In this document: piece by piece, positions 1 to 52,283 of the stretch
How positions within the stretch are numbered: position 1 is the first letter of the stretch
How the letters are laid out: each line of letters begins with the position of its first letter
Assembly (NCBI GenBank): GCA_964652125.1
Contig: CAZZAE010000002.1
Span: forward strand, 1-52,283
Direction of reading: 5' to 3'
Source of the DNA: an uncultured Candidatus Saccharibacteria bacterium
GTDB taxonomy: Bacteria; Patescibacteriota; Saccharimonadia; Saccharimonadales; JANWIN01
DNA: 52,283 bases
Position numbers and translations under genes: made by a program
The notes under the pieces: model-generated
Told to the model about the DNA's origin: nothing
Seen by the model: the letters and a program-made list of their open reading frames with translations, nothing else
Databases searched by the model: none

Positions 1-39
1 GGGGCATCCTAAGGTATCATAGATGCCAAGGAGAGCCCA

Positions 40-975
40 ATGTTTACAACTATCATCGTTAGACCTATCTTCAACCTGTTGGTGTTAATTTATGCTATCT
101 TACCTGGCCACAACTTTGGGCTAGCAATCATTATATTCACGGTCATTATTCGTCTATTAATGTGGCCACTGGTTAAAAAACAGTTACACCAAGCCAAGGC
201 CATGCGTGAGTTGCAGCCTGAACTCAAGCGTATTAAGGCCGAAACTAAAGGTAATCGCCAAAAAGAATCCATGATGCTCATGGAACTATATAAAGAGCGG
301 GAGATTAATCCATTCTCGAGTTTAGGTCTGGTTATATTGCAGATACCAATTTTTATAGGTTTGTACTCTGGTATTCGTCGTATAGTTACTGATCCGCATC
401 AAATAATTAGTTTTTCGTATCCTTTCCTTCAGCACCTGAGTTGGATGAAAACTCTATCTGCCGATATACATAGGTTCGATGGTTCACTGTTTAATATTGT
501 CGACTTGACCCGTACGGCATTAATTAAAACAGGCGGTGTTTATTGGCCAGCCATGATAATCGTTATTGCCAGCGCGGTTACCCAGTACTTTCAAAGCAAA
601 CAGCTGTTACCAGATAGTAAACAGAGCCGAGGACTTCGTAAGATCCTAAAAGATGCGGGTAGTGGCAAACAAGCTGATCAAGGTGAAGTAAATGCCGCCG
701 TTGGACGTAGTACTCGTTACCTACTTCCTTTCATGATTTTTATCATCACAGTCAGAATTGCAGCAGCTTTGTCGCTCTATTGGCTAGTGAGTGGCGCAGT
801 GGCCTTTATTCAGCAGAGCCGAGTGCTTGGTAAGGATGAAACTGAACTAGAGGCCGCCGCTGATAAGACTGACAAAAAAATTATTGAGGGTGAAGTAATA
901 GCTAAGACAACATCGACAAAACAACAAACTAGTACAAAGAAGAAATCCTCTAAGAAGCGAAAAAGGAGGAAGTAG
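40..975 (+). CDS. yidC: Membrane protein insertase YidC (short form with Lys-rich C-terminal tail)
   Basis: 311-aa multi-pass ORF. YidC/Oxa1-like stretch RLLMWPLVKKQLHQAKAMRELQPELKRIKAE...MELYKEREINPFSS. Basic tail KKKSSKKRKRRK. SD aaggagag upstream of the ATG. Followed by jag, as in the canonical pair. Confidence 0.9.
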   Translation: MFTTIIVRPIFNLLVLIYAILPGHNFGLAIIIFTVIIRLLMWPLVKKQLHQAKAMRELQPELKRIKAETKGNRQKESMMLMELYKEREINPFSSLGLVILQIPIFIGLYSGIRRIVTDPHQIISFSYPFLQHLSWMKTLSADIHRFDGSLFNIVDLTRTALIKTGGVYWPAMIIVIASAVTQYFQSKQLLPDSKQSRGLRKILKDAGSGKQADQGEVNAAVGRSTRYLLPFMIFIITVRIAAALSLYWLVSGAVAFIQQSRVLGKDETELEAAADKTDKKIIEGEVIAKTTSTKQQTSTKKKSSKKRKRRK

Positions 976-1430
976 TGGAAGAATCAATTTTATACGCTAA
1001 AAAGTATCTGGAGGATATGTTGTCCTTTTTTGGTTTAAACACCGATGTTTATGCGACTAATAGTGATGATGAAGTCATAGAACTACATGTACCATCAACT
1101 CATTTGAATGGTTTTTTAATTGGACAACACGGTGACACTCTTCGGTCTTTGCAGTTTATGGTTTCCAATGCTCTTCGGAACAATAACTATGAAGTTACTC
1201 GGGTTAACATTGATATCGCCGATTATAAAAAGCAGCGTTCTGATCGGCTAGCCACCCAAGCTCAGGAATGGCTGGATAAAGTTAAAAGTTCAGGTGAGGA
1301 AATGCATCTTAAACCTATGAATTCAGCCGATAGGCGAACTATTCACAAAGTGGCAGGAGAAAATGGCTTAACTACCGAATCTGAAGGTGAAGGCAGCGAA
1401 AGACATATTGTCCTAAAGCCAAACCAGTAA
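975..1430 (+). CDS. jag: Jag/KhpB-type RNA-binding protein (KH + R3H domains)
   Basis: 151-aa ORF. GTG start overlaps the yidC TAG (TAGTG), with AGGAGGAAG just upstream. C-terminal R3H-like SADRRTIHKVAGENGLTTESEGEGSERHIVLKP. Confidence 0.85.
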   Translation: MEESILYAKKYLEDMLSFFGLNTDVYATNSDDEVIELHVPSTHLNGFLIGQHGDTLRSLQFMVSNALRNNNYEVTRVNIDIADYKKQRSDRLATQAQEWLDKVKSSGEEMHLKPMNSADRRTIHKVAGENGLTTESEGEGSERHIVLKPNQ

Positions 1431-1440
1431 TTAATCGACT

Positions 1441-2538
1441 TTAATTTTCTTCTAAAACTTGGTTGTAAACAGTTAGTGTTTCTTGAGCGGTGCGCTGCCA
1501 AGAGTATTTAGCGCTAACTGCGCTAGCACGCTTTATTAGATGTTTTCGTAGTCCTTCGTCACTAAGTACACGGTTGATGGCGTCAGCCATATCCTCTGTG
1601 CTCAGGGGGTCAAAATATTCAGCACCATCCTTATATATTTCAGGCAGGCAAGTGGTGTTGCTACTTATGACTGGAGCACCTGCTATCATAGCTTCTAGCC
1701 CGGGCAGACCAAAGCCCTCACTTAAACTAGGGAAAACATAAGCGGCAGTGTGCTCGTATAGCCATTTTAGCTGACCATCACTTATGTGCCCGGTGAAGAT
1801 TATATTTTTAATATTTTTTTGCTCTGTCCGCTTTTGCAGCTGTTTATAGACGGCATCACGTTTGCCAACTAATACTAATCTAAGTGCTGGTTGTTGTTGC
1901 CTAAGCAATTGAAAGGCATCAATTAATCTATCTAAGTTTTTATGAGGCATTGGACGTCCAACGTACATTATGAATTGTTGGTTATGTAATTCCTCAACCG
2001 GCTCAGATTGATCTTTTATGGGGTCAGCCGCTTCGTAGGTCACAGTAATCTTGCGACTATTAATGCGAGCGAAGCGGGCCACGTCGTCTTTAACAAATTC
2101 ACTGGGAGTAATAATGGCTTTTGATTTTCTAGCAGCCACTACATTCACCCATTTATAGATTTGTTGCTTTATTGTAAATACTACCCAGTTTTTGCTGGGG
2201 TTTCGAAAACGGGTGGTTGTAAGATCATGCATTGTTGTTACTACCGTGCCGCGGTAGAAGATTGGCTGATTGACTTTACCGAAGTGCACTAAATCTGGTT
2301 GGAGCTTACGCACTTGCTTTAATAGATCCAATTGTTCGGCGAAAGTAAATTCCTTATATGAACTATCAATTACAGTAAATTTAGGTGCTATCTTCTTTAG
2401 ATAATCTACGCGGTGTTCCTTTGTCAGAACTGTAATTTTATGATCAGCACTAATGTGATGAATGTGTTCGATCAGTTTATCAATGTAACGGCCAGTACTT
2501 GTTCCAGATTCCCGGGCATCAATTACAATTTTAGCCAT
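1441..2538 (-). CDS. Glycosyltransferase family 4 (GT-B, retaining type)
   Basis: 365 aa. C-terminal EX7E-type motif PSLSEGFGLPGLEAMIAGAPVISSNTTCLPEI. Overlaps the next GT by 8 nt. Confidence 0.85.
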   Translation of the reverse strand: MAKIVIDARESGTSTGRYIDKLIEHIHHISADHKITVLTKEHRVDYLKKIAPKFTVIDSSYKEFTFAEQLDLLKQVRKLQPDLVHFGKVNQPIFYRGTVVTTMHDLTTTRFRNPSKNWVVFTIKQQIYKWVNVVAARKSKAIITPSEFVKDDVARFARINSRKITVTYEAADPIKDQSEPVEELHNQQFIMYVGRPMPHKNLDRLIDAFQLLRQQQPALRLVLVGKRDAVYKQLQKRTEQKNIKNIIFTGHISDGQLKWLYEHTAAYVFPSLSEGFGLPGLEAMIAGAPVISSNTTCLPEIYKDGAEYFDPLSTEDMADAINRVLSDEGLRKHLIKRASAVSAKYSWQRTAQETLTVYNQVLEEN

Positions 2539-3556
2539 TAGTTGTCCTCCTCGTTAATTTCCACCATTTTTGGCGTAGTAAGCGTAGTTTAGCTGCATTT
2601 GGAGGTAAATCATGGACAAGCATTCTATTAATATAGTCTACAGAAACCTTTTTGTTTTTTTGAATGTTTCTGCGCTCTATGAAATTTTTTGGAAGATATA
2701 CTAAAGCCATGAACCAGCCCTTAGTGGCTGGCCAAAGATTACCTCTTAAAAGCGCGCTGAAGTAAAAAGAGGTATAAGCTAGCCAGAATCTAGGCAATAC
2801 TTTTACTAAAAGTCGTAGTGGCACATTTCGTCTAACGATCATTGGTAGGTTTTTCATAGTTTGGTAAGTTGTAAAGCCTTTGATTTTGCTGCTGGTAGCC
2901 CCTATCTGGTGGTAGGCAATTGCCCCAGGAACGTAAGTTACCTTCCAGCCGGCTAATTGGGCTCGAAAACTTAAGTCCACATCCTCGTAATAAGCAAAAA
3001 AGTCTTCGTCAAACAAACCTATTTGATTCAACATTTCGACTCTATATAAACTAGCACCCCCGCTAGCCGCAAAAATGTCAGTATTGTCATCGAACTTATT
3101 GTTCGCAGGTTCACCTCGACCCCTGGGATAAGGTAGGCCCCAAATAGTATAGAAATCACCCGTAGTATCAAGAAACTTACCATTTGAATCAATAATTTTA
3201 GAAGTGGCTATTCCAGCTTTAGGATCATTTACTAGCTTACTTACCAATCTGTCTGACCAATTCGGATCAGCAGTAGCATCATTGTTTAATAGTGCGACAA
3301 ATTCTACTCCGTCTGACAGGGCTTTTTTTATACCTACGTTTACTCCACCGGCAAACCCGAGATTTCTAGTTTGTTCTAATAACGTTACGTCTGGGTATTT
3401 TGCTTTTATAAGCGCAACCGAGCCATCATTTGAGCCATTATCTACGACAATAATATTAGAACTATATTTTTGTGCCCTTAACGAGTCTAAACATTTAGCG
3501 ATACTGTCTATTCCGTTCCAATTTGGAATAACAACTGTTGTATTACTTTTTATCAT
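2531..3556 (-). CDS. Glycosyltransferase family 2 (rhamnosyltransferase-like)
   Basis: 341 aa. VVIPNWNG...VVDNGSNDGS...LLNNDA and DEDFFAYYEDVDLSFR motifs, typical of WbbL-like GT2 enzymes. Confidence 0.85.
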   Translation of the reverse strand: MIKSNTTVVIPNWNGIDSIAKCLDSLRAQKYSSNIIVVDNGSNDGSVALIKAKYPDVTLLEQTRNLGFAGGVNVGIKKALSDGVEFVALLNNDATADPNWSDRLVSKLVNDPKAGIATSKIIDSNGKFLDTTGDFYTIWGLPYPRGRGEPANNKFDDNTDIFAASGGASLYRVEMLNQIGLFDEDFFAYYEDVDLSFRAQLAGWKVTYVPGAIAYHQIGATSSKIKGFTTYQTMKNLPMIVRRNVPLRLLVKVLPRFWLAYTSFYFSALLRGNLWPATKGWFMALVYLPKNFIERRNIQKNKKVSVDYINRMLVHDLPPNAAKLRLLRQKWWKLTRRTTNG

Positions 3557-3602
3557 TGGCGTTTATAAAAACCATTTACTCATCTATAATACCCCAGTAT
3601 CA

Positions 3603-4403
3603 ATGCGACACATATTTAGCCTCAAGAACCGGGCACTGCTTGCTGAGCTTGTCAGGACAGATTTTAAACTTCGTTACCAAAATAGCGTACTCGGTTACGC
3701 CTGGTCTTTGCTTAGACCATTATTTCTATTCGTTATCCTCTATATAGTTTTTGTAAAATTTCTTAAATTTGGCAATGAAATACCCCACTTTGCAATTTAT
3801 TTGCTGCTTGGTATAGTACTTTGGAACTTTTTTGTGGAGATGACTATACAAAGTTTAGGTTCAATTGTTGGTCGCGGCGATCTAATTCGCAAAATCAAAA
3901 TTCCTCGTTGGATAATTGTACTTTCTAGTAGTATTTCGGCTCTTATAAACCTCGGCCTTAACCTAATTGTCGTGTCAATATTCATGGTTTTTAACCATGT
4001 TGGACTACAGTCGTCAGCTATATATTTTCCACTGATACTGCTTGAGATATACGTATTTGCCTTGGGGGCATCACTCTTCTTAGCGGCTGCCTTCGTAAAA
4101 TATCGAGATATTCAATATATATGGGAAGTTCTCCTACAAGCCGGCTTTTATGCAACACCGATTATTTACGCAATGTCGCGTATCAAAAACCTCACAATTC
4201 AAAAAGCCTTATTTTTGAACCCTATGACTCAAACTATTCAAGAAGCACGGTACGAAGTAATTACTCATCAGACTCCTACGATTGGGCATGTCTTAAACGG
4301 AGGTCTATACATATACATACCCTTCGTACTTGTACTTTTAACAGTTATTATTGGCGTAACTTATTTCCGTAGCCAATCCAAATATTTTGCGGAGAATATA
4401 TAA
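3603..4403 (+). CDS. ABC-2 type polysaccharide export permease (Wzm/TagG/RgpC-like)
   Basis: In-frame ATG at 3603 of the 3204-4403 ORF; the upstream part is antisense to the GT2 gene. DFKLRYQNSVLGYAWSLLRPL signature and about 6 TM helices. Immediately followed by the ATPase. Confidence 0.8.
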   Translation: MRHIFSLKNRALLAELVRTDFKLRYQNSVLGYAWSLLRPLFLFVILYIVFVKFLKFGNEIPHFAIYLLLGIVLWNFFVEMTIQSLGSIVGRGDLIRKIKIPRWIIVLSSSISALINLGLNLIVVSIFMVFNHVGLQSSAIYFPLILLEIYVFALGASLFLAAAFVKYRDIQYIWEVLLQAGFYATPIIYAMSRIKNLTIQKALFLNPMTQTIQEARYEVITHQTPTIGHVLNGGLYIYIPFVLVLLTVIIGVTYFRSQSKYFAENI

Positions 4404-4406
4404 ATT

Positions 4407-5672
4407 ATGCAAAGTACATCTGACAGTAGCGAAGTCGCAATTAAGATAGACTCACTAACAAAATTATTTAAACTACCACACGAAAAAAATTCATCTATCA
4501 AGAGTGTGGTTTTAAATATCTACAGAAAAAGGCGTGGTTATGAAATGCAATTGGCGCTTGATAATATCTCTTTTGAAATTAAAAAAGGGGAATTTTTCGG
4601 CATTGTAGGTCGCAACGGTAGTGGCAAAAGCACATTACTTAAGCTATTAGCCGGTATCTACACACCGACTAAAGGTAGTGTTGACGTAAATGGCCTACTA
4701 ACACCATTTATAGAATTAGGGGTTGGGTTTAATCCAGAACTCACAGGCCGTGAAAATGTATTCTTAAATGGTGCCTTACTTGGCTTTACGCGAAAACAGA
4801 TGCTGGGCATGTATAAAGATATAGTCGCCTTTGCCGAGCTTGAACGCTTTATGGATCAGAAACTAAAAAACTATTCTACAGGCATGCAAGTTCGTTTAGC
4901 CTTCTCAATAGCTATTCAAGTTCAAAGCGATATTTTGTTGATTGATGAGGTACTAGCTGTCGGCGATCTAGATTTTCAAAACAAATGTTATAGATATTTT
5001 TCTGATTTGAAAAAACGCCGTCAAACAATGGTGTTTGTGACACACGACATGGCAGCAGTACGCAGATTTTGTAGTCGTGGAGCTCTACTTAATGATGGAA
5101 AGCTAATAGCAGTAAATACTGCCGATAAGATAGCTGGTTTATACGAAAAATATAATCTTGTAGCTGCAGAATCAAGACTTAGACTTGATAATAAAAAGCA
5201 TGTCGACACAGTTAATGAAAACTTAGGAACTCAAGAAGCTGTAATTAATTCTGTTGAAACCTTTTCCGCCAGTAGTCGGCGTGTTCAAAATACGTTTTCC
5301 GCAGATGAGAAAATAGGTGTAAGAATAGTTTTTGAAGCAAAGACTGAAATTGATAGTCCGTCTATAGGTTTTATTTTCCAAAACCAAGAAAATTTAACAG
5401 TTTTCGCAACCAATAACAAGATTAAACACGTCGTAACTAAAACTATTAAACCAGGAGATAAGTTAACCTTGGAAACAGTAGTTGAAAACGTTTTTACGGA
5501 TGGTGAATACACAATAACTTGCGCAATCGAGAGTGAAGATTTTTTGCTTATGTACGACAGGGCTGAATATATTCATAGATTTATGGTGGGGGGTCATCCA
5601 TTACCCCACGCTACTGTGCACCCCGAGCATACTTTTGAAGTTAGCTATTCTGAGAAGAAGAACAAGGAATAG
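4407..5672 (+). CDS. Polysaccharide ABC exporter ATP-binding protein (Wzt/TagH/RgpD-like) with roughly 160-aa C-terminal extension
   Basis: Walker A GRNGSGKST, signature YSTGMQVRLAFS, Walker B ILLIDEVLAVGD. The extra beta-rich C-terminal domain begins at about residue 260. Confidence 0.9.
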   Translation: MQSTSDSSEVAIKIDSLTKLFKLPHEKNSSIKSVVLNIYRKRRGYEMQLALDNISFEIKKGEFFGIVGRNGSGKSTLLKLLAGIYTPTKGSVDVNGLLTPFIELGVGFNPELTGRENVFLNGALLGFTRKQMLGMYKDIVAFAELERFMDQKLKNYSTGMQVRLAFSIAIQVQSDILLIDEVLAVGDLDFQNKCYRYFSDLKKRRQTMVFVTHDMAAVRRFCSRGALLNDGKLIAVNTADKIAGLYEKYNLVAAESRLRLDNKKHVDTVNENLGTQEAVINSVETFSASSRRVQNTFSADEKIGVRIVFEAKTEIDSPSIGFIFQNQENLTVFATNNKIKHVVTKTIKPGDKLTLETVVENVFTDGEYTITCAIESEDFLLMYDRAEYIHRFMVGGHPLPHATVHPEHTFEVSYSEKKNKE

Positions 5673-5675
5673 CTA

Positions 5676-7391
5676 ATGTTTAAATCACTTGTTCGTAAAA
5701 TAATAAAATTGATTCTTAAGCCTTTGAGGCCGGTAGTAGTATTTGTAAACAACAAGTTCCAATCTTATAGATTATCTCAACCAGATAATATCTATAATAG
5801 CTGGGCTTATAGTCAGGAACAGCGCTGCTATGTGGAAAGTAGTATTCAAAATGACCCACTTATCAGCATTGTTGTTCCCATATACAATCCACCGGAAAAA
5901 TATTTATTAGAAATGGTATATTCTGTAGTCAATCAGCATTATCAAAACTGGGAACTAATATTAGTAAATGCCTCAACCCAACACGAATCAAAAGCGCAAG
6001 TTGAAGAATGTAGCCAGATCGATACTAGAATTAAAGTTGTAGACTTAGATAAAAATGAGGGCATTGCGAGTAATACAAACCGAGGTTTAGAGCAGGCTAA
6101 CGGAAAATATGTAGCTTTTTTGGATCATGACGATGTGCTACATCCCTGTGCCCTGCATTGTGTCGTTGAAGCATTAGGAAGATCTTCATCTCCAGATTTA
6201 ATTTATACTGACGAAGATAAAATTACTCAAAATGGCGAAAGATACTTTCAACCCTTATATAAACCTGTATGGTCGCCGGATCTATTTCGTAATGTTAATT
6301 ATATAAATCATTTAACAGTTGTACTTACCTCAATGGTAAATAAAGTGGGAGGCCTTCGAGCAGACTATGATGGTGCCCAAGACTATGACTTGTTACTTAG
6401 AATAATCGATGTATGCAAACCTCAGATATATCATGTTCCAAAAGTTTTGTATCATTGGCGAGCGGCGGAAACGTCAACAGCAAATGATATAAAAAATAAA
6501 GATTATATTTTTGCGTCGGGAGAGCAAGCAATAACGGACCACTTGCATAGAAATAAAATTCCAGCCAAAGTTAGTCATATTGATGGTAAGCCAGGTTTTT
6601 ACCGCCTAAGCTATAAAAAAACGGATTTCACGCTTGTCATTGGACCAGTTGAAGTTTATAAAAGAGCAGCCTGTGTAGCCTGGATAGACCAATTGCTAGA
6701 AACCTTATGTAAGCAGCCAAAAGACCAACAGGTGAGTTTTGAATTAGTTATTGGTAGCTGGTTTAAGAAATTTAAACCCTCAGATGATACAAATAATGTT
6801 CGAACTGTCTTGGTTGATGATAGTAGTTTTTACTGGCAAGAAGCTGTTTCTAAAGTTACAAAGCCAGTAATAATTGCGTTCAAAGTTGCTGCATTACCAG
6901 AAAACCCAAATCATCTTTACCAACTTGCTGCAGTGGCCGCCGGATCAGACGAAACATTTATTGAACCTATGTTAATTGATAAAGGTGGTTCGATTGTTGA
7001 TGCCGGGGTTAGCGGTAGCGGTTTTGGGAATAAATTTCTTGATGGGTATTCATTTGGACAGGATAGTTATTTTGGTACGACTGACTGGGTTAGGAATCCG
7101 ATATCTGTGACCACAAATGTTTTAGCAGCATCGACCGCTTCTTTTAAATCGTATATCGACAAAGATAAAAATAAATATGACTCAGCTCTAATATCTAACA
7201 AAGCGAATTCTGATAAAAATGATACTAATTTTAAATTTATTTTGTGGTCTCACTCAAAATTTAACTACTTAGGAAGGTTCAATTCAAACTACCAAGAAGC
7301 AATTGAGAGTATAGAAGCCATAAGGTTTAAGCCAAAAAGACCGACACGAATTGACGATTGGGCCAAGAAGTATGAGCGTGATGAAAAATAA
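5676..7391 (+). CDS. Glycosyltransferase family 2 with large C-terminal extension
   Basis: 571 aa. ISIVVPIYNPPEKYL, NASTQ and FLDHDD (DXD) lie in the N-terminal half. About 300 further residues have no motif I recognise. Confidence 0.8.
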   Translation: MFKSLVRKIIKLILKPLRPVVVFVNNKFQSYRLSQPDNIYNSWAYSQEQRCYVESSIQNDPLISIVVPIYNPPEKYLLEMVYSVVNQHYQNWELILVNASTQHESKAQVEECSQIDTRIKVVDLDKNEGIASNTNRGLEQANGKYVAFLDHDDVLHPCALHCVVEALGRSSSPDLIYTDEDKITQNGERYFQPLYKPVWSPDLFRNVNYINHLTVVLTSMVNKVGGLRADYDGAQDYDLLLRIIDVCKPQIYHVPKVLYHWRAAETSTANDIKNKDYIFASGEQAITDHLHRNKIPAKVSHIDGKPGFYRLSYKKTDFTLVIGPVEVYKRAACVAWIDQLLETLCKQPKDQQVSFELVIGSWFKKFKPSDDTNNVRTVLVDDSSFYWQEAVSKVTKPVIIAFKVAALPENPNHLYQLAAVAAGSDETFIEPMLIDKGGSIVDAGVSGSGFGNKFLDGYSFGQDSYFGTTDWVRNPISVTTNVLAASTASFKSYIDKDKNKYDSALISNKANSDKNDTNFKFILWSHSKFNYLGRFNSNYQEAIESIEAIRFKPKRPTRIDDWAKKYERDEK

Positions 7392-8364
7392 ACCCAGTGT
7401 AGTTTTTATTGTTGTTGGTTGGAATAACCATGATTTGCTTAGAGAATGCTTTGCTTCTATTGAAAATCAAACATATTCGAACATTAAAACTATATACGTT
7501 GATAATAATTCTCAAGATCAGTCATGTGACCTAGTGAAAAGAGAACTAAGTGATGTTGTAGTTATAGAAAATGATGAAAATGAAGGGTTCGCAAGGGGTA
7601 ACAACATCGGAATAAATCTAGCTCTTGAAGACCCAAGTGTTGATTATATTTGTTTATTAAATACTGATGCTCGACTTGAAGATGATTGGATCGAAAAAAT
7701 TGTGAACTTTGCGGGCTTAAAACCAAAAGGAGCTTTTTTCCAAGGCACTACGCTAGACTATTTTGACCATAATGTTATTGACTCAACACATATATTTATG
7801 GCTAGAAATGGTCAGGCAACCCAAGGTAATTGGCGTAAGAAATATCAAAAAGAGCTGGGTCCCCGTAAGGCTTTTGGGGTTAACGCAGCAGCCTGCATGA
7901 TAAGTCGCCACTTTATAGATTCCCAGCCCTTCAAAAATGAACTTTTTGATGAAACTATGTTTATGTATCTGGAAGATGTTGATGTGGCTGCTCGAGCTAC
8001 AATTATGGGTTGGGATAATTATCTAGTCCCTGATGCCAGAGCCTACCATATGGGTTCAGCTAGTTCTTCTAAAAATCCCAGTTTCTCTCTTTATCTTACT
8101 TTTCGTAATAATGCGGCAGTTATATTTAAAAACTTCCCATTAAAGATTACACTTCGGTTATTAATGAAAATGCCGCGTTCTGATTTTGACTCTTGGCGTA
8201 CGCTTAGACGGAGGGGTGACAAGAAGGCCGCTCAAGCGCTTTTAAAAGGTCGGGTTGTCGGAATTTTTCGTCTGCCACTTTTCTGGGGCAAAACTATGAA
8301 ATTACGTAAATATCGAAAAGTAGACAGTAGCTACTTGTGGCATTTGATGCGAGATGGTTATTAA
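7372..8364 (+). CDS. Glycosyltransferase family 2 (rhamnosyltransferase-like)
   Basis: VVFIVVGWNN...VDNNSQDQS...LLNTDA...MYLEDVDVAARA. The start is ambiguous (7351, 7372 or 7381) and overlaps the end of the upstream GT2. Confidence 0.8.
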   Translation: MSVMKNKPSVVFIVVGWNNHDLLRECFASIENQTYSNIKTIYVDNNSQDQSCDLVKRELSDVVVIENDENEGFARGNNIGINLALEDPSVDYICLLNTDARLEDDWIEKIVNFAGLKPKGAFFQGTTLDYFDHNVIDSTHIFMARNGQATQGNWRKKYQKELGPRKAFGVNAAACMISRHFIDSQPFKNELFDETMFMYLEDVDVAARATIMGWDNYLVPDARAYHMGSASSSKNPSFSLYLTFRNNAAVIFKNFPLKITLRLLMKMPRSDFDSWRTLRRRGDKKAAQALLKGRVVGIFRLPLFWGKTMKLRKYRKVDSSYLWHLMRDGY

Positions 8365-10031
8365 AGTGGTGGGCTAAATCCACTTAGGTTTGTGATTACG
8401 TCGTAAATACCCCGTGCCTTACGCAAATCTGAACTAAAACTATGAATCTCAACCTGACCAGCACTGTCGTCATATTTTATATACTCAAGCGTAGGTTTTT
8501 TACTATTAAATGATCCAGCAACGAACGTACCTGAATCGGATGTTGCGCTTAAGCCAGTTGAAACATCATAAAAGCCTCGTGATTTTCGTAAGTCCTGGCT
8601 AAATATATGTACCTCAGCTGCTTTAGTGTCAGTACTATACTTTATATAAGCTAGCTGATCATATCCACGTCCCAAGAAGTCACCAGCCACAAATACACCT
8701 GAGTCTTTTGAGACATTAGTCAGGGAATTGACAACATCATATACTCCTGTAGCTTTTCTGAGATCTTTGCTAAACATGTGCAATTCTAAATTATTTTGAG
8801 CATTGCTGTATCGAATATAAATAAGTTGGTCAGATCCACGACCCAAGAAGTCACCCGCCACAAAAGTACCAGTTGTTGCGCTGATATTTGTCAGATTAGT
8901 CGGTACATCATATATTCCTAGAAACTTAGAGAGGTCGCTACTAAATTCATGAACCTGTACATTGCCATACCTCATATAAATTAGCTCATCTTTACTATCT
9001 CCAGTGACATTTCCAGAGACTAATACACCACTATTAGGATCAGTTGAAGCCATTCCAGTCGGTACATGAGTAAGCCAACTCTTGAAGCTATTGTTCCAAA
9101 GATGAGCTTCAACACAAGCCGATCCAGTGTTATTCATCTTAGTGTGTGTAAGATTCTCAATGGTCCCACTACTATTTCGGTAAGCAATAAATTGTCGGCC
9201 AGTTGCACCAGAAACATTTGAGTCGTTATAACAAGGACTTGCTACCGATCCAAACCACTGTTCGAACCAATAGACGAACCAATAACTACCTGAATAATAT
9301 TGGCGACTGCTACCTGGATAAACGTGAGGGGTATAACAGTAAAGAGATGCAGTAGCTGCATTAGCAATAACAAAATGAGTGTATGCTGTACCGTAATCAT
9401 CATAAAATGTTACATCTCTGCCGGGATATAGGCCGGTAGAGTAGTACCGTGTTCTGCCTGGACAAGCGTATCCACTGACGGTTGAATCTGATCCACTCCA
9501 GGTATTATCACCACTGGCACGAGCAAAATTCAGTCGAAGTTGCCAAGTGCCCCAGTCAACCTGATTAAAGAATCCGGATATGCTACCACAACCTCCAGAA
9601 TCGGGGCATGCGTAACCCATTGCAAAATTAACCTGTGAGCTCGATGGGCTAGGATCAGTAATTAATGATTCCTCCTTTTGCATTGTAGCTATTATTGTTC
9701 TGGGATTTAGTCCATATGCCCGAGCAGCGTCATAAATAATCTGTGAAGCCAATACACTTTTACCACAATTTAAATAATGAGCATTCATGTAGTTATTGTT
9801 GCAAGTTTCTGTATATTTATGACTGGCAAGGTAACTACCCTTATCGAGTAAGAGTTGCTGAATATCTCTAACACCCATTGAGCCGTTATCAATAAAGATC
9901 GAGTCTTTAATTAAATAATCGGATTTATAACTTGCCTTTGCTTTGGGTGCAAATATCATCGAGCCAATAACCGCCAAAAGTATTAAGGCACAGAAGACAG
10001 AAGTTTTCTTTTGCATGAAGCTATATATCAT
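8361..10031 (-). CDS. Secreted/anchored protein: Cys/Trp/Tyr-rich N-terminal domain plus C-terminal tandem FG-GAP-like repeats
   Basis: 556 aa. N-terminal signal/anchor VFCALILLAVIGSMIFAPKAKA. A LNPRTIIATMQKEESLI segment is reminiscent of cell-wall hydrolase-like domains (weak call). At least 4 repeats of type VAGDFLGRGxDQLxYIxY...hxFSxDLRKxxGxYDV. Confidence 0.6.
   Translation of the reverse strand: MIYSFMQKKTSVFCALILLAVIGSMIFAPKAKASYKSDYLIKDSIFIDNGSMGVRDIQQLLLDKGSYLASHKYTETCNNNYMNAHYLNCGKSVLASQIIYDAARAYGLNPRTIIATMQKEESLITDPSPSSSQVNFAMGYACPDSGGCGSISGFFNQVDWGTWQLRLNFARASGDNTWSGSDSTVSGYACPGRTRYYSTGLYPGRDVTFYDDYGTAYTHFVIANAATASLYCYTPHVYPGSSRQYYSGSYWFVYWFEQWFGSVASPCYNDSNVSGATGRQFIAYRNSSGTIENLTHTKMNNTGSACVEAHLWNNSFKSWLTHVPTGMASTDPNSGVLVSGNVTGDSKDELIYMRYGNVQVHEFSSDLSKFLGIYDVPTNLTNISATTGTFVAGDFLGRGSDQLIYIRYSNAQNNLELHMFSKDLRKATGVYDVVNSLTNVSKDSGVFVAGDFLGRGYDQLAYIKYSTDTKAAEVHIFSQDLRKSRGFYDVSTGLSATSDSGTFVAGSFNSKKPTLEYIKYDDSAGQVEIHSFSSDLRKARGIYDVITNLSGFSPPL
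8364..9040 (-). repeat. Tandem in-frame coding repeats (about 165-171 nt, 55-57 aa, at least 4 copies)
   Basis: DNA-level similarity is visible. For example, 8665-8699 (CCACGTCCCAAGAAGTCACCAGCCACAAATACACC) matches 8836-8870 (CCACGACCCAAGAAGTCACCCGCCACAAAAGTACC) at an offset of 171 nt. Confidence 0.7.
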
Positions 10032-10033
10032 AG

Positions 10034-10597
10034 TTAGAAGTTTAAGTTAATGCTTATCTCGTTAGCTTCTTTTCCATCCTGGAAACTAAATATATCCAGA
10101 TGTCCGGTTGAAGATGAAGCTTTAAAACTTATATTGGCCGAAAACTTGCCTCCTGAGATGTTGATAGGACCTTGACCTATCTGACCTGCCTGGTTATCAA
10201 CTAGCCGGTACCAGACTTGGGTTACTTTAGCCGAACCTGCAATTAAATCACCAGATTTTAAAGTTGAACCACTTGTTGGTTGCTTTAGAGTAATAAGACC
10301 AGAACTTGATGTTGCCCATTGCGAAGATGGCGTAGTAACTTGACCTTGGCCTTGTTTGTCGGTGATATTACTTTCTTGGATACTGCCACCACTGGTTGAA
10401 GGATTATTTGATTTAATGCTTGGTGCTGTTTGGGTGGTCGTTCCAGTTGGATTCTGCTTGTGAAAAAAGTGAGTAGTATTAGTCAGCTCAAGAATAAGAA
10501 CAGCTAAAACTATTAAAACTAATATAAACAATATTAATTTAAGAGTACGTTGTTGCCCATTGCGACGTCGGTAACTTTTATTTATAGGCTTAACCAT
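10034..10597 (-). CDS. Membrane-anchored extracytoplasmic protein with C-terminal Ig-like (Gmad2-like) beta domain
   Basis: 187 aa. Basic N-terminus plus TM LKLILFILVLIVLAVLILEL, then a Thr/Ser/Gln-rich linker and a beta-rich C-terminal domain. Ends 2 nt before the start of the 8361-10031 gene. Confidence 0.45.
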   Translation of the reverse strand: MVKPINKSYRRRNGQQRTLKLILFILVLIVLAVLILELTNTTHFFHKQNPTGTTTQTAPSIKSNNPSTSGGSIQESNITDKQGQGQVTTPSSQWATSSSGLITLKQPTSGSTLKSGDLIAGSAKVTQVWYRLVDNQAGQIGQGPINISGGKFSANISFKASSSTGHLDIFSFQDGKEANEISINLNF

Positions 10598-10700
10598 AAT
10601 TGTATTTTACCAAGAATATGCAAATAGCAACATTTTTATAAAGCATTATCAATATATTCAAAGATTACAACTAATTTTAAAACTCAAATATTGGATAAAG

Positions 10701-12692
10701 TTATTTGCCAACTTTATATAAATAAAAATCTGTTTGAGGATAGCTAATTTTTTCTTTCAAACTTACACACTGTTCAGTAAGGGGGTGAACTGACAGGGCA
10801 TACTGAATGTTTTTCAATATAAATGAACTACATTTGAACTTGACTTTAAATGAGTCACTTGAGACTTTGTCGATGGGTACAGTAAAGTTTGGACTGTCTG
10901 AAAAAAAGGCATGCCCTTCACGGTTATAAATGTACTCGTATTTCTGACCAGCCAACTGCTTCCAAAAATTAAGATCAGGATAAAGCTGAGCACCACTTAG
11001 GGATCGACGGCCAGCTAACCATCCAAAATTTTCATAAACTCCTGCGTCGTCACCAACCGTAACCCAACTGTCTTTAGGCGAAGAAATTGCCTCCATCCGT
11101 TGAACCAGATTACTATGGGTTAAAAAGCCGAGGCCACGATACAGGGGAATTATTTTGAAACTACTAGCTAGAGTGAACATCAAGAAACAAATAGCAAAAA
11201 GCATTTTGTGCCCCGACAGAAGAGCTATGATTAGCACAGTGAAGGCAATCGCCAATCCACTGATAATAATCGGATTATGCAAAAACAGGGGATAGTGGTG
11301 CATGATGTAGGCACTAATCATCAACAAAACTGCTAAACAAGCTAGCCCGTAACCTAATGCCCAAGTATAAAGTTGGCGTGGTTTAATCTTGAGAGTATTA
11401 ATCTTTTTTATAAGATACAACATCTGAAGTATCCCTAAGAAGCCCATGCCGATAATTAATCTAACGCTCGGCACTCGGTCTAGTAGTAAAAGATTAAATA
11501 AGGGGCCACCTAATTTAGTAAACACTCTTATAAACATAAGCAAGGCGCATATTTGTAAACTTAATAATATGAAGTCGATCTTTTTATGCTTGCGCCAATC
11601 TAACCAAATTACGGCAAATCCAGGTATTAATAAGAAGGGTAGCAGAAGAATAAAGTTAGAAGCTTCACTTTGATTGTATATAAAATGACCGCCACGAAAA
11701 TCGCTCTGTTGAACTGGCATAACATAACTATCAAAGACATTTAGTAACTTCAAGGCTCCACCATCAATACGCCGATGACCTGGATAGAGACTTTGATTCA
11801 AACCATTAATTGGACCCCTATGAGTAGCTACAAACGTCAGCCCAATGACGGCTGTGACAACTGTAGCAATTAACACTAACCCTAAACGTTTAGCAAGATC
11901 CGCCCAGTTAAATTTTTCTGAAATAAGTTTCTGCAGAGTATACCCTAAAATGAAAAAACCTATGACTAAGGCAACCGAAATTTGAAAAGGTGGATAGAAT
12001 ATAAATCCGAAACATCCTAATAAGAAGCTAAGTCCAATGACATGTAAGGCATCTGACAATAACTTATTTTTTACAAATGGCACTTGCTCGCCATTAATTA
12101 GTCGTAAAAACATAATAAGAATAAAAAATCCCCAAGCCAAAGTTAGGAAGCTTCCAGTTTGGTACCACCACATTGAAAACGGCGACAAACCAATGGCAAT
12201 TCCAATTAGTATGGCAAACACTTTTTGGCCAGGAAAGACCCTTAAAACAAAGAAGTAAACACTTAATATTAAGAGGAACATTAACAGCCACCACTTAAAG
12301 GCAAAAGCAAACTCGAGCGGTAGAATCATGAAACTCCAGTTTTGGGGTTTAAATATTGTTGACCAGTCTTTTGATGGAATTTCACCAGCCAAGGAAACAT
12401 CCCTACCACTTCCGAAGTCTTTGTTAAACCGAGGGTAGCCATTTTTCGATTGCGAAACTGTCATTTGGCTGCCCGCTAACCATTCATCCGATCGAATTGC
12501 CCGAGGATGCCCCCAAATTAGATTCGGATCCTTAGCATGACTACCATAGAGATTTGAATAATACATTCCAACCGAAGTCCCGCTTAAACGTAGACTAGTC
12601 AGAACCACTAAAACTAAAAATAAAGCCAAAGGGAAAGCCCAAATTGAAGTTTTTACCCACCCGGCAAAACCTTTTATCTTTTTATTATTCAT
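10701..12692 (-). CDS. Large polytopic membrane protein, candidate GT-C-fold glycosyltransferase
   Basis: 663 aa with at least 12 predicted TM helices. First extracytoplasmic loop carries the acidic motif IRSDEW. Soluble C-terminal domain of about 130 aa. Divergent neighbour of a GtrB-like gene. Confidence 0.5.
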   Translation of the reverse strand: MNNKKIKGFAGWVKTSIWAFPLALFLVLVVLTSLRLSGTSVGMYYSNLYGSHAKDPNLIWGHPRAIRSDEWLAGSQMTVSQSKNGYPRFNKDFGSGRDVSLAGEIPSKDWSTIFKPQNWSFMILPLEFAFAFKWWLLMFLLILSVYFFVLRVFPGQKVFAILIGIAIGLSPFSMWWYQTGSFLTLAWGFFILIMFLRLINGEQVPFVKNKLLSDALHVIGLSFLLGCFGFIFYPPFQISVALVIGFFILGYTLQKLISEKFNWADLAKRLGLVLIATVVTAVIGLTFVATHRGPINGLNQSLYPGHRRIDGGALKLLNVFDSYVMPVQQSDFRGGHFIYNQSEASNFILLLPFLLIPGFAVIWLDWRKHKKIDFILLSLQICALLMFIRVFTKLGGPLFNLLLLDRVPSVRLIIGMGFLGILQMLYLIKKINTLKIKPRQLYTWALGYGLACLAVLLMISAYIMHHYPLFLHNPIIISGLAIAFTVLIIALLSGHKMLFAICFLMFTLASSFKIIPLYRGLGFLTHSNLVQRMEAISSPKDSWVTVGDDAGVYENFGWLAGRRSLSGAQLYPDLNFWKQLAGQKYEYIYNREGHAFFSDSPNFTVPIDKVSSDSFKVKFKCSSFILKNIQYALSVHPLTEQCVSLKEKISYPQTDFYLYKVGK

Positions 12693-12795
12693 TCAGGTTG
12701 TATTATAGCTTGACTGAAATGCATTACCAATCGCAGATCTAATTACTCCAAAAGCGATATAACTGGTAAAATATGGATAATCTTAAAGAGGATTT

Positions 12796-13773
12796 ATGAA
12801 GTTAATTATTTTTTCAATTTGCAAAAATGAAGAACAAACAATCGGTGAGTTACTAGATGGAATACCTAAAACTATATCCGGTGTCAGTGAAATTGAAACC
12901 TGGGTTATTGATGACGGAAGTACTGACAAAACTGCTGAGATAGCTGCCAAGCACGGTGCAAAGGTACATAAAGGCATTAGTCAAAAAAGGCTAGCTTACC
13001 GTTTTCAGGAAGCTCTAGAGATTGCCCTTAGCCGAAAGGCTGACATAGCAGTTAATATAGACGGAGATCTACAGTTTAATCCTAAAGATATACCTAAGCT
13101 TGTTAAACCGATTATTGAAGATGGTTATGACTTTGCCGCTGCAGATAGATTTACGGACGTTAAAACTGGTAAACGGCTGCGTCCAGAGAACATGCCACCG
13201 AGTAAATATTTTGCAAATCGGATTGGTACCTGGATTGTCAGCAGTCTAACCCGACAACAATTTAGAGATGTTACTTGTGGTTTCAGAGCTTACAACAGAC
13301 GAGCACTAATTGCCCTTAATATTAATAGTCAATATACCTATACTCAAGAGTCGTTTCAATTGCTAGCTTTGAAAAAAATGGATATTAAAGCCGTACCAAT
13401 TGATGTAACTTATTATAAGGATCGCAAGTCCAGAGTTGTCACAAACTTTTTCACTTTTTTAATCGGAAGTGCCATCAATATAGTTCGGGCCTATAGAGAC
13501 TTTGCGCCACTTAGATTCTTTGGTTCACTAGGTCTGGCTTGTTTCATACTTGGCGGTGGCTCGGTTGGTTTTGTATTTATTCATTGGATCCAAACTGGGG
13601 AATTTAGTCCGTATAAATTTATAGGATTTACCGGCATTTATCTTATTAGTCTAGCTCTTGTTATTTGGACAGTTGGTTTAGTGGCCGACATGCTTGATCG
13701 TATGCTAAGCAACCAAGAAAAAATCTTGGAACAGATGAAAAAAATACGATTCGGTGAGCATAAAAACGAATGA
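12796..13773 (+). CDS. GT2 polyprenyl-phosphate sugar synthase (GtrB/DPM1/GacI-like)
   Basis: 325 aa. IFSICKNEEQTIG...VIDDGSTDKTAEIA...NIDGDLQFNP motifs, with two C-terminal TM helices as in GtrB-type enzymes. Confidence 0.8.
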   Translation: MKLIIFSICKNEEQTIGELLDGIPKTISGVSEIETWVIDDGSTDKTAEIAAKHGAKVHKGISQKRLAYRFQEALEIALSRKADIAVNIDGDLQFNPKDIPKLVKPIIEDGYDFAAADRFTDVKTGKRLRPENMPPSKYFANRIGTWIVSSLTRQQFRDVTCGFRAYNRRALIALNINSQYTYTQESFQLLALKKMDIKAVPIDVTYYKDRKSRVVTNFFTFLIGSAINIVRAYRDFAPLRFFGSLGLACFILGGGSVGFVFIHWIQTGEFSPYKFIGFTGIYLISLALVIWTVGLVADMLDRMLSNQEKILEQMKKIRFGEHKNE

Positions 13774-14873
13774 TCCATTTTGTAATTGGTACTCGAGCTC
13801 AACTATTTAAAATGGCACCAATAATGCTAACTTGCGAAGAACAAGGGCTCCAATGGCGCTGGGTATATGCTGCCCAGCATAAAGAAACTATTGAAGAAAC
13901 TTTGCAGACGTTTGGATTACCGAATCCTGATTTTACAATTATAAATTGGGATACTGAAGCCAAGACTATGGGTAAAATATGGCTGTGGTTTGGAAAGATG
14001 CTACTAGCCTTACCCAAAAGTAGGAAAATATTTGCTGGTCAAGTTGGTAAAAAACATATTGTGCTGACACATGGTGACACGCTTACCACATGGCTAGCAG
14101 CTGTAATGGCAAAATTGACTAGAACCAAAGTTATGCACGTAGAATCGGGTCTACGCAGCTTTAATATTCGAAAGCCGTTTCCAGAAGAAATAAATCGACT
14201 CATTACTTTTCGACTGGCCGACTATTATGCTTGCCCAGGACAATGGGCTATAGACAATCTCAAAAAATACAAAGGCGAGAAGATTAACACTTTCCAAAAT
14301 ACTCAAATTGATACTATTCGATTTGGTCTAGCGCATGCTGATAAAGCTAAGCTGAACCTTCCAAATGAGAAGTATGTTGTAGCTAGTCTACACCGCTATG
14401 AGAATATATTTGATACGGTACGATTTAATACAATTGTTGATCGTTTAGAGTCAATTAGCCAGACATTCCCAATTTATATGGTGCAACATCCGGCAACCAA
14501 GGAACAACTTAAAAAGTTACCTGATATCAAAGCTCGAATCGAGCAAAATAAAAGAATCCATTTGCTGCCCAGACTGGAATATTTGCCTTTTGTGAAGCTA
14601 ATTAAACACAGCGAATTCGTGATTACTGATGGAGGTGGAAATCAAGAAGAGCTTTATCATATGGGCAAACCGACACTACTATTTCGTAACGAGACCGAAA
14701 GGCAAGAAGGTCTTGGATCAACTGCTGTCATATCAAAATTGGATCCTAAAGTTATTTCTAAATTCGTTTCAGATTATAAGAAATATGCCAGAGAAACACT
14801 CACCACTACTAAGACTTCATCACCGTCTACGATAATTGTAAATTGGCTAGATAAGAAAGGTTTCGGAAGATGA
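13770..14873 (+). CDS. UDP-N-acetylglucosamine 2-epimerase family protein (divergent)
   Basis: 367 aa. VIGTRAQLFKMAPI...HVESGLRSFN...PFPEEINR core motifs of the Epimerase_2 family. ATGA overlap with the upstream gene. Confidence 0.7.
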   Translation: MIHFVIGTRAQLFKMAPIMLTCEEQGLQWRWVYAAQHKETIEETLQTFGLPNPDFTIINWDTEAKTMGKIWLWFGKMLLALPKSRKIFAGQVGKKHIVLTHGDTLTTWLAAVMAKLTRTKVMHVESGLRSFNIRKPFPEEINRLITFRLADYYACPGQWAIDNLKKYKGEKINTFQNTQIDTIRFGLAHADKAKLNLPNEKYVVASLHRYENIFDTVRFNTIVDRLESISQTFPIYMVQHPATKEQLKKLPDIKARIEQNKRIHLLPRLEYLPFVKLIKHSEFVITDGGGNQEELYHMGKPTLLFRNETERQEGLGSTAVISKLDPKVISKFVSDYKKYARETLTTTKTSSPSTIIVNWLDKKGFGR

Positions 14874-15877
14874 AAAAGAACGGTCAATCTTTCTCCATTG
14901 TAATGGCTACTTATACTGGCGTTGAAACCATAGATGACGCCTTTACCTCCTTACTTGATCAAAATGACCCAGGAGTTTCCTATGACGTTGTGGTTGTCAT
15001 TGATGGACCAAATGCTGCCCTACGGGCTAAAGTTGAACAAGCTCAAGAAAAGTTTTTAAAAGCTGGTATAGATTTTAAGTTGAAACAATTCACAAAGAAT
15101 AAGGGCCGATTTGAAGCTCGATTAGTTGGTGCCAAATTGGCATCACATGGTCATATTTTAATAGTTGATGACCGCGTTAAACTACCTAAGAACTTTCTAA
15201 AATATATGGCAAATGCCAATCAGGAGGTATTGATCCCTGACGTAGTTGAAAGTGATCCAAACAACTACGTCTCCCTAGCTCTTAGTAAACTTAGGCGCAA
15301 AATTTACGGCCAACAATGGGGAGGTAATTTTGAAGACTTCTATATTGATGAAGCGAACTTCGATAAATCACCGAAAGGCACAACGAGTCTTTGGATAAAG
15401 AAAAGTATATTTATCGATGCCTGCAATTTACTTCAAAAAACTGAAAATTTAACTGCCCACGTTAGCGAAGACACCCGGATACTGAAATTTGTAGTAATGA
15501 GTGGTGCGAAAATATACAAAACCAGTAAAGTTAAACTCGTCTACCAACCTCGCAGTAAGGCAAAAGAAGAGCTAATTCATATTTATCAACGCGGTCCACG
15601 ATTTCTGGACTATTATCTACATCCAGGTACAAGATATTTTGCTCCATTAATACTATATTTTGTATTGGTGATGCCATTATTAGTGCTTGCTGTTCTCCAT
15701 CCTATCCTAATTCTATTTGGACTAGCCGTATCAATTCTCGTAGCACTTTGGGTTAGTGGTGATCTAAAACAATGGTTGCTGGTTTGGTATGGTCTTTTAT
15801 CTATAGTGGTGTGTTTCGGTACTGGTCTTTGGCATGGTCTATGGCTCATCTTTCAAAGTCGGAGAGAGAAAGCATGA
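14870..15877 (+). CDS. GT2-like glycosyltransferase with C-terminal membrane helices
   Basis: 335 aa. N-terminal FSIVMATYTG...VVVIDGPN and LIVDDR. Three or four C-terminal TM helices. Confidence 0.6.
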   Translation: MKKNGQSFSIVMATYTGVETIDDAFTSLLDQNDPGVSYDVVVVIDGPNAALRAKVEQAQEKFLKAGIDFKLKQFTKNKGRFEARLVGAKLASHGHILIVDDRVKLPKNFLKYMANANQEVLIPDVVESDPNNYVSLALSKLRRKIYGQQWGGNFEDFYIDEANFDKSPKGTTSLWIKKSIFIDACNLLQKTENLTAHVSEDTRILKFVVMSGAKIYKTSKVKLVYQPRSKAKEELIHIYQRGPRFLDYYLHPGTRYFAPLILYFVLVMPLLVLAVLHPILILFGLAVSILVALWVSGDLKQWLLVWYGLLSIVVCFGTGLWHGLWLIFQSRREKA

Positions 15878-16863
15878 ATTTGTTTCCTAAAAAGGTTTCT
15901 CTTTATTTGGGAATAATTGTTTTTTTGATCTTTGTTATTTACTTTGCATTAAACGCTAGTACGTTTAAACCACTACTTGATGTCAATATTTGGCTGCTGG
16001 TGCTAATAGCAATTGCTGATTTAACGGTTATTATGGTCAATGGTCTTTTTATTAAATTTATACTCAAACCCTTTGATAAATACATTTCGTTAATTGAGAG
16101 CGGCCGAGTTTCTCTAATTTCATCAGTTGGAAATTTCTTTGCTCCTGTGGGTGCCGGTTTTGGTTTTAGGGCAGTGTATCTAAAGAAAAAACATAATTTA
16201 CCATACAGTGAATATCTGTCGACACTTTCGGGAAACTATATAATAGTTTTTTTGGTAAATTCTTTCTTTGCATTAGTGGCACTTTATCTGCTAAGAAGCC
16301 ATCACTCTAAACAGTACCTGGTTTTAATTGGGCTATTTTCAGGTACTTTCATCATGTCACTGGCCTTGAGCATTTTAAAAATTCCCGCAAGCCTACAGCG
16401 AAAAGTAAATAACAATAAGCGGCTGAGTAAGATAAGCAAGCCATTTTTTCAAGTTATTGATGGTTGGAATAAGATAGTTGCTGACAAATCACTTATGGTG
16501 CGTCTAATTAGTATTATTTTCTTTAATATTCTAATTACCATAGCCATAGCAACATTAGAAATTCACGCCCTGCATTTTCACATTGGTTTACCGCAATTGT
16601 TGCTATTTAGTGTGTTGGGCTCTTTGAGTCTATTTATCAATTTAACTCCTGCTAATTTAGGAGTAAAAGAAGCAATTTATATTTTTTCAAGAAGCGTAAT
16701 AGGTTTTTCAACTGGGCAGATTTTATCAATAGCCTTATTAGATCGCGGAGTTTTATTTATTATTCTATTTATCTCTTGGATAATTTTTGGTCGAATGAAA
16801 AAATCTTTAGACCCAACTTTGACTGAGGCTATGGGGAGCAAGAACGAGATTATCGTTTCGTAG
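15874..16863 (+). CDS. UPF0104 / LPG-synthase-TM (flippase-like) family membrane protein
   Basis: ATG at 15874 overlaps the stop of the upstream GT2 (ATGA). About 8 TM helices. VGNFFAPVGAGFGFRAVYLKKKH and TPANLGVKEA motifs are typical of this family. Confidence 0.6.
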   Translation: MNLFPKKVSLYLGIIVFLIFVIYFALNASTFKPLLDVNIWLLVLIAIADLTVIMVNGLFIKFILKPFDKYISLIESGRVSLISSVGNFFAPVGAGFGFRAVYLKKKHNLPYSEYLSTLSGNYIIVFLVNSFFALVALYLLRSHHSKQYLVLIGLFSGTFIMSLALSILKIPASLQRKVNNNKRLSKISKPFFQVIDGWNKIVADKSLMVRLISIIFFNILITIAIATLEIHALHFHIGLPQLLLFSVLGSLSLFINLTPANLGVKEAIYIFSRSVIGFSTGQILSIALLDRGVLFIILFISWIIFGRMKKSLDPTLTEAMGSKNEIIVS

Positions 16864-17691
16864 TTTGACGATATCATCAATTTTGTTAATTTTGCGAAAA
16901 ATATTCTTTTGTTCGTCGATATGATAGCAATATTTGTAAAGCTTGAGCAGCTGACTAGCTTGCTTTCTTGGATCATAGCCACATCTTTTTAAATGATCAG
17001 CTGAAAACTCTATAAATAAAATAGGCTGGTACTTCTTAATGGTTTGAAGGCCTCCCTCAATGGCATAACCTTCGTAACCTTCAATATCCATTTTGATCAT
17101 GTCGACTTTTTTAAATTTTTTCTTTTTAACAAAACTATCAATGGTTACAACATCAACATCAGTAGATTTATTTGATACCTTGCCCGCGGAGTGTGTGGCA
17201 ATGCTGTTTTCGGCTAAATAGATCTTCAGCTTTCCTTCCTCAGAGCCAACGGCGGCATCGATAATTTCGACGTTGGTAATATGGTTGATTTTCAAATTAT
17301 GTTTTAACAGTTCGAGATTTTGAGTGACCGGTTCAAATGCATAGACTTTGCCCCTAGCTCCAATTGCAGTAGCAGCTTCTGCGCAGTAGACACCGATATT
17401 GGCGCCAATATCAAGTACGATGTCGTTCTTTTTCAAAAGTTTGTGGAAGATGTCTAATTCAATTTTTTCGAAATCGCCACTAATCATACTTGGTACGACA
17501 GTAGTATCAGTAGTTGGCACTTTGAATTTTAAGTTTCTAAAAACAATGTTTTTATCGACTCCATGATAGGTGGCTGAAAACATCTTTCGGTAGATTGTTG
17601 TCGTAAAGGGCAAATGATGAATCCAAGTGTTTCGGAATTTACTCCTTGAGAAATTCATAACACTTAAATAGAATGTCTCTTTTTTTACCAT
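16807..17691 (-). CDS. FkbM-family SAM-dependent methyltransferase
   Basis: 294 aa. SAM-binding VLDIGANIGVY...AFEP, and KMDIEGYEGYAIEG typical of the FkbM family. Confidence 0.8.
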   Translation of the reverse strand: MVKKETFYLSVMNFSRSKFRNTWIHHLPFTTTIYRKMFSATYHGVDKNIVFRNLKFKVPTTDTTVVPSMISGDFEKIELDIFHKLLKKNDIVLDIGANIGVYCAEAATAIGARGKVYAFEPVTQNLELLKHNLKINHITNVEIIDAAVGSEEGKLKIYLAENSIATHSAGKVSNKSTDVDVVTIDSFVKKKKFKKVDMIKMDIEGYEGYAIEGGLQTIKKYQPILFIEFSADHLKRCGYDPRKQASQLLKLYKYCYHIDEQKNIFRKINKIDDIVKLRNDNLVLAPHSLSQSWV

Positions 17692-17744
17692 AGCAGCTAT
17701 TATAGGGATTTCACTGAGAATATCTACTTACAAAACAAAGTCGA

Positions 17745-19004
17745 TTAGGTTCCAATACCCTTATAAACCATAGTTTTTGGTAATTTATGTTTATCAAAAG
17801 CGTTCTTACCGTCAACAAAAACTTTAAATTTTAACATGCCCAGGTCCATCTCGGTAAATTCTCGGTGATTGGTTGCCACTATAATGGCATCTTGGTGTGT
17901 GAGCGCTGATTTTAGGTCTTTTACTGTCGATTTATCGAGAAAGTAAGGATCAAAAATTACGAGTTTTGCGCCTTTAGTCTGCAATATTTTAATTACCTTG
18001 TAGGAGGGGCTTTCACGATCATCAGCCACATTGGCTTTATAGGCAAGTCCGAGTACGGCAACACGAGCTCCCTTTAAGACAAGTCCAGCCTCATTGAGTC
18101 CGTCAATCAATTGTTCAACAGTATATTCTGGCATATGGTTATTGATGGAGCGGGCAAGTGATAAAAACTCATGTTCAAATCCATAACCCCGTGCGTATTC
18201 AATAAGATAATATGGGTCTACAGGAATACAATGGCCACCAACACCTATGCTTGGATAATGAGGCATAAATGAGAATGGTTTAGTGGCTGCTCCGTCAATT
18301 ACGTTCTTAACGTTTATACCTAGCTTTGAAAACGACATGGCTAGCTCATTTACAAACGCTATATTAACGTCACGAAAAGAGTTTTCAACAACCTTTACAG
18401 CCTCCGCTTCCTTGATTGTAGCCATGGCTTTCACTGGAGCATCAATTATTGATTCATAAAAATGCACTGTTTTATCTAGACCTTTTTGATTGCTACTTCC
18501 AGTAACACGGGGGATATTTTCAACACTCCATTTTTTATCACCAGGATTAATTCTTTCAGGACAATGAGAAACGTAAAAATCTTGATTAACTTTTAAGTTC
18601 GATTTGCTCTCAATTAGTGGTATGACTATCTCGTCACACACGCCCGGGTTAATTGTTGACTCAATAATGACCAGTGTATCTTTACTTATTTTTTTTGCTA
18701 CTGAGCTAACGGCACTTTTAAGTGGCTCTAAATCTGGCAGGTAATCATTTTTTACTGGAGTAGGTACACAAATTACAATAATCTTGCCCTCAGCAACGGA
18801 ACTAAAGTCCGAACTTACTTGAAGTTTAGAATTTGGCAAATGATGCGCGACATAGTCGTCATTAATAGGGTCTTTACCATTTTTAATTTTTTCAATCTTA
18901 TCTTGGCTTAAATCCACCCCTACAACGCTATACCCTTTTTTTGAAGCCAATAAAGCCAAAGGTAAACCCACGTACCCAAGTCCAATTACAACTATTTTTT
19001 GCAT
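17745..19004 (-). CDS. UDP-N-acetyl-hexosamine 6-dehydrogenase family (WbpA/TviB/WecC-like nucleotide-sugar dehydrogenase)
   Basis: Rossmann motif KIVVIGLGYVGLPLA. Catalytic Cys motif GVGGHCIPVDPYYL, which is the HexNAc-dehydrogenase flavour rather than the Ugd GGSCFPKD. ATG at 19004 is preferred over TTG at 19025. Confidence 0.88.
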   Translation of the reverse strand: MQKIVVIGLGYVGLPLALLASKKGYSVVGVDLSQDKIEKIKNGKDPINDDYVAHHLPNSKLQVSSDFSSVAEGKIIVICVPTPVKNDYLPDLEPLKSAVSSVAKKISKDTLVIIESTINPGVCDEIVIPLIESKSNLKVNQDFYVSHCPERINPGDKKWSVENIPRVTGSSNQKGLDKTVHFYESIIDAPVKAMATIKEAEAVKVVENSFRDVNIAFVNELAMSFSKLGINVKNVIDGAATKPFSFMPHYPSIGVGGHCIPVDPYYLIEYARGYGFEHEFLSLARSINNHMPEYTVEQLIDGLNEAGLVLKGARVAVLGLAYKANVADDRESPSYKVIKILQTKGAKLVIFDPYFLDKSTVKDLKSALTHQDAIIVATNHREFTEMDLGMLKFKVFVDGKNAFDKHKLPKTMVYKGIGT

Positions 19005-19097
19005 ACAACACTCATATATTCTCAAATAATAATAGCAGATATGTGGTCATATCTTTCAGATAAGTTCTAGTTTTATACCTGCGAACTTGGATATTCA

Positions 19098-19961
19098 CTA
19101 ACTATTGATCAAAGATAGTAGATACTGGCCGTAGCCACTTTTTTTCAGAGGCTCGGCAAGTCTTTCAATTTGATTGGCATCGATAAACCCTTTTTGGTAA
19201 GCTATCTCCTCAATACATCCTATTTTCAATCCCTGGCGCTCTTCAATCACCTGTACAAATTGGGCAGCCTGAGTCATCGAATCAAAGGTACCAGTATCAA
19301 GCCAAGCAGATCCACGATCGAGCAAACAGACTTTTAGCTTACCTTGCTTTAAATAAGCATCCAAAACTGACGTTATTTCCAATTCGCCCCTGTCACTTGG
19401 AATTACAGATTTGGCTATCTGAATAACTGAATTGTCAAAAAAGTACAAACCAGCATTGGCATAATTAGATTTTGGTTGATCGGGTTTTTCCTCAATCGAT
19501 AAAGCGTTCATATCTTTGTCAAATTCATAAACGCCATAACGTTTGGGATTGGCAACTTGAGCAGCAAAGCCAACAGCACCATCCACATTAGTATATTGTT
19601 TGAGTTGTTGATCTATTTGCGTTCCGTAAAAAATATTATCACCTAAAATCATTGCCACTTTATCTTCTGCAATGAAATCCACGCCAATAATAAAAGCATC
19701 AGCTAGGCCTTTGGGTTGTTCCTGGGCTTTATAACTGAAACTACAACCAATTTGGTGGCCATCACCAAGCAGTTGTTCAAATCGAGGCAAATCGTGGGGT
19801 GTAGAGATTATTAATATGTCTCGGATGCCAGCACTCATGAGTGTACTTAACGGATAGTAAATCATAGGTTTATCGTAGATTGGCATTAATTGTTTGCTAA
19901 CTGCTAATGTCAGTGGATACAGACGTGTTCCCGATCCCCCCGCTAAAATAATTCCCTTCAT
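19098..19961 (-). CDS. rfbA: Glucose-1-phosphate thymidylyltransferase
   Basis: [18 protein letters not shown]...[21 protein letters not shown] at 19961 lies 8 nt after AAGGAG; an alternative ATG at 19967 overlaps the rfbD stop. Confidence 0.93.
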
Positions 19962-19963
19962 TA

Positions 19964-20812
19964 TCATGACTCCTTTTCTATATAATCTGCCAAATCTTGA
20001 TGCCAATCGTTACTTACAAAACCGAGTGAGTGAATTTTAGTTAGATCTAGGGTACTTTGTAATGGACGAGTAGCAACATCTGACTTACCCCGATAATACT
20101 CTTCTGTGGTTGCTTCTGTAATAGTGATATTTAGTTCAGCCTGTCGAAAAATCTCCCGTGTAATATCTGCCCAACTGGTTGGTTCACCATCATTTGAAAT
20201 ATTGTAGGTACCAAATTTTGCTTGGTTTTTAAGTAGATGGTCTATAGCCCGAACAAGCTCGCTAGTAAATGTTAGTCTTCCGATTTGGTCATTTACAACT
20301 TTAGGATTAATTCCTTTTTGGCCAAGCTCTAACATGGTACGGACAAAGTTTTTACCTTCGCCAATCAACCAGGATGTTCTCAGAATATAGTGTTTGGGTG
20401 CTAGGCCAACCACAATATCTCCAGCCGCTTTACTAGCTCCATATACGCTTAACGGGCTGAATTGCTCATCTTCAGTATGTGGGTTTTGATGACCATCAAA
20501 AACATAGTCAGAAGAAATATGGACAAGTGTTATATCGTGCTTGGCTGCAACTTGTTGTAAATGCCCTACAGCTGTAGCATTAACTTTCCAGGCGTTAGCG
20601 CGGCCTTCAATTGTCTCAGCTCCATCAACGTTAGTATAGGCTGCTGCATTTAGGATTATTTTGGTACTTGTCCAATCAAAAGTATCCACAGACTTTTTGG
20701 CAGTTATATCAAGCTCATCAATATCAGCACTCTTGGCACCAGGATATTGTTGGTGTAGGGCAGTTCCCAATTGTCCGTTGGCGCCAATTATAAAAATACT
20801 GTTTTCATCCAT
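19964..20812 (-). CDS. rfbD: dTDP-4-dehydrorhamnose reductase
   Basis: 282 aa. IIGANGQLG Rossmann motif and the YGASKAAGD catalytic YxxxK. Located in the rfb operon. Confidence 0.9.
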
Positions 20813-21362
20813 GACTAAGCACCTCTTTAAGCGATGGATTACTGCGGTCTTTATCGGAAATAATCATACCGTGACCTTCTGCTATTGGCCAGCTAATATT
20901 GAGATCTGGGTCAAGTGGATTACATGCTGATCCAGGCATATTGGGTTGCCATTCTTTTTCAAAATAATATAGATATACTGATGGTTCATTGCTGATAGAC
21001 TGAAATGAATTTCCAAGGCCCTTTGAAATAAACAAACCCTGGCCACGTTCCAACTGGAAGCCTTGCCATTGACCGGAAGTGTCAGAAGTCTTTCTCAAGT
21101 CAACGATTGCAGCATATATTTTTCCACTAGCCACAGAAACTAATTTATGAGCATCTTCAGCATGAATGCCACGCACGGCACCTTTAACTGACAGTGGTGC
21201 GTTAACTTGAGGTCGTTCATCGAGACTGGGTAATCCAAGGCTAGCAAAATCTGATTGCCGGTAGAACTCCATTACTGATCCACGATCATCTTCAATGACT
21301 TTAAATTGGACTATCCATAAACCCTCTAAATTTGTTTTACTTGCTTGCATTGGTTGAATCAT
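20805..21362 (-). CDS. rfbC: dTDP-4-dehydrorhamnose 3,5-epimerase
   Basis: 185-aa cupin-type protein with a RGIHAE motif. Overlaps both rfbB and rfbD. Confidence 0.85.
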   Translation of the reverse strand: MIQPMQASKTNLEGLWIVQFKVIEDDRGSVMEFYRQSDFASLGLPSLDERPQVNAPLSVKGAVRGIHAEDAHKLVSVASGKIYAAIVDLRKTSDTSGQWQGFQLERGQGLFISKGLGNSFQSISNEPSVYLYYFEKEWQPNMPGSACNPLDPDLNISWPIAEGHGMIISDKDRSNPSLKEVLSHG

Positions 21363-22387
21363 CCCTCAATCCTTTGGCTTTGAGCTTTCGTATCGTAAAT
21401 TCCACTTGTGCGCATTAAGTCGAGACGTTGCTTATATGGGAGCCACCAGGCTTCATGAGCTTTGTACCATTCAATTGTTAAAGCAATGCCTTCTTCAAAT
21501 GAGACACTCTGCTTCCAGCCTAGAGTTTTTTCAATGTAGGCTGGATCAATATCATAACGCATGTCATGACCAGGTCGATCAGTGACGAATTCTATTAAAT
21601 CATTGGGCTTGCCAAGGGTTTTTAATATAACTTCGGCCACCTGTACACTGTTACGTTGTGCAGCTCCGCCGACACAATAAGTTTCACCGATTTTACCTTC
21701 GTGCAGCGTTAAATCAATAGCTGTGCAATGATCAGTCACGAATAAGTAATCACGTACTGCTTTACCATCACCATAAATTGGCAGCGGTTTGTTTTGCAGG
21801 GCGTTAGTTATAAAGACCGGGATTATCCGTCCAGGTGAATCGTAAGGGCCGTAATTATTTGAACAGTTAGTGATAGTAAAAGGCAGGCCATAGGTTTCGC
21901 CGTAAGCCCGTACTATATGATCACTGGAGGCTTTTGAAGCAGAGTAAGGGCTGCGAGGATCATAGGGAGTATTTTCATTGAAACGCTTGGAACTGCCTAG
22001 TTCTAATGAGCCAAAAACTTCATCTGTGGATATGTGATGGAACCGTTTAACTTTATGTTTTATGGCGGCTCGGGCTAGAGTCTCGGTGCCTAAGATATTT
22101 GTTTTTAAAAAGGGACCTGGATCGGCAATTGATCTATCAACGTGGCTCTCGGCAGCAAAATGTATTACCCAATCTTGACCTTTTACTACTTCGTCCATAG
22201 CTTTTGAGTCAGTAATATCAGCCTCTATAAATTTAATCTTAGAATCTATATCAGCTAGACGGCCACGATCGCCAGCATAAGTTAGGGCATCAACAATGGT
22301 AATTTGATAATCCGGTGATTTATTTATAAGGTAGCGTACAAAATTGCTGCCAATGAAACCGGCACCGCCAGTTACAAGTATTTTCAT
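21359..22387 (-). CDS. rfbB: dTDP-glucose 4,6-dehydratase
   Basis: ILVTGGAGFIGSNFV, STDEVFG and YSASKASSDHIVRAY motifs. First gene of the rfbBCDA operon. Confidence 0.93.
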   Translation of the reverse strand: MKILVTGGAGFIGSNFVRYLINKSPDYQITIVDALTYAGDRGRLADIDSKIKFIEADITDSKAMDEVVKGQDWVIHFAAESHVDRSIADPGPFLKTNILGTETLARAAIKHKVKRFHHISTDEVFGSLELGSSKRFNENTPYDPRSPYSASKASSDHIVRAYGETYGLPFTITNCSNNYGPYDSPGRIIPVFITNALQNKPLPIYGDGKAVRDYLFVTDHCTAIDLTLHEGKIGETYCVGGAAQRNSVQVAEVILKTLGKPNDLIEFVTDRPGHDMRYDIDPAYIEKTLGWKQSVSFEEGIALTIEWYKAHEAWWLPYKQRLDLMRTSGIYDTKAQSQRIEG

Positions 22388-22449
22388 TTCTCCAGTATAA
22401 CAATATTTCCTCTGTAATTAGATAGCGCTCTGATATTATTACATTGCAT

Positions 22450-23202
22450 ATGAAAAAAGTTATTGCATTCGATTTGGATGAAACGCTCACAGAAACTCGT
22501 TCACCTATAACTACTGAAATGGCATCCTTGCTAAATCAATTATTAAATAAATATCAGATTTGCGTAATTTCGGGTGGTAATTTTGAACAATTCCAAAAGC
22601 AATTACTAAATCACTTTGATATTGAAACTAAATTGTTGACTTCTCTTCACATAATGCCAACATGCGGCACTCGTTATTACAGATATAACCCGCAAAAAAA
22701 TATCTGGGCAGAAATTTATTCTGAAAATCTAAGCGACCACCAAAGGACAACAATAAAAAATGCTATGAAAGAAATTACTAAAGAACTGGGCTATCCTCTA
22801 AAAGAAGCAAAGGGTAAATTGATTGATGATCGAGGTAGCCAAATTACTTATCAAGCTCTTGGGCTGGATGCAAAAGTAAAAGTAAAGAAAGCTTGGGATC
22901 CTAGTGGGGAAAAGAAACGTAAAATCCGTGATATGTTGGCGCCAAAATTACCAGATTTTGAGGTTCGTACTGGCGGGACAACATCAATAGACGTTACAAC
23001 CAAAGGAATGGACAAAGCTTATGGAATGAAAAAGTTAATGGAACAATTGAATATCAAAAAAGAAGATATATTGTTTATAGGCGATCGTGTATGGGAAGGT
23101 GGCAATGACTACCCGGTCAAGCTTTTGGGGATAGATACCATATCAGTCCGCGGCTTTGAACACACTCCTGAAGTAGTACGCAAAATACTAGATGAAACTT
23201 AA
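22450..23202 (+). CDS. HAD-IIB family hydrolase (phosphomannomutase/sugar-phosphatase-like)
   Basis: MKKVIAFDLDETLT (DxD nucleophile motif), ISGG, and GDRVWEGGNDYP (the distal Asp motif). Confidence 0.65.
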   Translation: MKKVIAFDLDETLTETRSPITTEMASLLNQLLNKYQICVISGGNFEQFQKQLLNHFDIETKLLTSLHIMPTCGTRYYRYNPQKNIWAEIYSENLSDHQRTTIKNAMKEITKELGYPLKEAKGKLIDDRGSQITYQALGLDAKVKVKKAWDPSGEKKRKIRDMLAPKLPDFEVRTGGTTSIDVTTKGMDKAYGMKKLMEQLNIKKEDILFIGDRVWEGGNDYPVKLLGIDTISVRGFEHTPEVVRKILDET

Positions 23203-23212
23203 CTCTCGATTA

Positions 23213-24313
23213 TTACTTCGTTATCAAATCAGTGATTTTATTCTTAAAGTTTTCCAGGCTAAATTGTTTGGCATGATCTACAATTGTCTGATTATTATAT
23301 TTGCTAGTTTTTTTTGCAGAAATAATAGCAGTTAATGATTCTGCAGATTGCTCATCAAAAAATTCTCCAGTCTGCCCCGGAATTACATAATCCAAAGCTC
23401 CTCCTGCACGAAAAGCTATTACTGGTGTGCCAGCGGCCATAGCCTCAACCGCTACAATTCCAAAATCCTCTTTACCTGGAAGAATAAAAGCTTCGGCAGT
23501 TTGAAAATGTTGTGGCATTTCTTCATCGGTTACATCTGTCAAAAAGGTTATTGTTGATCCGGCATTTTTAGTTAGTTTTATATGCTCTGGTCCTTGGCCA
23601 ATAACTTTGAGCTCTAGCCCAAGCTTAGTGCAGGCGGCTATGGCCACGTCTTTTCGCATATAGGGTGTTTGACGACCAGCGGTAATGTAACCTTTGCGTG
23701 GTTGGTTATTAATTGGTCTGAATCTGTCTATATCAACTGGTGGGTGAATGATTAAAGATTCACGACCATAGTATTCTTTAATGTTGGACTGAGTAAACGT
23801 CGAGTTAGCAATAAATGTTGTTGGTCTTTGAGCAGCTTTATAGTCCCATCGCCTCATTGGTCCGACCAAAAGTTTTAGTCCTAACTTAGCTAGCGGATCC
23901 AGTGCTCCAAACCCTGGATTTTTCATGTATTCATCGTAACGAATCCAATAGTAATGGGTTGGTGAGTGGCAATAACAGATATGTTTGGCACTTGGTTTTA
24001 GTTGCTTAATAAATTTAGCTTCAGCTCCACTGGAAGAAATTACTAAATCATATTCTTTTAAGTCCAATTTACTAAAGCTCCAAGCTCTCAGTACTGGCAA
24101 GAATTTCCTTAAAGTTTTTGGAAGTTTTTGAAGCCATGAGGTCCGAACATCTGCATCTTTGAACCAATCAACAGCATCAGGATCATATTGAGAAGTATAA
24201 ATTGGTGCCTTTGGAAACATTTTGTGGAGCTCCAGGACTACTCGTTCGGCTCCGCCGTAGCCAACCAACCAATCACAAACAATTGCCACTTTGAGCTCGG
24301 TTAAGTTATTCAT
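23213..24313 (-). CDS. Glycosyltransferase family 4
   Basis: 366 aa. GKEDFGIVAVEAMAAGTPVIAFRAGGALDYV (EX7E-type motif). Start is adjacent to the stop of the initiating transferase. Confidence 0.85.
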   Translation of the reverse strand: MNNLTELKVAIVCDWLVGYGGAERVVLELHKMFPKAPIYTSQYDPDAVDWFKDADVRTSWLQKLPKTLRKFLPVLRAWSFSKLDLKEYDLVISSSGAEAKFIKQLKPSAKHICYCHSPTHYYWIRYDEYMKNPGFGALDPLAKLGLKLLVGPMRRWDYKAAQRPTTFIANSTFTQSNIKEYYGRESLIIHPPVDIDRFRPINNQPRKGYITAGRQTPYMRKDVAIAACTKLGLELKVIGQGPEHIKLTKNAGSTITFLTDVTDEEMPQHFQTAEAFILPGKEDFGIVAVEAMAAGTPVIAFRAGGALDYVIPGQTGEFFDEQSAESLTAIISAKKTSKYNNQTIVDHAKQFSLENFKNKITDLITK

Positions 24314-25743
24314 TAACTGCCTTGCAGGACCACTCGAATTGTCTTAACCAAAATAATTAAATCTACCCAAAAGCTCCAGTTCTGAACGTAGTACATATCA
24401 AGTTGTCGGCGCTCATCAAAAGTTATATTCTTGCGCCCAGAAACTTGTGCTAAACCGGTTAAACCGGATTTGACACTTAAAATAGCATGTCTTTTATCAT
24501 GATTATCTAGCTCTTCAGGCACTAGGGCACGAGGTCCGACTAAACTAATATCGCCATTAATGACATTAAAAAGTTGAGGCAATTCATCCAGACTGGTTTT
24601 ACGTAAAAACCGACCCATGGCGCTCAGCCGAGGGTCTTTATAAAGAAAATCTCCATTCTCACGATATTGCTTTGCCAATTCTGGTTGGCCCATTTTACTA
24701 AAGCCTTCTTCAGGAGTTAGACCACTATACTGTTTTTTCATTGTCCGAAACTTAAAAACTCGAAACTTATGGTTAAAACGAGTTAAGCGGGTTTGACGGA
24801 AAAATACTGAGCCCCCGCCAAATATTTTTAAAGATAAGGCGATTATTAACAAAAATGGTGAGACAAGAATCAATATAATTGTTCCAAGAACCAGATCAAA
24901 CAGGCGTTTTATTATTCTACCCCAACCCAGCAGTGCTGTTTGGTGGACTGCTATCACTGGAATCGAAGATCTAAACAGCTCCACGGCAATATTGCCAACA
25001 AATAGTTCCATGTTTCCAGGTATGAACCGATAAGCTATATGGTTGGCTTGAGCAAAGCTTAGTATTTCATCATTTTTGCCAGTATTTGAATAAAGTTCTG
25101 TTTGAACAATACTATGTATATTATCTAGACCAATACTCTCACAGGCGTCTTGAAAAGTAGTATAAACTTTGATATTTTTAGCACCTTCAATTCTATGCTT
25201 GCTGCCAACTACACCAACTATACAGTATCCTGATATTTTATAATCGCGCAGTGAATCAATCAGCTTTTCAGCAATTTTGGTATCGCCAACAATTAAAATA
25301 TTGGTGATACCGACACCGTAATTAAATAGTAGTGTACGAATAAAACGTGCTACGTTTCGAAAGATAACTAAAAATATAAAAGCAAGTACGAAACCGTAAA
25401 TTGGGACTAGGCGGGCCGGAAGTATTGGTTTTGCTGCCAAAAAGTTCCAAAAGACAACAAATAACATACCAACAAAGGAGCCTATGAATAATCTCCCGAG
25501 TTCACTGAACCGTTTTTCATGAATTGACGAACTATAAAGTCCAAGCAAACCAAAAATTAGTATCCAAAAAGGTAGTAGAACTAAGAAAACACTTAGATAG
25601 GTGTGAGCGTGTACGGGTGTCTCCAGGGCACGATGGCTAAGAGTAACTCTTAATATATATGCACCTACGAAGGCAGCCACGAGCGCCAAGGAATCACCAA
25701 TTACTAAAAATAAGCTATAAATCAATGAAGCGTTATTTTTCAT
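24313..25743 (-). CDS. Polyprenyl-phosphate glycosyl-1-phosphate transferase (WbaP/EpsL-type initiating sugar transferase)
   Basis: 476 aa. Four or five N-terminal TM helices. C-terminal bacterial sugar-transferase core KRLFDLVLG...FFRQTRLTRFNHKFRVFKFRTM...DELPQLFNVINGDISLVGPRA. Confidence 0.9.
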   Translation of the reverse strand: MKNNASLIYSLFLVIGDSLALVAAFVGAYILRVTLSHRALETPVHAHTYLSVFLVLLPFWILIFGLLGLYSSSIHEKRFSELGRLFIGSFVGMLFVVFWNFLAAKPILPARLVPIYGFVLAFIFLVIFRNVARFIRTLLFNYGVGITNILIVGDTKIAEKLIDSLRDYKISGYCIVGVVGSKHRIEGAKNIKVYTTFQDACESIGLDNIHSIVQTELYSNTGKNDEILSFAQANHIAYRFIPGNMELFVGNIAVELFRSSIPVIAVHQTALLGWGRIIKRLFDLVLGTIILILVSPFLLIIALSLKIFGGGSVFFRQTRLTRFNHKFRVFKFRTMKKQYSGLTPEEGFSKMGQPELAKQYRENGDFLYKDPRLSAMGRFLRKTSLDELPQLFNVINGDISLVGPRALVPEELDNHDKRHAILSVKSGLTGLAQVSGRKNITFDERRQLDMYYVQNWSFWVDLIILVKTIRVVLQGS

Positions 25744-25764
25744 CTATACTAGATTGTAGCACTC

Positions 25765-27093
25765 ATGAACATATCTGTTAGCAAATCAAAGCTTGCCACG
25801 ACACTAGCTTGGGCAGTGATCCTTATTTTTTTATTAATGCCCCTGCATGCTGTTTTTACTACTTGGCTAGGTGCCACGATTGGTCACTTTGATTTATTTC
25901 GAATCTGGAAAGAGCTACTGCTTGTGCCCATGGCCTTTGTGGCTTTACTACTGGCCGCCCGGGACAAACGGCTAAAAGAGTGGCTATTTAGCAGTCCTTT
26001 AGTGCTTCTAATATTGCTATATATACTGCTTCACATCATTTTAGGAGTTTACGCGCTTTCAGCAGGCAATGTTAATGCTTCAGCACTTATCTATGCCTTG
26101 TTAATAAATCTTAGGTTCTTCGTATTTTTTCTTGTTGTTCTCATTATTGCCAAGCAGCTGCCCTGGCTGAGTAAAAACTGGCATAAATATGTGTTATGTC
26201 CAGCTATCATAGTAGTTGTTTTTGGTCTTCTTCAATTATTTATTTTGCCCAAAAATGTACTGTCACATGTCGGCTATGGACCTCATACTATCCCGGCCTA
26301 TCAGACAGTAGATCAAAAGCCTAGTTATGCTCGTCTGCAATCTACACTAAGAGGTCCGAATCCACTTGGAGCCTACCTGGTGCTAATTATTACAGTCATT
26401 GTTGGGATTGCACTTAAATCTAAAAAACAAAAATGGCTTTGGGTTTTGGGCCTTGGATCTTTAATAGTTCTTGTCTTCACTTATTCTCGCGCTGCTTGGC
26501 TTGGATTAATACTAAGCTTGGTTTTACTAATATATTGGAGTGTAAAAAGCGGTAAACTTAAACGGCAGATTAGTATCCTGTTAGTTGGGATATTGATTTT
26601 AGGCTCGGGCTTAGTTCTGATTTGGCGTCATAATAGCTTGCTCGATAACACACTATTTCATACCGATAAATCGTCCCATTCAGCGGAAAGTTCCAATGCA
26701 GTACGCACAGAAGCAATGCTTCACGGTGCTAAATCTGTTTTACATCAACCAATTGGCTACGGACCCGGTAGTGCAGGACCGGCATCCGTTCGCAATAATC
26801 ATCCGCCTAGAATTGCTGATAATTATTTTATTCAAATTGGTCAGGAAGTAGGTATATTAGGACTGGGATTATTCATTGCTATTAATTTCTTAGTAGCAAA
26901 ATCATTATGGGCCATCCGCTTCGAACTTCTGCCTAAAATATTACTAGCCAGCTTGATTGGTTTGACGCTGGTTAACATGTTGTCACATGCTTGGGCCGAC
27001 GATACCCTAGCTTACCTATGGTGGGGATTAGCTGGCTTAGCATTAGCACCATCTGTTATACTGAACAAAGAGCGAAAAAAGCAACATGTTTAG
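25765..27093 (+). CDS. O-antigen ligase/polymerase-like (Wzy_C domain) membrane protein
   Basis: 442 aa with at least 10 TM helices. Central FTYSRAAWLGLILSLV motif, followed by a periplasmic-type loop containing H and R residues. Confidence 0.8.
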   Translation: MNISVSKSKLATTLAWAVILIFLLMPLHAVFTTWLGATIGHFDLFRIWKELLLVPMAFVALLLAARDKRLKEWLFSSPLVLLILLYILLHIILGVYALSAGNVNASALIYALLINLRFFVFFLVVLIIAKQLPWLSKNWHKYVLCPAIIVVVFGLLQLFILPKNVLSHVGYGPHTIPAYQTVDQKPSYARLQSTLRGPNPLGAYLVLIITVIVGIALKSKKQKWLWVLGLGSLIVLVFTYSRAAWLGLILSLVLLIYWSVKSGKLKRQISILLVGILILGSGLVLIWRHNSLLDNTLFHTDKSSHSAESSNAVRTEAMLHGAKSVLHQPIGYGPGSAGPASVRNNHPPRIADNYFIQIGQEVGILGLGLFIAINFLVAKSLWAIRFELLPKILLASLIGLTLVNMLSHAWADDTLAYLWWGLAGLALAPSVILNKERKKQHV

Positions 27094-27526
27094 ACTTAAG
27101 AAAAAAGATGCCCGTGAAGTTAAGCGAATAACTGAATATCTAGTTAGCGGTGGAGCCTATTTTTGGAGCGGTTACCTAGCATTTTTTGTAGGTGATAAAG
27201 TATTCCATCTCAATCTTTGGTGGGCTAAATTGGCTGCCAACATGTTTGGCTGGACAGTTAATTATTTACTCCAGAGATTCTGGGTCTTTAATAATCCCAA
27301 GCTCAAAAAGCATCGGGTTGATGTTACCAGTCGCTATATAATTATTACAGCTGTAGATTTTATTATTGATTACTTAATTGTCAGTTGGCTGAAATCTATT
27401 GGCATATCACCCTACATTGGCCAGTTTATATCTTCTGCCTTTTTCACTGTTTGGAACTATTTGTGGTACCGACTTTGGGTATTTCCGGACAAGTTTCCCC
27501 GCCATAAACGGATATCGGTAGCTTAA
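27086..27526 (+). CDS. GtrA-family small membrane protein (candidate lipid-linked sugar translocase)
   Basis: 146 aa with 4 TM helices. YLVSGGAYFWSGYL...WNYLWYRLWVF is typical of GtrA-like proteins. Overlaps the upstream gene by 8 nt. Confidence 0.85.
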   Translation: MFRLKKKDAREVKRITEYLVSGGAYFWSGYLAFFVGDKVFHLNLWWAKLAANMFGWTVNYLLQRFWVFNNPKLKKHRVDVTSRYIIITAVDFIIDYLIVSWLKSIGISPYIGQFISSAFFTVWNYLWYRLWVFPDKFPRHKRISVA

Positions 27527-27529
27527 GCT

Positions 27530-27976
27530 ATGGTAGAAGTTATTCGACCGACTAAAAAACAGCGAGAGTTACTAACATATATAGAGCAGTTTATTACTGC
27601 GCGGGGTTATAGCCCGAGCTACCGTGAGATTATGAGCGGACTTAAATATACTTCTGTGGCAACTGTGGCTTTGCACGTTAATAGTCTTATTAAAAGAGGA
27701 CATCTTGTTAAACGTGATCATTCGGCTCGTTCGCTGGAAGTGGTAAATAAAGTTAGCGATACTAAGCTAGCTACCAATCAAGTTTCCGAAGCCGAAGAAA
27801 AATGGCTGGTTACCAAGGTAGATTATTTTTTTGATAGAGCCGAAAAGAGTAGTCAATTACCGCAGTCCGAACTTGATGAGTTGTATGTCTTAATCGGGGC
27901 CTTAAAAGTATTAGGCCTAGAGGGTGCAGCCCAATCTTTTATGCCTCGTTTGAGCAGTCTTAAAAAGAAAGCCTGA
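27530..27976 (+). CDS. LexA-N-terminal-domain (winged helix) DNA-binding protein lacking an S24 peptidase domain
   Basis: KKQRELLTYIEQFITARGYSPSYREIMSGLKYTSVATVALHVNSLIKRGHLVKRDHSARSLEV matches the LexA DNA-binding domain pattern. The remaining roughly 75 aa are helical/acidic, with no Ser-Lys dyad motifs. Confidence 0.7.
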   Translation: MVEVIRPTKKQRELLTYIEQFITARGYSPSYREIMSGLKYTSVATVALHVNSLIKRGHLVKRDHSARSLEVVNKVSDTKLATNQVSEAEEKWLVTKVDYFFDRAEKSSQLPQSELDELYVLIGALKVLGLEGAAQSFMPRLSSLKKKA

Positions 27977-28040
27977 AGGTAAAATTACTACAGTCATATG
28001 GTAGTTGCTTATGCTACTCTTATATTGTTAACAATTTTTA

Positions 28041-28192
28041 AGTCTGGAAGTGCGGTTAGAATCCGCAGGCAGTGCCGCTACGGTGATGTCCGTTTTTAAC
28101 GGAACAAGTCCGATACAGCAGTTAAGACTCCCGAGCAGGAGCGATTGAAACCGATTTTCAAAACCCTTGCTCATAACATAGCGAGGGTTTTT
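28041..28192 (+). promoter_or_regulatory. Candidate cobalamin-class riboswitch (short aptamer) with terminator/SD-sequestering expression platform
   Basis: P1 AGUCU (28041-45) pairs with AGACU (28125-29). The core is GGAAGUGCGGUUAGAAUCCGCAGGCAGUGCCGCUACGGUGA. A B12-box-like AAGUCCGAUACAGCAG lies at 28106-21. An 11-bp hairpin at 28161-28190 is followed by a U run and buries the SD GAGGG (28183-87). Alternative pairing of 28133-39 with 28166-72 is possible. Confidence 0.5.
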
Positions 28193-28194
28193 AA

Positions 28195-29637
28195 ATGGCC
28201 GAGACAGCCGAATTACTACAATCAAATTACATTCCCATTGACGCTTTTCCCGAACTGGCACACGCCCGACTTGTTGGTCGCCGAGAAGCTTATGAAATAC
28301 TTGAAGCCAATCGTCAGAATCTAATTGATGGCAATTTCGAAGCGGTATCTATTCCTGTAGATGCTATAGGCACGGCTCGTAGAGTTGTCCAAGCAGAAAA
28401 TATTTACGGAAGAAATAGTTTGGTGCGACAGGAACGCTTCGGGGGTTTGGTGCTGGATTGTAATCGACTCTTTGCTGAGGCAGTACGAGTTAATACTTAT
28501 GAATATTTTCCGCCTCTTACCCTAACCTATGATGAAGAATCCGAGGAGTACCATTCACACGGTCTGGCGGTTATGGAAATGACCCAAGCGGGACTATCGC
28601 CGGTTGCCAAACCGGAGGAAGTCGATCGCCGAATTAATGAACGAGTTGAGGAGGTTACTTATAAAACTATTAAACGTCTGGGCAATATATTGCTCGCTCA
28701 GTCCGTAGAAACTCAACCAGTTAAGCTTAGAACGATTTCCCAATGTGCTGATTGGGCTATTGATGAATATAACAAAATGGAAAAAGACAAACCTCGAGTC
28801 GGTTTTGGGGGTTACGCACCGCAAACTAAAAAATTAATGATTCGCGACACTCTGATTGACCCAAAGTCTAATGATCGGGCCGAGGAACAGATGGGTTTAT
28901 CAGGTGTTTATATTACTCACGAAGTTATTTCAGAAGCTTTGAAGCGACAGGGACTGCGCCAGGAAATTGCAACCAAAACTGAACTTCAAGGAGCACAACT
29001 CAAAGTTGATGATGACATGCTCGACTTTGTCATGCTACTCGATAGTGTTGCTAGTGAACATAGTGGTCTCAATATTTACTTAGGTGAAGTTTTGCCAGCT
29101 GGCAAACAGAAAGATTATGAGCACGTGAGGGAAGAGGCGATAGAGCGTCAGCAGGCACTTAATGACTTGGCTTATGGCTTAGCCGAGTTTGTTATCGGGC
29201 TGGAAAGAGATGGGACTGATAGGTGGGCAGCAGTTGGGATAGTTGAAGCTGAGGTCAAGCGAGTACTCATAGACATGGCGGATCAGGACAATACTCTGGC
29301 ATACGACATGTTTGATTACCAAACTGAGCGAGGTTTGCAAGAGGTAGCTTATCTGCGCTCGATTGGTCAATTTGATGCTGCTCAACTTCGACTTGATCAG
29401 GTAGCTGAACAAGCTCCCTCACCGGGCTATTGCGGGGCTGGCAGTTGCGGACTAGAGGAAATAAGGCAAGGCAGTAAAGAGGCAAAAGCTTTGGAGGAAA
29501 TGGGATTAAATCCATCAAATAGTTTGATTGATAAAAAAAGGGTATGTCGAAAGTGCAATGCCAAGAAGGTTGCCTATGCTCTAAATGACAAGAAAAAAGC
29601 CTGCTTAGATTGCAAAGCTAGGGCAGACCTTCGATAA
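28195..29637 (+). CDS. Orphan cytosolic protein with C-terminal CxxC...CxxC zinc ribbon (function unknown)
   Basis: 480-aa uninterrupted ORF with no TM or signal peptide. Acidic helical body. Cys pair PGYCGAGSCG, then CRKC-x15-CLDC at the extreme C-terminus. SD GAGGG lies 7 nt upstream of the ATG. Confidence 0.7.
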   Translation: MAETAELLQSNYIPIDAFPELAHARLVGRREAYEILEANRQNLIDGNFEAVSIPVDAIGTARRVVQAENIYGRNSLVRQERFGGLVLDCNRLFAEAVRVNTYEYFPPLTLTYDEESEEYHSHGLAVMEMTQAGLSPVAKPEEVDRRINERVEEVTYKTIKRLGNILLAQSVETQPVKLRTISQCADWAIDEYNKMEKDKPRVGFGGYAPQTKKLMIRDTLIDPKSNDRAEEQMGLSGVYITHEVISEALKRQGLRQEIATKTELQGAQLKVDDDMLDFVMLLDSVASEHSGLNIYLGEVLPAGKQKDYEHVREEAIERQQALNDLAYGLAEFVIGLERDGTDRWAAVGIVEAEVKRVLIDMADQDNTLAYDMFDYQTERGLQEVAYLRSIGQFDAAQLRLDQVAEQAPSPGYCGAGSCGLEEIRQGSKEAKALEEMGLNPSNSLIDKKRVCRKCNAKKVAYALNDKKKACLDCKARADLR

Positions 29638-29646
29638 TACTACTCT

Positions 29647-30261
29647 ATGAAGCAACAGCGAATTGGAATTTTTAGTGGTGTTTTTGACCCAATCCATGCC
29701 GGTCATATCGGTTTTGCCCTGGCTGCGGCCGAAAGTGCCAAACTAGATGTAGTCTATTTTTTAATAGAATCAAGTCCGAGAAGAAAGATTGAAGTTACTC
29801 ATCCGGCTCACAGAATTGCCATGGCCAAGTTAGCGCTTGAGGCACACTCTAAACTCAAATTATTAGAACTTCCAGATAAACAATTATCTGTAGCCAAAAC
29901 ACTGCCCAGGCTAAACCAACATTTCTCTCGGGAGGAATTAGTATTCCTAGCTGGATCAGACATGCTTCACCATATGCCGTCGTGGCCGCTAATAGATCGT
30001 TTGTTGAGTCAAATGGAACTAGTAGTTGGGACAAAAGGTGACTCGAGTATTAACCAAATTAAGACACTGATTAAATCCTTACCAGGTTCGCCCAAAGCAT
30101 TATTTGTTATTAATAGCCCTAATCCAGATATTTCCTCAAAAAATATTAGGCAGCAATTACAAAAAGGAGTTTCAGTAGATGATCTACTTCCAAGTGTAGA
30201 TAGCTACATTAAAAAGCATTGGCTCTACGCTTCGCCCTCAGTGACCATTTCTTCTTCGTAG
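29647..30261 (+). CDS. nadD: Nicotinate-nucleotide adenylyltransferase
   Basis: 204 aa. IGIFSGVFDPIHAGHIGFA is the (H/T)xGH nucleotidyltransferase motif. A distal ISSKNIRQ matches the ISSTxxR-like motif. Confidence 0.85.
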   Translation: MKQQRIGIFSGVFDPIHAGHIGFALAAAESAKLDVVYFLIESSPRRKIEVTHPAHRIAMAKLALEAHSKLKLLELPDKQLSVAKTLPRLNQHFSREELVFLAGSDMLHHMPSWPLIDRLLSQMELVVGTKGDSSINQIKTLIKSLPGSPKALFVINSPNPDISSKNIRQQLQKGVSVDDLLPSVDSYIKKHWLYASPSVTISSS

Positions 30262-31934
30262 TGGCTATGTAAATATGCCAAGTGTTTTTCTCGGTATTGT
30301 TTGAATTCGCTTTTCTTAAGACCACTACGCTTTATTATTGAACTTATTTTTTCACTACCAATGTAATGTGGCATCATTACATAGCTGGCTCCCAGGCTAT
30401 ACAGTTCTTCAGCCTCGGCTACGTTATCAGCGTGGCAAATTATAACTGCACGGCTATTTTTCTTGGCCAGCAGGCGGACTAAAAAGACAGTCGAGTCAAA
30501 GTCGGTAATAGTAGAGACCACTAACTTGGGCTTTTCCAGTCCAATTTCCTCAAGCAACTCGATGTCGGTAATATCGCCGTAAAGGTACTCTATTTTTTGA
30601 TGCTCTAATATATCTATAACTTCAGGGTCATAGTCGACTACCACGTAACTGCGCTTTAGATTATCAAACAATTTTATAAATTCGGAGCCACCTTTGTGAT
30701 AGCCAAAAAGTACCAAATCAAACGTACGTCGTCGGTCTGGCCCTGCTGAGCGAACTTTACGGCGCTCAAACATAGCCAAGTCTACTTCAAATAGTTCATA
30801 GAGTTTATCGGCGTAGATAATCATATAGGCACTAACCGCAATAGAAATTAGGGCAATGATTGTAATCGTGGCGACCAAATCATTGGACACCAAACCTTGT
30901 TTGTTGCCCAATATTATAAAGACTAGTGAGAACTCACTCACTTGGGCCGTAGCAACTGCTGTTTTGAAACTGGTGTTTTTGGTGTAGCCCATAAATCCCA
31001 TGATGGCCAGTACCACCAGAGGCTTGATTACGATTACGACAAAGCTACCAATAACAATGGCTGGCAGAAGTATGCCAATATGTCCAAAATTTAGCTGTGA
31101 CCCAAGAGTTATAAAAAATACTATGATGAAAAAGTCTCTCAGTGGTCTGAGCCTGGCACTTATTTCTCTGGTAAAAGGTAAGCTCGCTAAAGCAACACCG
31201 GAAAGTAGGGCTCCCATTTCCAATGAAAAACCGGCTCGCTCAAACAAAGCAGCAAATCCAAATCCCCAACCTATTGCAAATAAGAACAATAATTCCTGGC
31301 TGCCAGCAATAAATTTATGTACTCTTGGCAATATCACCATGCCGACAAAAAACATCGGTATAGTGATAGCTGAACCTTTGAGAACTAATAAGCCAAGTTC
31401 ATTAAGCGTAAAGCCATGCTCAGAGGCCCGGGCCGTAACAAACAACAGTGCCGTAGCCGCTACCACGTCTTGAACCAGTAATATTCCAGTTACAACTTTG
31501 CCGTATAGACGAGTTTGTTCTTTTTTATCACTCAGCAGCTTTAAGATAATAATTGTGCTGCTAAAAGCTAGAGCTACGCCAAAAAATAGCGAGGCTGTTG
31601 GGCTATAGCCCAATGTTAAGCCCCCACCGTAACCAATAGCTACACTCAAGACAACTTGTAAAAAACCAGTAATAGCGGCTACCTTGCCTACCTCTTTTAT
31701 AACTTTAGGATTTAAGCCCAGGCCAATAATGAAAAGTAGCAGAGCGATACCAATACTTGAAAAGGCATCGATAGTCTGGGGGGATTTAATCAAGTGCAGA
31801 ACCGATGGTCCAACAATGATACCGGTAATAATATGGCCAATAATTAATGGTTGACGGATTAGTCGCATAATTATGGCCACCCCAGCACCCAGGGCAATAA
31901 TTAAACTCAATTCCGCAAAAATGCTTTCGTGCAT
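30225..31934 (-). CDS. Monovalent cation:proton antiporter-2 (Kef-type) with C-terminal TrkA-N/RCK domain
   Basis: 569 aa. About 12 TM helices of the Na+/H+ exchanger family, then the Rossmann-like FDLVLFGYHKGGSEF...VVVDYDPE. Confidence 0.85.
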   Translation of the reverse strand: MHESIFAELSLIIALGAGVAIIMRLIRQPLIIGHIITGIIVGPSVLHLIKSPQTIDAFSSIGIALLLFIIGLGLNPKVIKEVGKVAAITGFLQVVLSVAIGYGGGLTLGYSPTASLFFGVALAFSSTIIILKLLSDKKEQTRLYGKVVTGILLVQDVVAATALLFVTARASEHGFTLNELGLLVLKGSAITIPMFFVGMVILPRVHKFIAGSQELLFLFAIGWGFGFAALFERAGFSLEMGALLSGVALASLPFTREISARLRPLRDFFIIVFFITLGSQLNFGHIGILLPAIVIGSFVVIVIKPLVVLAIMGFMGYTKNTSFKTAVATAQVSEFSLVFIILGNKQGLVSNDLVATITIIALISIAVSAYMIIYADKLYELFEVDLAMFERRKVRSAGPDRRRTFDLVLFGYHKGGSEFIKLFDNLKRSYVVVDYDPEVIDILEHQKIEYLYGDITDIELLEEIGLEKPKLVVSTITDFDSTVFLVRLLAKKNSRAVIICHADNVAEAEELYSLGASYVMMPHYIGSEKISSIIKRSGLKKSEFKQYREKHLAYLHSHYEEEMVTEGEA

Positions 31935-32047
31935 AGTTATCTCAATTTTACAGCATAAGCGCTACATAAAAAGCCATTGACAAACACTAGCGTTATATGC
32001 AAGTATTAATGGACTTCAGGTACCATCAATATTGATGTTTCCGAAGA

Positions 32048-32076
32048 CAAAAATTAACCGGCTAAAAATCAGCTGG
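32048..32076 (-). terminator. Second, weaker hairpin/terminator (minus strand)
   Basis: On the minus strand, CCAGCT-GATTTTT-AGCCGG (one G:U pair) is followed by TTAATTTTTG. Confidence 0.4.
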
Positions 32077-32081
32077 CAAAC

Positions 32082-32114
32082 AAAATAAAAAACACCACTG
32101 AGACTTTGGTGTTT
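32082..32114 (-). terminator. Rho-independent terminator (minus strand)
   Basis: On the minus strand, AAACACC-11 nt loop-GGTGTTT is followed by TTTATTTTG. Confidence 0.6.
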
Positions 32115-32287
32115 GGGTGTGGGAGGATATGGCACAATGCCTATAAAAATAAAAACAATTTCAAGGAGTTATATAGTGGAAGTCAAAGTACGACGGCCGA
32201 AGTGGCAACAGTTTATATCTTATTAGCTTGTTTATGCTAATTCAAAAAAAGCAGTTTCTAATCTCAAAATTCTAATCCAGGAAGGCA

Positions 32288-32932
32288 TTATTTCTTGGAT
32301 TTTGCTGCTATGGCATCAACAATCAGCTGATTAAATGCAGCTTGGCTGGTGGGATTTTTATCTAGTTTAGTGCCGTTGATCACAAATGTCGGTGTGCCAT
32401 TAACACCAATGTCATTACCAGCCTTAATATCGGCATTAATAACATCGTTTACGGTCCCACTGGCATAGTCACTATTGAACTTATTAACATCTAGTCCTAG
32501 CTGCTGAGCATAGCTTTGAAAGAATGTCAGTGGATTACTTGCTACTGACCATGAGCTCTGCTGATCATAGAGGGCATCATGCATCTCAAAATACTTGCCC
32601 TGCATACCAGCGGCTTCTGCAGCCCGGGCTCCGGCAAAGGCATTTTGGTGAAGCTGGGTTAGAGGATAATTACGGAACTGGAAAAATATGTCGGTTTTGT
32701 ATTTTGCCACTACAGCTTTGACTACTGGGTAAAAGGCTTCGCAAGCTGGGCACTGGTAATCGCCATACTCAATTAACGTTACACCTTTTTTACCTTGACC
32801 TTCAATATGTTGGCTGGCGGCTGCGCCGTTTGTTTGACCACCAGGGGCAGAAGCGTTTTTGTTAGTAAGCCAGAAGATAATACCAAGTCCTACGATGATT
32901 GCTGCTAGTACTGCTAAAAAGCGTTTGCTCAT
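32288..32932 (-). CDS. Membrane-anchored DsbA-family thiol:disulfide oxidoreductase
   Basis: 214 aa. N-terminal anchor FLAVLAAIIVGLGIIFWL. Thioredoxin-fold active site YQCPACEAF. SD GAGAGG lies upstream. Confidence 0.85.
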   Translation of the reverse strand: MSKRFLAVLAAIIVGLGIIFWLTNKNASAPGGQTNGAAASQHIEGQGKKGVTLIEYGDYQCPACEAFYPVVKAVVAKYKTDIFFQFRNYPLTQLHQNAFAGARAAEAAGMQGKYFEMHDALYDQQSSWSVASNPLTFFQSYAQQLGLDVNKFNSDYASGTVNDVINADIKAGNDIGVNGTPTFVINGTKLDKNPTSQAAFNQLIVDAIAAKSKK

Positions 32933-33086
32933 GCCGTAATACCTCTCAAGTTAGTATCACTATAATAATGTAAATAGCGAAAAAATTCACGTTGTAAAAT
33001 AATAGTACTAGCTGTGTCAAAGATGTTAAGAGCTAATCCTCTCACTTGGTAAGTTTTAAGCCAACAAGAATGGTAAGATGTTAGGT

Positions 33087-34127
33087 ATGATTATGCTTAT
33101 CTCGGCCCTGGTCCTTGCAATAATTACACTTCTGGCAGTGTCATTGCAAAAAGCTTACAGCCATATTCCAATAAAGGAACTAAAACGTCGGGCTCAGCAT
33201 GGCGATGACTTTGCTAATTTGCTATTCAAGGCTGCCACTTACGGCGACAGTGTTCATGTCCTACTTTGGGGAATTATTGGACTAAGTGCGGCTGGATTTT
33301 TTGTAATAATCGCCCATGCTCTACCTACATGGCTGGCTTTGATTGTGTCCTTAGTACTGCTTTGGCTCGGCTTTGCCTGGTTACCCAACACCCGCTTGAG
33401 TGGCTTAAGTAAAATCATTACCCGTTATTTTACATCTCCTCTAACTTGGTTACTGGGACACTTGTACCCAATACTTAATCGAATTGCAGATCGAGCGAGT
33501 AAACATATTAATGTTGGATCTCATACTGGTTTATATCAAAAAGAAGATTTACTTAATTTACTTGAAGCTCAAAAATCCCAAGCCGATAGTCGCTTTACTG
33601 CCGATGAGTTACGCATTACAGCTGGGAGTCTGACTTTTGGCGATAAATTAGTGCGGGATGTTATGACCCCGAGGCGAATTGTTAAAGCTGTGGCCACAAC
33701 CGATTCTATGGGCCCACACTTAATGGATGAACTTCATGCTAGTGGGCATTCGCGCTTTTTAGTCTATCAGGATAAGCCAGATAACATTGTTGGTATGCTC
33801 TACGCGCGTGATCTTATGTCGGCAAGTACTGGTGGTCAAGTCCGAGATCTTATGAAAAAGGAAGTTTATTATGTCCATGAAGAGCAGTCCCTAAAACAAG
33901 TTTTGAGTGCGTTTTTAAAGACCAAACACCATTTGTTTGTGGTGGTAAATGCCTTTGAGGAAATTGTTGGTATTATTTCCATTGAAGATATTTTGGAACA
34001 AATATTGGGCAAACCCATAATTGATGAGTTTGATAAGTATGATGATTTGCGAGCCGTGGCAGCGCAGGGAGCTAAAGCCGAACATCAAAATCAGGTTCCA
34101 GAAGAAGCTTCTCCAGATAAGTCTTAG
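33087..34127 (+). CDS. CNNM/HlyC-CorC-type membrane protein (DUF21 + CBS pair)
   Basis: N-terminal 3-4 TM region (DUF21-like), then a CBS pair (VRDVMTPR...IVGIISIEDILEQILG). The ATG at 33087 is preferred because TGgTAAGAT (33071-79) overlaps the ATG at 33078; the start is ambiguous by 9 nt. Confidence 0.8.
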   Translation: MIMLISALVLAIITLLAVSLQKAYSHIPIKELKRRAQHGDDFANLLFKAATYGDSVHVLLWGIIGLSAAGFFVIIAHALPTWLALIVSLVLLWLGFAWLPNTRLSGLSKIITRYFTSPLTWLLGHLYPILNRIADRASKHINVGSHTGLYQKEDLLNLLEAQKSQADSRFTADELRITAGSLTFGDKLVRDVMTPRRIVKAVATTDSMGPHLMDELHASGHSRFLVYQDKPDNIVGMLYARDLMSASTGGQVRDLMKKEVYYVHEEQSLKQVLSAFLKTKHHLFVVVNAFEEIVGIISIEDILEQILGKPIIDEFDKYDDLRAVAAQGAKAEHQNQVPEEASPDKS

Positions 34128-34143
34128 GTGTTAGAATAATTTA

Positions 34144-35457
34144 ATGATACGAGTTTTAGCAGCCGATGTGCATCGTCATGCTGGCAAGCCGGTTAGTGTT
34201 CAGGGTTGGCTGCACAAAAAGCGCCTACTTGGTGGGCTGACTTTTATTAATATTCGCGACCGTAGCGGATTGATTCAAGCGGTAGTCAAAGACAAGGACC
34301 AAGTTGAAAAGTTACGTGGTCTTCAGATTGGTACTGTCTTACAAGTTGATGGCAAAGCTAAATCGGAACCTAGAGCTCCGGGTGGTGCTGAAATTCATGA
34401 ACCCAAGCTTGAGATTATTGTGCCAGTTAGCGATGAATCACCAATTGAAATAGACAAACCCTTGGATCATAAGCCAGATAACCTAGATACTCTGTTTGAG
34501 TATCGTCCGATTGGTCTACGTAATTTGCAAGAAACAGCTATCTTTAAAGTCCGATCTGCAATAACTAAGGCATTGCGAGAATATTTTTATAGTAATGATT
34601 TTACAGAAATTCACACTCCTAAATTGTTAGCTGCCGCTACAGAAGGTGGAGCTGAGGTGTTTAAAATTGATTATTTTGGCCAGGAAGCAACGTTGGCTCA
34701 AAGCCCCCAGTTTTATAAACAAATGTTGGTTGGAGTTTTTGAGCGGGTTTTTGAGATTGCTCCTGTTTATCGGGCGGAGCCAAGCGCTACCACGCGTCAC
34801 ATGACTGAATATACATCTGTTGATGGAGAGATGGGCTTTATTGATCTTAAAGGTTTAGAAACCTTTTTAAGTGGTCAGCTTAATTTTGTCGTTGATTATA
34901 TTTGGGAACACTGCAGCCAAGAGCTCAATATGTTAAGTGCCACTAAGCCCGTTTTGGCTAAGGAAATTCCTAGTCTTAGCATGGCCGAAATCCATGAAAA
35001 ATATTCCAAAGCTACAGGTAATAAAACCATTGACGAAAAAGATTTACGGCCCGATGAGGAGCGTTGGATTTGTGAATATGCCAAGGAACATTTAAAAAGT
35101 GAGGCCGTGTTTGTAACAGATTGGCCAACTAGCGATATGAAGTTCTATCATAAAGCCCAAGAGGGTGAGCCGGAACTAGCCGATCGCATTGACTTACTGT
35201 TTCGGGGTTTGGAAATAGTGACAGGTTCAACCCGCGAAAATCGCTACGATAAACTCGTAAAACAACTTAAGGAAATGGCTAAAGGTGATCCAGATAACCC
35301 AGGCTTTAAATACTTTTTAATGGCTATGAAAGCTGGTATGCCACCTCATGGTGGTTTTGGTATGGGACTTGATCGTCTTACAGAAAGGCTAGTGGGCCTC
35401 AATAACGTTAAAGAAGCAACTCTCTTTCCAAGGGATATTAATCGTTTAGCACCTTAG
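34144..35457 (+). CDS. aspS: Aspartate--tRNA ligase, archaeal/eukaryal type (class IIb, about 437 aa)
   Basis: An OB-fold N-domain, QSPQFYKQ, motif 2 APVYRAEPSATTRHMTEYTSVDGEM and motif 3 GGFGMGLDRL. It lacks the bacterial insertion domain. Confidence 0.88.
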   Translation: MIRVLAADVHRHAGKPVSVQGWLHKKRLLGGLTFINIRDRSGLIQAVVKDKDQVEKLRGLQIGTVLQVDGKAKSEPRAPGGAEIHEPKLEIIVPVSDESPIEIDKPLDHKPDNLDTLFEYRPIGLRNLQETAIFKVRSAITKALREYFYSNDFTEIHTPKLLAAATEGGAEVFKIDYFGQEATLAQSPQFYKQMLVGVFERVFEIAPVYRAEPSATTRHMTEYTSVDGEMGFIDLKGLETFLSGQLNFVVDYIWEHCSQELNMLSATKPVLAKEIPSLSMAEIHEKYSKATGNKTIDEKDLRPDEERWICEYAKEHLKSEAVFVTDWPTSDMKFYHKAQEGEPELADRIDLLFRGLEIVTGSTRENRYDKLVKQLKEMAKGDPDNPGFKYFLMAMKAGMPPHGGFGMGLDRLTERLVGLNNVKEATLFPRDINRLAP

Positions 35458-35534
35458 CTAGAGTCATTTTATGATTTGTTTTTAGTTTTAAGCTTATGCT
35501 TATATACTGTGTCTAAAGGAAGCTTCAATAAGCT

Positions 35535-37301
35535 ATGGATGAAACTAATCCTGAACCATCAAAAGCAGAAATAGAATCAGTCGAACATAAGGAAACACAA
35601 CCTGCTGTTGCTGCTCCGTTAGAAGATAAAAAAGTGCCTTCGAGTGGTAAGTTTGCCAAACTTTGGCATAAATACCTGGCTAAAAAGAAACTGACTTTTC
35701 CGCTTACTGCCCTTTTCCTAATTTTAGTGATTCTGGCGGTACCGGTTAGTCGTTATAAGGTCCTCGGTCTCTTTATTAAGAGGCAATTTAGTGTTGAAGT
35801 TCATGATGCTCAGACTAATGAGCCGGTTAGTAACGCTGATGTTAGTCTAGATGGTCAAAATACTAAGACTGATAGTAACGGCAAAGCAACTGTTACGGTA
35901 AAACCAGGAAATTCTCAACTTAGTGTTAAGAAAAATTATTACAGTGATTTTAGTCAAAAAGTTTTAGTACCGCTTAGTAAAACTAATGCAGCTTATCAAG
36001 TAAAGCTGCAAGCTACGGGACGCCAAGTACCGATCAGTGTGTCTAATAAGATTACTGGTAAGCCAATTGCAGATGCAACTATCAAGGCTAGCGGTACCGA
36101 AGCTAAGACGGGGCAAGATGGTCAAGTAACAATTGTCCTACCAATTGATCAAGCTACTCTAAAAGCAACAATATCTGCCAGTGGCTATAACGATGCACAG
36201 GCTACAATAAAGATTACCGATCAAAAAGATAAAGCCAATGATTTTAATATTGTCCCTGCCGGCAAGATCTACTTTTTATCTAAAGCTAGCGGCAATATAG
36301 ATGTAGTCAAGACGAATTTAGATGGTAGTGACCGAAAGACTGTGCTGGCTGGAACAGGCAAAGAAGACGATACCGGTACCGTATTGTTGGCATCACGCGA
36401 TTGGAAATATTTAGTTCTGCAGTCTCGTCGGGATAGCAAGCTAGCTAAGCTTTATCTAATTGATACCTCCACAGATAAACTAACAACTATTGATGAAGGT
36501 AATGCCACCTTTAATATCACTGGCTGGATAGACCATTATTTTATTTACACCGTAGATAGAATTGGAAAACAACCTTGGGAATCTAATCAAACAGCTCTTA
36601 AGAGCTTTAATGCCGACAGCAAAGTTCTTACAACTTTGGACCAAACTATTGCTGAGGGACATAATGATTTTGACTATGCCTCTCAAGCATTTGGCAGTGT
36701 TTTTGCCTTGCCTAATTCGATAGTCTACACAATAAACTGGAATAGTGATTGTAGCTCCGGCCGAATTAATAATAAGCAAGCTGAAATAGTTTCAATACAA
36801 CCGGCCGGTGGCAATAAAACCGTTATGTTAAAAAAGGGTGCACCAGCGGATGCATGTACGATTAATTTTGACGCCGTTTCGTACGAGCCAGAAGGTATTT
36901 ACTTCCAGTACAACTTTGGAAGTACTTTCTATAAATATGAAGACGGCAAGGTTGTCCAAACTAGCGATGTAAATACAGATACTTTTTTCAGCAAAGTTTA
37001 TAACACATACTTAGTATCACCCTCAGCTAAGCAAACTTTCTGGTACGAAGAGCGGGACGGTAAAAACACTCTTTTCGTTGGTGATAGCCAAGGCAAGCTT
37101 GGTAAAGTAATCGGTAATTTAACTGAATATGTCACCTATGGCTGGTATACAGATAACTATCTGTTAGTTTCTAAGAAGGGCAGTGAGTTATATATACTTG
37201 CCAACGCCCCAATTAAAGATATACAGCCACTTAAAATTACCGATTACCATAAACCGAACTTTAACTTTAATGGCTATGGCGGTGGTTACGGCGGAATTTA
37301 G
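35535..37301 (+). CDS. Single-pass membrane-anchored surface protein: two CarboxypepD_reg-like beta-sandwich modules plus TolB/PD40-like propeller region (paralogue A)
   Basis: 588 aa. Acidic N-terminus and TM LTALFLILVILAVPV. VEVHDAQTNEPVSNADVSLDGQNTKTDSNGKATV-type modules. KIYFLSKASGNIDVVKTNLDGSDRKTVLAGTG resembles a PD40 repeat. Gly/Tyr C-terminus. Confidence 0.55.
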   Translation: MDETNPEPSKAEIESVEHKETQPAVAAPLEDKKVPSSGKFAKLWHKYLAKKKLTFPLTALFLILVILAVPVSRYKVLGLFIKRQFSVEVHDAQTNEPVSNADVSLDGQNTKTDSNGKATVTVKPGNSQLSVKKNYYSDFSQKVLVPLSKTNAAYQVKLQATGRQVPISVSNKITGKPIADATIKASGTEAKTGQDGQVTIVLPIDQATLKATISASGYNDAQATIKITDQKDKANDFNIVPAGKIYFLSKASGNIDVVKTNLDGSDRKTVLAGTGKEDDTGTVLLASRDWKYLVLQSRRDSKLAKLYLIDTSTDKLTTIDEGNATFNITGWIDHYFIYTVDRIGKQPWESNQTALKSFNADSKVLTTLDQTIAEGHNDFDYASQAFGSVFALPNSIVYTINWNSDCSSGRINNKQAEIVSIQPAGGNKTVMLKKGAPADACTINFDAVSYEPEGIYFQYNFGSTFYKYEDGKVVQTSDVNTDTFFSKVYNTYLVSPSAKQTFWYEERDGKNTLFVGDSQGKLGKVIGNLTEYVTYGWYTDNYLLVSKKGSELYILANAPIKDIQPLKITDYHKPNFNFNGYGGGYGGI

Positions 37302-37308
37302 TTAATAC

Positions 37309-37337
37309 TTTACATGTTAAGCTTCATGCGATAAAGT
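37309..37337 (+). promoter_or_regulatory. Sigma70-like promoter placing the TSS at or next to the ATG of the ABC operon (leaderless candidate)
   Basis: TTTACA (37309-14), 17-nt spacer, TAAAGT (37332-37), 7 nt, then ATG at 37345. No SD in between. Confidence 0.45.
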
Positions 37338-37344
37338 AAAAAGA

Positions 37345-38343
37345 ATGAGTGATGATTTAGCTTTTGAAGTTAAAAATGTTGCCAAATACTTTGGCGATGT
37401 CAAGGCCCTTGATGGTGTTTCGCTGAGTGCCGACCAAGGTAAGATATTTGGCTTGCTCGGTCCCAATGGAGCCGGTAAAACTACTCTCGTCAATATGTTG
37501 GCTACCCTATCCGAACCAACCAAAGGTAGTCTTAAAGTTTTAGGTGTTGATGTGATGGAGCGACCGGATAAGGTTCGCAAGTTAATAGGTTTGGCTGGTC
37601 AATTTGCAGCCGTGGATGAATATCTAACTGGTGAGGAAAATCTTTATATGGTTGGGCGGTTGTATCATCTCAGTGCTAAAGAAGCCAAGAATCGTACCAA
37701 AGATATTTTGGAGCAGTTAAAGTTATCTGATGCTGCAGGTCGTTTAGCCAAGACATATTCCGGCGGTATGCGACGACGACTGGACTTAGGTGCCAGCTTA
37801 GTGGGGCGTCCTAAAATCTTATTTCTCGACGAGCCAACAACAGGGCTTGATCCGCAGACTCGACTAGATCTTTGGGACACCATAAGACAACTAGTTCGAG
37901 AAGGCACAAGCATATTGCTAACTACCCAGTACCTAGAAGAAGCCGATGAACTCGCCGACAAGATCGCCGTTATTGATAGAGGCAAGTTAATTGCCGAGGG
38001 CACTAGTAACCAACTAAAGGCTGAACTTGGTGGAGATGTCATTGAATTTGAATTAGGTAGTGCCAATCAAAAAGACAAAGCCCTGAAAGCCGTAGCTGGT
38101 ATTAGCAAGAAACAAGCAACGTATGATGAAGATAATCGTACCGTTACTGTGCCAGTAGGGAGTAATGGCTCTCGTAAATTAACTGAAGTTGTACGAAAAC
38201 TGGATCAAGCTGGTGTATCGCCACACACTTTATCTTTGCACCAACCATCACTTGATGACGTTTTTCTGACTTTGACTGGATATAAGGCATCTGATGTTGA
38301 GCAAAAGCCTAAGGCTAAAAAACGGAGGCAAAATGTGGAATAA
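37345..38343 (+). CDS. ABC transporter ATP-binding protein (DrrA-like, with C-terminal accessory domain)
   Basis: Walker A GPNGAGKTT, signature YSGGMRRRLDL, Walker B ILFLDEPTTGLD. About 100 aa of C-terminal domain. Confidence 0.9.
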   Translation: MSDDLAFEVKNVAKYFGDVKALDGVSLSADQGKIFGLLGPNGAGKTTLVNMLATLSEPTKGSLKVLGVDVMERPDKVRKLIGLAGQFAAVDEYLTGEENLYMVGRLYHLSAKEAKNRTKDILEQLKLSDAAGRLAKTYSGGMRRRLDLGASLVGRPKILFLDEPTTGLDPQTRLDLWDTIRQLVREGTSILLTTQYLEEADELADKIAVIDRGKLIAEGTSNQLKAELGGDVIEFELGSANQKDKALKAVAGISKKQATYDEDNRTVTVPVGSNGSRKLTEVVRKLDQAGVSPHTLSLHQPSLDDVFLTLTGYKASDVEQKPKAKKRRQNVE

Positions 38344-39115
38344 AATATATTTTGAAGCTGTTGATACTTGGGCTATAACTAGGCGTAATTTGCTTCGCTA
38401 CATTCGTTTACCTCAGCTTGTGTTTTTTAGTTCTATTCAGCCAATTATCTTCTTAACACTGTTTAACTTTGTGTTTGGTGGGGCGCTCAGTCATGAGGGA
38501 GCTGCCCTTCACGGGAAGTACATAAACTACTTGTTACCGGGTATTATGGTGCAAGTTACGCTTTTTGGTGGCTTGCAAACTGGTATTGGCCTAGCACGAG
38601 ATATTAACAGTGGAATTATTGATAGGTTCCGCAGTTTACCTATGAGTCGGGCCGCTGTTTTAGCTGGTCGCACTTTGGCTGATATGCTTCGCAATGTCAC
38701 AGTAGTCACAATTATGCTAATCGTTGGCTATTTTTACGGTTTTCGCTTTTCTAATGGTGTACTTGGCGCTATTGGTATGGTATCGATTCTTTTGTTGTTC
38801 GGATTTGCTTTCTCATGGTTTGCCGCATTTTTGGGCATGGCTCTCAAAGACGAAGAAACAGCCCAGTTAGCCGGTTTTGTATTTGTTTTCCCTCTGGTGT
38901 TTGCTAGTTCAGCATTTGTGCCAGTCGCTGGCATGGCTAAATGGCTTCAGCATTTTGCTAATAATCAACCAATTACATTTGCGGCCAGTGGTGCTCGTGA
39001 ATTGGCACTGGGCTTACCTAGTCATGGGGCTATATGGAAACTACTGCTGTGGGCAGCGGGTATATTACTGGTATTTGTACCGTTATCAATTCTTACATAC
39101 CGCCGTCGTACATAA
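38333..39115 (+). CDS. ABC-2 type exporter permease (DrrB-like)
   Basis: ATG at 38333 lies 4 nt after GGAGG and overlaps the ATPase stop. Six TM helices. RRNLLRYIRLPQLVFFSSIQP is typical of ABC-2 permeases. Confidence 0.85.
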   Translation: MWNKIYFEAVDTWAITRRNLLRYIRLPQLVFFSSIQPIIFLTLFNFVFGGALSHEGAALHGKYINYLLPGIMVQVTLFGGLQTGIGLARDINSGIIDRFRSLPMSRAAVLAGRTLADMLRNVTVVTIMLIVGYFYGFRFSNGVLGAIGMVSILLLFGFAFSWFAAFLGMALKDEETAQLAGFVFVFPLVFASSAFVPVAGMAKWLQHFANNQPITFAASGARELALGLPSHGAIWKLLLWAAGILLVFVPLSILTYRRRT

Positions 39116-39140
39116 GTCCGGCTGTTATACTTAAAAGCAC

Positions 39141-39467
39141 ATGAGTGATAGCCAAAATCTAGCCAAGACGGGTGGTGGTGAACTAATTCAGACTGGTAAT
39201 CCTCAAATAATTGGTAGCCCAACTCAAGCCACTTCCCAGGGTAATTTGCAGTCAAATACCAACACTGTTCTGGCTGAACAGGGGCTTAAAATTAGCAGCG
39301 TAGGTAGCTCTACTTTTAAGCCAGTAAATATATCGGTATCGACATCAATTCCTTCGCAGTCAACACCAAAATCTCGTTCCTTGCTCCCATTATCGATTGG
39401 CATCATCGCCACCGTGGCCGTACTTATTGCATCTGTTGTTTTGGCATTCAAAAAAAGCAAATACTAG
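39141..39467 (+). CDS. Small tail-anchored Ser/Thr/Gln-rich protein (function unknown)
   Basis: 108 aa. Low-complexity N-terminal 80 aa. A single C-terminal TM LPLSIGIIATVAVLIASVVLAF followed by KKSKY. Confidence 0.45.
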   Translation: MSDSQNLAKTGGGELIQTGNPQIIGSPTQATSQGNLQSNTNTVLAEQGLKISSVGSSTFKPVNISVSTSIPSQSTPKSRSLLPLSIGIIATVAVLIASVVLAFKKSKY

Positions 39468-39527
39468 CCTAAAAGCTGGGTCCTGCTAGTGCTTAAACTC
39501 TGTTAGAATATCTAACGGAAGTAACCA

Positions 39528-41522
39528 ATGGATAACACTGTGCCAGATAATCCGCCACAATCTCCCCAAGAGCAGGAGATAGAACATCGCGTCAAAGAAT
39601 TGCTAGGCTCGCCACCCCAAGATCCCAATCCAGCACCTATTGAACCTGAAAAACCAATTGAAGTAGAAAAACCTCAACCTCAGCCCCAACCTCAACCGAC
39701 AATTCAGCTTGAAACTCAAGAACAGCCTCAAGGTGCACCGCCTGTAGGCAGTGTAATAAGTCCTACTCAACCACAGTTTAGTGAACCAATTCCCAGTCCA
39801 GAAGTTCCCCTTGATACTCAGAGCATGCCTCAAGAACAAACTGGCTCAGAAGTTGGGGCTAATGCTGCCCAAGAAACTGAAGAATCAATAGCTGCCCAAG
39901 ACAAAGAAATTGACCAAGCCTTTGAGCCGGTAAAACCAAGTGGTGGTAAAATTCGGCGCTTGCTTCGGGCTTGGTGGGGTAGTAAAAAAGCAAGATGGAT
40001 TACGATTGCCGGTCTATTTGTCATTATTTTGGCTCTTTTGTTAACGCCAGCCAGCCGTTATTTTTTACTTAATAATTTTGGGGTGCGTAGCAGTGCTTCA
40101 GTTACGGTTTTAGATGATTCTACTCAGCTACCGCTTAGAAACGTATCAGTCAAGCTAGCAAATGCTTCTGGTTTAACAGATGAAAACGGTACGGTAAAGT
40201 TGTATCACATTAAACTTGGACGAACCCATCTAGATATTGGTAAAAGAGCTTTTGCCGACGTAAACCAGAATATTACTATAGGCTGGGGAAGTAATCCTCT
40301 GGGAAGTTTTAAGATACGGGCGGTTGGGGATCAATTCTCCTTTTTAATTAAGGATTGGCTGTCAGGACAGCCAGTAACTAAAGTTGAAGCTACCAGTGGT
40401 GATGCAAGCGCATTTTCCGATGCCAACGGTAAAATAGTGCTTACCATTGATCCTTCTGAAGTTAAAGACAATATGAGTGTAGTTATTAAGGCCGATACAT
40501 ATAGGGATCAAACAGTAGCCTTAGATACTACCACTAAGGTCGAGCAACCGGTTGCCATGGTTCCAGCTCGCAAAGAAGTATTCATCTCCAATCGCAGTGG
40601 CAAGTACGATCTCTATTCAATTGATATTGATGGCAAGAACGAAAGGTTAGTTTTAGCTGGCACAGGTTTGGAGCGTGATGATATGGTTTTGGTGCCGCAT
40701 CCAACTGGTGAGGTGGCTGCTCTAGTTTCTACCCGTGTTAATGTACGTAATAGTGACGGCTTTTTACTTAGTACTTTAACTCTTGTGAATGTACAAGATA
40801 ATAGTACCTTTGAGGTGGCTCAATCGGAGCGTATTCAAATAGTTGGTTGGGTTGGTGACCGGTTAGTATTCGTGCAGATTGCTGCTGGTGCTAGTGCCTC
40901 CGACCCTTCCCGTTACCGTTTAATGTCTTACAACTATAAAACTGCAGATAAACTCCAGTTGGCTTCAGCCAACTTATTCAATGATGTTATATTAGTCGGC
41001 GGTAACATTTATTATGCGATGTCTGACCCTCAATCAGGTGCAAAAGTAGGCCTTATCAAATCCAATGCCGATGGCACTATCAAAACTACTTTATTGGATA
41101 AAGAAGTTTGGAATATCTTTCGTGTTAGTTACGATACCTTGGACCTAGCCACTGCTGGACAAGACTGGTACGAGTACAAGATTGGTAACTCTAACGCCGT
41201 AAAACTCAGTGAATCCCCAGCCAATCCCAAAAGTCGTATTTATATAAATAGCCCAGATGACCTGCATAGTTTGTGGATAGATCAGCGTGATGGAAAGGGA
41301 GTTCTACTAGACTATAACCAAGCTGCTGCAACTGATAAAATTCTACAAACTCAAGGTGGACTTATTTATCCGGTTCGTTGGCTCAACGGCACTACATTTA
41401 TATACAGGGTTCATACTGACCAAGAAACAGCCGATTATGCTATGAGTGTTAATGGTGGCACGGCACGCAAGATTAAAGATGTCTATAACGCCTCTGGTAT
41501 TGATCGTTGGTATTACTATTAA
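39528..41522 (+). CDS. Single-pass membrane-anchored surface protein, paralogue B of 35535-37301
   Basis: 664 aa. Pro/Gln-rich N-terminus (PQPQPQPQP) and TM WITIAGLFVIILALLLTP. The same order of beta-sandwich modules follows (VTVLDDSTQLPLRNVSVKLANASGLTDENGTVKL). A PD40-like segment (EVFISNRSGKYDLYSIDIDGKNERLVLAGTG) is also present. Confidence 0.55.
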   Translation: MDNTVPDNPPQSPQEQEIEHRVKELLGSPPQDPNPAPIEPEKPIEVEKPQPQPQPQPTIQLETQEQPQGAPPVGSVISPTQPQFSEPIPSPEVPLDTQSMPQEQTGSEVGANAAQETEESIAAQDKEIDQAFEPVKPSGGKIRRLLRAWWGSKKARWITIAGLFVIILALLLTPASRYFLLNNFGVRSSASVTVLDDSTQLPLRNVSVKLANASGLTDENGTVKLYHIKLGRTHLDIGKRAFADVNQNITIGWGSNPLGSFKIRAVGDQFSFLIKDWLSGQPVTKVEATSGDASAFSDANGKIVLTIDPSEVKDNMSVVIKADTYRDQTVALDTTTKVEQPVAMVPARKEVFISNRSGKYDLYSIDIDGKNERLVLAGTGLERDDMVLVPHPTGEVAALVSTRVNVRNSDGFLLSTLTLVNVQDNSTFEVAQSERIQIVGWVGDRLVFVQIAAGASASDPSRYRLMSYNYKTADKLQLASANLFNDVILVGGNIYYAMSDPQSGAKVGLIKSNADGTIKTTLLDKEVWNIFRVSYDTLDLATAGQDWYEYKIGNSNAVKLSESPANPKSRIYINSPDDLHSLWIDQRDGKGVLLDYNQAAATDKILQTQGGLIYPVRWLNGTTFIYRVHTDQETADYAMSVNGGTARKIKDVYNASGIDRWYYY

Positions 41523-41581
41523 TTCTTTTATAAGTTTTAACTTATCAAGCACTGTCGTATTTGACTTGCTATAATTTGCTT

Positions 41582-41830
41582 ATGACTACAAAAAGACAAA
41601 AACAGCCAAAACTTAAAAAAGGAGCCTGGTTTTATAAAGTTCGGGGTAGCTATTTACCAGCGACTTGGCAGGGCTGGTTGACCTATGTCCCATTCGTAGG
41701 GTTTTTAATAACCGTTTTTGTGGCCGCCGATCGTACTCAGCACTCCGTCAGTGACAAGTTTTATATGATTTTTCCCCAGTGGATTGCCGCGGCTGTAGTT
41801 ATGACCTGGTTGGGCGCTCGAAAATCCTAG
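41582..41830 (+). CDS. Small two-TM membrane protein (unknown)
   Basis: 82 aa from ATG 41582. TGcTATAAT at 41567-75 lies 6 nt upstream. The TTG at 41561 in the ORF track would sit inside the promoter. Confidence 0.45.
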   Translation: MTTKRQKQPKLKKGAWFYKVRGSYLPATWQGWLTYVPFVGFLITVFVAADRTQHSVSDKFYMIFPQWIAAAVVMTWLGARKS

Positions 41831-41895
41831 TAAAAACTATTAATAAGATGCTTATGATAAAATAAAGTTGCTATTAAACAGGATAACTTCAAATT

Positions 41896-42552
41896 ATGAA
41901 ATATAGTTTACGATACCTTGCCGGGGCGACCATTATTGCCGGATCGCTAGTCGCTACTCCGCTAGTTATGGCGGAAACTTCCAGCAATACATCAACTGAC
42001 ACCACCACTACAGAAACTGAAGCTGAGACACAAGCTAGGCACGACCGCATTGAAAAGTTTAAAAGTGATCTAAAAATTAACCTGACCCTGACCCAAAAGC
42101 TTCGACTAAAGACACGTTGCAAACCGGCTCAGTCAGTTGTGGCTAAAGTTAGAAACAAATTTGGCAATAGTATTACCACTCGTACAGAGGCCTATACCGA
42201 GCTGTCTAAGAACCTAGACAAACTTATTACTAGACTTAAAGCAGCTAGTGTTGATACCTCGACGTTAGAGCAGGAAAAGACCACACTCGACACTAAAATC
42301 GCTACCTATAAGACAGATTTGGACACTTACAAGCAAGCTCTTAGCGATCTTAAGCTAGTTGATTGTCTGGCCGATCCTACCGGGTTTCAGGCTGCACTTG
42401 AAACGGCTAGGACTGATCATGATACCTTAGTTACCGACGTTGTGGGTATTAAAACTTACGTAAAAGATACAATTAAAGCTACGCTAATGACTATTCGCAC
42501 TCAGCTTGAGTCTAGTTCATCAACCGATAATTCAACTGGAGGGACTAACTAA
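41896..42552 (+). CDS. Secreted coiled-coil protein (unknown)
   Basis: 218 aa. Signal peptide LAGATIIAGSLVATPLVMAE, a Thr-rich linker, then long heptad-like helical segments. Confidence 0.5.
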   Translation: MKYSLRYLAGATIIAGSLVATPLVMAETSSNTSTDTTTTETEAETQARHDRIEKFKSDLKINLTLTQKLRLKTRCKPAQSVVAKVRNKFGNSITTRTEAYTELSKNLDKLITRLKAASVDTSTLEQEKTTLDTKIATYKTDLDTYKQALSDLKLVDCLADPTGFQAALETARTDHDTLVTDVVGIKTYVKDTIKATLMTIRTQLESSSSTDNSTGGTN

Positions 42553-42554
42553 TT

Positions 42555-43073
42555 ATGGAAGATCAACCCAACCCAACACCTAACGATAACGCGAACCAAC
42601 CAACAGCTCCATCCATGCCGCCTACCACACCGGCTGATTCTAATGATGTTTCTATGTCGCCAGAAGTGCCATCCACCTTGCCGCCAAATCCAACTTCCGT
42701 TTCCGCTCCTCAAGACCCACAAGCTGCCCCTGCAGGCTTACCGGCACATCCTTTAGCTCCTCAAGCCAGTTCTGACGCTCAACCACCGCAACAAACTCCT
42801 GCACCAGCCAAAAAGTCTGGCATGAATATGAAAGTGGTGCTAATTGTTATAATTGCCGTTGTTCTAGCTTCCGCAGCTATCTATCTTTACACTAAAAATC
42901 ATAAGTCTAAAAAATCAACCAATATCCCGGTTGCAACCACGCAAACCTCAACCAAAGTCACGGCGAATGATGTTAGCCAAACTATCGCTTCCGTCGATAA
43001 GTCTATTACTAAAGCCGACAGTTCCAATGATGTTAGTAGCAATGATCTATCCAACGGTTCACTAGGTCTATAA
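42555..43073 (+). CDS. Pro-rich single-pass membrane protein (unknown)
   Basis: 172 aa. N-terminal 85 aa are Pro/Ala/Gln-rich. TM VVLIVIIAVVLASAAIYLY, then a Ser/Thr-rich tail. Begins 2 nt after the upstream stop. Confidence 0.45.
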   Translation: MEDQPNPTPNDNANQPTAPSMPPTTPADSNDVSMSPEVPSTLPPNPTSVSAPQDPQAAPAGLPAHPLAPQASSDAQPPQQTPAPAKKSGMNMKVVLIVIIAVVLASAAIYLYTKNHKSKKSTNIPVATTQTSTKVTANDVSQTIASVDKSITKADSSNDVSSNDLSNGSLGL

Positions 43074-43138
43074 AAAGAAGTACTTAACTAGCCCCCAATA
43101 AACTTGTAGCGATCACTCAATGCTATTATTAATAAATT

Positions 43139-43738
43139 ATGGCGGCAGTTTTTGACTCTTTAAATGATAAGGATTTAATAAATCTTATTAACAATGGTAG
43201 AGTTGGTGTTTTGCCAACTGACACCATCTATGGACTTGTTTGCCGAGCGGATAATGAGCAGGCTGTAGAGCGACTCTATAAATTAAAAGAGCGTCAGCAT
43301 AAACCCGGCACTGTTATTGCAGCCAGTATTGATCAGTTAGTAGATCTGGGTTTTAAACGGCGCTACTTAAAAGCGGTTGAGCAATTTTGGCCAGGTGCAG
43401 TCAGTGTGGTCATCCCAAGTCTTGACGCGTCAACAAACTATCTCCGAATGGGTTTGCCAGATATTGCTATCCGTGTATCCAATGATAAAAAATTACAAAA
43501 TCTTCTATCTAAAACTGGGGCACTTTTAACTTCAAGTGCTAACCTGGCTAATAAAGATCCTGCAAACACTGTTGAGGAAGCTAAGCAATATTTTGATGAC
43601 AATGTGGACTTTTATGTAAACGGAGGCAATTTAGCGGATCGAGAACCGTCGACAATTATTAAAATTATTGATGATGAAATTGAAGTATTACGTCCGGGCG
43701 CTGTTAAAATAGATGTCGACAAGGGAGTTATAAATTGA
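43139..43738 (+). CDS. tsaC: L-threonylcarbamoyladenylate synthase (YrdC/TsaC family)
   Basis: 199 aa. GVLPTDTIYGLVC...KERQHKPGTVI...LTSSAN motifs of the YrdC domain. Confidence 0.85.
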   Translation: MAAVFDSLNDKDLINLINNGRVGVLPTDTIYGLVCRADNEQAVERLYKLKERQHKPGTVIAASIDQLVDLGFKRRYLKAVEQFWPGAVSVVIPSLDASTNYLRMGLPDIAIRVSNDKKLQNLLSKTGALLTSSANLANKDPANTVEEAKQYFDDNVDFYVNGGNLADREPSTIIKIIDDEIEVLRPGAVKIDVDKGVIN

Positions 43739-44067
43739 CTTTAGATGAGTACCAAGCCAAAGCGCTAACAACTGCGATTACTAATCCTGATCCCCTGATG
43801 GACAAAACAATTTGGGCTATGGGTGTGGCTGGTGAAGCCGGTGAAGTTGTTGAGAAATGGAAAAAGATTGTAGCTTATAAAGACGGCAAAGTAAGTAAAG
43901 AAGATAGGGAAGAATTCAAAAAAGAGTTAGGTGATGTAGTTTGGTATATTGCAGTTTTAGCACATAGACTGGGGCTGAGTTTAGAAGAAATCATGCAGCT
44001 AAATATCCAGAAACTGGCAAGTCGTCAAAAGCGTGGAGTTATCAAGGGTAAAGGCGATAATAGGTGA
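43735..44067 (+). CDS. MazG-like all-alpha NTP pyrophosphohydrolase
   Basis: 110 aa. AGEAGEVVEKWKK...ELGDVVWY (the EExxE...D metal motifs). TTG start overlaps the tsaC TGA, 7 nt after AAGGGAG. Confidence 0.8.
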   Translation: MTLDEYQAKALTTAITNPDPLMDKTIWAMGVAGEAGEVVEKWKKIVAYKDGKVSKEDREEFKKELGDVVWYIAVLAHRLGLSLEEIMQLNIQKLASRQKRGVIKGKGDNR

Positions 44068-44519
44068 AATTTCAGACGGCTCAACCCTATATTGCTAGCT
44101 ACGTGATTTTGCGCAGAGATTCAAAAATTGCCTGTATTTTGAGAAAAAATACTGGTTGGATGGATGGTTATTGGGGCTTACCAGCAGGAAAAGTTGAGAA
44201 AAGCGAAACGTTTATTCAAGCGGCTGTCCGCGAGGCTCGGGAAGAGGCTGGCGTAGAAGTTAAAGCAGGCGAGCTACATCACCTAATTACTGTTCATCGC
44301 TTTGACCCAAGTTCTAACGCAAAAGATTGGGTTGATATTTATTTTGAAGCGGACAAGTGGGATGGTGAACCATTTAACGCTGAACCACATGTTCATAGTG
44401 AGCTTGCTTGGCAAAGCTTAAACGATTTGCCCAAGAATATGATACCGGCAGTAAGATTTACACTCAATGAAATTAAACGAGGTAAAGTCTACAGTGAATA
44501 CGGCTGGGAAAAAGCGTGA
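44064..44519 (+). CDS. NUDIX hydrolase
   Basis: Nudix box GKVEKSETFIQAAVREAREEAGV. GTGA start/stop overlap with the upstream gene. Confidence 0.85.
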   Translation: MKFQTAQPYIASYVILRRDSKIACILRKNTGWMDGYWGLPAGKVEKSETFIQAAVREAREEAGVEVKAGELHHLITVHRFDPSSNAKDWVDIYFEADKWDGEPFNAEPHVHSELAWQSLNDLPKNMIPAVRFTLNEIKRGKVYSEYGWEKA

Positions 44520-44524
44520 GCTTA

Positions 44525-45820
44525 TTAGTTTTTCTTAAACTGATCGCGGATCCACTCGTCTAAACTTCCGCCACCGCCGCCAGCCATCGCTACCACCATA
44601 TCACCTTGGTTTAAGTGTTGCTGAATGGTTTTTTGTAGCTTCTCATCGCGCTCAAAGGGTTCTATATTGGAGTTGTTGTTCAAATGGCTAATAAGTTCTT
44701 TAGGTGTTAGTACAGGCTGATTTGGGTCTTCACGGGCTAAGTAACTTGGGATCCAATAGACTTTTTTAGCACCGTTAAAAACGTCTCCATAATCGTCTTT
44801 CATATAATGCTGACGTCGATTTGTCAGTGGTTCATAAACAACGATAACATCTTTATTTTTCTCCGCTGCTAGTTCCATAGCTACACTCATAGCTCCGCGG
44901 ATTTTCTCCGGTGTGTGAGCATAATCGGAGTAAAGTCCAGGGGCTATCATTTCCATCCGCCTTTGCAAGCCCGGGAACTTATCCATTATGGTAATTAACT
45001 TGTCGAGTGGAGTATTAGTTATTTCGTGTACTGCCTGAATAGCCAGCCAAGCATCCAGTCGGTTATAGAGCCCAGCCAGCTTTATTTCATGCTTCTTATT
45101 CGTTATTACACTTGAATCTTGTATAGATAAGCTATTGTCAGTTACTAGACCTAAATAATCAGCATCTTCCTGCCAGAGGATGGTCCATTTACTTTGGGAT
45201 ATAAATTCTCTAAATGCTTGTTGGTATTCCTCGCGGGTGGGGAAAACCTCATGATGGTCCCAGCTAACTCCGCTTATAACACTAATATACGGTTCAAAGG
45301 CTAGAAAATTACGGTCAAATTCATCAGCTTCATAGACGAAGAATTCACTTTTGGCAGCGTATTCGCCCATATCACCAAAACTGAGCTTAGCACCCACGGA
45401 GTAACTTACAGGTTCGTTTAGTTGCTTGAATAACCATACGACCATTGCAGTGGTGGTGGTTTTGCCATGCGTTCCAGCAATTGCAACCATTTTTAGGTGT
45501 TTTTCTTGCAGAAGTTGCACTATGAACTCATCGCGTTTGCTACTTTTTATATCTTGTTCGCGGGCAAAGACAAGTTCTGAGTTACCAGATTTAATAGCTG
45601 AGCTGTAGACAAGCCAATCTATTGGGTTTTTTAAGTGAAGTTTTACTATTTGTTCTCGGCTTTGATTGATATGTATATCTGTAATGCCATGGCTACGTAG
45701 ATAGTCTATATAGCTGGTATTTTGATCATCACTGCCCGAAACTTCAAAACCTGCTTGTTTGGCAACTAGAGCTAAGGGTCCTATACCGGCGCCGCCAATG
45801 CCACTAAAGAAGATATGCAT
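44525..45820 (-). CDS. Mur ligase family protein (MurC/Mpl-like UDP-N-acetylmuramate ligase)
   Basis: 431 aa. N-terminal FFSGIGGAGIGPLALVAKQAGFEVSGSD and P-loop GTHGKTTTTAM. Isolated from any dcw-type cluster in this window. Confidence 0.75.
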   Translation of the reverse strand: MHIFFSGIGGAGIGPLALVAKQAGFEVSGSDDQNTSYIDYLRSHGITDIHINQSREQIVKLHLKNPIDWLVYSSAIKSGNSELVFAREQDIKSSKRDEFIVQLLQEKHLKMVAIAGTHGKTTTTAMVVWLFKQLNEPVSYSVGAKLSFGDMGEYAAKSEFFVYEADEFDRNFLAFEPYISVISGVSWDHHEVFPTREEYQQAFREFISQSKWTILWQEDADYLGLVTDNSLSIQDSSVITNKKHEIKLAGLYNRLDAWLAIQAVHEITNTPLDKLITIMDKFPGLQRRMEMIAPGLYSDYAHTPEKIRGAMSVAMELAAEKNKDVIVVYEPLTNRRQHYMKDDYGDVFNGAKKVYWIPSYLAREDPNQPVLTPKELISHLNNNSNIEPFERDEKLQKTIQQHLNQGDMVVAMAGGGGGSLDEWIRDQFKKN

Positions 45821-45916
45821 CTTTTTAGTCTAGTGACGAAAGACCATAAAGTCTATAAAGCCTAGGCATATTTTATCCTTCCGAGTCAGCTAATAAGAGG
45901 TATAATCTTAAGCAAG

Positions 45917-46528
45917 ATGGCTAAGAAACACGTTCATTATGCCTGGGGTAAAATCCGGCCGCTCAGCCCATGGTATCTTTTAGCTCTGAGTCTAGTTTTT
46001 GGCACCATTTCTGTTTACAGCATGCGTCAGAATAATTTGCACATGCTTAAGCTTCGTAATGATGTCTTTAAAGCCGACCAGCAAAATAAAGATGTTGAGA
46101 CGGCGCTCCGCAACCTTCGTGAGTATATTTACTCCCATATGAACACTAACTTGAATACTGACTCCAGCGTTAAACCGCCAATACAATTAAAATATCGCTA
46201 TGATCGACTGGTTGCAGCTCAGAAACAACAGGTTACAGCTACTAATGCCAAAGTTTATACAGCTGCTGAGCGAGCGTGTCAGAGTTTATTTGTGAACGGT
46301 CGGGCTGGTCCGGCTAGTGCTCCCTGTATTAAAAGCTATGTCAACACTCACCTAGTTAAAGAGCAGCCCATCCCGGAGGAGCTATATAAGTTTGATTTTG
46401 CTTCTCCAACTTGGGCACCAGATATAGCCGGCTGGAGTTTAGTCGCTGCTTTAGGTTTGTTTATCCTCTTTGGAGTCAGATTAGGTCTGGAAGTGTGGGT
46501 CAAGCACGATTTACGCGGTGAAATGTAG
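45917..46528 (+). CDS. Two-TM membrane protein with extracytoplasmic two-Cys domain (unknown)
   Basis: 203 aa. TM1 WYLLALSLVFGTISVY and TM2 WSLVAALGLFILFGV. TATAAT (45901-06) lies 10 nt upstream of the ATG with no SD. Confidence 0.45.
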   Translation: MAKKHVHYAWGKIRPLSPWYLLALSLVFGTISVYSMRQNNLHMLKLRNDVFKADQQNKDVETALRNLREYIYSHMNTNLNTDSSVKPPIQLKYRYDRLVAAQKQQVTATNAKVYTAAERACQSLFVNGRAGPASAPCIKSYVNTHLVKEQPIPEELYKFDFASPTWAPDIAGWSLVAALGLFILFGVRLGLEVWVKHDLRGEM

Positions 46529-46571
46529 CAATCTGTTAAATACTAACCTTGTAAATAGACTGGACTAAACT

Positions 46572-47159
46572 TTACTGGCCGCTAGTTGAGCTTGAGTTAC
46601 TTGAGCTACTTGTGGTTGTACATTGCTGGCCGTTGGGATTTTGCTTGACATAAGCTGCCACAGCTTTAGCTACTTGGCCATTGGTCTTTAGGTTTTCCCA
46701 GAAGACTACTTGTTCGCGGTTGATGACCATTGCATCCTCAGGTCCATGAAGTTCACAACCAAGTTTAACTAGTGATACATCACTGTTAGCGGTTGTTTTT
46801 GAATTAGGCTGGACTTGCTGGTTTACTCGTAAGTAGTAAATGTTAGCTAGATTTATGTACTTATCATTTAGACCAGTGATGTTGCCAAAATAAACCTGTC
46901 CACCGTTTAGGAAAACGGCTTGAAGTTTACTGCTATCTACGAATTTTGACTCGTTTTTAGTACCGCCCATGGCTAGTGAGATTAATAGAGCAACTACTAA
47001 TATAGTGGCTGAAAATAACAACAATATAGATGTTAAGCGCAACCAAGCCATACCCTTTGGTCTTTTACCCGGAACAGGATGATGATGTGCCGGCGCTTCC
47101 GGGTGTGCTTGTGCAGCAGCTGAATGATTAGTTTGTCCGTCTCTGTTTATAAAATCCAT
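46572..47159 (-). CDS. Single-pass membrane-anchored protein (unknown)
   Basis: 195 aa. His/Pro-rich N-terminus, TM ILLLFSATILVVALLISLA, a beta-rich ectodomain with 2 Cys, and a Ser-rich C-terminus. SD GAGGGTGAG lies upstream. Confidence 0.45.
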   Translation of the reverse strand: MDFINRDGQTNHSAAAQAHPEAPAHHHPVPGKRPKGMAWLRLTSILLLFSATILVVALLISLAMGGTKNESKFVDSSKLQAVFLNGGQVYFGNITGLNDKYINLANIYYLRVNQQVQPNSKTTANSDVSLVKLGCELHGPEDAMVINREQVVFWENLKTNGQVAKAVAAYVKQNPNGQQCTTTSSSSNSSSTSGQ

Positions 47160-47341
47160 AAATTACTCACCCTCATTTTAGTCATTATGGCATTAAGTGT
47201 AATGCATAAGCGTGATGTTGTGCAACAATTTTGGCCTACATCTGTTTTTTTGATTAAGTTGAAGGTGGAAAATTTTAGTTGGCTTTAGGTGTAAATGAAA
47301 TTGCTCACCCCTGTTAAGTGTAGTAAAAACTCACTACAGGG

Positions 47342-47371
47342 TTGACAAGCCAAAACCAAGCAGAGTATGTT
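47342..47371 (+). promoter_or_regulatory. Near-consensus sigma70-like promoter
   Basis: TTGACA (47342-47), 18-nt spacer, TATGTT (47366-71). An imperfect inverted repeat TGTAGT...ACTACA lies immediately upstream. Confidence 0.5.
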
Positions 47372-47414
47372 AGGGGTACATAAGTTAACGATAAGAGAGG
47401 GAGAGATTGTAACT

Positions 47415-47609
47415 ATGGCATACAAGCACACAAATTCAAAGGGTGTTACTTACCACCTAAACTCAAAGAAAGTAACTCTACGTGGTGGCAAAGAGCAGAC
47501 CATTTATTACTTCAGTAAAGATAACCGCCCAGAAGCAGCTGACCTACCTGACGGTTTTGAGGTTAATGAGAACCCACGCAACGGCTTTTTGACAGTCAAG
47601 CGCAAGTAA
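47415..47609 (+). CDS. Small basic protein, 64 aa (unknown)
   Basis: ATG at 47415 is preceded by the long SD GAGAGGGAGAG. Sequence MAYKHTNSKGVTYHLNSKKVTLRGGKEQTIYYFSKD... The ATG at 47367 in the ORF track lies inside the -10 box. Confidence 0.55.
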   Translation: MAYKHTNSKGVTYHLNSKKVTLRGGKEQTIYYFSKDNRPEAADLPDGFEVNENPRNGFLTVKRK

Positions 47610-47630
47610 ATAGCTGTAATAGCATCTTAA

Positions 47631-47656
47631 GCGCCCGCCGTAGCGGGCGTTTTTTA
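47631..47656 (+). terminator. Rho-independent terminator
   Basis: GCGCCCGC-CGTA-GCGGGCG followed by TTTTTTA. The GC-rich stem stands out in AT-rich surroundings. Confidence 0.85.
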
Positions 47657-47680
47657 TTGCCATATTATAATAACAAAGCA

Positions 47681-47709
47681 TTGTAATATAAGCATTAGTG
47701 TGATATAGT
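47681..47709 (+). promoter_or_regulatory. Sigma70-like promoter with extended -10 (leaderless candidate)
   Basis: TTGTAA (47681-86), 17-nt spacer ending in TGa, TATAGT (47704-09), 7 nt, then ATG at 47717. Confidence 0.5.
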
Positions 47710-47716
47710 AAGTATA

Positions 47717-48028
47717 ATGAAAATAACTCCCAGAGTATTACGCCAAGTTCAAATGGATAACATGAGTACCCATCAGTTCGGTGATGCTATTAAAGATGGC
47801 ATTTCTTGGGATTCAGAAGAAAATCCACGCTTTTTTCATCCTGATGAAGTCGATGCAATGGTAATAACTCCAGAAGCGGCGCGAGCAACCGATCAGGGCC
47901 GAGCCCTTGCTCCGGAAATGGGGAAAAGAATACTCAGCAGCGCTGAGCAAAACGCTCATGCGGCACGAAGTTTGTCGGACCATTTGGCACGAAGCGTTAA
48001 ACAGATCCACGATCCTAATCTAAATTGA
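47717..48028 (+). CDS. Hypothetical cytosolic protein, 103 aa
   Basis: ORF with no TM and no recognisable motif. Promoter geometry as described above. Confidence 0.4.
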   Translation: MKITPRVLRQVQMDNMSTHQFGDAIKDGISWDSEENPRFFHPDEVDAMVITPEAARATDQGRALAPEMGKRILSSAEQNAHAARSLSDHLARSVKQIHDPNLN

Positions 48029-48074
48029 AAATACTAGTAAAATAGTTTATAGTTATGGTCCTCAAGGAGGTTAA

Positions 48075-49061
48075 ATGCCAGAAAATGAGGTTCCAAGTGG
48101 GGAGGGATCCCCACATCTATTTGAAGCTCCAATAGATGAGTTAGCTCAATCAGAGCAGTTGTCTAGAGTAGAAGCTAATAGACGGATTGCTCTAGTACAT
48201 ATTCTAACTCCAGAATTTCACGGTTTTGACCCAGAAGAATTTACACACATTCCAGATGAGATTGTCGCTAGAGCTTCGGCCGCTGACTTGCAACCTAATC
48301 TATTTTGGCCATATATCCCAAAAAGACGACGTCAGTCAGAAGAAGTATCTTCATTTTCTTATCTTGCAGCAGATGAAACTTTTATATCAGTGGCACTAAC
48401 ACCTAATGAATACAATGAAGCTTCGGAAAGCGTAAGTAAATTGGCTGAGCGCGTTATAAATAGAGTATTAACACTACGAGATAAAACCTTGCGCAAGGAA
48501 ACCGGTGATCCAACAGCGCGGGCTCGTAGCCCTGAAGATATTAAAACGGCTAATCGTGGTGCCATGAGAGCAGTTATGGATCGGCAGTCTGACATGGAAA
48601 AACTGCTCAAAGAAAGAATTTTGCCAAAACAGGAACTTATTAAAAAGTTCATTGAAATGACCGAAGATAATCATTTTTATTTGTCTCGAGGTACCAAAAG
48701 AACCGTAAGTGAACGTTTTGAAGAACTCAGGACAACTGTCTTCGATGATATGCTGGATGCAATTGGCAGGAAAAGGAAATGGTCAGATGAAATGACAGCT
48801 AGAGCTAAGCAAATTATCCAAAAGCGTTTATATATTAGTGGAACTAAAACTGAAAGATTGGAAAATTTCAGGGAAATGATGTTGCTAGCTCAGGAATATT
48901 ATGGACATAAGTGGGCATTAATATCTACAAAAATAGAAGAAGCCAGGAAATACCAACGGGATCACCCCGAAGTTACGGCAGACATTTTGGCTGTCGATGA
49001 GCAAAGACGCAAAGAAAAAGAAAGGGAAGTTTCTGAACAATTACGGCTTGAAAACACCTAA
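48075..49061 (+). CDS. Hypothetical cytosolic charged/helical protein, 328 aa
   Basis: Strong SD AGGAGG lies 4 nt upstream of the ATG. Highly charged Arg/Glu/Lys-rich helical sequence with no recognisable catalytic motif. Confidence 0.5.
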   Translation: MPENEVPSGEGSPHLFEAPIDELAQSEQLSRVEANRRIALVHILTPEFHGFDPEEFTHIPDEIVARASAADLQPNLFWPYIPKRRRQSEEVSSFSYLAADETFISVALTPNEYNEASESVSKLAERVINRVLTLRDKTLRKETGDPTARARSPEDIKTANRGAMRAVMDRQSDMEKLLKERILPKQELIKKFIEMTEDNHFYLSRGTKRTVSERFEELRTTVFDDMLDAIGRKRKWSDEMTARAKQIIQKRLYISGTKTERLENFREMMLLAQEYYGHKWALISTKIEEARKYQRDHPEVTADILAVDEQRRKEKEREVSEQLRLENT

Positions 49062-49989
49062 TCCATTTTTTGTACTGGCGCCAATGGATGATGTTACCGA
49101 CACAGTTTTTCGCCAAATTGTGGCAGAATATGCTGCACCGGATTTATTTATTACAGAATTTGTAAATGTTGATGGCTTGCAAAGTCCCGGTCGACAAAAG
49201 CTTTTGCCTAAGCTTAGATTTTCGAGCAAAGAGCGACCAATTATTGCTCAAGTTTGGGGGAAAATACCGGAAAACTTCTATAAAACCGCAAAAGAAATAG
49301 TCAAGATGGGATATGACGGGGTAGACATTAACTTTGGATGTCCCGTCAAAGCCGTAGTAAAAAACGGCTGCTGCATAGCAATGGTTAATAACAGGGAATT
49401 AGCGGGGGAGATAATTCAAGCCGTTAGGGAAGGGGTTGGACCTGACTTCCCTGTTAGCGTTAAAACTCGTCTGGGGTTGGGAGAGATTGACTACACATGG
49501 CATGGGTTTTTACTCGGGTATAAACTTAACATGTTAACTGTTCACGGTAGAACCGCTAAACAACTTAGTAAAGTTCCAGCAGATTGGCAAGCGATTGCAA
49601 AGATTCGTGGGTTACGCGACAAACTCTCCCCTGCCACTTTAATAGTTGGCAACGGTGACGTAATGAACCGAGATCAAGGTGAAAAACTAGCTAAAAAACA
49701 TAATCTTGACGGCATTATGATTGGTCGTGGTATCTTCAGTGATCCATTTGTATTTGCCAAATCCAGTCCTTGGGAAGGATATTCTAAACAGCAAAAAATT
49801 GATCTGTATAAAAAGCACGTGCAGCTATTTGCTAAAACATGGGGCACGGGTGAGAGAAAAATTCATACGCTTAATAAATTTTGTAAGATATATGTAGAAG
49901 GGTTTGACGGGGCAAAGGAGCTACGCGAGCAGCTCATGAGTGCAGAGTCGACAACTGAACTGTTAAAAATGCTTCATAGAACTGGTTAG
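48997..49989 (+). CDS. tRNA-dihydrouridine synthase
   Basis: FVLAPMDDVTDTVFRQ and GVDINFGCP motifs, with a TIM-barrel FMN pattern. Start is uncertain: ATG 48997 gives a 65-nt overlap with the upstream gene, and in-frame TTG 49048 gives a 14-nt overlap. Confidence 0.85.
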   Translation: MSKDAKKKKGKFLNNYGLKTPNPFFVLAPMDDVTDTVFRQIVAEYAAPDLFITEFVNVDGLQSPGRQKLLPKLRFSSKERPIIAQVWGKIPENFYKTAKEIVKMGYDGVDINFGCPVKAVVKNGCCIAMVNNRELAGEIIQAVREGVGPDFPVSVKTRLGLGEIDYTWHGFLLGYKLNMLTVHGRTAKQLSKVPADWQAIAKIRGLRDKLSPATLIVGNGDVMNRDQGEKLAKKHNLDGIMIGRGIFSDPFVFAKSSPWEGYSKQQKIDLYKKHVQLFAKTWGTGERKIHTLNKFCKIYVEGFDGAKELREQLMSAESTTELLKMLHRTG

Positions 49990-50006
49990 TGTACTATAAA
50001 TGCAAT

Positions 50007-50852
50007 ATGGCTTGGCAGCTTTTGACCGCAATAAGTGTTGTTACTCTTTCGATTTCTGTATTGTTACAGCGACTACTTTTGCACAATGACAAAAGTGACC
50101 CTTTTGCATATGTAGTGGTATTTCAGGGCCTTGTTGCAATTCTGGTTGCTATGTATGCCATTGTGCATGGTTTTCATATGCCTAACTTCGGCAAATATTG
50201 GTTTGCAATCACTGTAACAGTTCTACTATATGGTGCTGGACATATTGCCTATGCCAAAACACTTCAAAAAGTGGAAGCTTCAATTTTCACAATTCTCTTT
50301 GCTACAAATGCTATTTGGACCATGTTTATGGGATTAATTTTGTTCCATGAACATCTAACTGCAATGCAAATAATAGGGGTTTTGTTTATCTTTGCAAGTG
50401 TTGGTATTTTAGCTGAACGTAAAGGTGCTTTTAAATTCGATAGTGGTGTATTGCTTGGGTTACTAACAGGACTTTTGTTTGGTTTTGCTACGGCTACTTG
50501 GGCCTACGTAGGTAGACATGCAGATGCTGCATCGTGGACAGCATTAAGTTTCGCGGGTCCTTCTCTAGTTGTATTAGCTACCCACCCCAAAGCCGTAAAA
50601 GACATGAAACCATTTCTCAGGGGAACTAAATTTACAAGAATGATATTGCTTGGAGTGTTCTTTAGTATTTCTGCTGTTACTTTATTGACAGCTTATCAGC
50701 GAGGTAATGTGAGTTTAATTGCGCCACTCCAACAGACCACAATAATTGTTACTATTTTGCTTGCGGTTATATTTTTGCATGAGCGCAAGAGACTTTGGGT
50801 AAAAACTGCCGCTGCCGCAATCTGTTTTGTTGGCGTATTATTAATTGTTTAA
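50007..50852 (+). CDS. EamA/DMT-family transporter
   Basis: About 10 TM helices arranged as two EamA-like halves. ATG at 50007 lies 6 nt after TATAAA (49995-50000). The GTG at 49989 in the ORF track is less likely. Confidence 0.75.
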   Translation: MAWQLLTAISVVTLSISVLLQRLLLHNDKSDPFAYVVVFQGLVAILVAMYAIVHGFHMPNFGKYWFAITVTVLLYGAGHIAYAKTLQKVEASIFTILFATNAIWTMFMGLILFHEHLTAMQIIGVLFIFASVGILAERKGAFKFDSGVLLGLLTGLLFGFATATWAYVGRHADAASWTALSFAGPSLVVLATHPKAVKDMKPFLRGTKFTRMILLGVFFSISAVTLLTAYQRGNVSLIAPLQQTTIIVTILLAVIFLHERKRLWVKTAAAAICFVGVLLIV

Positions 50853-50906
50853 TTAATTACGGTACTTAAGCTTGCTGTGCTCAGGTGAGCTAGCTACAAT
50901 GACCTC

Positions 50907-51551
50907 ATGTCAGAACAAATAGAAGCAGCAATTTTTGATGTAGATGGGATGTTGCTTGATACTCGTGAGTTTATTTTTCAAGCATTTGAACATAGTCTCG
51001 CTATTCACGGTCATACAATTCCCAACAGAACGATTATCTCAAGTTTAGTTGGACGCTCCCTACCCGATTCATATGCAAAACTTGTCCCTAATGGCGAGCT
51101 TGAATTACTAATGGATACTCATCATCAATTTCAACTAGAAAGACTACATCTAATCGAGCCCTATGAAGGACTTAAAGAGATGTTGTCTGAATTGCAAAAA
51201 GCTGGTCTTAAAATGGGAGTATTTAGTAGTCGAAAGGGGCACTTAGTACCTTCGCTTGAAGATGCCGGAGTGCTTGAGTTTTTCGATGCGGTGGTGCAAG
51301 GGGATGAAGTAGTTAAACATAAACCACACCCTGAAGGACTATTAAAAGCTCTTGGTATGCTTTCGGTAGAACCTGCAAAAGCTGCAATGTTAGGAGATGC
51401 AGCAGTGGATATTCAAGCAGGTAAAGCCGCTAATGTTGCTATTACTATAGGGATCACCCACGGCTTTGGCACGAGGAAAGAACTTGAAGCTGTTATTCCA
51501 GATTTTATAGTTGATAATCTGGCTGAAATTCCAGCATTATTACTAAATTAA
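50907..51551 (+). CDS. HAD-IA hydrolase (phosphoglycolate phosphatase / PpaX-like)
   Basis: AIFDVDGMLLDT (DxDG), a cap domain, VFSSR, K...HKPHPE and GDAAVDIQAGKAA motifs. Confidence 0.85.
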   Translation: MSEQIEAAIFDVDGMLLDTREFIFQAFEHSLAIHGHTIPNRTIISSLVGRSLPDSYAKLVPNGELELLMDTHHQFQLERLHLIEPYEGLKEMLSELQKAGLKMGVFSSRKGHLVPSLEDAGVLEFFDAVVQGDEVVKHKPHPEGLLKALGMLSVEPAKAAMLGDAAVDIQAGKAANVAITIGITHGFGTRKELEAVIPDFIVDNLAEIPALLLN

Positions 51552-51783
51552 CTGTATTTACAATGTCTCAAGTTGCACAGAAATCAAAGAGTTTATCGTG
51601 GATCTGGGTAGATGTTTTTGGGATCATGGCTATACATAGTTCATTCTTGCTCATTTAGTTAGGCAGGTTTTTGTCAGATGTTGGATAACATCAGCTTGTA
51701 TTGAACAGTCATATTGACACGTATATCATAAAGAGTATGCTTTAACCATAAGCTAAAAACATAAATTAAAAGGATTAAAGATC

Positions 51784-52164
51784 ATGGCATCATCTAAAAA
51801 GAATTCATTTCAGCAACTTTCTCTAGTTTTGTCGGTATTAGCCTTTGCGGTTGCTGGGGCAGCTCTTTTACGTCCCTCTTTCGCAGCATCAACTCCTAAA
51901 AACGCTACTTGTTCTGTAAGTAGTACAGGTGTTGGCAAACCACTTGTGATTTCAGGAACTGGGTACACCCCAAACACAGCTTATCCTCTTACCATTCAAC
52001 AAGGAACTGGTGGGTCCGCAGGTACGAGTACCTGGACGGACGGTTCGGGTAACTTTAACTTCTCTTCACTGTATGCACTTTATCCGGGAACCTACACAGT
52101 TACTGTTTACTCTGCCTTCCACCAGAATTCGAAAATAGCCGCAACTTGTTCGATGGCAATTTAA
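51784..52164 (+). CDS. Small secreted beta-rich protein with two Cys (unknown)
   Basis: 126 aa. Signal peptide LSLVLSVLAFAVAGAALLRPSFA. Gly/Thr/Ser/Tyr-rich, Ig-like character. SD AAAGGA lies upstream. Confidence 0.5.
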   Translation: MASSKKNSFQQLSLVLSVLAFAVAGAALLRPSFAASTPKNATCSVSSTGVGKPLVISGTGYTPNTAYPLTIQQGTGGSAGTSTWTDGSGNFNFSSLYALYPGTYTVTVYSAFHQNSKIAATCSMAI

Positions 52165-52230
52165 CAGATTTGTTTATTTACAATCTATTCGTAATGAAGT
52201 GATATAAGAAGTTTAATCTAAAGTCTAGTT

Positions 52231-52283
52231 TGGTGGGGGCGCCTGGATTTGAACCAGGGACCAATCGGTTATGAGCCGACTGC
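52231..52283 (-). tRNA. tRNA with CAT anticodon (elongator Met or Ile2-lysidine type), 3' two-thirds only; truncated by window end
   Basis: The reverse complement reads GCA-GTCGG-CTCATAA-CCGAT-TGGTC-CCTGG-TTCAAAT-CCAGG-CGCCCCC-A-CCA. This gives an anticodon stem-loop with CAT, a 5-nt variable loop, a T arm, the acceptor 3' strand, discriminator A and an encoded CCA. C72 implies a G1:C72 pair, so it is not an initiator. Confidence 0.85.

Follow-up and report, generated by a model that had tools for sequence, protein, structure and literature searches.

The leader of a 480-aa orphan gene in the 52,283-nt stretch of Saccharimonadales DNA analyzed here (hereafter the window, meaning the whole stretch at its full length) raises the question of whether the RNA in front of this gene is a riboswitch, of which kind, and what such a switch could say about the gene that it controls. 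A preliminary description made from the letters of the DNA had proposed a compact cobalamin riboswitch; the sequence elements that it listed are all present, with coordinates that are right to within 1 nt. Few kinds of riboswitch are as common as those for cobalamin, and a comparison of orthologous leaders indicates that this leader is very probably a riboswitch of that known type. More specifically, we consider, with a probability of roughly 0.87, that the region from about 28020 to 28192 is a cobalamin (B12) riboswitch with its own promoter just upstream, which in its ligand-bound state would turn off the 480-aa gene and probably also the nadD gene behind it.

The preliminary description had looked to the curated Rfam models for confirmation, and in this respect the outcome is mixed: the window copy lies under all gathering scores, whereas conservation and covariation upstream of the orthologues are clear. 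In a gathering-score scan of the whole window, no Rfam cobalamin model (clan CL00101: RF00174, RF01482, RF01689) passes. A permissive search of 301 nt gives RF01482 AdoCbl as the best match, which scores 22.8 bits (E = 0.035; gathering score 50) in a full-length alignment that brings the core motifs together; other permissive matches (CRISPR-DR2, SodB thermometer, PyrR205) were set aside as chance (E = 0.6-4.1, far under threshold). Among the 56 orthologous loci scanned, 21 have leaders that exceed the clan thresholds, with every match directly upstream of the orthologue. Eight of these pass RF01689 AdoCbl-II at 36.6-48.1 bits (threshold 36.5) and are the compact orthologues L001, L010, L022, L024, L029, L030, L031, and L066, and 13 pass RF00174 Cobalamin, marginally, at 31.5-38.6 bits (threshold 31.5). 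Much of the score lost by the window copy is due to a hairpin inserted in L6, at a site where relatives that look functional differ freely from one another, and variation within the orthologous leader family explains why the curated models miss copies like that of the window.

A lineage-specific covariance model, R1, built from the orthologous leaders of Saccharimonadales, matches the window at a single place, 28020-28142, with 82 bits (E = 3e-19); full-length, uninterrupted copies span 64-107 bits, and this score lies below the middle of that range. The orthologous loci were found by alignment-based searches; a single-protein query gave none. Wherever a related Saccharimonadales locus includes the 5′ end of the 480-aa gene, the R1 element is present (60 of 60); all matches are on the same strand and immediately 5′ of the gene, and the model has zero further matches in 443 kb. 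When 57 distinct sequences are aligned to the model, 94.3% of cells are paired, against 33-45% with the partners slid, and compensatory changes occur at 16 of 21 pairs (162 cells); 0 of 500 shuffles reach these values. An unfitted MAFFT alignment gives much the same picture, with 92.7% of cells paired against 35-48% and compensatory changes in 10 of 21 pairs. Covariation supports P3, P4, P5, P6, and P13, and on this comparative footing we regard both the helices and the homology of the leader to the cobalamin clan as established. The proposal of a compact cobalamin riboswitch therefore stands, with 21 of 56 leaders over the clan thresholds and with helices that covary.

Table 1. Coordinates of the leader elements, the regulated gene, and its downstream neighbor in the window.
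Feature	Position	Strand	Basis or remark
Candidate operator box ACTACAGTCATATGGTAGT, -35 position	27987-28005	+	Longer-spacer variant of family box ACTA[CT]A-NN-TAG[CT]G
Extended -10-like putative promoter box TGCTTATGCT	28006-28015	+	Read by eye
P1 5′ strand UGUUAAC	28026-28032	+	R1 alignment; includes conserved UUAAC
J1/3 internal loop AAUUUUUAAG	28033-28042	+	Family alignment
P3 5′ strand UCU	28043-28045	+	Partner AGC 28117-28119; R1 alignment
J3/4 GGAAG, conserved core junction	28046-28050	+	Aligns to GGAA of Rfam cobalamin models
P4 UGCGG (28051-55) / CCGCA (28063-67), loop L4 UUAGAAU	28051-28067	+	Covariation
P5 AGU/GCU, loop L5 GCC	28071-28079	+	Covariation; P5 100% paired
P6 CGG (28081-83) / CCG (28110-12), encloses L6	28081-28112	+	Covariation
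J6/3 AUAC and P3 3′ strand AGC	28113-28119	+	With 28106-12, the "B12 box" region AAGUCCGAUACAGC
P1 3′ strand GUUAAGA	28121-28127	+	R1 alignment, read from sequence
P13 regulatory hairpin, stem CUCC/GGAG, loop L13 CGAGCA (28132-37)	28128-28141	+	Covariation
Anti-terminator 5′ strand GAGCAGG	28133-28139	+	Pairs with CUUGCUC 28166-28172
Terminator-like, SD-sequestering hairpin, 12 bp (28160-71 with 28180-91), 8-nt loop, U5 28188-92	28160-28192	+	Folding
Shine-Dalgarno (SD) GAGGG	28183-28187	+	In terminator 3′ arm, ends 7 nt before ATG at 28195; read from sequence
Regulated 480-aa orphan gene	28195-29637	+	ORF; no family match
Small start-codon hairpin GGC-CGAGACA-GCC, P13-like	28197-28209	+	Predicted -3.2 kcal/mol
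nadD, nicotinate-nucleotide adenylyltransferase	29647-30261	+	TIGR00482, 112.6 bits vs cut-off 112.45

The aptamer (28026-28127) would fold into a class-II-type core consisting of P1, J1/3, P3, J3/4 with GGAA, P4/L4, P5/L5, P6/L6, and J6/3, with a short hairpin in L6 (Table 1). The core nucleotides of the clan (J3/4 GGAA, L4 G-U-G-n-A-A-n-U-C-C, L5 CC.C, J6/3 AGUC.GA) are present, and the family shows little or no variation at them. In P1, UUAAC (28028-32) pairs with GUUAA (28121-25), as read from the sequence; the helix also carries a G/G mismatch in the window, and in the modelled register it is weakly supported across the family, at 75% of cells paired; AACAA at the P1/J1/3 boundary is conserved family-wide, within a strongly conserved J1/3 motif UUAACAA. 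P3 has just two standard pairs and a U/C mismatch in the window, and is 97% paired across the family with compensatory changes at three of three pairs.

Within the core, the family alignment has 57 distinct rows, 56 of which keep GGAA; the one without it is a split partial match from L065. P4 is paired in 100% of cells, and three of its four modelled pairs are rich in compensatory changes (CG, UA, AU, GC). The core junction GGAAG and the local helix of the preliminary description, which correspond to J3/4 and P4, are upheld, as is the core sequence GCAGUGCCGCUACGGUGA, which ends at 28086; the L4 region of the window reads GGUUAGAAUCC, where U replaces the usual G after GGU. P5 and L5 together read UGUGCCGCA in 52 sequences, whereas 4 have AGUGCCGCU, which differs by a compensatory change from U-A to A-U, and P6 is 99.4% paired with a covarying middle pair (GC in 39 sequences, UA in 15). 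The B12-box-like sequence AAGUCCGAUACAGCAG is found at 28106-21, as proposed, and the commonest form of the J6/3 "B12 box", CCGAUACAGC (27 of 57 sequences), aligns to AAGUC.G of the Rfam models. The 6-bp hairpin at 28089-28103 had been described simply as following the core; it is indeed there, and by alignment it is a short P6 extension within an 18-nt insertion (28088-28105) in L6. Across orthologues, the insert here measures anywhere from 0 to >300 nt, and in one case it includes a GIY-YIG gene.

One structural claim had to be given up. The closing helix that had been drawn between AGUCU (28041-45) and AGACU (28125-29) overlaps both the P1 3′ strand (28124-27) and the P13 5′ strand (28128-31), and it was rejected as a conserved structure because orthologues with altered P3 (ACC/GGU, GUC/GAC) cannot form an equivalent. 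In the orthologues, the partner of the 5′ strand adjoining GGAA is the AGC directly after GAUAC, that is, P3.

P13 is 97.8% paired across the family with compensatory changes at all four of its pairs, and its loop reads CG-x-GCA, where x is the sole variable base. L5, which is invariant, can pair as UGCCG (28073-77) with CG(A)GCA of L13 provided that the A is bulged, and the variable base of L13 is the very base that is required to bulge. One or more nucleotides are always left unpaired in the L5-L13 kissing loops of cobalamin riboswitches, and L13 must sit in a stem-loop (PMC5028336). Since L5 and L13 are invariant, covariation cannot probe the proposed kissing pairs, and because a P5 of the Rfam type leaves a 3-nt loop, the 5-bp version of the contact needs an opened U-G closing pair.

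Downstream, the preliminary description had placed an 11-bp hairpin running into five U and burying the SD sequence GAGGG 7 nt before the ATG; the hairpin and the burial are as described, and the stem is 12 bp. Its predicted energy is -16.4 kcal/mol, it has five G-C pairs, and the first four U of U5 lie inside the stem. The window sequence has the G+C-rich stem-loop and subsequent U-run of an intrinsic terminator; a simple consensus scan of the leader flagged neither a terminator nor a promoter, in the former case because the U-run is partly inside the stem. By a strict stem search, a hairpin with a U-run ending just before the start codon occurs in ~40 of 56 distinct leaders, in keeping with the terminator/SD-sequestering platform that had been proposed, and in most of the remaining leaders a hairpin is visible by eye with a bulge or without the U-run. 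The 3′ arm holds GAGGG or CAGG in most orthologues. In about five leaders (L002, L008, L015, L042, L052), no U-run accompanies the SD hairpin, and the transcriptional component is therefore not shared by every member of the family.

The pairing of GAGCAGG with CUUGCUC, which had been read as the alternative to this hairpin, is likewise conserved (29 of 39 leaders), and its 5′ strand is not merely an anti-terminator strand, as it also belongs to the conserved P13/L13 hairpin. In the window, the anti-terminator duplex reaches -11.6 kcal/mol against -4.3 for shuffles, 0 of 200 of which are as good; over the 39 leaders, the mean is -11.3 against -6.0 kcal/mol, with the 29 in the top 5% (L021, L026, L038, L048, and L059, mis-picked by the stem search, were left out). 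For the nascent RNA 28124-28179, the anti-terminator is the fold of lowest energy (-12.7 vs. -4.5 for P13 alone), and folding of the full-length leader favors P13 and the terminator (-22.0 vs. -14.2). From these sequence comparisons, we take both the terminator/SD hairpin and its alternative pairing to be conserved features of the family. In the mechanism that we propose, without ligand, L13 and the P13 3′ strand (28133-39) would pair with the terminator 5′ arm (28166-72) during synthesis, and the resulting anti-terminator would let the polymerase read through and leave the SD free. Bound cobalamin would stabilize the kissing contact between L5 and L13 and so lock P13, upon which the 12-bp hairpin (28160-91) could form, transcription would end at the U-run, and GAGGG would be buried. 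The nature of the ligand, the base pairs of the kissing loop, and the OFF direction are inferred here, the ligand-bound state by analogy with solved cobalamin switches.

Across orthologues, the platform takes three forms: P13 plus terminator, P13 as the SD site, and P13 within the first codons. L044 has the SD in the P13 3′ strand and no second hairpin, and in L034, L035, L037, and L039 P13 occupies codons 2-6, right behind the AUG. In the window, a small P13-like hairpin also lies at the start codon. Among 20 loci whose protein starts with MAxxA, the codon is GCC for Ala2 in 18 and for Ala5 in 19, whereas GCC makes up 36% of the Ala codons elsewhere in these genes, and in distant loci the sole P13 occupies this start-codon position. 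The start-codon hairpin might be a second L5 receptor in the main clade, and with two such receptors, one aptamer might control both termination and translation initiation.

Upstream of the aptamer, the extended -10-like box TGCTTATGCT would, as a putative promoter box, put the transcription start near P1. A TGnTAnnnT-like box can be read by eye ~30 nt before GGAA in most leaders. At the -35 position of the window lies a candidate operator, a longer-spacer variant of a family box. Of 56 distinct loci, 25 have the strict form of this box, ACTA[CT]A-NN-TAG[CT]G, on the 5′ side of the aptamer at a distance of 32-64 nt (33-34 nt in most), and it was found nowhere else in 393 kb searched on both strands. 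The LexA-DBD protein encoded at 27530-27976 is a candidate for binding the box of the window.

Several other readings of the same data have to be considered. Single-sequence folding, in which the aptamer alone is unremarkable (z = -0.78; whole leader, z = -2.27), and the sub-threshold Rfam match in the window would both suit a chance resemblance, or a protein-binding leader that has nothing to do with B12. Folding of this kind is not decisive as evidence beyond chance; the comparative evidence is decisive, and the orthologous leaders over curated cobalamin thresholds, together with an element in every one of the 60 loci and covariation in cobalamin helices, have already refuted both versions of this reading as far as computation can. 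If the element is real in the family, the window copy could still be a decaying relic, homologous to working switches but without binding or regulation of its own. Its place under all Rfam thresholds, its weakened P3 and mismatched P1, and an R1 score in the lower half of the range fit such decay, but all invariant and near-invariant positions (GGAA, L4, P5/L5, P6, J6/3, P13/L13) are intact, its terminator, SD burial, and anti-terminator are among the strongest of the set, and the L6 insert accounts for much of the lost Rfam score. We consider decay very improbable.

Whether a working switch acts at the level assumed here is a separate matter. The same riboswitch could be mainly or only translational, with the hairpin at 28160-91 hiding the SD, the start-codon hairpin possibly helping, and the U-run being incidental, without premature termination. 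The SD inside the 3′ arm, the leaders that have an SD hairpin and no U-run, and those in which P13 itself holds the SD or the first codons all agree with this, and env8, the best-studied class-II switch, is translational (PMC5028336). However, most leaders, that of the window included, have 4-7 U right after a strong G+C-rich stem, and kinetic, transcriptional control typically involves a conserved anti-terminator such as this one, which would fold while the 3′ arm has yet to be synthesized; further, the two modes can coexist. A purely or mainly translational switch appears unlikely. There is also a small chance that the aptamer, though of cobalamin-clan ancestry, recognizes something else, be it a particular cobamide, cobinamide, an aquo or methyl form, or a wholly changed ligand. 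Class II spans AdoCbl-selective to MeCbl-selective members, with the contact between J1/3 and J6/3 deciding (PMC6158498). The family has its own strongly conserved J1/3 motif, and the regulated gene offers no clue to the ligand, but the ligand-contacting core (J3/4 GGAA, L4 T-loop, J6/3 AGUCCGA) matches the Rfam consensus. We know of no member of the cobalamin clan that binds a non-corrinoid. A cobalamin-responsive OFF switch that acts through the terminator/SD hairpin remains our preferred reading.

What the switch controls is harder to name. The 480-aa protein matches no family in Pfam, NCBIfam, or PADLOC, a sequence profile search of the PDB finds no relative, and Foldseek searches of PDB and BFVD with its AF2 model (pLDDT 89, pTM 0.82) find no structural neighbor. 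An exhaustive profile search with the family yields 255 cluster representatives, and all relatives with a readable source organism belong to Saccharimonadales/Patescibacteria; complete Saccharimonadales genomes with the gene include CP023991.1. Seven Cys are conserved: C184, which is invariant, C413, C418, and the Zn-ribbon residues C451/C454/C470/C473. The protein appears soluble and cysteine-rich; a zinc ribbon lies at its C terminus, and YCGAGSCGL forms a flexible loop; motif and hydropathy searches find neither a DxHxxG motif nor a membrane segment. A papain-like Cys-His assignment was dropped because there is no conserved His. None of the sampled larger ORFs of the window is B12-related. 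In other bacteria, reconstructions of regulons of the Rodionov/Gelfand type have reportedly led from uncharacterized genes under cobalamin switches to B12 transporters, salvage enzymes, or B12-independent isozymes; the present family has no relative in Pfam, NCBIfam, PDB, or BFVD. Tentatively, it could be an unrecognized B12-related protein with a new fold, for which a cobalamin processing or trafficking factor or a B12-independent enzyme substitute could fit. The nadD gene starts 9 nt past the stop of the 480-aa gene and is probably co-transcribed with it; nadD lies downstream of the orthologue in 45 loci, with a gap of ≤60 nt in 23 of 43.

The RNA itself is unsurprising, and the interest of the locus comes chiefly from the orphan gene that it controls. 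A lineage with very small, host-dependent genomes keeps a dedicated B12 sensor before one particular gene in all 60 relatives examined, implying that these organisms depend in some way on their B12 status. For Saccharibacteria, CPR, or Patescibacteria, literature searches returned nothing relevant, be it on cobalamin riboswitches or on the use of B12. For a protein without a relative in the family or structure libraries searched, the riboswitch at present offers the sole functional clue, and if that protein is B12-related, the switch would be the first handle on B12 sensing or use in genome-reduced, host-dependent Saccharimonadales. Further, the orthologous leaders form a compact natural series, in P6 insert size and in the three platform forms, that is useful for studying how expression platforms evolve.

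Among the known systems that come closest is class II (RF01689, AdoCbl-II or "AdoCbl-variant", of the env8HyCbl type), for which the nomenclature and the role of J1/3 have been described (PMC6158498). The compact four-way-junction core is common to both. In class II, a P13 hairpin follows after a short linker, and its loop is the element with which L5 interacts for regulation (PMC6158498, PMC5028336); the present leader likewise has P13, with a loop that would play this part, but its J1/13 linker is essentially absent because P13 directly abuts P1. The kissing loop of class II is broken by an unpaired base, as in the L5-L13 contact proposed here. Class II has a simple L6 hairpin loop that contacts L4, with no P6 extension, a feature shared by compact orthologues such as L001, L024, L029, and L066 but not by the window copy with its 6-bp hairpin in L6. 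In env8, the ribosome-binding site lies in L13, whereas here L13 is without it; instead, L13 and the P13 3′ strand would have a second use as an anti-terminator strand, directed at a separate terminator/SD hairpin farther downstream. With class I (RF00174 and RF01482, for instance, E. coli btuB and the Thermoanaerobacter AdoCbl switch), the family has the core junction and the "B12 box" region in common, and many of its members also carry a P6 extension at the class-I position. Class-I members usually behave as OFF switches that act by a terminator and/or SD sequestration. Where class I has an elaborate peripheral domain, the window copy has a single short hairpin, and, with P6 inserts of 0 to >300 nt within one set of orthologues, the family thus straddles the class-I and class-II models.

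The family-level evidence identifies the leader of the 480-aa gene as homologous to cobalamin riboswitches. The gene is separated by a 218-nt gap from an upstream LexA-DNA-binding-domain gene, and all of the strings from which a preliminary description had proposed such an element lie in that gap, to within one nucleotide. The window copy taken alone fails formal Rfam membership. At curated thresholds, no cobalamin match was found in the whole 52-kb window, the sole match being a partial tRNA at the far end (3' part of the gene at 52234-52283 on the reverse strand, cut by the window end; RF00005, 36.7 bits). In a permissive search of 27960-28260, RF01482 (AdoCbl) aligned over its full length to 28023-28175, with UGGAAG, GGU.A.AAUCC, C.GU.CCGC.AC.GUGA and AAGUC.G all in the alignment, at 22.8 bits (E = 0.035; gathering score 50). 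The low score is due to a hairpin inserted in L6 and to a weak P3. Folding of the window sequence alone did not settle the matter (leader, z = -2.27; aptamer, z = -0.78).

Orthologous leaders carry the assignment. For the 480-aa protein there are 53 close homologues, and wherever the source is named it is Saccharimonadales/Patescibacteria; a search with their alignment (A1) retrieved 42 genome loci and 27 metagenome loci. Of 56 loci scanned, 21 have a cobalamin-clan match at curated thresholds immediately before the orthologue, eight to RF01689 (AdoCbl-II; 36.6-48.1 bits, threshold 36.5) and 13 to RF00174 (Cobalamin; 31.5-38.6 bits, threshold 31.5). The insert in the P6 loop (window loop, 28084-28109) spans 0 to more than 300 nt across orthologues L001-L066, so that compact members match RF01689 and extended ones RF00174. 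Members thus match one or another of RF01689, RF00174 and RF01482, and many copies, that of the window among them, reach none of the Rfam thresholds. A lineage-specific covariance model (R1), built from 17 compact leaders aligned with MAFFT (A2) with the cobalamin helices and the conserved 3' hairpin written as structure, has one match per locus in 60/60 loci in which the gene's 5' end is present, each lying upstream in the orientation of the gene, and no further match in the 443 kb searched; the nine loci without a match all start inside the gene. The one window match (28020-28142, 82 bits, E = 3e-19) makes this copy an unambiguous orthologue of those that pass at curated thresholds. In locus L065 the R1 match is split in two by an insertion, and the P6 extension, within the aptamer match at 2475-2890, contains an 81-aa GIY-YIG domain ORF (2578-2823, forward strand; PF01541, E = 2e-15), an arrangement suggestive of a small gene, mobile or selfish, having entered the one insertion-tolerant loop of the aptamer.

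The helices covary across these leaders. In A2, which was not fitted to the structure, 92.7% of cells are paired (slid controls, 35-48%) and 10/21 pairs are compensatory; in the larger leader alignment A3 (57 distinct sequences) the values are 94.3% (33-45%) and 16/21 (162 cells), and the observed covariation score was reached by 0/500 shuffles of either alignment. P3, P4, P5, P6 and P13 are each 97-100% paired, each with compensatory changes; P1 is weak, at 75% in the modelled register. The compact class-II-type aptamer of the preliminary description holds as to layout, which is that of class-II cobalamin switches (described in PMC6158498), with the addition of a small class-I-like P6 extension. 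Its closing helix between 28041-45 and 28125-29 was rejected: the 3' half consists of the end of P1 and the first two bases of P13, and equivalent pairing is impossible in orthologues with a changed P3 (ACC/GGU, GUC/GAC).

Features of the leader and its flanking genes in window coordinates, with motifs as read from the window sequence
Feature	Position	Pairs with	Remark
LexA-DNA-binding-domain gene	27530-27976		+ strand
P1	28026-32	28121-27	one G/G mismatch
J1/3	28033-42
P3	28043-45	28117-19	C-G and U-A only; third position U/C mismatch
J3/4	28046-50		GGAAG
P4	28051-55	28063-67	local helix UGCGG/CCGCA; loop UUAGAAU
P5	28071-73	28077-79	loop GCC
P6	28081-83	28110-12	encloses L6
GCAGUGCCGCUACGGUGA	ends at 28086
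Hairpin inserted in L6	28089-28103		6 bp
AAGUCCGAUACAGCAG	28106-21
J6/3	28113-16		AUAC
P13	28128-31	28138-41	loop L13 CGAGCA, 28132-37
Terminal hairpin	28160-71	28180-91	12 bp; runs into U5, 28188-92
SD	28183-87		GAGGG, inside terminal hairpin; ends 7 nt before ATG
480-aa gene	28195-29637		+ strand
nadD	29647-30261		+ strand
569-aa gene (putative membrane protein)	30225-31934		strand opposite to nadD

The riboswitch appears to have its own promoter, because two conserved boxes precede the aptamer. One, some 30 nt ahead of GGAA, is an extended -10-like box (TGnTAnnnT; TGCTTATGCT at 28006-15 in the window); the other, in the -35 position, is a palindrome, ACTA[CT]A-NN-TAG[CT]G. In its strict form the palindrome is present in 25/56 distinct loci and absent from the rest of the 393 kb searched; in the window variant (27987-28005) the spacer is longer. 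Judged by sequence, the palindrome is a candidate operator, in which case a protein as well as the riboswitch may control the gene. A candidate binder is the 148-aa product of the upstream gene, which has a LexA DNA-binding domain (PF01726) alone, without the S24 peptidase domain, and which is found in 39 loci at 54-83% identity, far better conserved than the adjoining 480-aa protein. On the other side, nadD is downstream in 45 loci (gap of at most 60 nt in 23/43) and begins 9 nt after the 480-aa gene in the window, where the two are probably co-transcribed; the B12 switch may in part also govern NAD synthesis, or an internal promoter may be present. The order Wzy, GtrA, LexA-DBD gene, riboswitch gene, nadD and 569-aa gene is syntenic across many Saccharimonadales loci. 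Window positions 1-27500 encode mostly cell-envelope and polysaccharide functions, including a Wzy-type O-antigen ligase, GtrA, a family-2 glycosyltransferase, a Wzt-type ABC ATPase, UDP-glucose dehydrogenase and DUF7657/DUF7654.

The 480-aa protein itself falls in no family of Pfam or NCBIfam, and no Pfam family is common to its relatives or present in the most distant of them. The DxHxxG motif, a hydrophobic segment and a conserved His are all absent, PADLOC returned nothing meaningful, and a PDB sequence-profile search gave weak zinc-ribbon-like matches at the C-terminus only. When 1.84 billion representatives were searched exhaustively with a profile, 255 clusters were found; among the matches listed, most are 470-600 aa and the rest are shorter partial sequences. 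Seven Cys are conserved: C184 (SEC-DW), C413 and C418 (YCGAGSCGL) and C451/C454/C470/C473, the C-terminal zinc ribbon. The AlphaFold2 model from a 53-sequence alignment is confident (pLDDT 89, pTM 0.82), the YCGAGSCGL loop being a disordered, low-confidence region, and neither the PDB (best E = 0.45, TM <0.15) nor BFVD (best E = 0.05, TM ~0.1) yielded a structural neighbour in Foldseek. Because so confident a model lacks both structural neighbour and family, the predicted fold may be new. Going by such regulons in other organisms, OFF-type control by B12 would suggest either a part in acquiring or processing B12 or a B12-independent substitute.

A G+C-rich hairpin followed by a U-run, ending a few nucleotides before the start codon, was found in ~40/56 distinct leaders by a strict stem search, with GAGGG or CAGG within its 3' arm; five further leaders have a bulged terminator hairpin and about five a hairpin without the U-run. 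The SD-burying hairpin of the preliminary description is therefore present, one base pair longer than the 11 it had given. L13 and the P13 3' strand together are complementary to the 5' arm or loop of this hairpin, and the alternative pairing that had been pointed out in the window, GAGCAGG (28133-39) with CUUGCUC (28166-72), is conserved across leaders: the anti-terminator duplex averages -11.3 kcal/mol (shuffles, -6.0) and is in the top 5% of shuffles for 29/39 leaders, and the window duplex, at -11.6 versus -4.3 kcal/mol, was equalled by 0/200. For nascent window RNA to 28179, the best predicted fold is the anti-terminator (-12.7 versus -4.5 kcal/mol for P13 alone); for the full leader, P13 plus terminator is favoured (-22.0 versus -14.2). 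A shift of this kind in the predicted fold is characteristic of an OFF switch under kinetic control.

Fifty-two sequences have UGUGCCGCA as P5 with L5 and four have AGUGCCGCU, and L13 is CG-x-GCA, varying only at x (A, AA, U or C), so that L5 UGCCG could pair with L13 CG/GCA when x is bulged; a 5-bp version requires opening of the P5 U-G closing pair. [quoted passage not shown] By analogy, we infer that kissing pairs form in this family as well, a pairing that lies beyond the reach of the covariation test because both loops are otherwise invariant. Binding of cobalamin, the presumed ligand, would stabilise L5-L13 docking and lock P13, leaving the terminator 5' arm free to form the terminator/SD hairpin; transcription would end at 28188-92, and the SD would be buried on any read-through mRNA. 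When no ligand is bound, the terminator 5' arm would be invaded by L13 and the P13 3' strand, and the gene would be expressed.

Other loci arrange these parts differently. In L044 the SD is the P13 3' strand, with the ATG 4 nt further on. The most distant loci (L034, L035, L037, L039) lack leader P13 and terminator and have the order aptamer, SD, AUG, then P13 in codons 2-6, as in AUG-UUAGC-CGAGCA-GCUAA (L037, 2897-2915). In 20 main-clade loci, the window included, the first codons are AUG-GCC-Gnn-nnA-GCC and proteins begin MAxxA; GCC encodes Ala2 in 18/20 and Ala5 in 19/20, versus 36% of Ala codons elsewhere in the same genes. The resulting P13-like start-codon hairpin, GGC-CGnnnCA-GCC, includes the G of AUG (window 28197-28209, predicted -3.2 kcal/mol) and may be a relic of an ancestral coding-region P13 or a second receptor for L5 in the kissing interaction.

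Our literature searches turned up no account of a B12 riboswitch from Saccharibacteria or CPR. The RNA itself is ordinary, and its interest lies in the orphan protein that it flags and in this natural series of expression-platform variants. In env8, the class-II archetype, the RBS is in L13; here, L13 lacks an RBS and, unlike in env8, also serves together with P13 as the anti-terminator strand of a terminator/SD hairpin that is a separate element.
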